Source: Mobula hypostoma | Lineage: Eukaryota | Length of the DNA: 64,000 nt | Reading direction: 5' to 3' | Assembly: GCF_963921235.1 (NCBI RefSeq) | Contig: NC_086097.1 | Location: forward strand, 48,920,001-48,984,000 | Part shown: one piece after another, positions 1-64,000 of the stretch | Layout of the letters: each line of letters opens with the position of its first letter | Position numbering within the stretch: the first letter of the stretch is position 1 | Program-made: the position numbers and the translations under genes | The notes under the pieces: model-generated | Databases searched by the model: none | Seen by the model: only the letters and a program-made list of their open reading frames with translations | What the model was told of the DNA's origin: nothing

Positions 1-100
1 AAACCGGAGGAGAGCCACCCTGGCGAAACTTCAAACTCCACAGAGAGTGTATCAAGGGTCAGAATTGCACTCAGGTCTCCGCACCCATGAGACAGCAGAA
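1..100 (-). mobile_element. V-SINE/HE1-like fragment cut by the window edge
   Basis: Reverse complement resembles the V-domain (GGAGTTTG...CAGGGTGGCTCTCCTCCGGTTT). Confidence 0.5.
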
Positions 101-227
101 CCAATGTGTACTCAGTATCAGACTCCAATCAAGCAAAGTGCTCCAGAGCACTTTACAGCCACATATTAAAATGTAGATGTGTGCATGGCACTTGGTCATC
201 ACTCGCAAGGCCTTGCTTGTCATCCAC

Positions 228-325
228 TGTTCATCTCCATAGATGCTGCCTGACCTGCTGAGTTCCTCCAACGTTTTGTGTGTGTTCCTTTGGATCTCCA
301 GCATCTGCAAAGTCTTTTGTTTATG
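228..325 (+). mobile_element. Penelope-like pLTR 3' fragment
   Basis: AGATGCTGCCTGACCTGCTGAGTTCCTCCA...CCAGCATCTGCA matches the ends of the longer Penelope-like copies in this window (e.g. 48350-48435). Confidence 0.75.
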
Positions 326-1103
326 AAAGAAGAAAGGCAGTGTGGGAAGTAAGGAAGAAGAGATGGAATTCTAAAATATGGTGATTAAGGAAGAGGCTAA
401 AAAATTTTCTCTCATATAGTAGATTGAATAATATTCCAAGAGCTTTGCAGATACCATAAGAGTATAGCCACTATTATGTTATGTGGCCACAGAAAGCTCC
501 TAGAAACAGCAACGCAATAAATAATCAAGCCATCTATTCTAATTCAGAAGATTACAGACAGTAGAAATTTGAAATTCAAGTAAAAAGTGCTGGAAACACA
601 CAGCAGAATCTGTGGAAAGAAGAACAGCATGAATGTTTTCAGGTAGAGGTTTTGTTAGTGTCTTTAACCTGAAGCATTAACACCTCCTTCTGAGATGCTT
701 CCTGGCCTGCGAAGGTTTTCCAGGATTTTTGGTTTTAAATTTACTGATGTTGGTCAGGGACATAGGATTGAGTGTAAACAATTCATCCACTCCACTCAAT
801 CTACCATTCAATTAGTCAATTGTTGACCTGTATCCAATTCAATCCATGGGAACTGGTTCCACATACTTCAATGACTTGTCTAGCAAGAATCCATCCTTAG
901 ATTTAAAATTATGACCTGAATTATCTCTTAGTTTTTCTCATAGGTGCTAGTCCACCACTCAACTACCCTCAGAATGGAGAAGTGTTTCCCAACTTTGCTT
1001 CTGAAAGACTGGCAATGAGTTTAAGATTACGTACTTGTTTCTTATGCCAGCCAACCTAAGTCTGGTCTCTGTAAGCTTCTCATAATGTAACATTTAGAGG
1101 GGC

Positions 1104-1385
1104 ACCATGGTACCGTAGTGGTTAGCACAACGCTATTACAGCTTGGGGGCATCAGAATTTAGAGTTCTTACGTCTGTAAGGAGTTTGTATCCTCTCCTCG
1201 TGATCGCAAGGGTTTCCTCCTGGTGCTCCAGTTTTCTCCCACAGTCCAAAGATGTACAGTTAGTAGGTTAATTGGTCATTGTAAATTGTCCTGTGATTAA
1301 ACTGGGTTTAAATAGGTGGGTTGTTGGGTAGCATGGTTTATTGGGCTGTAAGGGCCTGACCCGCACTGTATCTCTAAATAAAATG
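1104..1385 (+). mobile_element. tRNA-derived V-SINE (HE1-like)
   Basis: A-box-like GGTACCGTAGTGGTTAG head, V-domain GGAGTTTGTAT...GGTTTCCTCCTGGTGCTCCAGTTTTCTCCCACAGTCCAAAGA, tail GCACTGTATCTCTAAATAAAA. Confidence 0.85.
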
Positions 1386-1627
1386 AATGACTACAATAAT
1401 ATTTAGGTGGATCTGCGCTACATACAAATCTACTACAGCTGCTCCAAGAGCAGAGCACTACACTAGATGTATTCTTAACTAAACCTGCTAAAAGTTTTGC
1501 AGACTTCCATTTTCCAATATTCCAATATTCAACACCTTTACATTAGTTTTACTTTTCACTTTTTATATCTACCTGATGTATATTAGTGTTCTGTGTACAA
1601 TGGCCCAGGTTGTTTGGACCTGTTCTA

Positions 1628-2445
1628 ATAGATAGATAGATATACTTTATTAATCCCGAGGGAAATTTTGTTTCGTTACAGCCACACCAACCAAGAATAG
1701 AGCATAAATATAGCAATACAAAAACCACAAATAATCAAACAACAAAATGCAAACTATGCCAGATGGAAATTAAGTCCAGGACCAGTCAATTGGCTCAGGG
1801 TGTCTGACCCTCCACGGGAGGAGCTGCACGTTTGATGGCCACAGGCAGGAACGACCTCCCGTGCCGCCAAGTGTTGTATCACGGTGGAATGTGGCTGAAG
1901 TCCAACAGTAAAAAGTTCAATATCCAGTCTGCAAACACGTTCCTCAATCGCAATATGACCCGGATTGCACCATCTGTTGTTAACCAGATCAGTAAGCTCC
2001 CAACTCCTTTATGCTTACCGCTCTCAGTGCACTTCCGGTCAGCTGGAACGGTATTACCCACCGAACTCCCCTTCTCCATAAGTCTCTGTTGTCTCGACTG
2101 GTTCTCTTTCCTCGACTTTGTGATTCCCCTCTGCATCCTCTGTGTGTTTTCCTCCAAATTTCAGCAGGGGTGTCCGCCACTCTGCTCGCTAAACCGGCCA
2201 GCATTAGCTGGTCCCTGGTATACACAATGCAACCTTGTTTCTGTCCTGCGTGTCGGGATGTAACCATTTCCAGCGCTAAAAAATACAAATAAAACTCTCT
2301 CTACCAGCATGTTAGAGAGGGTGCAGCTTCGACGTGTTACCATGAGAAAAAAAATACAAAAAATCACATAAGTTAAAAAGTAAGAAGAAAGTAAGAATAG
2401 ATCGGAACGGCTGTACCAGGCTACATGCATGACTGGCGCATGCAC
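1628..2445 (-). mobile_element. Internally deleted non-autonomous Rex1/Babar-type LINE derivative
   Basis: Minus strand: N-terminal remnant (CIVYTRDQL...RKTHRGCRG), endonuclease remnant (VNNRWCNPGHIAIEERVC), then 3' end closely similar to 43460-43580 and an AATAAAGTA+(TCTA)n tail. Confidence 0.8.
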
Positions 2446-2544
2446 ATGTTTCTGTTTTCTTGGATTTATACCTTTTTTGTCCTGATGACCTGTTTTAAAT
2501 TCCATCTGTACATGTTTGCTCATCACTGATTTCACCTTTCATTC

Positions 2545-2715
2545 ATATGACATAGGCGATCATGGTCTTTCCATGAAAATGACTGCTCTTGGCTAATTCT
2601 TCCGCAGAAGTGGCTTGCCATTGCCTTCTTCTGGGCAGTGTCTTTGCAAGATGAGTGACCCCAGCCATTGTCAATACTCTTCAGAAATTGTCTGTCTGAT
2701 GTCGGTGGTCACACA
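2545..2715 (-). mobile_element. RTE-related SINE/LINE fragment
   Basis: Minus strand CCAGAAGAAGGCAATGGCAAGCCACTTC...GAAAGACCATGATCGCC resembles the RTE-derived motif of Bov-A/Sauria-type SINEs. Confidence 0.55.
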
Positions 2716-2719
2716 GCCA

Positions 2720-2902
2720 GGAAGGAGTTTGTATATTACCCCATGGAAAGTGTGGGTTTCTTCCTACAGTCCAAAGGTCGTTGTAAATTGTCCCATGATT
2801 AGGCTAGGGCTAAATCAATGGGTTGCTGGGTGGCATGGCTCAAAGGGCCGGAAGGGGCTGTTCCACTCTGTATCTCTAAATAAAATAAATAAATAAATAA
2901 AA
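2720..2902 (+). mobile_element. 5'-truncated V-SINE
   Basis: V-domain remnant and tail ACTCTGTATCTCT(AAAT)n. Confidence 0.75.
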
Positions 2903-2959
2903 CCCATTGCATGTAAGTCAATACGAAATATACCGTATGGTTGAGGCTTCAGCTCCTAC

Positions 2960-4756
2960 CCTTGTAGGACAGAAACAGGTGAATTGATTATGGGGAGCAA
3001 GGACATGGCAGACCAATTGAATAATTACTTTGGTTCTGTCTTCACTAAGGAGGACATAAATAATCTTCCAGAAATAGTAAGGGACAGAGGGTCCAGTGAG
3101 ATGGAGGAACTGAGCGAAATACATGTTAGTAGGGAAGTGGTGTTAGGTAAATTGAAGGGATTGAAGGCAGATAAATCCCCAGGGCCAGATGGTCTGCATC
3201 CCAGAGTGCTTAAGGAAGTAGCCCAAGAAATAGTGGATGCATTAGTGATAATTTTTCAAAACTCGTTAGATTCTGGACTAGTTCCTGAGGATTGGAGGGT
3301 GGCTAATGTAACCCCACTTTTTAAAAAAGGAGGGAGAGAGAAACCGGGGAATTATAGGCCGGTTAGCCTAACGTCGGTGGTGGGGAAACTGCTGGAGTCA
3401 GTTATCAAGGATGTGATAACAGCACATTTGGAAAGCGGTGAAATGATTGGACAAAGTCAGCATGGATTTGTGAAAGGAAAATCATGTCTGACGAATCTCA
3501 TAGAATTTTTTGAGGATGTAACTAGTAGAGTGGATAGGGGAGAACCAGTGGATGTGGTATATTTGGATTTTCAAAAGGCTTTTGACAAGGTCCCACACAG
3601 GAGATTAGTGTGCAAACTTAAAGCACACGGTATTGGGGGTAAGGTATTGGTGTGGGTGGAGAATTGGTTAGCAGACAGGAAGCAAAGAGTGGGAATAAAC
3701 GGGACCTTTTCAGAATGGCAGGCGGTGACTAGTGGGGTACCACAAGGCTCAGTGCTGGGACCCCAGTTGTTTACAATATATATTAATGACTTGGATGAGG
3801 GAATTAAATGCAGCATCTCCAAGTTTGCGGATGACACGAAGCTGGGTGGCAGTTTTAGCAGTGAGGAGGATGCTAAGAGGATGCAGGGTGACTTGGATAG
3901 GTTGGGTGAGTGGGCAAACTCATGGCAGATGCAATTTAATGTGGATAAATGTGAAGTTATCCACTTTGGTGGCAAAAATAGGAAAACAGATTATTATCTG
4001 AATGGTGGCCGATTAGGAAAAGGGGAGGTGCAACGAGACCTGGGTGTCATTATACACCAGTCATTGAAAGTGGGCATGCAGGTACAGCAGGCGGTGAAAA
4101 AGGCGAACGGTATGCTGGCATTTATAGCGAGAGGATTCAAGTACAGGAGCAGGGAGGTACTACTGCAGTTGTACAAGGCCTTGGTGAGACCACACCTGGA
4201 GTATTGTGTGCAGTTTTGGTCCCCTAATCTGAGGAAAGACATCTTTGCCATAGAGGGAGTACAAAGAAGGTTCACCAGATTGATTCCTGGGATGGCAGGT
4301 CTTTCATATGAAGAAAGACTGGATGAACTGGGCTTGTACTCGTTGGAATTTAGAAGATTGAGGGGGGATCTGATTGAAACGTATAAGATCCTAAAGGGAT
4401 TGGACAGGCTGGATGCGGGAAGATTGTTCCCGATGTTGGGGAGGTCCAGAACGAGGGGTCACAGTTTGAGGATAGAGGGGAAGCCTTTTAGGACCGAGAT
4501 TAGGAAAAACTTCTTCACACAGAGAGTGGTGAATCTGTGGAATTCTCTGCCACAGCAAACTGTTGAGGCCAGTTCATTAGCTATGTTTAAAAGGAAGTTA
4601 GATATGGCCCTTGTGGCTACAGGGGTCAGGGGGTATGGAGAGAAGGCTGGGTTCTGAGTTGGATGATCAGCCATGATCATAATAAATGGCGGTGCAGGCT
4701 CGAAGGGCCGAATGGCCTACTCCTGCACCTATTTTCTATGTTTCTATGTTTCTATG
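2960..4756 (+). mobile_element. Young 5'-truncated CR1 LINE
   Basis: Open RT ORF, CR1 3'UTR hairpin region (GGCTCGAAGGGCCGAATGGCCTACTCCTGC) and (TTTCTATG)n tail. Confidence 0.95.
2984..4657 (+). CDS. CR1 ORF2 fragment: reverse transcriptase plus C-terminal domain, endonuclease missing
   Basis: 557 aa with KSPGPDG, NYRPVSLTS, YLDFQKAFDKV, GVPQGSVLGP, KFADDTK, HLEYCVQFWSP motifs. Confidence 0.9.
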   Translation: MIMGSKDMADQLNNYFGSVFTKEDINNLPEIVRDRGSSEMEELSEIHVSREVVLGKLKGLKADKSPGPDGLHPRVLKEVAQEIVDALVIIFQNSLDSGLVPEDWRVANVTPLFKKGGREKPGNYRPVSLTSVVGKLLESVIKDVITAHLESGEMIGQSQHGFVKGKSCLTNLIEFFEDVTSRVDRGEPVDVVYLDFQKAFDKVPHRRLVCKLKAHGIGGKVLVWVENWLADRKQRVGINGTFSEWQAVTSGVPQGSVLGPQLFTIYINDLDEGIKCSISKFADDTKLGGSFSSEEDAKRMQGDLDRLGEWANSWQMQFNVDKCEVIHFGGKNRKTDYYLNGGRLGKGEVQRDLGVIIHQSLKVGMQVQQAVKKANGMLAFIARGFKYRSREVLLQLYKALVRPHLEYCVQFWSPNLRKDIFAIEGVQRRFTRLIPGMAGLSYEERLDELGLYSLEFRRLRGDLIETYKILKGLDRLDAGRLFPMLGRSRTRGHSLRIEGKPFRTEIRKNFFTQRVVNLWNSLPQQTVEASSLAMFKRKLDMALVATGVRGYGEKAGF

Positions 4757-7700
4757 ACACATCATAACCATCATCTCTAATCTCTACCTTCTACCAAGCT
4801 AAGCTCTTAACCAAGTCAATAACCCACATCCATTGCATGAGTTCTAACTTTAACTTTTAGCTAAGTATGCAGAATTATATAATTTATATCCAGAGTCATT
4901 TCTTTGTTGCATTGATTGCTTTCCCCAAAATTCTAGACAGGTGCTTTTGGCAAAATGTATCTTTGACAATCCATGTTTTATAAATCATGACTAAAGCAGC
5001 TAAAATATTTAACCATTCTTTTAAAGCCTGCAATATCAGGTTTGAGGAAATGACAGTATTTTGTGTCATTATCATTTCTATTTGTTTTAACACATTAGTG
5101 AGTCCCAGTCCTTCCTTCATTTTTAATTTTCCTGGAATATTAAATGCATAATTCTCTTCCTTAACGGTGAAAACTGACTGAACGTAATTCAGGGAGGGAC
5201 TCCAGCAGATCATGAGTCATGGCTGACAGGTCTCAGTGAAGATTTCCATTGACAGATAGTCAGCAAGCTCCAATATCTTTAAATTTCATTCGCAATACCC
5301 TATGTATTTTTAAAGTATCTACCATTATCCTTGAAATCTACTTTTCTTCAAAGGTAACTGTAAAAACATTCCTTTTTAATCTTGATGTACCTCCCAAATT
5401 CCTTTTCAATTCTATTTCCTATTGCTTTTCCTACCTGTCTTCTTTCTTTATACATTTCCTGTCAAGTGGATCACCTCTCTCTTTGGGGTTTCAGCATGGT
5501 CCATATAAGCCCACTGTTTGTTAACTGCAGTCCTATTTGTTTGGATCAACCTGGCTGGATGTGAAATCTGTCTCAATGACCCTCCATGCCATGAGTTGAA
5601 GGCCAGGGTCTTAGCATTGACTAGTTCACACGCAGTGTAGTGCAGAGGCTCCACTCTCAGAATAGCCTTTGACAGAGACAAAGTTTTGGGACAGAGGTTT
5701 GCTTCCTATCATATTTTCGTCTGACTCCCTGTTTAATTTGCAGAATAAACTTCAAACAGTCTATAGCTCTGCTGTGTGCATTACAGAAAAAATGTGGAAA
5801 TGTTAGAGGTGCAATTCTTAAAAAAACTTAAAAAAAAATTTATACCTAACTAATAGTGGTGTTTTGGCTCCTATTGAGAAACCACTACACTCCTTCCACC
5901 GCCATCATTCTCAGGTGAGTCTTGGGTATATAGTGGGGCAACATATGGTATTAAAAGCCCTGAACATGAGGCTGATTCACTTCCTATCCCATCTGGAACA
6001 GAAGTGATGTCCCAAAATCTGGTCTGATTCAGCCCTGGCTCAGCTAATGTCCCTCAATGAGCTGCCTCTCTGAAACCTCCACATTGAGACCACTGCACCC
6101 ATCATTTCCTGCTGTCTGATGTTCCTGACTCTAATCCAACTCAACACACGCCCATCTCTCTGTAGGCCAATGGATTGCGGTAGTGGCTTATAAATGCAGA
6201 GTATGCAATTTCGCCAAAGTGCAATATTTAGGTAGGACCAATACTTTGATGTTGATAACCTAAACTGTTCATAAGACGGAGATGTCCAAAAACAGTGTGT
6301 GGAAGAGAGTCACAGAAACAGATATATGGGAGGGTGAACAGGCACAGGAAAGGTAGTTGACTGCCAGCCTCACTGACTCAATAAGTTTATGAGGAAGTGC
6401 GCTCAGCACTCCCAGCTCTGCTCAACCCGACCCAGCCCCAATTGTTGCAGCTTGATTGGTTGGATGAGTGAGGAGGGGAGGGCAATGGCAAGAAGGAATG
6501 CAGATATGTCCTAGCCTCCGACTACTATGGGGCTCTGAAACCCTTGTTGATATCTACAGGTTGTCCACAAGCCGGGCACTCATAAACTGGGGAGGATATG
6601 TACTTGGAAATATTAAAAATATCAGAGTAAAATTACCCAAACGACAGTCTCATAGCTGTGCAGTGTCCTCCTCTGTACGACGCTGAACTGAAGGTAGCCC
6701 AAGGCACTGATGTCATTTCCTTTAAATAGAAAGTTATCTTTGACAAAGAAAACCTAAGATGATTCATATCGTTATTGTGAATCATAAATGAAAAGCAGAT
6801 GGGTTAGTTGTTTCTCACTTTGTGGTGCTACAGAATAGCTTGAAAATACTGAAGTTTTTGAATTGAGTTTGTTCGTGAGAGGTTAACATTACATGAAATC
6901 GATGGCTCAAAAAATAAGGTTACCACTCTAATCCACTGATGAAAGGTCAGAGACTGGTGGAAAGAAAATCATTGTACTCATACTACGGAGATGTGGTGAG
7001 TCAAATGTCTCATATTGTGATGGATACATTATTGAAATACATAATAATGTGCATTAAATAACAATTAAAGAAATAGTTAAGTCCCTATACACTTCAATTT
7101 CTCTTAAAATCAGATCTACATTTTTGTAATGTGCTTTTAATGCATAAGACACAATTTACTTGTTAAAACACAATTCAAATAAAGGAGCCCCACCCAGCCC
7201 TAGTCTCTCCTTAAGTGCCCCTTCAGCTGTGCCTCCAAAATAACCCAAGGCATAGTTTCAATCCAGTATATTGCTTATGTCCTTCAAATGACATGAATCA
7301 ATCCAACATCTGCATGGAATAACTGACAGACAAATCTAACTGTTGAATTATGCTATTGTTAATTACTTTGGCATTTAATTAAGGGAAACTATTTAATGAT
7401 TCAATTTATTTTTCACAAGGAAAAAAAGGAGTTGTTCTTTTGGTTGTTGCATCCATTAAAGCTAAGGAATGAGGAGAAAGTATTTCAGTTAAAGTTGTCA
7501 GGGATGTAATAAGTACCATTTCTGGTATTCTTTCACCCTTTCAGCCAACCTAGTTCAAGCAAGGCTTGATCTCAAGATAATTCCACAATAATCTCCATCA
7601 TTTCAGCAAAAAAGTGAACATTTTTATTGCAGCAATAAAAACAGTGAAGTGATCTTTTGATGCAGTTTTATTAGATTCATTTTATTTCTTATTGACTGAG

Positions 7701-9351
7701 CATGACATACCAAAACCAGAATTTATGAAGCAAAAATTAATGTGAGAAGCCTATGATCCTTAACGCAGTTGTGAAAAATATTGAGTTGGTGTTCATTACA
7801 ATCTACACCTTCATCAATCTTAAGATACAACACAGGAAATTTAAAATGTTCTGTTTTGTACATGTAACAGTTACTGACTGCAGGTGACACTGGACTGAAA
7901 CATCAGCAGTGTCTCATTGTCTTAATGTGCCATGAACTTCCAAAATGATTTAAAAATCAATGTGTATACTTTAAAGATTTTATTATTTGCAGCTCAATAA
8001 TTAAAATTTTGAATCATTTTGTATTTAATGGAGAGTTATGGGAATTCCTTCTTAAGCTTCAGGATAATTAATTTCTCTAAGACATTCTCTTGTTCAGCAG
8101 CTTATTGCAATTGTATATGCCACTGATTTGCATTATATTTATTTCCTTGTGCATCAGTTTTGTCAAATGGCACGCATGCCTCCTGTATTTTTCAAGGCTG
8201 CCAGCAACATGTATTCCTAATAGAATCTCAGGAAGAATATATAGAATCCTGCAAACATATCTTATGCTACTATGCTGAAGCACACATCTTTGTTTGGAAT
8301 AAACAGACAACATCAAAGTGTCCTTTGTTCCTGTTTCATGCTCAGATGCTGACAATTTCTATTAAATAAATAAATAAATAATGCATCACGGCTTTTATCA
8401 TTAAATCTGCAGCAATTGTAGTACATCAAGAGCAGTTTTGCAGAATGTTACAGTACACTTGTCTCTTCAAGACCCAGATGTTGAGTAAGATAAAAAGAAA
8501 AATAACTCCATATGAAATAAAACAGAATTCTATTACTTCTATCACATTACTCTTCAGTTCTACATCACACACTTCCATTGTTTTCTCAGGATTCACAAAA
8601 ATGATTATTTTGCTTGACGCTTTGCTTCATTTTGCCCCTGTACTTTAAAGTGTTCTTTTACTTTGACAATTGCTGCACCACTTGTCCATTCACCACAACA
8701 GCATTCGTGACTTTTCTGGCACTCCCAAACACTTTGATCACCTCACTATCTCTTGGACTAATTATTTTCCATCCTCGCGGATGGCTATTCAGAGGTTGTA
8801 ACATTGTGTGTAGCTGGACCACCACATACTACTGTAGAAAGAACATTGTGAAGTTCAGTGACAGAGCCAGAGTGAGTTAGGGAGGAGATTACATAATGAC
8901 ACCACCCTTGCCGACAGCCAGCTCCACACCCTTCAGTTGTTTTGAATATTGACAATGCATCGTGGGAGGGTTGCCTCCATTTTACTTCTTGTTTTGCCCT
9001 CAGACTGAGTCTCGGTCATTGAACCACGTTGACCAGCATTCTACACTTCATTGATTGGGCTCCTTCCCGACATGTTGTCTTAATTCTGGAGCAGGCTCCA
9101 TTCAGACTCATCCCTCCAACAGCAATCAGTCTAATCAAGTTCTACCAGAGATTACATTTCTGCAGAGAAGGCCGACAATTTGATTCCTAGTATCCATATT
9201 AGATACTTCAGAATTTGAGCTTGAGTCTGTGTGGTGACAGATGCATTCTTTCAGTGTCTCAGTAGATTGATCCATGTGCAATATAGGTGAAACTCTGGCA
9301 AATAGAAATGAATGTGGGGGAACTGTGAGGTCATATAGTCCAGCAAGGGAA

Positions 9352-10990
9352 ATCAAAGCAGCACACACACAAAAGCTGGAGGAACTCAGCAGGCCAGGTG
9401 GCATGTATGGAAAAGAGTAAACAGCTGAGGTTTCAGGCCGAGACCATTCATCAGGACTGGAAAAAGAGATGAGGCCAGAGCAAGAAGGTGGGGGGTGGAA
9501 TACATACAAGGTGGTAGGTGATAGGTGAGGGGGACGGGTGAAGTAAAGAGCTGGGAGGTTGATTGGAGAAAGAGATACAGGGGTAATCTGATAGGAAAAG
9601 GTAGAAGATCCTGGAAGAAAGGAAAGGGGGAGGAGCACCAGAGGGAGGTGATGGGCAGTTAAGGGTGAGAGAAGGAAACGGGAATGGGAATGGTGAAGTG
9701 GGGGGGAGGTAATTACTAAAAGGTCAATAAATCAATGTTTACGGCATTAGGTTGGAGGCTACCCAGGTGGAATATAAGGCGTTGTTCCTCCAACTGGAAG
9801 GAGGCCTCATTGCAGCAGTAAAGGAGGCCGTGTACCGACATGTCGGAATGGGAATGGGAAGTAGAACTGAAATAGGTGACCACCGGGAGATCCCACTATT
9901 TCTGGCAGATGGAGTGTAGGTACTCGGCGAAGCAGTCTCCCAATCTACATTGGGTCTCACTGATATACAGGAGGCCATACCAGGAGCATCGGATACAGTA
10001 GATAGCCCCAACAGACTCACAGGTGAAGAGTCACCTCACCTGGAAGGACTGTTTGGGGCCCTGAATGGTAGTGAGGGGGGAGGTGTAGGGACAGGTGTAG
10101 CACGTGTTCTGCTTGCAAGGATAAGTGCCAAGAGGGAGATCAGTGGGGAGGGATGAATGGACAAGGGAGTCATGTAAGGAATGATCCCTGTGGAAAGTGT
10201 GGGGGTGTGGGGAACAGAAAGATGTGCTTGGTGGTGGGATCCTGTTGGAGATAGTGGAAGTTATGGAGAATTACGTGCTGGGCACAGAGGCTAGTGGGGT
10301 GTAGATGAGGCCTAGGAACCCTATCCCTGGTGTGGCAGCAGGAGGATGGTGTAAGGGTAGATATGTGCAAAATGGAAGAGATGCGGGTGAGGGCAGCATT
10401 GATGGTGGAGGAAGGAAAGTCCCTTTCTTTGAAGGAGGCCATCTCGTCAGTTCTGGAATGAAAAACCTCCTCCTGAGAGCTGATGCAGTGGAGACAGAGG
10501 AACTGAGAGAAGGGGGTGGCATTCTTACAGTGACAGGGTGGGAAGAGGTATAGTCCAGGCAGCTGTGAGAATCAGTGTGTTTATAAAAGATAACAGGAGG
10601 TAATCTTTCTGCAGAGATAGAGACAGAGAGATTGAGAAAGGGGAGTGAGGTATCAGAAATGGACCAGGTAAATTTGAGGGCAGGGTGAAGTTGGAGGGAA
10701 AGTTGATGAAGTTGATGAGCTCAGCGTGGGTGCAAGAACCAGCACCAAGGCAGTCACCAATGTAGAGTATCAAAGTTGGAGAGTGATACTGGTGTAGGCG
10801 TGGAACATAGACTGTTCTATGTAGCTGACAAAAAGTGCAGACATAGCTGGGACCCATGCAAATGCCCATGGATACACCTTTTGTTTGAAGGAAAATTATT
10901 GAGAGTGAGGATCAGTTCTGCCAGATGGAGGAGAATGGTGGTGGAGGGGAACAGGTTGGGTCGGTTGTCCAGAAAAAAGAGGAGAGCTTT
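9352..10990 (-). mobile_element. Degenerate Penelope-like element (RT C-terminus, GIY-YIG endonuclease, pLTR)
   Basis: Frameshifted fragments such as MG..MGPSY, FKERDFPSSTINAAL and the region homologous to the GIY-YIG ORF at 55753-56046; colinear with 46886-48438. Confidence 0.9.
9423..9459 (-). ncRNA. Degenerate hammerhead ribozyme motif in pLTR
   Basis: Minus strand CAGTC-CTGATGA-ATGGTCTCGGCCT-GAAA-CCTC-AGCTG. Confidence 0.55.
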
Positions 10991-11390
10991 CTTGGAGTTT
11001 AGAAGAATAAGGGGTGACCAAAAATGAAGGATCCTAAGGGAGCTTGACAGGGTAGACGTTGCGATGTTTCCACTAATGGGAAAAATAGGAACCCAGGACA
11101 TAGCCATTAAATATGGGGTCAGTCTTTTAACAATGGGATGCATAGAAATTTCATCCTTCAGAGCACGGTGAATCTGTGGCATGTAGAAGTTTCATCTGTG
11201 GAATTCACTGTTCCCAGGAATGGTGGGGACCAGATTATTAGGTCTATTTAAGGTGGAGTTAGAAAGAACAAGAAAATGAGGGTTATGAGTAACTGGTACC
11301 GAAGAGGTGTTGAGGCCGGCACAGATGAAAACTGAATATTGGGGGAATGTTTGAGGAGACTGTCTCCTGCTCGTTTCCTCGTGTACTTAC
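10991..11390 (+). mobile_element. Degenerate CR1 3' end
   Basis: TTGGAGTTTAGAAGAATAAGGGG and GTGAATCTGTGG match the CR1 at 4340-4750. Confidence 0.75.
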
Positions 11391-11741
11391 TTCATGATCC
11401 TTCAGAACTTAATAAATATCTCTCTGAAAGATACTGGAAAATAGTCAGTAATTCAAACCTAATAACGATCTGCTCTACTTAATAACAACAAAATAACATC
11501 TTTCAGAACATCATGTCTTGCTTCTTTCTCCAAGGAGGCAGACACTGGCATTTTTGACAATAAATATTGTTGCAACACAAGGGACAGTTAGTCACATGCA
11601 CTGTTCCCTCCAAGCTGCACGGGTGCACAGCCGACCAGTAACTGAAATGCTCCCGCACAGATAGCCTTTGCTGCCACACAGCTAGAAATTTCTTTTATAT
11701 AATATTACTTAAAGTGCCACGTTGTTTTCAAGCTTTTAAAT

Positions 11742-12198
11742 GTAGCAGGTTCCCCTCTCCACGCAGCTAATGAATCCAAAGGAACAGCAGAGACCAATGT
11801 AATTTGATGGTGCTGCAGGAGTTGCTAGTCAGTATTGAATTCCACATAGGGCTGCCTTAAATACTCAGCTCCTGATTTTTCCTTGGGATTTATTCCCGAA
11901 GCCTTCTCCTGAATGGATATAGGCACAAGGCAGTGGAGGTTTGAGATCAGAGTTTTCATTCTCCTAGATGAGATGCCAACCACAGCTGATGAGCCCCATC
12001 TGGTTTTAAGGCGCCAGCAACCCAACTTGCCCCTTCTCCTGTCAGTAGAAATGGTTCCACCGGGTTTAGTAGCTAAGCCACACGTGAAGACCAGGAGCTG
12101 GAATTAGTTGTCACAGGCTATTTGAGACACACACCATTCAGAGTATTTAATAGCGAACTTATCCACACCTCCTCCCCTCCCGGCTATGACATCCTTAA
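11742..12198 (-). mobile_element. LINE 5'UTR-like fragment (tentatively Ingi/Vingi- or RTE-type)
   Basis: Shares ordered motifs with 31612-32025 (CCACTGCCTTGTG, AAATC.GGAG, AAGGC, CTCCT.CAGC, GTTCCTTT.GA, GAGAGGGG); family assignment is from recall only. Confidence 0.45.
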
Positions 12199-12458
12199 GG
12201 TACCTGTTCAACCTGTTCTTTACTTGGTGTAGAGCTTAAAGCCCAGGACAGGTCAGATCTGACTGTCCTCTGAATGGTGAAACAGAAACAAATTAATTCA
12301 GGGAAGTGACTGCGCTGACAACATCACCAATTAAAAATGGTTAGGGTGGTTCTTCAACAAGAAAGTAAATTGAAGATATATGCTGCAAACTATACCTTGT
12401 TTTTAAATGGTCATTCAAATAGCCAGAAGATCTTTCCCAGTTCGGTAGAGTTTGAGTA

Positions 12459-12726
12459 CCCCCTTTTCTTTCTCCCTAGGCCTCCTGTCCCATGATCCTC
12501 TCATATCCCTTTTGCCTATCCACTTTCCAGCTCTTGGCTCCATCCCTCCCCCTCCCCCTCCCACTTTCAAATCTCTTACTAGCTGTTCTTTCAGTTAGTC
12601 CTGACGAAGAGTCTCAGCCCGAAACGTCGACTGTACCTCGTCCCAGAGATGCTGCCTGGCCTGCTGCGTTCAGCAGCAACTTTGATGTATGTTGCTTGAA
12701 TTTCCAGCATCTGCAGATTTCCTCGT
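12459..12726 (+). mobile_element. Solo Penelope-like pLTR with hammerhead
   Basis: Highly similar to 53910-54176; 9 bp direct repeat GTTTGAGTA at 12450-12458 and 12727-12735. Confidence 0.9.
12597..12632 (+). ncRNA. Minimal type-I hammerhead ribozyme
   Basis: AGTC-CTGACGA-AGAGTCTCAGCCC-GAAACGTC-GACT; core intact, one stem II mismatch. Confidence 0.75.
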
Positions 12727-12735
12727 GTTTGAGTA

Positions 12736-12835
12736 TCTATAATTAATTCTATAATCTATAATAATTATTGTTAATTAATTAATTAAATCAATTAATTATC
12801 TATAAATAATCACTATAATTAATTCCATAATTCTA
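12736..12835. repeat. AT-only low-complexity tract
   Basis: Repeated TATAATTAATT/AATT units. Confidence 0.8.
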
Positions 12836-13149
12836 CTCTTATCCATTCAGACAACAGTCAACAATCACCTTAGCCTATTCTCACCCTTAACAACGTTACC
12901 TTTAGCACCATTTATTTTTGTCCAAATGAGATGATATTCTTGTGGGAGACTAGAAGCAGCAAAGTTTATCTTTGTGTAAAAGAAGCAGTGTAGTGCTTAG
13001 TTCAATACTGAAATATTTATCCATTACACTAATGACTGTATCATTGCTGATTCCTATTCTAGATTGGAGAAGATACATGGAGATTTTGGCAATTTCTACT
13101 CCCTGCAGTCCATCTCAAACTTACTTCTTCTGCTTATGTCTTTCAACTG

Positions 13150-13505
13150 TGATTCACTCTTGTCTCTGAATTAGAAGAATATGTACTTCAATCCATCCCG
13201 CGAGATTTAAGCATATCATTCACACTGACATCTCTGCACTTTACGGGAGTACTGCTGCTGCATTGTTGGAAGTGCCGTTTTTCGTTTGGGGCAATAACCT
13301 GCCTCCAGAGTTAGGCAGGCATACACAAATCCACCTTTCTATCCTGCAGTATGATGACAGTATTTACTCTTTAACTAGAACCTAATGTAGATCAATCTTG
13401 TTGTTGTTTATATAGGGTTTGTGTGTGTTTATTAGCAGCTGCATTTCCTACAGCTCTTCAATGTTAATTCTTTGGCTGTGAAGTAATTTGGAATATTCTG
13501 ATGCC
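13150..13505 (+). mobile_element. Ancient DeuSINE/SacSINE1-like remnant
   Basis: CTGACATCTCTGCAC...GGGAGTACTGC...TGCATTGTTGGAAGTGCCGTTTTT and 3' GCATTTCCTACA...TTGGCTGTGAAG resemble the Deu domain and tail as recalled. Confidence 0.5.
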
Positions 13506-16500
13506 ATTAAAACAAACTCCAAATTGCAGAGGTGAACCAGATGGAACTGTTGGTTCCTGTGCTCCTTTCGCTTCACCATTGCCCTAGCTTCTGTGTTCCC
13601 TTTCCATTCTCCATGGACCCAGCTCTGCACTCCCTCTCAGTATTTCATGATTCCCTTTAAAATCACCTTCTGTTTTCTATGCTCGCTTGCAATTTAACAG
13701 GTCTTGTTTCCCATATTCCCTATAAACTTATCAGCTTCTCTGGGAAATAATATTCTATTGGTAAACTCTTAAAGTGTGTTGGTGTATTGTTAGAATGACA
13801 CCTGATTGCCAATGATATCTAAAGTCCAGCACCACCAATGTCCCCAGCGTGACAGGTTAATGGAGTTTTACTTATTCTGTTCACAAGAGCAAGATTACCT
13901 CAAAGATGTCTCCTCCTTTTCAAACAAAGACAGGATCCTCTTATTAAGAGTAAAGACATGGCTTGATCTGGATTTGCCTGTAGGCTGACTAAGTAAGAAT
14001 GGAGTGTTTGCGTGTAAGTAAGAATGGAGTTATCTTCTCCAAACGATGGAAATGAACCATATGAAGCGCTTGTTTTATTGTCAGCACCACTGACACTAGC
14101 CTTTTACTTCAGTCCTTAATTTGCCAGAATCTCTTCAGCCATTATAATCGCACCAGAAAGTAACTTAGGTCTTCAAGCTGATTTTTAAATGATTTCCTCC
14201 AGGATAATTTAGATTGCTTTACTATTACACTCAACCCTCCACCCTTTCCCTCTGCCAAGTACCCCTTTTTCTCTAGTGGAACTTTGGCAAATCTAACACA
14301 ATTGCCAACATTCCTGGGCACACTTTCTATCACCAAAAGAGTGTATCTTTATCAACAGCAGAATACAACAGTTACTTGAATACTGTCTGCAGCGGTTTCC
14401 AACGTTGGCTCGGAACCTTGTTTCCTTGGTTATTTTCTCATTTCCCTACCATTCTCAAATAATTTGCATTTTGGCATATTTCTTTTTTAAGGGATTGTAA
14501 ACATATTTGCAAACTTAAGGTTCTTGTCAACTATGTAGTCTATCTTAAAGGCACAAAACAGGTGCAGTTATACTTGTACAACAACATCTCTTCAAGCATT
14601 GCCCATCTGGATTTAGTCAGGCTCCTACCCAGAGAAGCATAATAAATATAGTCATTAATTAGAAAACATCACTCAAAAGGACGCGCTTAGCAGAGGCTGG
14701 ATGAATAAAAAAATCAAATATCTTCTCATTTTATTGGTCTATGGGGTTGTTATAATCACTGCAAAACTAGCCGGCAGGATGTCCATATTGATTCTCTGCA
14801 GTCCTGTGAAAGTGAACTGCTGGCCAGTTGAATAATAAATCTTGATATCAGTTTTGCACAAGTTCATGTTCAGGAACGATATGGCAGTGAGTGCAGATGA
14901 AAAAGGTCAACATGATCAATGCACTAACCTGTGGCTTACGTTGAGCTGCAGTCATCACTTCCAGAGTCATCCCACAAAACCAAGCAGTTCATATATGGTG
15001 ACTGAATCTCAGGTAGCAGATACTGAGACTTAACCCAGTATGGCGCTTTGAATGTTTAAAGTGCTTAATGTCTCTGATGACCAAGCATTAAAAAATAGAT
15101 TATTTTTATTAAATTGAAAAACTTAAGAATTTTTAATTAAGCTAATTAAATACATTAATTAACATTCAAAGAGTGTGTCTTCCATCCAGGTCGGCGACCC
15201 TATTCTGATGAATGGGGTCCTACTGGATGCATTATCTATAGCAGGAAAGCAGAGGACCCAGGTACAGCTCAACATAACCAAACATTGCCTCTGGATTCAG
15301 TTGTAATGTTGCAGGTCACTGCGCTTCTCTCTGAAAGCACTAGCAAAAGAGGAGCATAACCTGGGCCATAATCTGTTTGGCAAGATGCACTGAAAATGTT
15401 AAATATGCCTTCTGTAGACCGAGGATGCTTGCCAAATAATGATCAAATATTATTGTGCATGGCACCTTGCAGTGGGATAAGTTATTTTAAAGCAATCCTA
15501 TAAATCTGGCTGTTTGAACAGATTTTGTTGATGAACACTTATGCCTTATGTTCCTATTACCAAATATAGGGCCATTTATGTGTGCTGCATCTATTGTGTT
15601 GTCTTTTTGATTGTCATGTAATTATCTGCAAGTGTACTGCAGTATGTTGTTTATATTGGAAGCGTGTTTAACCAGTCTGTGCTGAGTTATGCAGGTCATC
15701 ATACTCACTTATTATTAAAATTGAATTAAAATCAATATGTTCGAGGAAGAACATTATTGTTGTCAGGTCGCTGTGGTGTGAATATATTTACCTTTAAACA
15801 GAGGCATACATTAATGTGACAAAGCAGGATTTTCCTACCACCTAGAGATTTGTGGGAGATCTTTCAGAGATGAACAAAACTCAATTTACCCTTTCTTCAA
15901 TTTGTTAGTCTAACTGAAAGGGTGGCTGAAGATTTGGTGTAACACCTGTCTGTTATGGTTGTGAAGAGGAATTTTTTTTGATAAAATAACTCTACCCAGA
16001 TTAAAATTACTTTCAGGCTTAATAAGTTAAGAAAAAGAGGCAGGATGCTAATTTAGTGCTCATTACAATTTCCTGAAATATTAGGAAGAATATCATTGTA
16101 GCTATAACATGACCTTGTGGTTGATCAAAGAACACATGAGAGTACTGCAGTGTGGTCTTTCTGACGTTTCCTTGTGATATTTGGACCACATTTGAATGTG
16201 CAATTTAAAAGATTTCAGTCTGAATGTAGATTTTATCCTTTTGAACTGACAAACTGACTGATTTACCACTTAAAACCAAACTAAAGCAAACTGCAGCTGG
16301 AAAATCAGCTGAAACAGCTTCCCTTTTTCTCATAGGTGTTTCCTTTTACTCCGGCATGCCAAAAACAAAACAGCAGGCAATACATACACAAGGCTGAAAT
16401 GCAGCTCTGCCTCTCTACAACTTTTTTCACACCTCCACTATCACTAAATGTTGTGTTGCTCGGTCAGCATCCCGGCCTGAAGAAAAAGAAACTGCCACCA

Positions 16501-17139
16501 GCCAAACAGTGACAGGAAAACAAAACCACATAAACTCTATGCTCCCTCCCTGATATTTTCACACATTTGAATGATAACATTTGCATTTTTAGTGTTGAAT
16601 TTGTGTCTAAGTTGAATACCCAACCATACATCCCACCCAAACTCAAGACAACATATTTCAATCCTCTTGGCATAATTGCTTATTCATTGTTGTTGTTATT
16701 ATAATTATTATTATTACTATTTTTTAATTATTTATTTTTTCTCAGCTCAATCTTGTAACACATGAGGTTTTACATGAGCTGGTAAAACCTGAGAAATGAC
16801 CCAAGCACGCTCATTTCTCAATTGCTAAGAACTTTTAGAGTATTCTAGTGGTGTTTAATATTGTGATTGTCTGAAGATTTGCATAGATTTGCAATTCGGG
16901 TTGCAAGTAGTTTAATGCTATTATGTAGTGCCTTTGGAGTGATATCAGATATTACTATTGGGACAATCAATAGTCTGTTCACATTCCATAGTCTTTCAAT
17001 TTCCTCTTTTAATTAAGCACATTTCTGCTGTTTTCACTTCCTGATTTCTGTAAGTTAGGTCTTTTTGGAAAGTTGATCTTACTTGTCTATCCTGTTATAT
17101 TATATCTGTTGTTATGGATTGTCCTATTATTATCTCTTT

Positions 17140-17330
17140 TTTCATATTTTATGTGCACAGTTTGTTGTCTTTGCACAATGGTAGATTACCCAAGTTGATG
17201 CTGTCTTTCATTTGATTTTATTATGGTTATTATTCAATTATAGGTTTATTCAATATGCCCACAGGAAAATGGTGTATATGGTGACATGTAAGTACTTTGA
17301 TAATAAATTTGCTTTGAACTTTGAACTTTG
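17140..17330 (+). mobile_element. LINE/SINE 3' tail fragment
   Basis: TTTGATAATAAATTTGCTTTGAACTTTGAACTTTG tail, related to 22815-23400 and 37230-37812. Confidence 0.6.
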
Positions 17331-18429
17331 TTGTCCTTTGCAGCCCCAGCAAGTGAGATTCAACAGATGGTACTTAAGGAATTTTCTCTGAAGTGTCTTA
17401 TGAATACTTAACACATCTGCATACGACAAAGGAACATAATCCAAAGACATTGTTCATCATATCAAGTGCTGTGATCAAATAGTTTTCTCACTGCTTTAAG
17501 TAGAAGAACCATTGCAAAAGCTATGCAAATGAATTCTAGTAGGTAACATAATGGGCGATTAGATATTAACAGCAAGCTGCTTATTTCTGCAATTCGGATT
17601 CTGCCAGGTACAATGCCACATCCACTTTTGTGGCTTTCATCTCAATACCCACACAGCAAACATCCGATAAATCAGTTCAGATTAAATTTCTACATTATAA
17701 GAATTCTTCCAAATATTTTAAGCATGGAAAGATTTATAATTTTTAATTTAGTGATGATTGTAAATGTTTTGTTGCTATATCATATTGTAAAGGAAATTAC
17801 AGACCTTTGTATGAATTTTCCAGAGGACACAACCTATATGTAAAACATTTTGAAGAGCAATGTTTGATTGTCAAATATTTAGTAAACAAATTATTTCCCT
17901 TTACAATTTATGATCTTTGGGGATGACTGTTTGTAATATTTCACCCATCAAGGACAGGACCTGGATTATTTACACTCTGTGATGAGACTGTCCAACTGTT
18001 AGATGTCATCGTAAATGATAGCCTAGTACTAGTATACTTCTTGAATGCTGTCTTCATGACTTGCTAAGTTTGACTATTTAAAAATTCAGTTATTGCAGCT
18101 AGGAATTTTAAAAGGTGGATTTGAGATTATGCTTTTAGAGTTTGAATTCCATTTTGCAGTGGAATTAATAGACAAATGCAAATATTGTAAACGTTATACT
18201 TAAAATAGTAAACATGAACTGTTACATAAATTAAGTTGCAATGAATTGAGTGGAGTTGTGCAATGGACCTTTTGTAACAAGGTTAGGTTGCTTAAAGTTC
18301 CAGATTTACAGTAATCTAAGGACTGCTGATGCCCAACTAGCAGTGAGCAAAAATGCAATCCACACATTTTCCACAACTCAAAAGATCACAAATTTTGCAG
18401 GTGCTGAGGTACATTCTAAGATGTGCTGG

Positions 18430-18850
18430 CACACATGATCAGTGATGCACCCTGGGGTCATCAGGTGTTTCTGGTCTTTCAACATCAGACACTCTCAGCC
18501 AGGGTTGATTAGGCCCTAGCTTCTGTCTGACAGCATTGGTCCATGGGTCACACCTCTTGATCCATTGCCATGTGGAGGCACGTTCAGCAGCCTCTGCGAA
18601 GGTCCTGATGGCTCTTTCCTTTGCAGCCCCATAATGCCAATGAAAGAGTAATTCAGCACAGCAAGAAGCCAGTAAACCTCTATGGCCCACCTCTATAGGC
18701 TCACATCGTGCACTCCAGCCCTGTCTTTGGCACTGTTCTACCAACTCCTGGTATCTGGCTTTCTTAAACTTGAACACCCTTTTAATCCAGTCTTCCCAAG
18801 GAAATCTCAGTTCTACCATCATCACCTGCTTCAAGGTTTCTGACAGTTAC
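18430..18850 (-). mobile_element. HERO/R2-superfamily LINE 3' fragment with restriction-like endonuclease
   Basis: KQVMMVEL.FPWED...KKARYQELVEQC..GW.ARCEPIEVG.RG...EAAERAS.W.WIKR followed by a short 3'UTR. Confidence 0.8.
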
Positions 18851-19439
18851 CAGATCAACTGATTAAAACAATCCTCAGCAAAATAAGCACTTCTATGCAA
18901 TAAAGACAATGTGTAATTCTTAATAATAGCAGAGGTTTTATGAAAATGTAAAAAAAAACTTACTAAAAGCAAAAGGTAACTATGTCACCTTTCTATTTTC
19001 TAAGTCAACACCTGAATCCTGTGAGGAGACATACATTTTCTAAGCAGTGGTTAATAACTGAGTCTGTATTATAATTAAAGTGGCTTTTTATCGTACCGGC
19101 CTGATTTGGCAAAAAAACTTTGATTGATACCACTCCTAGACACAAGAGATTTTTAATCTTTCACTTTACCATACATAGACCTAGGATCTGAGTTGGAATT
19201 CTCTGCTGTATGCAATAAATTAATTTTTAGCTATGCTCTGCTATTTATTTAATATAGCCAGCAAATTAACCAACAGATCATATCAAAATCTGCCATTCAG
19301 CATCCGAGCAAGAAATAATGATGTATAATTAATTAACTAATAAAAGGCCCGTGAATATCCTTTAATTATGGTACAGCTCAATACATGAATACAAAAGACT
19401 GAGTTGAAATGCTGATTCAGCAATTTCATTTACACTTGA

Positions 19440-19650
19440 GGGTGTCTTGGTAGCATAGTGGTTAGCGCAGTGTTTTACAGTACCAGTGACCCAGGTTCAA
19501 TTCCCACCGCTGACTGTAAGGAGTTTATACCTTCTCCCTGTGGCCACATAGGTTTCCTCCGGGTGCTCCGTTTTCCTCCCACAGTCCAAAAATGTACCGG
19601 TTGTTAGGTAAATTGGTCGTTGTAAATTGTCTCGTGATTAGGCTAGGGTT
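19440..19650 (+). mobile_element. V-SINE, 3' truncated
   Basis: A box TAGCATAGTGG, B box GGTTCAATTCC, V-domain. Confidence 0.85.
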
Positions 19651-19770
19651 TCGGGCTGAAACGTCGACTGTTCTCTTTTCCACAGATGCTGCCTGGCCTA
19701 TTGAGTTACCCCAGCATTTTGTGTGTGTTGCTCATATTTCCAGCATCTACAGGTTTTTTCTTGTTTGTGA
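19650..19770 (+). mobile_element. Penelope-like pLTR 3' fragment with 3' half of hammerhead
   Basis: GAAACGTCGACTG...AGATGCTGCCTGGCC...CCAGCATCTACAG. Confidence 0.8.
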
Positions 19771-19819
19771 CTGGATGAAGCAAGATAATTTTCAGACATC
19801 ACTGATACCTGGGAACTCA

Positions 19820-20461
19820 TCTGGACAATAAACTGGACTAAAAATACAGAGGCTCTGAACAAGGAGGGACAGAGCCGACTGTAGTTTCTGAGGAGGCTCC
19901 GGTCATTCAACGTCTGCAGTACGATGCTGCAGGTGTTCTATGACTCAATGGTGGCCAGCGTTCTATTCTACGCTGTAGTCTGCTGGGGCAGCAGGGTGAG
20001 GGCAGCTGACACAAAGAATATCGATAAGCTCTTAAAGAAGTCTGGTTCTGTTCTGGGGTTGGAACTGGATTCCCTGGTGGTTGTGTCTGAGAGGGGGATG
20101 CTGCAGAAGCTACATAGCATTATGGAACATCCCTCTCACCCCCTCCATGATATACAGGACAATCAGAGGAACACCTTTACTAACGGACTGATTCCACCAA
20201 GGTTTCCCACCGAACACCACAGGAGATCCTTTCTCCTTGTGGCTATAGGACTCGACAACTCTTCCTCCTTAAATATACAAGTATATGGTTTCATTGCACA
20301 TCTGTATTTTGGACTATTACTTTTTAATGCATATTTTGTATTCTTTACGTACTTCAATGCTTGTATATTGTATTCGAAAGCATGTATTTCTGACTGAGCA
20401 ACCTTGCAATGATAACTTCCTTCAGGATAAAGTTTTATTTTATCTTATCTTATCTTATCTT
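19820..20461 (+). mobile_element. Rex1/Babar LINE 3' fragment
   Basis: ORF 19924-20397 (FY.S.VAS..FYAVVCWGS...HPSHPLH) homologous to C-terminus of 42385-43617; (TCTTA)n tail. Confidence 0.85.
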
Positions 20462-20721
20462 AATCCCAGCTTCAAGATATCCTCAGGGGTGTGTCACAGG
20501 CCCAGCTATCATTAGTTGCCTCTTCAGTGACCTCTCTTCCATCATAAGATCAGAAGCAGAAAAGTTTGCAGTAATGCCATGTACTTCAATTTGCAACCCC
20601 TCACTTAAATTGATTGAAAAGTCACATGGCCTTTATTATTCACGGGTTAGAATTTTAAAATAGAAAATTGCATTATTACAGTTGAAAAGGGTGTTATTGA
20701 GGCCACATGTATAACACTGGA

Positions 20722-20915
20722 GTGACAGAGTGACACAGCTGTTAGAGCTGCTACATTGTAGCACTGGAGTTTTGGGTTCAATCCTGACACTGGGTGCTAT
20801 CTGAGTGGAGTTTGCATGTTCTCCCTGAGACTGCTTGGGTTTCATCCGTGTGTTCTGGAGTCCTCCCAAACCAGGAAGATGTGCAGTTTGGTAGGTTAAA
20901 TGGCTAGTGCTGTGG
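20722..20915 (+). mobile_element. V-SINE 5' part, interrupted; continues at about 21868-21970 and 22309-22340
   Basis: B box GGGTTCAATCCTG, V-domain GGAGTTTGCATGTTCTCCC. Confidence 0.75.
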
Positions 20916-20919
20916 GTCC

Positions 20920-21865
20920 ATTGTAGTTTGTTATCTATATCAACAATCTGGATGTTAATGTGGTTAACTGGACAGGCAAATTTTGTGGCTGACACCAAGA
21001 CAGGGGGTATAGTGGACAGCGAGGAAGGCTATCGTGGATTGCAGCAGGATTTGGATCATCTGGAAAAATGGGATGAAAATGGAATTTAATGCAGACAATG
21101 CGAGGTGTTGCACTTCAGTAGGACCAACCAGAATAGGTCTTACACAGTGAATGATAGGGCACTGTGGTGTGTGGTAGAACAAAGCGATCTGGGAATACAG
21201 GTGCATAATTTGATGAAAGTGGTATCACAGGTAGATAGGGTCATAAATAAAGCTTTTAGCACAATGGTCTCCATAAATCAATGTATTGAGTACAGGAGAT
21301 GGAATGTTATGTTGAAGTTGTATAAGACACTGGAGAAGCCTAAGTTGGAGTATTGTATGCAACTTTGGTCACCTACCTACAGGTAAGATGTAAATAAGGT
21401 TGAAAGAATAAAGAGAAAATTCACAAGGGTGTTGCCGGGTCTGGATGACCTGAGCTATAAGGAGAGAATTTATTCTTTGGATTGTGAAAGATTGAGGGGA
21501 GATTTGATAGAGGTATACAAAATGATGAAGGGCATAGATTGGGTAAAAGCAAACAGATTTTTCCCACTGAGATTGGGTGGGACGGCAACTAGAGGTCATG
21601 AGTTAAGGGTGAAAGGTGAAAAGTTTATGAGGGGAAACATCTTCACTCAGAGGGCTGTGAGAATGTGGAATTATGTGCCGAAGCAAGTGTTGCATGTGAG
21701 CTTGATTTTAATGTTTAAGAGAAGTTTGGGTAAGTTCGTGGAGGGTAGGGGTATGGAGGACTGTGATCTCAGGGCAAGTCCATGGGAGTAGGCAGTTTAA
21801 ATGGTTGGGTATGGCTTGATGGGCTGAAGGGCATGTTTCTGTGCTGTACTTTACTATAACTCCAA
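20920..21865 (+). mobile_element. Degenerate 5'-truncated CR1
   Basis: FVADTKTGG, LEYCMQLWSP, RLRGDLIEVYK, TRGH motifs across frameshifts; CR1-type 3'UTR. Confidence 0.9.
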
Positions 21866-21999
21866 TTAAATTGCCCCTAGTATATAGGCAAGAGGTAGTC
21901 TAATGAGAATGTAATAATAGGATTAATGTAAGCAGCTGCTTGACAGTCAGTGCTGATTTAGTGGGTGAAAAAAAGATTTAACGATATTTTTTAAAGACT

Positions 22000-22305
22000 G
22001 GCTTTATTTGTCATATATACATTGAACATCCAAACATACAGTGAAATCCTTCATTTATGTCAAAGACCAACACAGTCTGAGGATATGCTAGGGGCAGCCC
22101 GCAAGAGTCGCCGTGCTCAGGGTGCCAACATAGCTTACTAACCCTAAGCCGTACATCTTTCGAATGTGGGAGGAAACCAGAGCACCCAGAGGATACACAT
22201 GTGGCCACAGGGAGAATGTACAAACTCCTGACAGACAGACAGCAGCAGGGATCAAACCCCGATTGCTGACAATGTAAAGCGTCGTGCCGACTGCCACACC
22301 ATCGT
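22000..22305 (-). mobile_element. V-SINE
   Basis: Reverse-complement V-domain (TGTGGGAGGAAACCAGAGCACCCAGAGG) and tRNA-like head near 22250-22300. Confidence 0.8.
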
Positions 22306-22814
22306 GTCGAAGAGCCTGTTTCACTGCTGTGTTACCACATGGCTCTCCGGTGTACAGTTGTGGGTTGCCTCATTTAAGAAAGCCACCTAAATGCTGCAGG
22401 AAATATGAGCATCATAAAAAGCTAAAGGTATCTACAGTAAGCTGTATTCTTTGATGTTTAAAAGAACGAGGAAAGACCATAAGATCCCATGGACAATGAC
22501 AGGGTAAATGGTGAGTTGTTGCACCAGTGAAAGAGGGGACAGAGTTCCAAAATAAGAGGAAGTCATTTAAACTGAAGTACGTAGGAATTCCTTTTCTCAA
22601 AGGCTAGTTGTTTTCTGGAATTCCCAACTACAGAGCATTATGGAGGCTAGATAAGTAAGGGAATACCATCACTTGCATGTAAACACCCCCAACTCAGACT
22701 ACATACAACTGAAAATGCTGCCACCAACCCCCCTACCACACCCCACTCACTTTTTATCGGTGTTGTCATTAATTGACTCATTGACTGAACTGAAATTGCA
22801 TTGGAAGTTAGCTG

Positions 22815-23400
22815 TTCAAAGTACATTTATTATCAATGTATGTATACATTATACAACCTTGAGATTCATCTCCTTACATGCAGCCACAAAACAAATAAAC
22901 CCAAGGGAACCCATTTTAAAAAAGACCATCAAACACCCAATGTGCAGAGAGAAAATAAAACAAACAAATTGGACTCACTTTCGTTCTGAAATAGCATTCA
23001 GAACGAAAGTGAGTCCACGGAGACGAAAAAGGGAATCACTGCGACTGAAGCAGATCACAGCCTCAGTTCAACGCAGAGCCGAGTAAATATCACAGAGAGG
23101 TAAGCAGAACTGGCTCAACTCTCACCTCTGGTCCCAGTTCTCTGGTCTGGTCTTTAAATTGTCCACATATCAGTTTGTTCCTCACTCCAGGATTTGGCCC
23201 TTGTCGATTCCTCTGGGCTTGGACCTTACCGTCATGTTTTGGCCCGTACCCAACCTTTCCGAAACGGCCTGGCAATTATATTGATCAAACCTCAGGTCTT
23301 CCACCGCTCTCAGTTTTGGTGCATTGCTTTGCCATTGCTCGCCTGCCTCTGCCTCCCCTCCATTTGCCTTGACTCTGCCATGTCTCCATTGTTTGTGGTG
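22815..23400 (-). mobile_element. Unclassified non-coding retroelement with (CTTTGAA) tail
   Basis: 3' end is the reverse complement of 37725-37810 (GGAGATGAATCTCAAGGTTGTATAATGTATACATA...AAATGTACTTTGAAC). Confidence 0.6.
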
Positions 23401-24754
23401 ATCGTTTACCAGAAATTATACCAAAAAATGAGAATATTGGCTGAAACCTTATGAGAGATGGAGAAGGAAGAAGCATGAGACCCAAGTAAAATCTAGCCGG
23501 ATTTTCAATCACAAGAATTGGCCAACAAGTGGTTCTGCTGCACATTCCACACATGAAAGCGTTAAATTAATTGGGCATTAAAGTTCTCCTACTTGATGGA
23601 TTGTTCCCTGTCAATATACAAGGAGGTATCTTCAGATCTGAGTAACGTATGCACATTTGTGTGTGCTTGGAAATGAGATTATTCAATATTAGCATAGAAA
23701 TGTTTTAGAAAGTCTTTTGGAAATTATGTTTACAGTCATTTAATAAAAAATTTAACTACTTTGTAAAGACAAGAAAAGTAATGATGCAAAGCATTTGTGC
23801 AAATATCAAACAGGCTTTTTATTGATAGGATTACAAAGAACTCCACACATTTGTACAAGGGCCATGGAATTAACCTCAATATAACAAATAAAATAATTGA
23901 TGGTCAAGTGTCATTCATTTATTATCGGTTACCTTTTCGTTTTCCTTCTAAGTTGTTTTTTCAAAGCTTTGTTTCAAGCATATATTCTTTGCAAAACAAC
24001 TTTAAAATGCTGAGCAAACGTTTTGAAAATCTTAAATCAAATTTGTGCTTAGCACTCAACCAGTGATTTCATTTCTTTAAGGACAGAATGGATCACAGCC
24101 AAGAAGATTAATATTTCAAAATGTGTGGCCATGTTGTATGTTTGAATATTTGTAATGTGTGTGTAGGTTTGACATTTATTCATACAGCATGAAGAATACT
24201 TGTAAAGTCCACTTGATCTTTAATTCTGCAGTCATTGAATTTGGTAAGTCCAGTGTTAGCAAGATAAAAAAAACTTCAGTTTAAAATACAAAAAGCTCAC
24301 AAACTGGTTCTCCAAGTACTACCCTAATATTTAAGACTTAGAAGTTCAATCACATTGTAGTTGTTTTAGTAAAAATATGTTACAGTTGAATTGAGGTATG
24401 AAAAACTTTGTGGATAATGCACAATGCGATTTTGGATTATTGACTTCTATCAGAATCGCGTTTATTACCACTTACTAACACATATGATGTGAAATTTGTT
24501 GCCTTGTGACACCATGAGACTGTCAAATGTGCAGTGCAAATCTGAGCTGCAATGGTGGTTCATGAGTATATGACAAAGGACAAGAATGGGGCAAGAACAG
24601 CAAAGTGATCCCTAACAGACAAACCTCACCTGGATTTTTTTTTGATAATCCCTCACAGATATAATTAACTCCCATTTCTCTTTTAGGATGTTTGTTATTT
24701 ATATATTTTATCACAAAGTAAATATCAAATACAATGGTAAAATCTAGAAACCAG

Positions 24755-25148
24755 GCCATAGAAACCATAGAAACTACAGCACAGAAACAGGCCTTTTGGC
24801 CCTTCTTCGCTGTGCCAAACCATTTTCTGCCTAGTCCCACTGACCTGCACACGGACTATATCCCTCCATACACCTCCCAACCATGTATCTGACCAATTTA
24901 TTCTTAAATGTTAAAAAAGAACCCGCATTTACCACCTCGTCTGGCAGCTCATTCCATACTCCCACCACTCTCTGTGTGAAGAAGCCCCCCCCTAATGTTC
25001 CCTTTAAACTTTTCCCCCCTCACCCTTAACCCATGTCCTCTGGTTTTTTTCTCCCCTTGCCCCAGTGGAAAAAGCCTGCTTGCATTCACTCTGTCTATAC
25101 CCATCATAATTTTATATACCTCTATCAAATCTCCCCTCATTCTTCTAC
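24755..25148 (-). mobile_element. CR1 3' end
   Basis: RRMRGDLIEVYKIM...TRGHGLRVRG and (TTTCTATGG)n tail. Confidence 0.9.
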
Positions 25149-25289
25149 TAACTGTACTTATCCGGCAAAAAGGTTCAATATCAGGTGACAGGAACATCAA
25201 CTCTAAAGTTTGATTAGGTCAAACAACAGCCATATTACTGGGCGATTTTCTGCTAATTAAATTCATGACCTGATCAGGGTAGCAGTGGG

Positions 25290-26002
25290 GGGTGGGGGAG
25301 GAGGGTTTCTTCTTCAGACTTTAGAGGAACGGCCAGTGTGTGAGTGGCTCAGGGTAGGAGTGGAGCTTTGAGGCTTTGGCTCAAGAGGCTTTGGCGAGCA
25401 GAAGCTGAGGACGAGCTTGCTCCCAGTGAGGTGAGGCCGGGTAAGTTCCTTTAATTAATTTAATTAACTTAGGAGTAGGTAATAGAGGCATCAGTTAGGG
25501 CAGTCGAGTGCTCCGTATGCAGTATGTGGGAAGTCAGGGACAGCACAATTGTCCGTGATGACTACACCTGTAAAAGGTGCATCCAGCTGCAGCTCCTGAC
25601 AAACCAAGTTAGGGAACTGGAGCTGGAGCTGGATGAACTTTCGTGAGGCAGAGGCAGAAATAGACAGGAGTTTCAGGGAGACATGTCACCCCTAAAAGTC
25701 AGGAGACATGTAGCTGGGTGACTGTCAGGAGAGGGATGGGGAATAGACAGAAAGAGCAGAGCACCCCTGTGGCCATTCCCATCAACAATAAGTATACCAT
25801 TTTGAATACTGTTGGTGGGGATGACCTAAAATCCTTAGCCACGGGTGTGGTGCCGGAGGATTGGAGGGTAGCTCATGTTGCTCCATTCTTTAAAAAAGGC
25901 TCCAAAAGTAAACCAGGTAATTACAGGCCGGTGAGCCCAACATCAGTAGTAGGTAAATTGTTGGAAGGTGTTCTGACAGATCGAATATACAAGTATTTGG
26001 AA
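25290..26002 (+). mobile_element. CR1 5'UTR/ORF1 fragment fused directly to an ORF2 RT fragment
   Basis: ORF1 zinc finger/leucine zipper (ECSVCSMWEV...YTCKRCIQLQLL...RELELELDEL) then, from about 25830, SLATGVVPEDWRVAHV...NYRPVS. Confidence 0.8.
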
Positions 26003-26221
26003 TGGTATGATGATTGATGTTTTGAAGTACGCAGAGACCACTGCAAGGGATAGAGAGAGGTTATAGATTTCTGTAAAAACCTCTGTGAGATTTTAACACT
26101 GAGTTCATGGTCATTCTTCCTTTATGGAATCCAGACTGGTATACAAATAATTTTCCACTACTTTCCACAAAATAAGAAAGCCTTGCTATAACTGTTCATT
26201 CAGCGTTAAAATGCCTCAGTG

Positions 26222-26786
26222 ACAACAGACCATTTGCACTCTCCCCCACGGCTGCCAAGTACCTGGAGAGATTGGTTATGCCCCACATTAAGAATGCTAT
26301 CCTGTTACTGGGGACCAGCAGTACTTCGTCAGATCAACCAAGGATGCCACCTCCATCGCTCTCCACATCGTACTGGAACACCTGCAGCATAAGGACACCG
26401 ATGCCAGAACGCTTTCTAATCTACTATAGTTCAGCTTTCAACACCATACTCCCTAACAAGTTGACCATTAAACTACACAGTCTGGCATTCAGTACATCAA
26501 TTTCCAACTGGATTCTGGAATTTCTTACCAATTGCACTCAGTCAGTCAGACTAGGTAAGTACACATCAACCTCCCTGACCCTGAACACCAGTGCACTGCA
26601 GGGATGTGTACTGAGCCCAGTCCTTTACACTCTTTTCACCCATGACTGTGCCCCTGTCATGTCACCAACTCCATCATCAAATTTGCAGACAACGCCACAG
26701 TAAATGGATTAGTTATAAATAACAACGAAACAGCATACAGAGAAGAGGCACAGAAACTGTCTGAACAGTGCAATAACCATAACCTT
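26222..26786 (+). mobile_element. Rex1/Babar-type RT fragment, 5' part of an interrupted element
   Basis: YSSAFNTILP, NWILEFLT, QGCVLSP.LYTLFTHDC motifs. Confidence 0.8.
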
Positions 26787-29067
26787 AGGGAACAGTGATC
26801 ACAATATGATTGATTTCACATTGAAATTTAAGAGGGAAAAAATAAAATCCAACGTGTCAGTATTTCAGTGCAATAAAGGAAATTACAATGGCATGAGAGG
26901 GGAACTGGCCGAAGTTGCCTGGAAAGGGACATTTGCAAGAAGGACAGCAGAGCAGCAATGTGAAAAATGAGGGACGTGCAAGACAGATATATTCCAAATA
27001 AGGAGAAATTTTCAAAGGGAAGAAGGACACTACCGTGGCTGACAAGTGAAGTCAGAGCCAAAGTAAAAGCAAAAGAGAGGGCATACATGAAGCCAAAGCT
27101 AGTGGGAAGAGAGAGGATTGGGAAGCTTTTGAAAACTTTCAGAAGGAAACTAAGGAGGTCATTAGGAAGGAGAAGATGAATTATGAAAGGAAGCTGGCAA
27201 CTAATATCAAAGAAGATACTAAAAGCTTTTTTAAAGTATATAAAGGGTAAAAGAGAGTCGAGGGTAGATATAGAACCAATACAAAATGATGCTGGAGATA
27301 TGGTAATGAGAGACACAGAGATGGCAGAGGAATTGAATGCATATTTTGCATCAGTCTTCACAGTAGAAGATGTCTGCAGTATACTGGACATTCAAGAGTG
27401 TCAGGGAAGTGAAGTTTATGCAGTGAAAATTACAACTGAGAAGGTGCTTTGGAAGCTTAATGGTCTGAGGGTGAATAAATCTCCTGGACTTGATGGAATG
27501 CACCGTTGGGTTCTGAAAGAAGTAGCTGGTGAGATTGTGGAGGCATTAATGATAACCTTTCAAGAATCGATAGATTCTGGCATTGTACCGGATGACTGGA
27601 AAATTGCAAATGTTACTGCGCTATTTAAGAAGGGTGGGAGGCAGCAGAAAGGAAACTATAGACCTGTTAGCCTGACATCAGTGGTTGGGAAGTTGTTGGA
27701 ATTGATTGTTAGGGATGAGATTACGGAGTACCTGGAGGCACATGACAAGATAGGACAAAACCTGCATGGTTTCCTGAAAGAGAAATACTGCCTGACAAAC
27801 CTACTGCAATTCTTTGAGGAAGTTACAAGCAGGGTAGACAAAGGAGATGCAGTAGATGTGGTGTACTTGGATTTTCAGAAGGCCTTTGACAATGTGCCAC
27901 ACATGAGGCTGCTTAGTAAGATAAGAGCCCATGGAATTACAGGGAAGTTACTGGCATGGGTGGAGCATTGGCTGGTCGGCAGAAAACAGAGAGTGGGAAT
28001 AAAGGGATCCTATTCAGGCTGGTTGCTGGTTACCAGTGGAGTTCCACAGGGGTCGGTGTTGGGACCGCTGCTTTTTACGATGTACGTCAATGATTTGGAC
28101 AATGGTATTAATGGATTTGTGGCTAAATTTGTCGATGATACAAAGATAGGTGGAGGATCGGGTAGTGTTGAGAAAACAGAGAACCTGTAGAGAGACTTAG
28201 ATAGTTTAGGGGAATGAGCAAAGAGGTGGCAAATAAAATACAATGTTCGAAAGTGTACAGTCATCCACTTTGGTGAAAAAATAAATGGGCAGACTATTAT
28301 TTAGATGGGCAGAGAATTCAAAATGCAGAGATGCAAAGGGACTTGGGAGTCCTTGTGCAAGATGCCCTAAAGGTTAACCTCCAGGTTGAGTTGGTTGTGA
28401 AGAAGGCAAATGTAACGTCGGTATTCTTTTCTAGAGGTATAGAATATAAGAGCAGAGATGTGATGTTGAGGATCTATAAGGCACTCGTGAGATCACACTT
28501 GGAGTATTGTGTGCAGTTTTGGTCTCCTTATTTTAGAAAGGATATACTGACATTGGAGAAGGTTCAGAGAAGATTCACAAGAATGATTCCAGGAATGAAA
28601 GGGTTACTGTATGAGGAACTTCTGGCTGCTCTTGGGCTGTATTCCCTGGAGTTCAGGAGAATGAGGTGGCATCTGATAGAAACATTCTGAATGTTAAAAG
28701 GCCTGAACAAATTAGATATGGCAAAGTTATTTCCCATGGTAGGGGATTCTAGGACAAGAGAACGCAACTTCAAGATTGAAGGGCGTCCACTTAGAACTGA
28801 GATGCGGAGAAATTACTTTAGTCAGTGGGTGATAAGTCTGTGGAATTTATTGCCACGAGCGGCTGTGGAGGCCAAGTCATTGGATGTATTTAAGGCAAAG
28901 ATAGATAGGTTCTTGATTAATCAGGACATTAAAGGGTATGGGGCGAAGGCAGGGGAGTGGGGATGACTGGAAGAATTGGATCAGCCCATGATTGAATGGT
29001 GAAGCAAACTTGACGGGCCGAATAGCCTTCTTCTGCACCTATATCCTTTGGTCTTATGGTCTTATGG
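26787..29067 (+). mobile_element. Degenerate 5'-truncated CR1, nested
   Basis: GNSDHNMI endonuclease end, RT ORF 27183-28190, C-terminal ORFs to 28966, (GTCTTATG)n tail. Confidence 0.92.
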
Positions 29068-29750
29068 AAGGCTCAGTAGTGCCTATACTATCTTAGGAGG
29101 TTAAAGAGAGCAAATCTGCCACAAAAGCTGCTGGTAAATGTTTGTCAATGTGCAATTGAGAGTATACTGACCGTGCTGCATGACAGTGGCAAAAAAATTG
29201 ACCAAAGAGCATTTCAACGAGTGATCAGGACTGCACAGAATATCACCGGGACACAATAACCAGATATGGCAACCAACTACAACTTTACGGCAGTCTCACA
29301 AAATTGTGATGGACTCATCCTCTAGTAATCACCTGTTCAACCTCCCACCATCCAGAAGGAGATACAGAAACATCTCTGCACAGACATCTAGACTAAAAAA
29401 CAGCTTTTTGCCCAGGGCTGTGCAACTGAACAACGCCATTCCCCCCCACCCACCCAGAGTCTATAGGCACTATGGTCAATCTCTCTTTGCAATACGTGGG
29501 CATTATTCTTGATGTCATTTTCTATTTAATCACTGTATTTTATACCACGGGCAAGTGCAATACCCGAATAGGGCAGCCACAGTTGCCTTGTATTTTAGAG
29601 TTGTTTGTTTCTAATTCAATTGTAACTTAGATGTCATTCTAAATAACTCCGACGTTATTTTAAATTTAGACATTGTGCGTTTATTCATTGAATTGCACTA
29701 AATGGAGTAGCAGTACAATCTTGTTGTCCTCAGAAATGACAATAAAGCTC
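29068..29750 (+). mobile_element. Rex1/Babar-type 3' part
   Basis: LYYLRRLKRANL, LPPSRRRYRNI.A.TSRLKNSF motifs, ends ...GACAATAAAG. Confidence 0.75.
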
Positions 29751-29784
29751 AAGTTTGGAATCTGATACTTGTAAGTTCCAAGTT

Positions 29785-32303
29785 AATAAGAACCAGTGGT
29801 GGCAGTTGATAAAGCTTATGATATTTTATGGACACAAGCGTTGCTGCTTAAATTGGAAAAGATGGAAATAGGTGGTAGAATGTTCAATTGAATTCAAGAT
29901 TTTTTGTGTGATAGAAAGATTCAAGTTAGGGTGGGAACAACATTCTCTAAGGAGTATGAGATACAGAATGGGACTCCACAGGAGAATGTGTGTAGCCCAT
30001 TTCTTTTTGTTATTATGATTAATGATATTTTCTTAAGTGTTGGCTCAGACATTTCCAAATCGTTACATGCTGATGATCATTCAGTGTTGAAGAAAGGCAG
30101 GAATATAAATTATGTAGTTAGGAAAATGTAGGCAGCTATTAATGAAGTAGAGAAATGGGGCTGTCAGTAGGGGTTTAAATTTTCTGTTATAAATACTCAA
30201 GCTATTTGTTCTTTCTAAAAGGAACATTGCATTCACAATGGAATTTGAGTTATATGGTGAAACTCTTAAACGAGTGTCAGTGGTAAAGTTTCTAGGTATG
30301 TGGATGGACACAAGGCTAACATGGAAGGTGCATGTGAATAAAATTCTAGAGATGTGTAAAATAAAAGCCCTGAATGTGCACAGGTGCTTAGATGGGTGTG
30401 ATTGAGGTGCAAGTAAGAGGTGACTTAAACGAATGAATGTTGTTTTAATCAGATCGGTCTTTGATTATGAGTCAGCCTCACCAGCATTAAATAAAGGTCA
30501 AGCTCAAGCATTGAGATTACGTAGTGATGCAGTTAAAGGCCCCAATTTCAGCATTACTGGTAGAAATGGGTGACGTACCTTTACATCTACACCGATTACA
30601 GTCAGCAATGGTTTATTGGGTTCCCGTAAGAGGACATAACTTTGGTCATCCAACACTAGCAATACTAGAGTGTTGAGAACATTATATTAATGTCTTCAGT
30701 TCTGGGTGGATGGGAAATGAATTGGCACAAAATCTTTGGTTGTTTAATGTGGATTATGGTCCCAGTGTACCCGTTTCTGTCACTTTTCCATGTTCCTTTC
30801 CCTTTGCCTATTATTGACGAAGGCCTTCAGGAAAATGTCAAGATGAGCGATGATTACTTATCAGTGGCACAGTAAGTTAGCAATATATACAAGGCAGATA
30901 TTATGGATTCTTACATATCTGCTCAGGTGGTTCAAAAGATCCAGTCACAGGTTGTACTAGTATTTCTGTGTATGTTCCAAAGCTCCAGGTGTCTATTAAG
31001 ATAAGATTATCAGACAAAGTATCAGTATTCGCAACTGAGATAGTTGCTATCACATTAGCCATGGAAAGAGTTAAAGAATTACACCCTGATTAGGTACTTC
31101 TAAGCGTCTGTTCGTTCTCAGTCCTGACATTTATTAAATCAGGTATTTCAAATTGCAGGCTAAAACATTCTTCTTGAGAATGGACAACATTTGTTGAAGC
31201 AGCAGGGTGTAGGCTTGTGTATACATCCCCTATGGGTCCCAGCCCATGTCGGGATCGAAGGAAATGAGGTGGCAGACATTCTAACCAAGCAATCACTTCA
31301 AATTAAGGATATAAATGTAGAAGTGTCTTTGTTAAGGGTGAAGTGAGGTGAAAGTCGTAATTAAAAAGTCTATTCAATCGCTGTGGTAACAAAATTGCAA
31401 AAAAGGAAAAGAAAGGGTGGCATTGATATAAACTTCAGAGGATGGTGAGAACTCAGCTGGGAGATGGGTAAAAGAGGAGGGAGGAAGCTATATTTACATG
31501 TTTACATATCGGACATACTAAATTGAATAATTCCCTTTCGGAATTAATATGCACGGTACAGGCATTTGTAGGGAGGGCATTTGTGAAGAAATGGCGGAGC
31601 ATGTATAGCACAGTAGAGGGTAGAGGCTCCATACGTCACTACTACAGGGCGTGACGACCCTGCCTTACACGAGTCCCCGGCTCAGCTGGCTCCAGCTGAC
31701 AGTACCCAGTGTGGGCCCCTATCCAGGGTTACGGATCCCACTGCCTTGTGGGTATCTTCGAGAGAAGAGAACGCTAAGGACTAAACCCTACACAAATCCG
31801 GAGTGGAGCCCCGAAGGCGGTTGGATGACGTATCACGTCACCTCCCGGCAGCTCCTACAGCCAAGTTGATGCCAACTGTACCGTTTTGCGTTCCTTTCGA
31901 CCACATCGCGAGGCCGAGAGGGGGATCTTGATGTCTGGGCAGCCCAGGATCTCCATATTCTTCGCCCAGGTCTGTGCCCCAGAACAGGCGCATCCATTGT
32001 CTACTCAGACAGCCGGAGCCATGATATAGTTTGAATGTAATTTCTGTGAGTTGCAAAAGCAAAAATCAAATTGCTAAATTGAGATATTTGGGACAGACAC
32101 AGTTCAACATGGAAAGTTTGCTAGGATATCAGTGCCATCATAATGTATATAAGTCTGTATTTGACTTTCTGAAAAGCATTAGATATTTTGATATTATTTG
32201 AGTATTTTTGGAGGGGGGGGTGAACTTAGTGGGTATACTGCCTGACCCTTTGATCCGGCCTCTGACTCAGTAAGTGACAGTAATGCACCTTAGAAGAAGA
32301 AGA
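29785..32303 (+). mobile_element. Degenerate RNase H-containing LINE (I/Nimb clade)
   Basis: RT (DRKIQVRVG...NGTPQ...SP.LF.IMINDIF...HADD), RNase H remnant (WVPAHVGIEGNEVAD at about 31232-31280), tail GTAATGCACCTT(AGA)n. Confidence 0.8.
31612..32025 (+). mobile_element. GC/CpG-rich insert, LINE 5'UTR-like (tentatively Ingi/Vingi or RTE), nested in the Nimb-like element
   Basis: Sharp composition change; motif order shared with 11742-12198. Confidence 0.5.
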
Positions 32304-33809
32304 TGCAAAGTAAGTCGCAGATTGAATACTGGAATCATTGTTGAGTTTGGAACGTGTGGAGCTGAGGGTAGAAGTCAAAGCTGCCTTGATGTCTGTTGGA
32401 CATTTGGACAATGACTACAACAGTGAACACTCTGGTTCAAAAATAAAACAAAGGGAAACTTTTAAATGTTCTAGCCAAGAACTACTTGAGGAAATTTCTA
32501 GACAACTGTCCAAAAATTTGTATTTAGTCTGACAACACAGAAAAGGGAAAATCAAACCCTAGTGTCGCCAAATGCTTGTTCGGTAAAATTAATACTTGCT
32601 CTGTGTTTCTAAGTTCACCATCCGGAAGGAAAGAAGAACATTGTAGTCAAAGATTAAAATTTTGAAGGCCTTGCTGTACAGAAATATTTTTCACACATTC
32701 AAGCAAAAACATTAAAATATTGCCACATGGAAAGCCAAAAGTGGCCGGCGTACACATTTTTCAGTAAGGACAGATTCATTCTTAGTTGCTATGGAGGTTA
32801 AAATTATTAAATGTGGAAAGACTAGTAAGATTGTAGCATGACACATTGACAAATAAAATGTGACTCGATGAATCATGGCTCAGTGAATCTTACAATCAGA
32901 TTTAAAGATTAGTGATTTGATTTTCATACCTTATGTTTCAACACCATATAAATTCCAGTCAGCTTCCATTGTCATGTTAAGCATAAAACAGTGGTAAGAT
33001 GGAATATTGCATGGGCCTGTGAGGCGGGTAGGACAACTTTTCTTCATTACAGGGATGATGCTTTGGACATTGCCTACATATATCAACGACACTTTATCTG
33101 TCACCTAGAGGGATAGCTTTTGATTACTGCTATCATCTTGCGCCAGTCCAAGCCTTGCTTGAAAAGCACTTTGAACATATTGCAGTGGCAACATACTGAA
33201 AGCTGGAGTTTACAACTGGGCAGTGATCCAACCAGTTTATATCGTTCTGTCGACTAATTAGTGCGGCCACATTTAGTTAACAAGGAGAATGGATGCCAGC
33301 TGCTATGCAGCGTTGGTCTGCTGCTAGCCACGAGGTTAGTTGCAGGATAAAACGTATCATCTTCCTTAACTCGGGAATCCTATTTGTTTTTCTTCTTGCA
33401 ACTCGAGATAAAATAGTTTGCCAGAATACTGAAACAATGGCAGTTCTTTGCATGCTGTTTTATGGATGATTAATTATTGCAAGTTATCCAGAAGATACCA
33501 ATGAAAATCCATGTGGAGGTTTTATGCATTTAGTACTAAAGCCAAATTTCCATTTAGCAACATGAGGAAATACGTTAATGGACCTAATTTATTAGTACCT
33601 GCAGAATCATAAACATTTGGACTCACAGAGTCTGGATAATGCAATCAGTTTTCCGATAAAATTTTATCATGCCATGCACATGCACCACAGAATTTCCCAG
33701 CCTTAACCTTCTGGAATTGCAAGCAAGAAAGAGACGGTTAATGAAATAATTCTTTTTCTCTATGGTTTTATTTTGAGGACCGCACTGGCCTTCAATGGCT
33801 GATTTGATG

Positions 33810-34035
33810 GGACGGCACATTAGCGCAACAGTTATCACAACACTATTAATGCACCAGCGATCTGGGCTTGATTCCCACTTCCGTCTGTAAGAAGTTAGTA
33901 CGTTCTCCCCGTGATCGCATGGGTTTCCAGTTTCCGCTCACTTTTGAAAGACGTACGAGTTAGAGGGATAATTGGTCACGCATATAGTTGGGCAGCAGAA
34001 GCTCATTGGGCCAGAGGACATGTGACCATGCTGTA
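33810..34035 (+). mobile_element. V-SINE
   Basis: tRNA-like head and CGTTCTCCCCGTGATCGCATGGGTTTCC V-domain. Confidence 0.7.
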
Positions 34036-34482
34036 GGTGAAAAAATTCTGCAACTTAAAATAGTAAAGAATCATCAACAGCATATTCATTTCCTGTTGCT
34101 TTGGAATTAAATTGCACTTTTTTCTTAAAGCAGAACTGCAAACATCGGCTTCTCATTTTAATGATTGGAAACATTCAAGCATTTTGAACTTCATCTGAAT
34201 TCAGAGAGGTGAGTACAGACTCTACAGGAAAAGATTGTTCAGGTATGTTAAGATCATTTTCATGATCAGCCTCATGCCACTCAGTGTTGGTTATTTCAAC
34301 TCTTTTAAATAACTTTCTGAATTCCAACACCATACTTTTTCAAATATTTCTTCTTCAAATATTTATATCATTACCTCAGGTAAATGATAGATATTCTACA
34401 TAGATTTCTCCTCACAGCACCTCTGGACAATTACATAAATCCCTGTCGAATGATTATTGACAACCCTACCAGAAGAAAGCCA

Positions 34483-34624
34483 ACACAAACATAAGAAAAT
34501 CTGCAGATGCTGGAAATCCAAAGAAACCCAGTTCAGTCCTGAAGAAGGGTCTGGGCCCGAATTGTGGACTGTTTACTCTTTTCCATAGATGCTGAGTTCC
34601 TACAGCATTTTGTGCATGTTGCTG
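34483..34624. mobile_element. Short fold-back Penelope-like pLTR remnant with mutated hammerhead
   Basis: Minus-strand pLTR end (ATCTGCAGATGCTGGAAATCC) then plus-strand CAGTC-CTGAAGA-AGGGTCTGGGCCC-GAATTGTG-GACTG. Confidence 0.7.
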
Positions 34625-36519
34625 CCAGTAGAAAGAATTGTTAATTTTCCCAGATCTAAGGAGACATTCACAACTTGCCTAATCTTTCCAAGTAACTTCA
34701 ATGCCTCATCTCAGATACTGTTGTAAATGCCCTCTACAGCATCTCCTGACAGAACCTGTAAAATGTAGGATAGTTGGGTGCCTAGCATGTTGTAGGGCAA
34801 CTGATAGGTATGCTTACACTAACATTGGTAGGGCATGAATGCTACCCAGCCCAACAGCTACACATCTGGTCTGCAGATATTCTGCATCTCCTTCCCGAGG
34901 GTACTGTATAGACCATGACCTTCTGAAGGTTAGGTGAACTGTTTGATGTAGCAGAGGTCAGGAGCTGGGCTAAGCTCTCCGGATCCCTTTTTTTTGGGTT
35001 GCAAACTACTGGCAGAATACCACTAAGTCCAGCTCTCTGGATGGATGATTCTTCCCAGCAGGACCAACAACTATTCCCTTAACCAGTAAGCCAAAGCTAC
35101 ATAGCCCTCGATTTCAACACATATCTAGATACAATCAACATCACCTCCATATAAATTATGGAGGGGAGGGGAGGGGAGAAAGGGAGAAAAATAATCATTA
35201 TTACTTTCATTATCAAGAATGCATGCAATAAAAAATGGCTCATTTATCAGCAACAAAATAAGATCAGAAATAAAGATGTCACTCCAAGGGTGGGGGGGGG
35301 GTGCTTATTTCTCTGTTGTGTGGACTTTGGATTAATGTCTGGGCATTCCACCCATCGTGCTGTGTGTCAGCGATTAATTTTCAGTGGTGCAGCAGTGAAT
35401 GAGCATGCCTTTGATTAATGTGTAATTGTCAGTCTTCCACAATGTGAAAGATATGAATGTAGAGGAGTTTTTTCAAAGTAAGATGGAGAAAAATAGGCAG
35501 TCACAGAATTGTAATCTCCATTGAACAAACACAGTGTGTAATGTAGTATGGGAGGTTGAAAGAAATGTGTGCCTGTTACTTATTAACTAAGAAAAAATTG
35601 AAACGAATTTTAAAATAATTAGTTAAAATTATTAATTCAAATAATTAAAAAAAGTTATAAAGCAAATGCTGGTCCTAGAAAAGTAATGAGGAAAGCTATT
35701 ACTTGTGCAATGACATTGAGAAATAAATGATATATTTATCCTAAAATTTGCCAAGAAGATGTCACTTCACAATTGAGCTGTTCCCAGCCATAACAGCAAT
35801 CGCCTTCATTTAGGCCACCCAAGGGTTTAATGCTCAACTGTGTTAATCAGAGAATTAGGACATCCATAACATAATGATTTAGGTCACCGCCTACACTGGA
35901 CCTTGTCACGTAATCTTACAAAATGAAAATGTACATGCTAATTCTGTACAAGCTAATTGGCACAAATTTATCACCTGTCCTTGGAATAGTCATGAATATT
36001 ATGCATATAAAATGAACAGCGGGGCAGTCAGATAAATAACCTTGGGCTTATGATTGCTTTTGTACAGAGAGGAAAAGTAATTTTCTATTTCAAACAGTAT
36101 CTAAACTCGGTAATCCAGAAGGTTTGCACTTTAAAAATCTAAATAGCATTGTACTACTAGGACTGTTAGATCACAACTGATAATTAGAACAGCTTCCCTC
36201 TCGATCATTGTCAGGGTGACTGAGCTCATATTCTGCACAAAACACAAATGTGGAAGGAAATGCCTTAAGCAATAGTTCTTGCAATCTGTTCCTTTATTTT
36301 TAAAAACATTCATTATTATTCTTTGTTTATTCCTTTTTTTTCCAATTGTGAAGTTTTTGACACAGGAGATTTAGGCAGTTGGTGAAAAGGACATCTGTGA
36401 AAAATTCTTGTTCCATGTTGAGTGAATTTAGGACAGTAAGAGTGCTGTTCTTGTGTCCAGTGCCACTGGGCTGGGTAAGAGGAAGTTTCCAATGTTCACA
36501 CCACTGATTGGCATCCAAC

Positions 36520-36857
36520 TCCCACTTCCATCAGGGAACAACTACGCCAGGACCACCAGACTCAAAGACAGTTACTTATCCCAAGCAGTAAAGCTAATCA
36601 ACACCTCCACCCACTAACCCACACCACCACACTCCCTCCACCACTATTTTCTCATTTCCTGTCAGACACTCCTGTGCCTAGCATCACTCTATGTACATAC
36701 AATCAAACTATGTATATAAGCTATGTCATGTGTTTATATTTATTGTGTTTTTTTATTATTGGTTTATTTATCTTATTGTGTTTTTGTTTTTCTGCATCGG
36801 ATCCAGAGTAACAATTATTTTGTTCTCAATAATATTAAACCACCTTGAACCTTGAAT
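36520..36857 (+). mobile_element. Rex1/Babar-type 3' end
   Basis: RTTRLKDSY..QAVKLIN remnant, T-rich 3'UTR, (CCTTGAA)2 tail. Confidence 0.65.
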
Positions 36858-37229
36858 AACCCCAGCCATAAATAGGTATGCAATTGAGGACAGTACCAGG
36901 TGGGTTCTGTTCTGCTGTCTGCAGCTGCTGTTCAGCCTATGGACACTAACTGTCTTGTCCATAGACAGTTGGGCAAATATACCAGACTGCTGAGATCAGA
37001 ACCTAACAAGGTAGAAAGCCTGATGGAAACAAATGGAAATAGAACAAGTAAGCAGGGTACTTCTGGTGTAAGATGGTGCTGGTAATGTTGATGGCAAAAA
37101 AAACCCCAAAGAGAACTACTAAATACCTTACTAATAACACTTTATTAATAACGATTAAAGCTAGCTATCAAAGGTGAGCAATAGCAGAGGCGGAGGCACA
37201 GGTGAGAAATGGCCGAGGAAAACTGATGC

Positions 37230-37812
37230 GATCAGTGGTGGAGGCGGAGAAGCAGGGAAGGCAGGGTCGAGGCAAGCGAAGCTGGAGGCGGTGTCAAAGC
37301 ATAGTCAAGGCAGAACTGTGGTGTCCCCAAGAATGAGGAAAGTCCTGATGTCTGATAGAATTAAGCGCTGATCCGAATTGGAAAGGTCAGCTACGGGCCA
37401 AATCTTGCAGTGGGGTTCAGGCCCCAGGGCAGTCCAAGAGTGAGGAATGACCTGACGTTTGGACGATTTAAGTGCGGGGCCAGACTGGAAGAGTTGGGTG
37501 TCAGGAATGGAGGTGAGGTAAGAGCTGGTTCTTCTCACTGCTCCACGACATTTACTCAGCTCCACGCTGAACTGAGCCTGTGGTCTGCTCCGGCTTTGTG
37601 CCTTTCTAAAATTTCAATTCTGAAGTGATTTGCTTACTTTTATTGTTTGCAATATTTGTTTTCTGCTAGCTCTCCATGCATTTGGTTTGACGTTCTTTTT
37701 TAAAATGGGTTCTTTTGAAGTTTTTTTGCTTTGTGGCTGCCTGTAAGGAGATGAATCTCAAGGTTGTATAATGTATACATATTTTGATAAGAAATGTACT
37801 TTGAACTTTGGA
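37230..37812 (+). mobile_element. Unclassified non-coding retroelement with (CTTTGAA) tail
   Basis: GC-rich body, T-rich 3' region and tail shared with 22815-23400. Confidence 0.6.
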
Positions 37813-38336
37813 TTTGAAAAGATTTGGCACTCTGAGAGTGCTGAATTAACGATTCTTAAAAGGTCTTTAGCCCATGGTCTTCAGAGGCATTGTCATTTGA
37901 ACAGCCAGGCTTATTAATTGCTGTATGATTTAGTTTGTTTGATGATGCCATTAGGATATATTTTAGAACAAAGTTGTTAACAACAAGGAGAGGCAGTGTA
38001 CAGTTTAGTGAAGCATAGGGCTATTGGCTTGAATCCTGGGCTTCCTATCTCCCTGGAAACTATCAATGTGTATAATTTTACTTAGAATTACATATTGACT
38101 TCTTTATGACTTTAGAACATCATCACCTTGAAATTACTGCTGCTAATAAGAACAAATAGGTTAAAACCTCTACTGAAACTGCTGTCTGAGGAACTCTAGA
38201 AACTGTGAATAGATGCCCATGGGGTATTGTTGGCAGTGGTTCTAAGTCAGCCAATGGGAATACAATACTGAAATCAATACTTCAGAAACAGGGTAATGAA
38301 GTTATTTGGTAACTACAGTGAGAGACAGAGTAGTTT

Positions 38337-49737: not shown

Positions 49738-51979
49738 GTAAGGAGGATATTCCCATGGTGCAAATACATTTACAGTCATCAACTTTGATTACTAAAATGC
49801 ACATTTCCTCAATGAAAGCTTCTTACTTAAGCATTATCTACCTGACATGCTGTATTACCATACAAATATTATTAAGCTCTTAATTTTGCCATAACTAATG
49901 ATAATTTTTTAGCTATTCTTATGTATCTTTATAGGACAGAATTCTTCTTTATCTGTATGTACAGCAAGCTCCGAGGTTCCAATTGTCTAAAGATTAATTA
50001 CACAAAGTAACATTGCAGACTGAATTCACTTGGAGTCAAAACCAAGTCAAAGCAAATTGTGGTTCTTTCCATTTTGCTGCTCAGTTCTCCTCAGTATACA
50101 TGCAATTAACTTCCTAAGGTCCACTTTAACATTTCTGCAAAGCAATGCAATATTTTTATAAACCATGGTATGTGTCCCAAATTATTTTACACTTCCTGCT
50201 AGTACCATAAATAAATTTCTTTTCAATAGTGAGTCAACATGATGCTAAATATACAACTTCAAATTAATCTGTTCCTATTGTGTATCATGTTCATGTTTCT
50301 CTGAATTCTATATCTTAACTTCTTTAGGATGACTAAATTTATATCTGGCTTTGCATATTTAATTTCTTTTGAAACCAAATGTGTCCGTGGTATCAGAGAT
50401 CTTTTCTTAGCTTCCGGTGTTAAATATATACAACTGTCAACATCAGGAATACTTTGACATCCCTGAACATACTGCATTGAAGACATTCTGTAATAATTTG
50501 GCATAATCCTAATCATTTATTTGATCCAGATGTTGAAATGCCACAGCTGCAAGTCCAATATAAGTCTAAATTTCAAAGTCATTCTAATGCATGAGCACAT
50601 TTAAACTTTAATAGTGTGATGATATTGACTGTAATGGTATCCCTGCAGCGACAGTGTAAAGTTCTTCATATGTAGTTTCATAATATCTAGAAGAGGAATC
50701 TCACTGGGAGTCTGGAGCTCATTGCAAGGCATAAGAAATCATGTCCTTTAGCTCCAGCTGTTATGTGTATGTGCAAAAAAAAAAGTCCTCGTTATTGCTG
50801 GTCTGAAATTCCTATTGCACTGCAAATGCCAACATCAACCGAGAACCAAACTGAAGTTTTTGATCAGAAACAAGAAAAACAAAATGCAGATGGCAAGCAA
50901 ATTAAATGAATATTTTTTTAAAAACCTGACTGACAAATCACAGGCAGTCATAAAAAGAAAAATAAAATCCCAAACTGCAACCAGAGGTTTCTTAGATATT
51001 GGACCAAGAATTAGTTATCACAGCCAGGATTCGCTGGTGGCATTGAGTGAAACAAAATGCATAAACTGGCCTTTAAAAGAAGTGCTGAAATGGAGATTAT
51101 TACATTTTAAAAGGGTTGTGCTAATTCCTTCTGAGATCCTCATGTAATGATAACATTTATTTAAAACATTGAACATTTATCCTGGTGCACCGTGCATATG
51201 TAAAATGACAGCAAAGCTAATCCCTGACAATAATGTTCATGCATTGTAATTATCTCTTCTGTGCCTTTCGATGCACAAATCAGTCCAGCTGCTCTCTGAA
51301 GCTTACCATCAGGGTTTGTATTCAATTCCCAGGGTCTGTCATACATTTCTGATACTCTGAGACATCAACTCATCTTCCTGTCATTTTGTGCTATCACCTA
51401 CGAAGCTATTCTACAATAAGGTTTATCTTAAAAGCACAACATAATCATCATCTTCCTCACCATCGGAAAATATAAATGCTTTATGATTCACTAATAAATC
51501 CACCCAAACATTATTGGTTATTTTTCGATCCGTAGTCTCGTTTCATGGAATATTTATGAATTGGCTTTTGTGATGATAATGATTTTCCTAATTGTGTGTT
51601 TCATATTGGTTTGCAAATATGTAGGATGAAATGGTAGTTAAATGTCCCAGTGCAATATCTAAATATATGTTGCTAGATTTGTTGTTAACATGCTTCCTAT
51701 TTCCTTGTCTCATATTCAAACTTGTTTTCATGTTTTCATTTCTGAGCCAGAGTAAATAGAATACACGGCCAGTAGTAGATCAATTAAAAATATCACCCAT
51801 TGGAAATAAATACTGTAATAGTTCTGCAGCATTAAATCTTGCGACGAGTGGGTTTACTTTACATGAGGAGATATTGTGGGTTTGGTTAATAATCAGCCTC
51901 CACGGGCACTATCAAGAGATAACAGTAGGTGTTTTGATTTCTGGTAAGTTTATGCAGATATTAGAAAACAAGACGTTAT

Positions 51980-52225
51980 TTAATTAATTAATTGAGATAC
52001 AGTCGGGAATAGGCCCTTCCAGCCCTTCGATCTGCGACACCCAGCAACCACTAATTTAACCCTAGCCTAATCACTGGACAATTTATAGTGACTGGTATGT
52101 CTTTGGACTGTGGGAGGAAACCAGAGCACCCAGAGGAAACCTATGTGGTAGTTGGGAGAATGGACCAACTCCTTACAGAAAGTGGTGGGAACTGAACCGG
52201 GGTCAGTAAAGAATCATGCCACCAT
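51980..52225 (-). mobile_element. V-SINE
   Basis: CTTTGGACTGTGGGAGGAAACCAGAGCACCCAGAGGAAAC is the reverse-complement V-domain. Confidence 0.8.
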
Positions 52226-53131
52226 ATATCAAATAAAAAGGAGTCTACTGGCTAAACTAGGATGTTCAAAATTGTTCAAAACTTCAAAATAGGGTATTTT
52301 AATCAACCATCTTAACATGGTGAACTGAACCATGAGGAAAGAAACAAACTTACTACCTCTTTATACTTTTTATTTCTTTTTATGATCGGCCTAGATTTGT
52401 CTTTGGACCTGTGTCGGTGTAATTGAAGCAGAGTAGGTGACTGAGTCATTATTTAAGCTACATATTTTCTGGAAAACTTCCCTTTACACTGATCAAAACA
52501 GAAAGGAATGACCGTATTTCTTCTCTGTTCAAAACAATGGCAACGTCCATTTTCTCAAAATTGAAGCTGCCATTTTGTGACACTATAGTTGAGACCTAAA
52601 CATAAAGGCCCTAGCAACCTGGTAACATGACGTACAGCTCCGTGATTGGAATGAAAACTGAAGGCCTCAAAATCAAATTCTATTCTGTGGCATTGTTGAC
52701 TTTACTTTGAAGTGTGCTGGACCATTTTGTAATGTTAATTCTCCTGGGAAGGCTTCATCAGTTTCAAATCAATGAAGGATTTTAATCATTTGTTTATTGG
52801 GCCAAACCTTGCTAGGAAAATAACTGAGTAAATGATGCGTAATGTCATTAATGTGTAGATTCACTGGCAAATTCAGTGAGTGAAGAGATACAGTCTGGCT
52901 TAGAAACCGTCAGCACATCAACTCATGTTGCTCTGTTTAAATGGCTTCTCACCCTGAGCTCTCCTGTGAATTTTCTTTTTAAATTGATGGATTTACAGAT
53001 AACTAGCACATTGAAGTTGTGGCAGAATGTTAGGATTCATGATTAATAAAATATATTTTAACAGCACATTAATTGCTAATGTAATTCTAACTAATTTCTC
53101 TGGCCCAGAAAAAGAACACTTTAATTTTCTC

Positions 53132-53342
53132 ATAAACACAAGAGATTTTGCAGATGGAAATCTCGAGGACACACACAAAGTGCTAGAGGAACTCAACAAG
53201 TTAGGCCGCTTCCGTGGGGAGAAATAAATAGTTGACATTTTGGCCAAGACCCTTCAGTGGGACTGAAACATCAACTGTTTATTCCTCTCCATAGATGCTG
53301 CCAAACCTGCTGAGTTTGTCCACACATCGTGTGTGTTCTCGA
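53132..53342. mobile_element. Older fold-back Penelope-derived mini-element
   Basis: Minus pLTR end to ...GACCCTTCAGTGGGACTG, then plus GAAACATCAACTG...AGATGCTGCC...CTGCTGAGTT. Confidence 0.7.
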
Positions 53343-53556
53343 TTTTTTTCTATCTCATTTTAGTCTGCAGTAAGTTGTAGTTAAATAAAAATTCACCGAT
53401 TTATTTCACCAACCCCATCTATTTTTTTTAATCCAGTCAGACTGTGTATAATTGACACAAACACGAGGAATTCTTCAGATGCTGGAAATTCAAGCAACAC
53501 ACATCAAAGTTGCTGGTGAACGCAGCAGGCCAGTCAGCATCTCTAGGAAGAGGTAC

Positions 53557-53592
53557 AGTCGACATTTCGGGTCAAGACCCTTCGTCAGGACT
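53557..53592 (-). ncRNA. Minimal type-I hammerhead ribozyme
   Basis: AGTC-CTGACGA-AGGGTCTTGACCC-GAAATGTC-GACT. Confidence 0.75.
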
Positions 53593-54080
53593 AACTGAAG
53601 GAAGAGTTAGTAAGAGATTTGAAAGTGGGAGGGGGAGGGGGAGATCCAAAATGATAGGAGAAGGCAGGAGGGGGAGGGATGGAACCAAGAGCTGGACAGG
53701 TGATTGGCAAAAGGGATACGAGAGGATCATGGGACAGGAGGCGCAGATGGCATGAACATTGACTTCTCTAACTTCCGCTAATGCCCCACCTCCCCCTCGT
53801 ACCCCATCCGTTATTTATTTATATACACACATACTTTCTCTCTCTCTCCTTTTTCTCCCTCTGTCCCTCTGACTATACCCCTTGCCCATCTTCTGGATTT
53901 TTCCCCCCTCCCCCTTTTCTTTCTCCCTAGGCCTCCTGTCCCATGATCCTCTCATATCCCTTTTGCCAATCACCTGTCCAGCTCTTGGCTCCATCCCTCC
54001 CCCTCCTGTCTTCTCCTATCATTTTGGATCTCCCCCTCCCCGTCTCACTTTCAAATCTCTTACTCACTCTTCCTTCAGTT

Positions 54081-54116
54081 AGTCCTGACGAAGGGTCTCG
54101 GCCCGAAACGTCGACT
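54081..54116 (+). ncRNA. Minimal type-I hammerhead ribozyme, best copy
   Basis: AGTC-CTGACGA-A-GGGT-CTCG-GCCC-GAAACGTC-GACT; predicted cleavage after C54112. Confidence 0.85.
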
Positions 54117-54259
54117 GTACCTCTTCCTAGAGATGCTGCCTGGCCTGCTGCGCTCACCAGCAACTTTGATGTGCGTTGTGTATAATTGATTTGTCTCTGA
54201 TTCATTCTCTTTCACTGTTATTTCTCTTCATTCACAATAAGTCAGTCAAGGATCTACAC

Positions 54260-54552
54260 TAGATCTAGAGGTCATAGGTCAAGGGAAAAAGGTGAGATAG
54301 TAAGGGAACCTTAACGGGAACTTAATCATTCAGAGGTTGATGTGAGTCTGGAACGAGCTGTCAGCAGAATGGTGGATGCAAGTTCAATTACAATATTTAA
54401 GAGAAGTGTGGATAGGGTTGTGGATGACAGCAGTATGGAGGGCTATGGTCCAGGTGCAGGTCGGATGGAACAAGGCAGAATAACAATTTGGCATTGACTA
54501 GATGGGCCAAAGGGCCTGTTTCTGTGCCATAGTGATCCATGACTATGACTAT
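54260..54552 (+). mobile_element. CR1 3' end
   Basis: CTAGAGGTCATAGG...GATGGGCCAAAGGGCCTGTTTCTGTGC...(ATGACT)n. Confidence 0.8.
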
Positions 54553-55426
54553 CAAGCCCATCGCCTGTTAAGATCACAGATGCTTCACTCTCTTCCAAAT
54601 TAGTTCAGGTCCTGCATGATAGAATATAAACTACAACACAACTAGAGGGCAATAAATGTCTAATACTGCATGCCATAAGACTGAAGGTTTGATCCAATTA
54701 ATAATCTAGTTAGCTATCTTAAATAACATCCATGATTCTTCTATTTTAAAAAGACAAGTATTAAAAACAACATTCAATCATCGATTAAAATGTACTTACA
54801 CTGCAATGCGAACTATCCTGTGCTCCTGATAAAGGTCCTGTTAAATCACTGGTTCGTAGCCAGAATTGGAAGTATTGATCTGCAGACATGAGCTCAAAGC
54901 CTAGCAGCCAGGTAATATAGGTACAAGAAATCAAATAAACCAGGAATTAATAAAATCAATTGTATTAAAAGGTTGATTAGCAGTCTTGAAACACAAAAAA
55001 ATGTCCTATCAATGTTATCCATGAAGCTACTGGCTCACATTTCTGATGTGCTTTAAGCACCAACATCTGCCAAACTGATCCAGTTTGGCCTATGTGTGAC
55101 TCGCAACCCACTGTGGTGAACAACTGTATCAAAATGAGGGTGGGAATAAATGCTGGGATTATCAGTTTCAGTGCAACCTGTGAATAAATTAATCAGAAAT
55201 ATAATTTCTTAGATTTACAATGAGTGCATATGAACAGTGAGAAGCATTCCAGTCAGGAAATCAAGAAAAGTTAGCCATGGTAGGCAGTGCAAACAACACC
55301 AATCTGGAAAGATATGAACAAATTATTCAGTTCAGATCAAACTGCTATGATTAGTACATTTAAGCAACACACATAAAAGTTGCTGGTGAACACAGCAGGC
55401 CAAGCAGCATCTCTAGGAAGAGGTGC

Positions 55427-55462
55427 AGTCGACGTTTCAGGCCGAGACCCTTCGTCAGGACT
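55427..55462 (-). ncRNA. Minimal type-I hammerhead ribozyme
   Basis: AGTC-CTGACGA-AGGGTCTCGGCCT-GAAACGTC-GACT. Confidence 0.8.
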
Positions 55463-55752
55463 AACTGAAGGAAGAGTGAGTAAGGGATTTGAAAGTTGGA
55501 GGGGGAGGGGGAGATCCAAAATGATAGGAGAAGACAGGAGGGGGAGGGATAGAGCCAAGAGCTGGACAGGTGATAGGCAAAAGGGATACGAGAGGATCAT
55601 GGGACAGGAGGTCCAGGAAGAAAGACAAGGGGGGGGACCCAGAGGATGGGCAAGGGGTATATTCAGAGGGACAGAGGGAGAAAAAGGAGAGTGAGAGAAA
55701 GAATGTGTGTATAAAATAAGTAACAGATGGGGTACGAGGGGGAGGTGGGGCA

Positions 55753-56034
55753 TTAGCGGAAGTTAGAGAAGTCGATGTTCATGCCATCAGGTTGGAGGCT
55801 ACCCAGACGGAATATAAGGTGTTGTTCCTCCAACCTGAGTGTGGCTTCATCTTTACAGTAGAGGAGGCCGTGGATAGACATGTCAGAATGGGAATGGGAT
55901 GTGGAATTAAAATGTGTGGCCACTGGGAGATCCTGCTTTCTCTGGCGGACAGAGCGTAGGTGTTCAGCAAAGTGGTTTCCCAGTCTGCGTCGGGTCTCGC
56001 CAATATATAAAAGGTCACATCGGGAGCACCGGAC
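55753..56034 (-). pseudogene. GIY-YIG endonuclease C-terminal fragment of a Penelope-like ORF
   Basis: CSRCDLLYIGETRRRLGNHFAEHLRSV...VATHFN...LEEQHLIFRLGSLQPDGMN. Confidence 0.85.
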
Positions 56035-56269
56035 GCTCGAATGCACCTCTTCCTAGAGATGCTGCCTGGCCTACTGCGTTCACCAGCAACTTTTATGTGT
56101 GTTGCTTTAATTTCCAGCATCTGCAGAATTCCTGTTGATTAGTACATTTGTTCAGTTTCAAAAGCTTTTGGCAATCATAATACCTTCTTAATTCTTGTAT
56201 CTCAACCCTATTTCAATCTTACTCACCCGACTTGGAACATTTAGCAGTAAAGTATTGTCCATTTTTATC

Positions 56270-58566
56270 AGCCGAGTGAGTTTTCTGCTGTCATCCTGGT
56301 AGCAGTGTACTACACATTCCACCTCAGGCCAATGTCTGACAGGCTCTGGAGGAGCTGAGCACCGAGATCAGCATTCATGAAACAGCACACCCTGATTCCT
56401 TCCCTAACCAGGCGAACTTGAAGAAGTCTCTGAACAACTACCACCAACATATCACCTGTGGAACCAGAGGCGCCAACACACTTGACCACAGTTTTACCAT
56501 CATCAAGAATGCATACCGTGCCATCCCACAGCTACGCTTTGGCAAGTCTGATCACATGCCTGTACTTCTACTCCTGGCAAACAGACCGAGACTAAAGACC
56601 ACAGCACCAGTGGTGAGAGCCAAGAAGGTATGGTCAAGGGAGGCGGAGGGATGCTCACAGGACTGCTTTCAGTCAATGGACTGGACAATATTCAGGGGTG
56701 CATCTTGGAATCTGAATGAATACGCCACAGTTGTCACTGACTTCATCAAGGTCTGTGTGGATGAGTGTGTGCCTTCAAGAACATACCAGACATATCCAAA
56801 CCAGAAGTGGTGGATGAACCAGGAGATTAGTAGACTGCTGAAGTCTTGATCTCTGGCAGCAAAATACAGTGATCCAGAACTATATAAGAAGTCCAGATAT
56901 GACCTTCAGAAGTCTATTTTAAGAGCAAAATAAAACAATTCCAGTTGAAGTTAGAGATGGAATCAAATGCATGTCAACTCTGGCAGGGTTTGCAGGCCAT
57001 AACTTCTTACAAGGTAAAAGATAACATCATCAATGGCTGTGATGCTTCACTCCCAGATCAGCTCAACACCTTTTATGTAAAGGGAGAATGAAACTACATC
57101 TGTGAGAATCCCTGTAGCATCTGGTGACCTTGTGATCTCTGTCTCGGAGGCTGACCTGAGAACATCTTTCAAGAGGGTGAATCCTCTCAAGGCATCAGGC
57201 CCTGATAGTCTACCTGGGAGGGAGCTGAAAACTTGTGCCAACTAACTGATGGGAGTGTTCAAGGACATCTTCGATCTCTCACTGCTACAGTCGGAGATTT
57301 CCACCTGCTTTAAAAGGCAGCAGTCATACCAGTGCCCAAGAAGAGCAGGTTGAGCTGCCTCAATGACTATAGACCAATTGCACTCAGATCAACTGAGACA
57401 TGGTGCTTTAAGATGTTGGTTATGGCGAGAATCAACTCTCACCTAAGCCAGGACCTGAACCCACTGCAATCTCACTAGCTTTCTACTCGACCTTGGATAC
57501 CTACATCAGACTGCTGTTTATTGATTACAGCTCAGCGTTCAACACCATCATACTCTCAGTTCTAATCAACAAGCTCCAAAACCTGGGTCTCTACCTCCCT
57601 CTGCAATTGGATCCTTGACTTCCTTATCAGAAGACCACAGTCGGTGTGGATCAGAAATCACATCTCATCTTCACTGAAAATCAACACTGGTCCACCTCTA
57701 GGATGTGTGCTTAGCCCACTGTTCTACTCTCTGTACACCCACAACTGCATGGCTAGGCACAGCTCAAATTCTGTCTATAAATTTGCCAATGACACAATTA
57801 TTGTTGGCAGAATTTTAGATGGTGATGGGGAGACCGGTTGAGTGGTCTCGTTACAACAACCTTGTCAAAGTCAGTAAGACTAAAGAATTAATTGTGGACT
57901 TAAGGAAGGGGAAGTCAAGGGAACACACACCAGCCCTTAAGGGATCAGCGGTGGAAAGAATGAGCAGTTTCAGCTTCCTTGGTGTCAACACCCCAGGCCC
58001 AACAGCTTGATGCAATTACAAAGAAGGCATGACAGTGGCTATATTACATCAGGAGTTTGAGGAGACTTGGCATGACACCAAAGACTCTCTTAAATTTCGA
58101 CAGATGTATCGTAGAAATCATTCTAACTGGTTGCGTCACCATCTGGTACGGAGGGGCAACTGCACAGGATCAGAAAAAGCTGCAGAAAGTTGTAAACTCA
58201 GCCAGCTCCATCATGTGCACTAGCATCGAGGACGTCTTCAAAACGTGATGCTTCAAAAAGGCGGCATCCATCATTAAGGGCCCCTATCACCCAGAGTGTG
58301 CCCTCTTCTCACTGCTACCATCAAGCAGGAGGAAAAGGAACGTGAAGACACAAATTCTACACTTTAGAAACAGCTTTTGCCGTCAGATTTGTGAATGGAC
58401 AATGAACCCATATGCAGACTACCTCAATATTTTGTTCTCTTTTTTTTTGCTTTATTTATTTATTTTATTTTTTAAAAATATACTTCTTATAAATTATAGT
58501 TTTTTATTATTATGTATTGCTGCCATATGACATATGGCTGTGATATTAAACCTGATTGTGATTCTA
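56270..58566 (+). mobile_element. Degenerate Rex1/Babar-type LINE
   Basis: Endonuclease (TRGANTLDH, FGKSDH), RT ([24 protein letters not shown]) with many stops; tail ATTAAACCTGATTGTGATTCT. Confidence 0.88.
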
Positions 58567-59463
58567 TCACAACATTAAAGAGATTCTGCTGAAACCTTAA
58601 TAAGATCACTGCAATTTTTTTCCTGTCAAATAACTTAGTATGAACTTTAGCTATCTGTGGCCTGTTTACCATGGAACAGTCATAAGGCTTTTTTTGGCAA
58701 AGTTGCACTGAATTTCAAGAGGGAAAACAGCACAGCATGAGAACTGGGTGCTTATTTATCTGTAAGAGATGGATAGCAGGGCTGAGGTGCCGATTGCACT
58801 ATGGGAACTGCTCTATTTGTCTGTTTTCACAGTTTAAAGACCATGTCATGTCAGCAGTCCCATAGTGAAGATAATCTGCAACCCACAACCCAAAATGACA
58901 AACGGGTCCTGAATCGATCATTATCTTTCCACTTGGTCTGACTAACGTGAAAATCACCAACTGTTCATTTCAAAGAAAACACAGCTGCAAATGTCACAAA
59001 TACCATTAGGGTTTTTTTTAAAAAGATGATCATATTACAAAATTAGACTGCAGTTGCAAGTTGTTAATTTTGCAACTCACGATTGAAGCTCGGGAGATGA
59101 GGCCTTGCTAGCACTTAGCTCTGAATTGCATCATTGTTAGACCACTATTAAACATGACAGTCTAAGACTTGGTTAAATGCAATTTGGTGCTATTGGTTTA
59201 GAACAAGCATGAGAAAGTAGTCGGGATACAAAGGACTTGACATCAATTATTGAAGCCAATTCAGTATTATGTGAAGGAAATGGAGAAAGTGGCAATCAAT
59301 AGGATTGTGTTTTGGTTCTGTTCTGTCCAATTTCTCCAGCTGCCAGTGAAAATCCAGACCATACATAATTTTAAACACTGACTTGATCAGCTTTATGCAT
59401 AGTCACGTGTTAGTTATGGATTTGCCGTTTGTATCAGGGAGTTGCCATGCCATCTCCATGGTA

Positions 59464-59815
59464 TACAGTACTGTGCATTTTTAAAATCTGAGTGACGATG
59501 TTTTCAAAAATAATGAAATGAAAAGTTTCTAAATATCAAAAAATGACTAAAGAGAGTAAACAGTGAAAAAAAGCTAAATCAAATCAATATTTGGTGTGAT
59601 CATCCTTTACCTTTAAAACTGCTTCAATTCTCAGGTATAGTGTTGTGCGGGTATATAAGAAAATTGGCTAGTAGTTTGTTCCAAGCATCTTGGAGAGATT
59701 GCCACAGTTCTTCTGCAGACTTTGGCTGTCTCACTTGCTTCACTCTCTCTACAGGTAATCCCAGATAACCTCGATGATGTTGAGATCAGGGCTCTGTGGA
59801 GGCCATTCCATCCAA
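59464..59815 (-). mobile_element. Tc1/mariner transposon end fragment
   Basis: TA+CAGTACTGTGCA terminus at 59464; transposase motif MEWPPQSPDLNIIEVIWDYL on minus strand. Confidence 0.85.
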
Positions 59816-60212
59816 AACCGTATAAAAATCCAGGGTGCCCAGGTATCTTGCACAGGATGGTATATCAGCATGTTTAATTTGCTTTGCACACTGTTCAATT
59901 TGCCCGTTTTTGCTAACTTCAAGCCAGCTGAAGAACAAAAGCCATGGCAAAGCAAGCTGCTAGCCAAATGACCTGTATCTATCAGATATTATTGGAATAT
60001 ATGCCGAGCTGTTTGTGCTGCCCGTTGTTCATATGCAAAGGACCACTAAGAATGACTGCATAACTTCCTTTATGGATTTGCCTTAGCTGAATGGTCTATT
60101 TAACTGCTTAATTATATTTTCCTGAACGGCTGCAAAAGGACACCTGTGGTGTGTTTCTCAGGCCAGCTCTCTGATTTAACCAGGTCAATGGCATAGTTAT
60201 CTATCATCGCTG

Positions 60213-60500
60213 TTTAGCGTAAACTAGCTGCGAAAAGAAAACAAAATTAAGCAAAAATGCTGTAGCAACTTAATTGAAAAATACATGATGGACTCATTTA
60301 ACTAGCAATCAGATGGGCTTTCACAGAACTATTATGTGTTAATAAAGGACTGATCGCTTAGTATAAATAAGCGGCAAGAAGAAATAAAGCAAAATTAAAC
60401 AAAAGATGCTGCAGCAACTTAATTAAAAATACATGATGGACCCAATTAACCAGCAATCAGATGCTGGTCACAGAACTATTATGTATTAAGGCAGGACCAA
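60213..60500. repeat. Diverged two-copy tandem duplication, period about 145-150 bp
   Basis: GCAACTTAATT.AAAATACATGATGGAC...AGCAATCAGATG...TCACAGAACTATTATGT.TTAA occurs twice. Confidence 0.85.
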
Positions 60501-61329
60501 TTGTTTCCCATTTAAACGTGCAAAGTGGCCCAATTAGTAGAAAATCCACCACCTGCAGATTTTTCAAACACAAATCTATCTATATCCAACATTTTCCAAG
60601 GTACAATAGTGCAAGAATAAAAAGTTCAAATTTCTTTATCTGGGTATTGCAGTTCTTGAAAATACATCTTAAAGAAATAGAAGTTTATACATAAATACAT
60701 ATATTGTATTAAAGCCACACTTTAAATTTGCATCATATTGAACAAGGATTACATATTGACCAATTTATATTTAATGAAACAAAATTAGCTATGACAAAAC
60801 CAATAAGGGTACAAAACATTATGAAGAATGAATTTTTTGCAGATTTGCAGGCTGTATAAGATGAGTGTTTATCCTATTTCTGCACACAGATGAATATAAT
60901 TCACCAGAAAGGTTACAAATGGTGTATCTGAAGTGCATAATAAATAAAACAGAGATAAAACGTTCCTTTTTATCTGGTTTTATCTGTGTTTTATTTATGC
61001 ACTAAATTAAAGTTACGCTTGTTTATATCAGGTAATTGAAATTAAATTGCATGCTGACAATTGTAGATGATTTTCTGGTACAGTAAAGCTAAAAATAAAT
61101 CAGGCAAGGCTACTGTACAACTCTCCTGAATCCACAAAACTGAACAGCAACTGTGGGATTTTTAGGATGCAAATTTAAACATGTATATTTTGAAGTTGCT
61201 CTTATTGAGCCGGTACATTAATTCAGCCTGTGCTGCTTACAAAATTACTGCCATCCAACTGTAAAACACCATGAAAAACTTACCTAACTACCTCAGGGCA
61301 AAGTTAAGCCTTAACGCCATAGAGGTAAA

Positions 61330-61700
61330 TTCAGAGGGACAGAGGGAGAAAAAGGAGAGTGAGAGAAAGAATGTGTGTCCGGGAAGAAAGATAAGGAGGG
61401 GTGTCCCTCTGAATATACCCCTTGCCCATCCTCTGGGTCACCCCCCCCCTCTTTCTTCCCGGACCTCCTGTCCCATGATCCTCTCATATCCCCTTTTGCC
61501 TATCACCTGTCCAGCTCTCGGCTCTATCCCTCCCCTCCTGTCTTCTCCTATCATTTTGGATCTCCCCCTCCCCCTCCAACTTTCAAATCCCTTACTCACT
61601 CTTCCTTCAGTTAGTCCTGACTAAGTGTCTCGGCCTGAAACGTCGACTGCACCTCTTCCTACAGATGCTGCTTGGCCTGCTGCGTTCACCAGCAACTTTG
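61330..61700 (+). mobile_element. Penelope-like pLTR with rearranged inverted 5' pieces and mutated hammerhead (61613-61648)
   Basis: Matches 55380-55710; core reads CTGACTA instead of CTGACGA. Confidence 0.88.
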
Positions 61701-61724
61701 AAGGATTTTCTCATGTTGAATTTG

Positions 61725-62235
61725 GCCTGTTTTATTACGTGCCTCCAAGTACCTTGAGACCTCGTCCTTAACAATCAACTCCTATGTCTTCCCAAACATT
61801 GAGGGCTGTCTAACTGGCCTATAATTTCCTTTCTTCTGCCTCTCTCCCTTCTTGAAGAGTGGAGTGGTATTTCCAATTTCCAGTCCTTCAAAACCGTAGC
61901 AGAGTCTAGAGATTTGTGAAAGATCATTACTAATGCCTGCACGATCTTCCCAGCTACCTCTTTCAGAATCCTGGGGTACAGTCTATCTGGTCCAGGTGAT
62001 ATCCATCTTCAGACACCATCTCTCTAGAAACAGTAATTGCACTCACTTCTGCCCTGACATTCTTAAGCTTCCGGCCTACTGCTAGTGTCTTCCATAGTAA
62101 CATACTTATTTAGTTTCTTTGTCTCCCATTACGACCTCTCCAGCATCATTTTTTAGCAGTCCGATATCTACGCTCGCCTCTCTTTTACATTTTATATATG
62201 TGAAAACTCTTTTGGTATCCTCCTTAATGTTGTTA
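61725..62235 (-). mobile_element. Degenerate CR1 ORF2 internal fragment
   Basis: Reverse complement similar to 27200-27720 (CTAACTGGCCTATAATTTCCTTTCTTCTGCCT). Confidence 0.7.
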
Positions 62236-63116
62236 GCTGTTGATATGAATGGCTTTGATTGCAAATGTCAGATTAAGTTACCTAAATTGGAAAATGCAAG
62301 CAAGAACTGCAGGAATAATTTATTTTTCTTCGGGGAAGTTTTTAACAAATGCCAATGTTGAAGTGATTGAAAAAAATCAACATGTAAAATGGATTTTGTG
62401 ATGTGCCAGAAATCAGTTATACTCTAATAAATCGTCTGAGCAGTGTCCTGATTAATCTACAACTGTATTTCACTTTACTAATAGGGACCTGGTTTAAAAA
62501 TTAAAGAATGAAGCAGCAGAATAAAGAAGAAAGTTAATTGATTGTGAGTGCTGGATGTATAGGAAGTACAATCAGATGCAAAGAGCATCTTTGTCAAGTT
62601 TGTGCTTTCACTGAAGATTGCTCAATATTGTATCCAGGTAGTGATATTACTGAAGAGGCCACCTGAACAAAGGTGACCAATCAGACTCTGACCTCATCTG
62701 TCACCTTTGCCTGAGTGGTTTCGGGAAGGTGCCCCTCGGCATCATCCTGAACCCACTGGATAGAAGGAGTCCATCTCTCCTCCACCAACAACTGCAAAGC
62801 AGAGACAGTCGAACATGGGTCATCTGTTGTTACTTCTCTGCATCTACCAATAATAGTTTTCAGTGATAGTTACCTGCATTTACAGAGCATGTTCCATTCA
62901 GATCTGCAAGCTGCTTTTAAGTACATTGCACAATATAAATGCCCTTTTTTCTTGCAATTGAACAGTACGAGTAGCAGGTAGTGCTGGTAGCCACCTGCAT
63001 TATTTAAGCAGGGTGCCCAGTGTGGCCTCCACTGCACATGTTTTGAGCAGGTCATCCTATTCTGTGCGTGATTCTGCACGCTTTTTAAATAAAACATGAT
63101 ACAGACGTGAGTCGTG

Positions 63117-63186
63117 TCCCGAAACAAAGACTATTTATTCCTCTCCTTAGATGCTGCCTGACCTGCTGAGTTCCTCCAGCATTTGT
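63117..63186 (+). mobile_element. Penelope-like pLTR 3' fragment
   Basis: CCCGAAAC...AGATGCTGCCTGACCTGCTGAGTTCCTCCAGCATTTG. Confidence 0.75.
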
Positions 63187-63721
63187 AGGCTTGATACCAA
63201 ACTTTTCAATAGTTTGCCTTAAACTATCATAATATTGTTTATCATATTGAGCATCATGTTCGATTAGTTGGAAGACCTTTTCAATTGATTATTTTATGAA
63301 GGTGTTGCCTTGTGATAATGAAATTACAACAGTCACTTTCTTTACTTAAGATATGACAGTTGCATACTCAAAGACTCCATAAGATCTTGTCATTAATGCC
63401 ATTACCCAGCAAATGTCCCTTGTTAGTATAGTTGTTTGTAGACCCATCTGTCATGTGGGAGACAGGTTCAATTCACCAGTGGTTTTAGTGCTTCCATATT
63501 AAATGGAATGGCAAGTTGTATTTTGCAGAGCAGACTGGATGGGCTGAATGGTATAATTCTGCTCCTATGCCTTATGGTCTTATATTTAAGGAATAATGGA
63601 TGAACAAGGATTGGTGTCTTGACCCACAGGAAGATTCATTAAGAATAAGAACAATGCCACTCCAATTTGAAAGATTCCAAACAACAAATCAAAAATGTCT
63701 TATTACTGTCTTAAACGGGTA

Positions 63722-63850
63722 AGATTCAGGTTCAGATACATCTATTTATCACATGTAATTGAAACATACAGTGGAATGCGTTAACAACAAATACAACCTA
63801 AGGATGTCCACAAATGTCGCCACACATTCCAGTGCCGATATTGCAGGCCC
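63722..63850 (-). mobile_element. SINE 3' tail fragment
   Basis: Similar to 22005-22130 (TTTAT...GAAACATACAGTG...AGGATG...GTCGCC). Confidence 0.6.
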
Positions 63851-63857
63851 CCAATGT

Positions 63858-64000
63858 AACACACACAAAATGCTATCACCTATCACCTGGTGTTTCACTC
63901 TCCCCTCCCACCACCTTTTGAATCTACTTCTCAGCTTTTTTTTTTCCCCGGTCCTGTCGAAACGTTTCAGCCCGAAATGTGGACTGTACTTTTTTTCCAC
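63858..64000 (+). mobile_element. Penelope-like pLTR cut by the window edge, degenerate hammerhead at 63950-63986
   Basis: TCACCTATCACCTGG...GGTCCTGTCGAAACGTTTCAGCCCGAAATGTGGACTG, similar to 48220-48345. Confidence 0.7.

What the first reader, a model, noticed from the sequence alone, without database searches (positions are those of the whole stretch)
54081..54116. Family of minimal hammerhead ribozymes dispersed across the window
Seen: AGUC CUGACGA A GGGU-CUCG-GCCC GAAA CG UC GACU contains both conserved hammerhead boxes (CUGANGA, GAAA), a stem II, a closing stem I (AGUC/GACU) and a GUC cleavage triplet. Stem III is reduced to the palindrome ACGU. Intact or near-intact copies lie at 12597(+), 53557(-), 54081(+), 55427(-); decayed ones at 9423(-), 34534(+), 45379(-), 45418(+), 48301(+), 61613(+), 63950(+). 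Established: Penelope-like elements carry minimal type-I hammerheads in pLTRs that are thought to cleave as dimers via a palindromic stem III. Inference: about one motif per 6 kb implies a very large genome-wide ribozyme load that could cleave any pre-mRNA spanning this locus.
Basis: partly seen in the sequence, partly recalled or inferred. Interest (0 to 1): 0.8.

Follow-up and report, generated by a model that had tools for sequence, protein, structure and literature searches.

The report
Penelope retrotransposon hammerheads, massively amplified
The repeated 36-base motif is the known minimal self-cutting RNA carried at the ends of Penelope-like jumping genes; this fish genome holds an unusually large number of copies, but lone copies probably cannot cut host transcripts.

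Summary
All 11 listed copies exist (three coordinates off by 1-4 bases). Each sits in the terminal repeat (pLTR) of a Neptune-type Penelope-like element (PLE) in a 3.48-Gb genome, probably a cartilaginous fish. Six of eight full-length elements examined carry the motif in both pLTRs around a 1043-aa RT/GIY-YIG frame. Distant PLEs keep the core and the ACGU palindrome while stem I covaries, so it is a true minimal hammerhead, a kind described in 2014. The load is real: 90,678 intact cores genome-wide (control 414), one per 38 kb, about ten times the highest count in that paper. Pre-mRNA cleavage is not supported. Published monomers are inactive. The monomer here is predicted to misfold. Same-strand partners are no commoner than chance, and 54081 is buried in a long hairpin with its inverted twin. 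Lineages with A6C or a G-U pair in place of G10.1-C11.1 still amplified. Side result: 25 of 26 inverted twin insertions have one long and one short 3' end, with target duplications of about 14 bp. No cleavage or RNA data were obtained. This scan reported the same family earlier in this genome and in others.

The parts
54081..54116 (+). Minimal type-I hammerhead: stem I 54081-84/54113-16, CUGACGA 54085-91, inserted A 54092, stem II 54093-54104 (G10.1-C11.1), GAAA 54105-08, ACGU palindrome 54108-11, predicted cut after C54112
53746..54178 (+). 5'-truncated PLE copy (end of endonuclease ORF, 3' UTR/pLTR, hammerhead), short 3' end about +66 from the cut site
   Evidence: 90% identical to L037:3829-4260
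53455..53742 (-). Inverted twin arm of the same insertion, with hammerhead 53557-53592 (palindrome decayed to AUGU) and long 3' end (tail, about +105)
53443..53455 (+). Left copy of a 13-bp target duplication (right copy 54177-54189)
55358..56036 (-). 5'-truncated young PLE copy (GIY-YIG end, pLTR) with hammerhead 55427-55462 (G10.1-U11.1), short 3' end
   Evidence: 95% identical to L037:3581-4261
56037..56140 (+). Inverted twin arm that begins 1-2 nt before the cut site (no ribozyme), long 3' end; 14-bp target duplication at 55348-55361 and 56136-56149
46885..48437 (+). Older PLE remnant: RT C-terminal part, CX4CXXC linker, broken GIY-YIG region, pLTR with decayed hammerhead 48302-48337 (A6C, G8A)
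9348..10990 (-). Older PLE remnant with hammerhead 9423-9458 (core boxes kept, stems and palindrome broken)
   Evidence: 76% identical to L037:2551-3848
12459..12734 (+). pLTR-only copy with hammerhead 12597-12632 (core intact, stem II mismatch), long 3' end
45286..45512 (.). Head-to-head pair of another subfamily: decayed hammerheads 45379-45414(-) and 45414-45449(+)
34483..34595 (.). Decayed hammerhead 34535-34570(+) with an inverted tail arm 34483-34521(-)
61402..61709 (+). Young pLTR copy with hammerhead 61613-61648 inactivated at G8
63876..63995 (+). Old pLTR copy with decayed hammerhead 63950-63985, near the window end
19645..19769 (+).

Best explanation
The motif is the minimal hammerhead of a young, highly amplified Neptune-type PLE. 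SHOWN: a full element is pLTR(hammerhead)-ORF-pLTR(hammerhead), with cut sites about 3.5 kb apart. Reverse transcription evidently starts about 55-74 or 101-106 nt downstream of the cut site, so nearly every 5'-truncated copy carries the motif; this is why it is dispersed at such density. INFERRED: the ribozyme is kept for the element's own RNA. On a transcript spanning two pLTRs, two motifs swap strands through the ACGU palindrome, probably helped by the element's protein, and cut out a unit-length RNA that may be re-ligated into a circle and copied more than once round. Lone genomic copies are by-products. They lack a same-strand partner, are predicted to misfold (the core's GACG pairs with CGUC), are often buried in an inverted-repeat hairpin, and decay by CpG loss. 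Identity of the motif: about 0.95. Inertness of lone copies: about 0.85. Cleavage being used in this element's cycle: about 0.55.
For: Window remnants match a full-length element at 76-95%. The 1043-aa frame hits RVT_1 (E 5.6e-5) and GIY-YIG (E 0.002), both below Pfam's cut-off, and has the CX4CXXC linker. 6 of 8 full-frame elements have a complete hammerhead in both pLTRs, up to 99.7% identical. Related PLEs at about 40-50% protein identity carry the same core, inserted A and ACGU, with stem I changed GUC/GAC to GCU/AGC and a different loop II: 9 of 80 loci on the + strand, 8 of them one family, 0 in shuffles. Among 30 young loci picked by their tail (some pairs are two arms of one insertion), core non-CpG sites differ 2/249 against 63/1797 in flanks (p = 0.02). 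3' ends: 48 short, 43 long, 5 other of 96. Monomer MFE -12.9 against -8.9 kcal/mol for the hammerhead-like fold; active dimer -16.7 against -25.8 for two monomers. Same-strand neighbour within 4 kb: 8 of 100, 11.7 expected; head-to-head: 31 of 100. Variants private to one insertion occur in both of its pLTRs (L201, L202).
Against: No cleavage was measured. Master lineages amplified with weakened ribozymes: only 24,044 of 90,678 cores keep C11.1, and all hammerheads of the full-length elements examined have U there. An older subfamily has A6C, 1,946 against 753 with A6. Subfamily O2 has an A-C mismatch in stem I (4 copies). 5' ends do not pile up at the cut site. The covariation is about two independent events between two lineages, not nine. 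The core-versus-flank contrast is confounded by subfamily variants and pyrimidine-tract indels. Folding energies ignore tertiary contacts and co-transcriptional folding. In Anolis PAc, ribozyme mutants did not affect insertion in vitro.
Confidence: 0.75

Rival explanations
1. The hammerhead is catalytically dispensable in this lineage: a passenger, or a structure that helps place the protein and the RT start, with only weak selection on chemistry.
For: A6C, U11.1 and stem I mismatch lineages amplified. Natural A6C cores cleave poorly in Mg2+ (PMC7151607; PMC3088659). Naiad PLEs lack hammerheads and still proliferate (PMC8557442). PAc mutants insert normally in vitro. No 5'-end pile-up at the cut site.
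Against: Core, inserted A and palindrome are identical between elements at about 45% protein identity while loop II and flanks are not. The departures seen are mild ones: a G-U wobble, the free N7 position, and A6C, a known low-activity natural variant. No sampled subfamily had lost G8 or G12 as its majority state (read).
Confidence: 0.3
2. One reading: dispersed copies cut host pre-mRNAs, as monomers or by pairing in cis or in trans with other transcribed copies, and so load or regulate the transcriptome.
For: 90,678 intact cores: a 500-kb gene would hold several on its sense strand. Retrozymes are depleted from Xenopus introns (bioRxiv 2026.07.22.740005). Domesticated intronic hammerheads exist in amniotes (PMC6155905).
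Against: Monomers are inactive in print; 8 of 9 Xenopus dimer elements did not cleave. The predicted misfold and hairpin burial. The median same-strand gap is 36-45 kb. The 4-bp palindrome gives a weak dimer. + and - counts are equal genome-wide, but no gene-relative strand test was possible.
Confidence: 0.08
3. Chance resemblance of a repeat to the hammerhead consensus.
For: No Rfam hammerhead hit; no compensatory change among subfamilies inside this genome.
Against: Correct position in both pLTRs, the known inserted A and palindrome, covariation with distant PLEs, 0 hits in shuffles.
Confidence: 0.01

Closest known systems
Minimal hammerheads (min-HHR) in pLTRs of metazoan Penelope-like elements (Cervera and De la Pena 2014, PMC4209133)
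   Same: Type I, no real stem III, palindromic 15.2-16.2, unpaired base between 9 and 10.1, 4-5 bp stem I, in both pLTRs, mostly dispersed single copies, some opposite-strand pairs 100-700 bp apart; reported from Neptune PLEs of fishes.
   Different: Stem II is 4 bp rather than 7-8 as in Schistosoma. Most copies have G10.1-U11.1 instead of the conserved G-C. 90,678 intact cores against about 4,000 (coelacanth) and 9,000 (Xenopus), with different descriptors. A cartilaginous fish is not named in the parts of the text I read; its supplements were not seen.
Neptune clade of PLEs (as described in PMC8557442)
   Same: Single ORF, RT, Zn-finger-like linker, C-terminal GIY-YIG; partial tandems, inverted 5' copy, 30-40 bp tail at one end.
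   Different: Clade assigned by linker and domain order, not by a tree; target duplications of about 14 bp, against 8-10 bp in rotifer PLEs (PMC3846280).
Anolis Poseidon element PAc (PMC11167929)
   Same: Hammerhead at the pLTR-ORF junction; two RT start sites that define the tail; both target strands used.
   Different: Different clade. Here the ORF starts after the ribozyme, not inside it. Here the two ends of one insertion almost always use different start sites, while PAc showed no strand difference in vitro.
Non-LTR retrozymes of animals (bioRxiv 10.64898/2026.07.22.740005)
   Same: pLTR-derived, hammerhead-bearing short repeats; found in one chondrichthyan.
   Different: Retrozymes are tandem non-autonomous units; these copies are dispersed truncations of an autonomous element with few same-strand neighbours.

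Membership tests
PLE minimal hammerhead | CUGANGA and GAAA boxes with NUH triplet | tested here: met
PLE minimal hammerhead | [quoted passage not shown] | tested here: met
   A54092; same in distant PLEs
PLE minimal hammerhead | Palindromic 15-16 region in place of stem III | tested here: met
   ACGU in the window and in the metagenome family
PLE minimal hammerhead | Stems I and II supported by covariation | tested here: met
   Two stem I pairs change on both sides between two lineages; 55 of 56 cells paired. Few independent events; none found inside this genome
PLE minimal hammerhead | G10.1-C11.1 pair | tested here: inconclusive
   Met at 54081; only 24,044 of 90,678 cores keep C11.1; 19 of 27 young loci covering the position have U
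PLE minimal hammerhead | Located in both pLTRs of a full-length PLE | tested here: met
   6 of 8 full-frame elements; the other two are 5'-truncated in or after the motif
PLE minimal hammerhead | Self-cleavage as a dimer | not testable with these tools
   The dimer fold is possible but not favoured in energy; needs an assay
Neptune-type PLE | Single ORF with RT and C-terminal GIY-YIG endonuclease | tested here: met
   1043-aa frame; RVT_1 and GIY-YIG hits below the curated cut-offs
Neptune-type PLE | CX2-5CXXC linker between RT and endonuclease | tested here: met
   CKRNKCYTC in L037
Neptune-type PLE | Partial tandems, inverted 5' copies, tail at one end | tested here: met
Neptune-type PLE | RT phylogeny with named Neptune references (to exclude Nematis) | not tested
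   No named reference sequences in hand
Canonical hammerheads in Rfam | Match to an Rfam hammerhead model; stable stem III | tested here: not met
   No hit at E<=1; stem III absent
Non-LTR retrozyme | Tandem hammerhead-bearing units without coding capacity | tested here: not met
   Same-strand neighbours within 1 kb: 4 of 100, 3.1 expected; copies are truncations of a coding element

The most novel reading that the evidence does not exclude
This genome holds a very young PLE whose insertions record how its RNA is used. The two hammerheads cut out a 3.5-kb unit that is ligated into a circle. A protein dimer then nicks both DNA strands about 14 bp apart and primes one strand at a fixed site (+101 to +106) and the other at a looser site 30-45 nt upstream, so every twin insertion gets one long and one short end, and both pLTRs of a daughter share private variants. 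With about 90,000 cores and natural lineages differing at the core (A6 or C6) and at 10.1-11.1, the open question of what PLE hammerheads do could be tested directly: by looking for circles and cut ends in gonad RNA, and by comparing full-length output between lineages.
Probability: 0.25. Interest if true: 0.6.

Novelty: new member of a known kind. Interest (0 to 1): 0.27.

Why it matters
The kind is known, so the motif itself is ordinary. What the genome adds is scale and youth: a count of intact cores about ten times the highest in the founding paper, many elements with open 1043-aa frames, and natural core variants. That makes it good material for asking whether PLE hammerheads cut and circularise the element's RNA, and whether hosts purge sense-strand intronic copies.

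Tried and rejected
Compensatory change inside the genome: the window suggested GGUC/GACC in the 45379/45414 pair, but 4 genomic copies of that subfamily read AGUC/GACC, a mismatch; the G came from the inversion junction. Rejected. Cleavage footprint at 5' ends: the 56037 arm starts beside the cut site, but of 30 tail-anchored loci one begins at +2 and none at +1, and 5 of 55 nearby 5' ends fall within 4 nt, close to an even spread. Rejected; the cluster at -29 to -46 is partly due to picking loci by the ribozyme pattern. Microhomology priming at short ends: mean 1.3 nt in 23 pairs, no control computed; inconclusive. Host gene: Pfam on the 150 longest of 349 unmasked frames gave only mobile-element or marginal hits; 199 frames were not scanned. 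RNA evidence: no RNA holder listed, and no reads were laid, so expression and RNA ends remain open. Pfam found nothing in the window's own PLE remnants; they were identified through homologues. Lunse et al. (RNA Biol., PLE hammerhead dimers) is not held; I know it only as cited in PMC6765202. An unbiased random genome sample was not obtained, so the total including decayed copies is unknown; tail anchors give floors of 64,045 (young) and 39,133 (older).

Full report
Observation. A mismatch scan found all 11 listed copies and a twelfth, truncated one at 19645; three listed coordinates are off by 1-4 bases. Six of the 11 keep all core nucleotides. Two (54081+, 55427-) pass a full descriptor of core, stems and palindrome, against 0 hits in 50 shuffles. 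Rfam has no matching model at E<=1, as expected for a motif without stem III.

What carries it. Self-comparison showed each copy inside one repeat family. The longest remnant, 46885-48437, encodes a frame whose three homologues among 626 candidates include Stegostoma and Chiloscyllium proteins at 55-59% identity. The host is therefore probably a cartilaginous fish; I did not determine the species. The genome is 3.48 Gb. A search with the Chiloscyllium protein scored 68 places from 105,123 candidates, many with open frames of 1043 aa. One of them, L037, shows the full layout: an inverted 5' piece, a pLTR with the hammerhead, a 1043-aa frame, and a second pLTR with the hammerhead 3.5 kb downstream. 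The frame hits RVT_1 and GIY-YIG, both under Pfam's cut-offs, and has the CX4CXXC linker that PMC8557442 gives for Neptune and Nematis (passages). Of 8 elements with the 1043-aa frame that I examined, 6 have a complete hammerhead in both pLTRs, with pLTR identity of 96.5-99.7%; the other two are truncated in or after the 5' motif. The window's fragments match L037 at about 70-96%.

Is it a real hammerhead? A scan of metagenome contigs returned 80 loci with related PLE proteins. Nine had a + strand motif passing the descriptor, eight of one family lying about 105-150 nt after the protein match; shuffles gave 0. That family keeps CUGACGA, the inserted A, GAAA and ACGUC, but reads GCU/AGC in stem I where this genome reads GUC/GAC, and has another loop II and dissimilar flanks. 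55 of 56 cells pair, but this is about two independent compensatory events between two lineages. Among 30 young loci chosen by their tail, non-CpG core sites differ in 2 of 249 cells and flanks in 63 of 1797 (p = 0.02), confounded by subfamily variants.

How many. The exact young 34-mer has 45,751 matches. Core boxes plus ACGUC have 90,678, control 414: one per 38 kb, one per 77 kb on a strand. PMC4209133 gives about 4,000 for coelacanth and 9,000 for Xenopus with another descriptor (parts 1-2 of 4 read). One per 6 kb is the window's density with decayed copies; I could not verify it genome-wide.

Why they are everywhere. 3' ends fall in two groups: 48 short (+50 to +76 from the cut site), 43 long (+95 to +110 as aligned, mostly +101 to +106), 5 other, of 96 hits. 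This is the PLE tail, which PMC11167929 traces to two RT start sites (parts 1-2 of 4 read). Since copying starts just downstream of the ribozyme, short copies include it: 21 of 30 tail-anchored loci cover the whole 36-mer and 18 of those keep the core. Copies run through the cut site, so the template was uncut or re-ligated there.

Would lone copies cut a pre-mRNA? Probably not. In print, a min-HHR monomer gave no cleavage and dimers little; PAc cleaved only with protein and left no RNA-seq ends at the site; 1 of 9 Xenopus dimer elements cleaved (passages). Here the 38-nt monomer folds best as a rod in which the core's GACG pairs with CGUC (-12.9 against -8.9 kcal/mol), and the active dimer (-16.7) is weaker than two rods. 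In natural flanks the stems form with probability under 0.1 for three of four copies, and stem II up to 0.3 for the fourth. The 54081 and 53557 copies are arms of one inverted insertion; a transcript of either strand buries the sense ribozyme in a long hairpin. Among the first 100 intact cores of contig C1, 8 have a same-strand neighbour within 4 kb (11.7 expected), while 31 have a head-to-head partner. Against this reading: these are energy predictions and analogies, no RNA data were obtained, and I could not tell whether the window is inside a gene.

How much does the element need catalysis? Only 24,044 of 90,678 cores keep C11.1, and the full-length young elements all have U, so this is a change in the master lineage, not decay of copies. 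An older subfamily has C at position 6 in 1,946 matches against 753 with A; A6C is a known natural variant with low activity in Mg2+ (PMC7151607, abstract and Results; PMC3088659, passages). Another has a stem I mismatch. These are mild defects, so the deep conservation still favours a catalytic role, but a passenger or structural role keeps about 0.3.

Side result. Of 27 inverted-pair rows I dropped L197 as a duplicate of L020; five duplicate loci had been removed before the count, and L009, aligned to +94 there and +103, was counted long. 25 of the 26 pairs have one long and one short end (binomial p = 4e-7); the exception, L198, has a 2-kb gap and no clear target duplication. 23 of the 25 have an exact duplication of 10 bp or more, median 14. 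A tail at one end only, inverted pLTRs and target duplications are described (PMC8557442; PMC3846280, passages); the near-strict exclusivity is a sharper statement of that. It fits two nicks primed at different RT start sites (inference). A search for Penelope, twin priming and pLTR listed 15 of 16 papers, none holding both twin priming and pLTR. L201 and L202 each show a private variant in both pLTRs, which fits a circular or re-read template but does not prove it.

Literature and novelty. PMC4209133 already reports min-HHRs in Neptune PLEs of fishes and their genome-wide dispersal. Searches for a cartilaginous-fish report found only the retrozyme preprint, which includes one chondrichthyan (abstract, Results part 1 of 2, passages). 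A shark and ray genome-size preprint does not mention Penelope or ribozymes (word search). PMC6765202 and PMC6155905 were seen as passages. Supplements of PMC4209133 and the Lunse et al. paper were not seen and may list such species. Hammerhead position numbering follows PMC4209133 and my own knowledge. Earlier notes of this scan reached the same reading in this genome; they are not independent support.

Verdict. A new member of a known kind, correctly spotted. The large load is real; the proposed effect on host pre-mRNA is unlikely. Interest 0.27.

Noticed in passing
window 53455-54178 and 55358-56140; loci L001-L035, L179-L198: Inverted twin insertions nearly always pair one long and one short 3' end (25 of 26), with target duplications of about 14 bp.
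   Followed up: yes
window 48302-48337; genome-wide: An older subfamily amplified with an A6C core (1,946 against 753 with A6), the natural variant reported to prefer Mn2+.
   Followed up: partly
L037, L199-L204: All full-length young elements examined have U at 11.1; the inserted A could then pair with it in another register (A-U closing pair). Not tested.
   Followed up: partly
L201, L202: Private variants are shared by the 5' and 3' pLTR of one insertion, as a circular or re-read template would give.
   Followed up: partly
P0001 C-terminus: The predicted Stegostoma protein runs through the pLTR; its last residues resemble the translation of this hammerhead, suggesting the same motif in shark PLEs.
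   Followed up: no
L127:57: A hammerhead with the U3-A8 core variant and a 7-bp stem II, upstream of the PLE match; it may belong to another element.
   Followed up: no
window 2945-4657(+), 27180-29069(+), 38333-39305(-), 42346-43617(+), 19805-20397(+), 56340-56849(-): Other retroelement (LINE-like) remnants; the first, second and fourth have RVT_1 hits, with open frames of 570, 336 and 423 aa.
   Followed up: no
window 59547-59988: Weak DDE_3 hit (E 0.003), probably a decayed DNA transposon.
   Followed up: no
window 1167-1399, 19487-19650, 22139-22238, 51976-52205: Another short dispersed repeat family; the copy at 19514-19650 abuts the truncated hammerhead copy at 19645.
   Followed up: no
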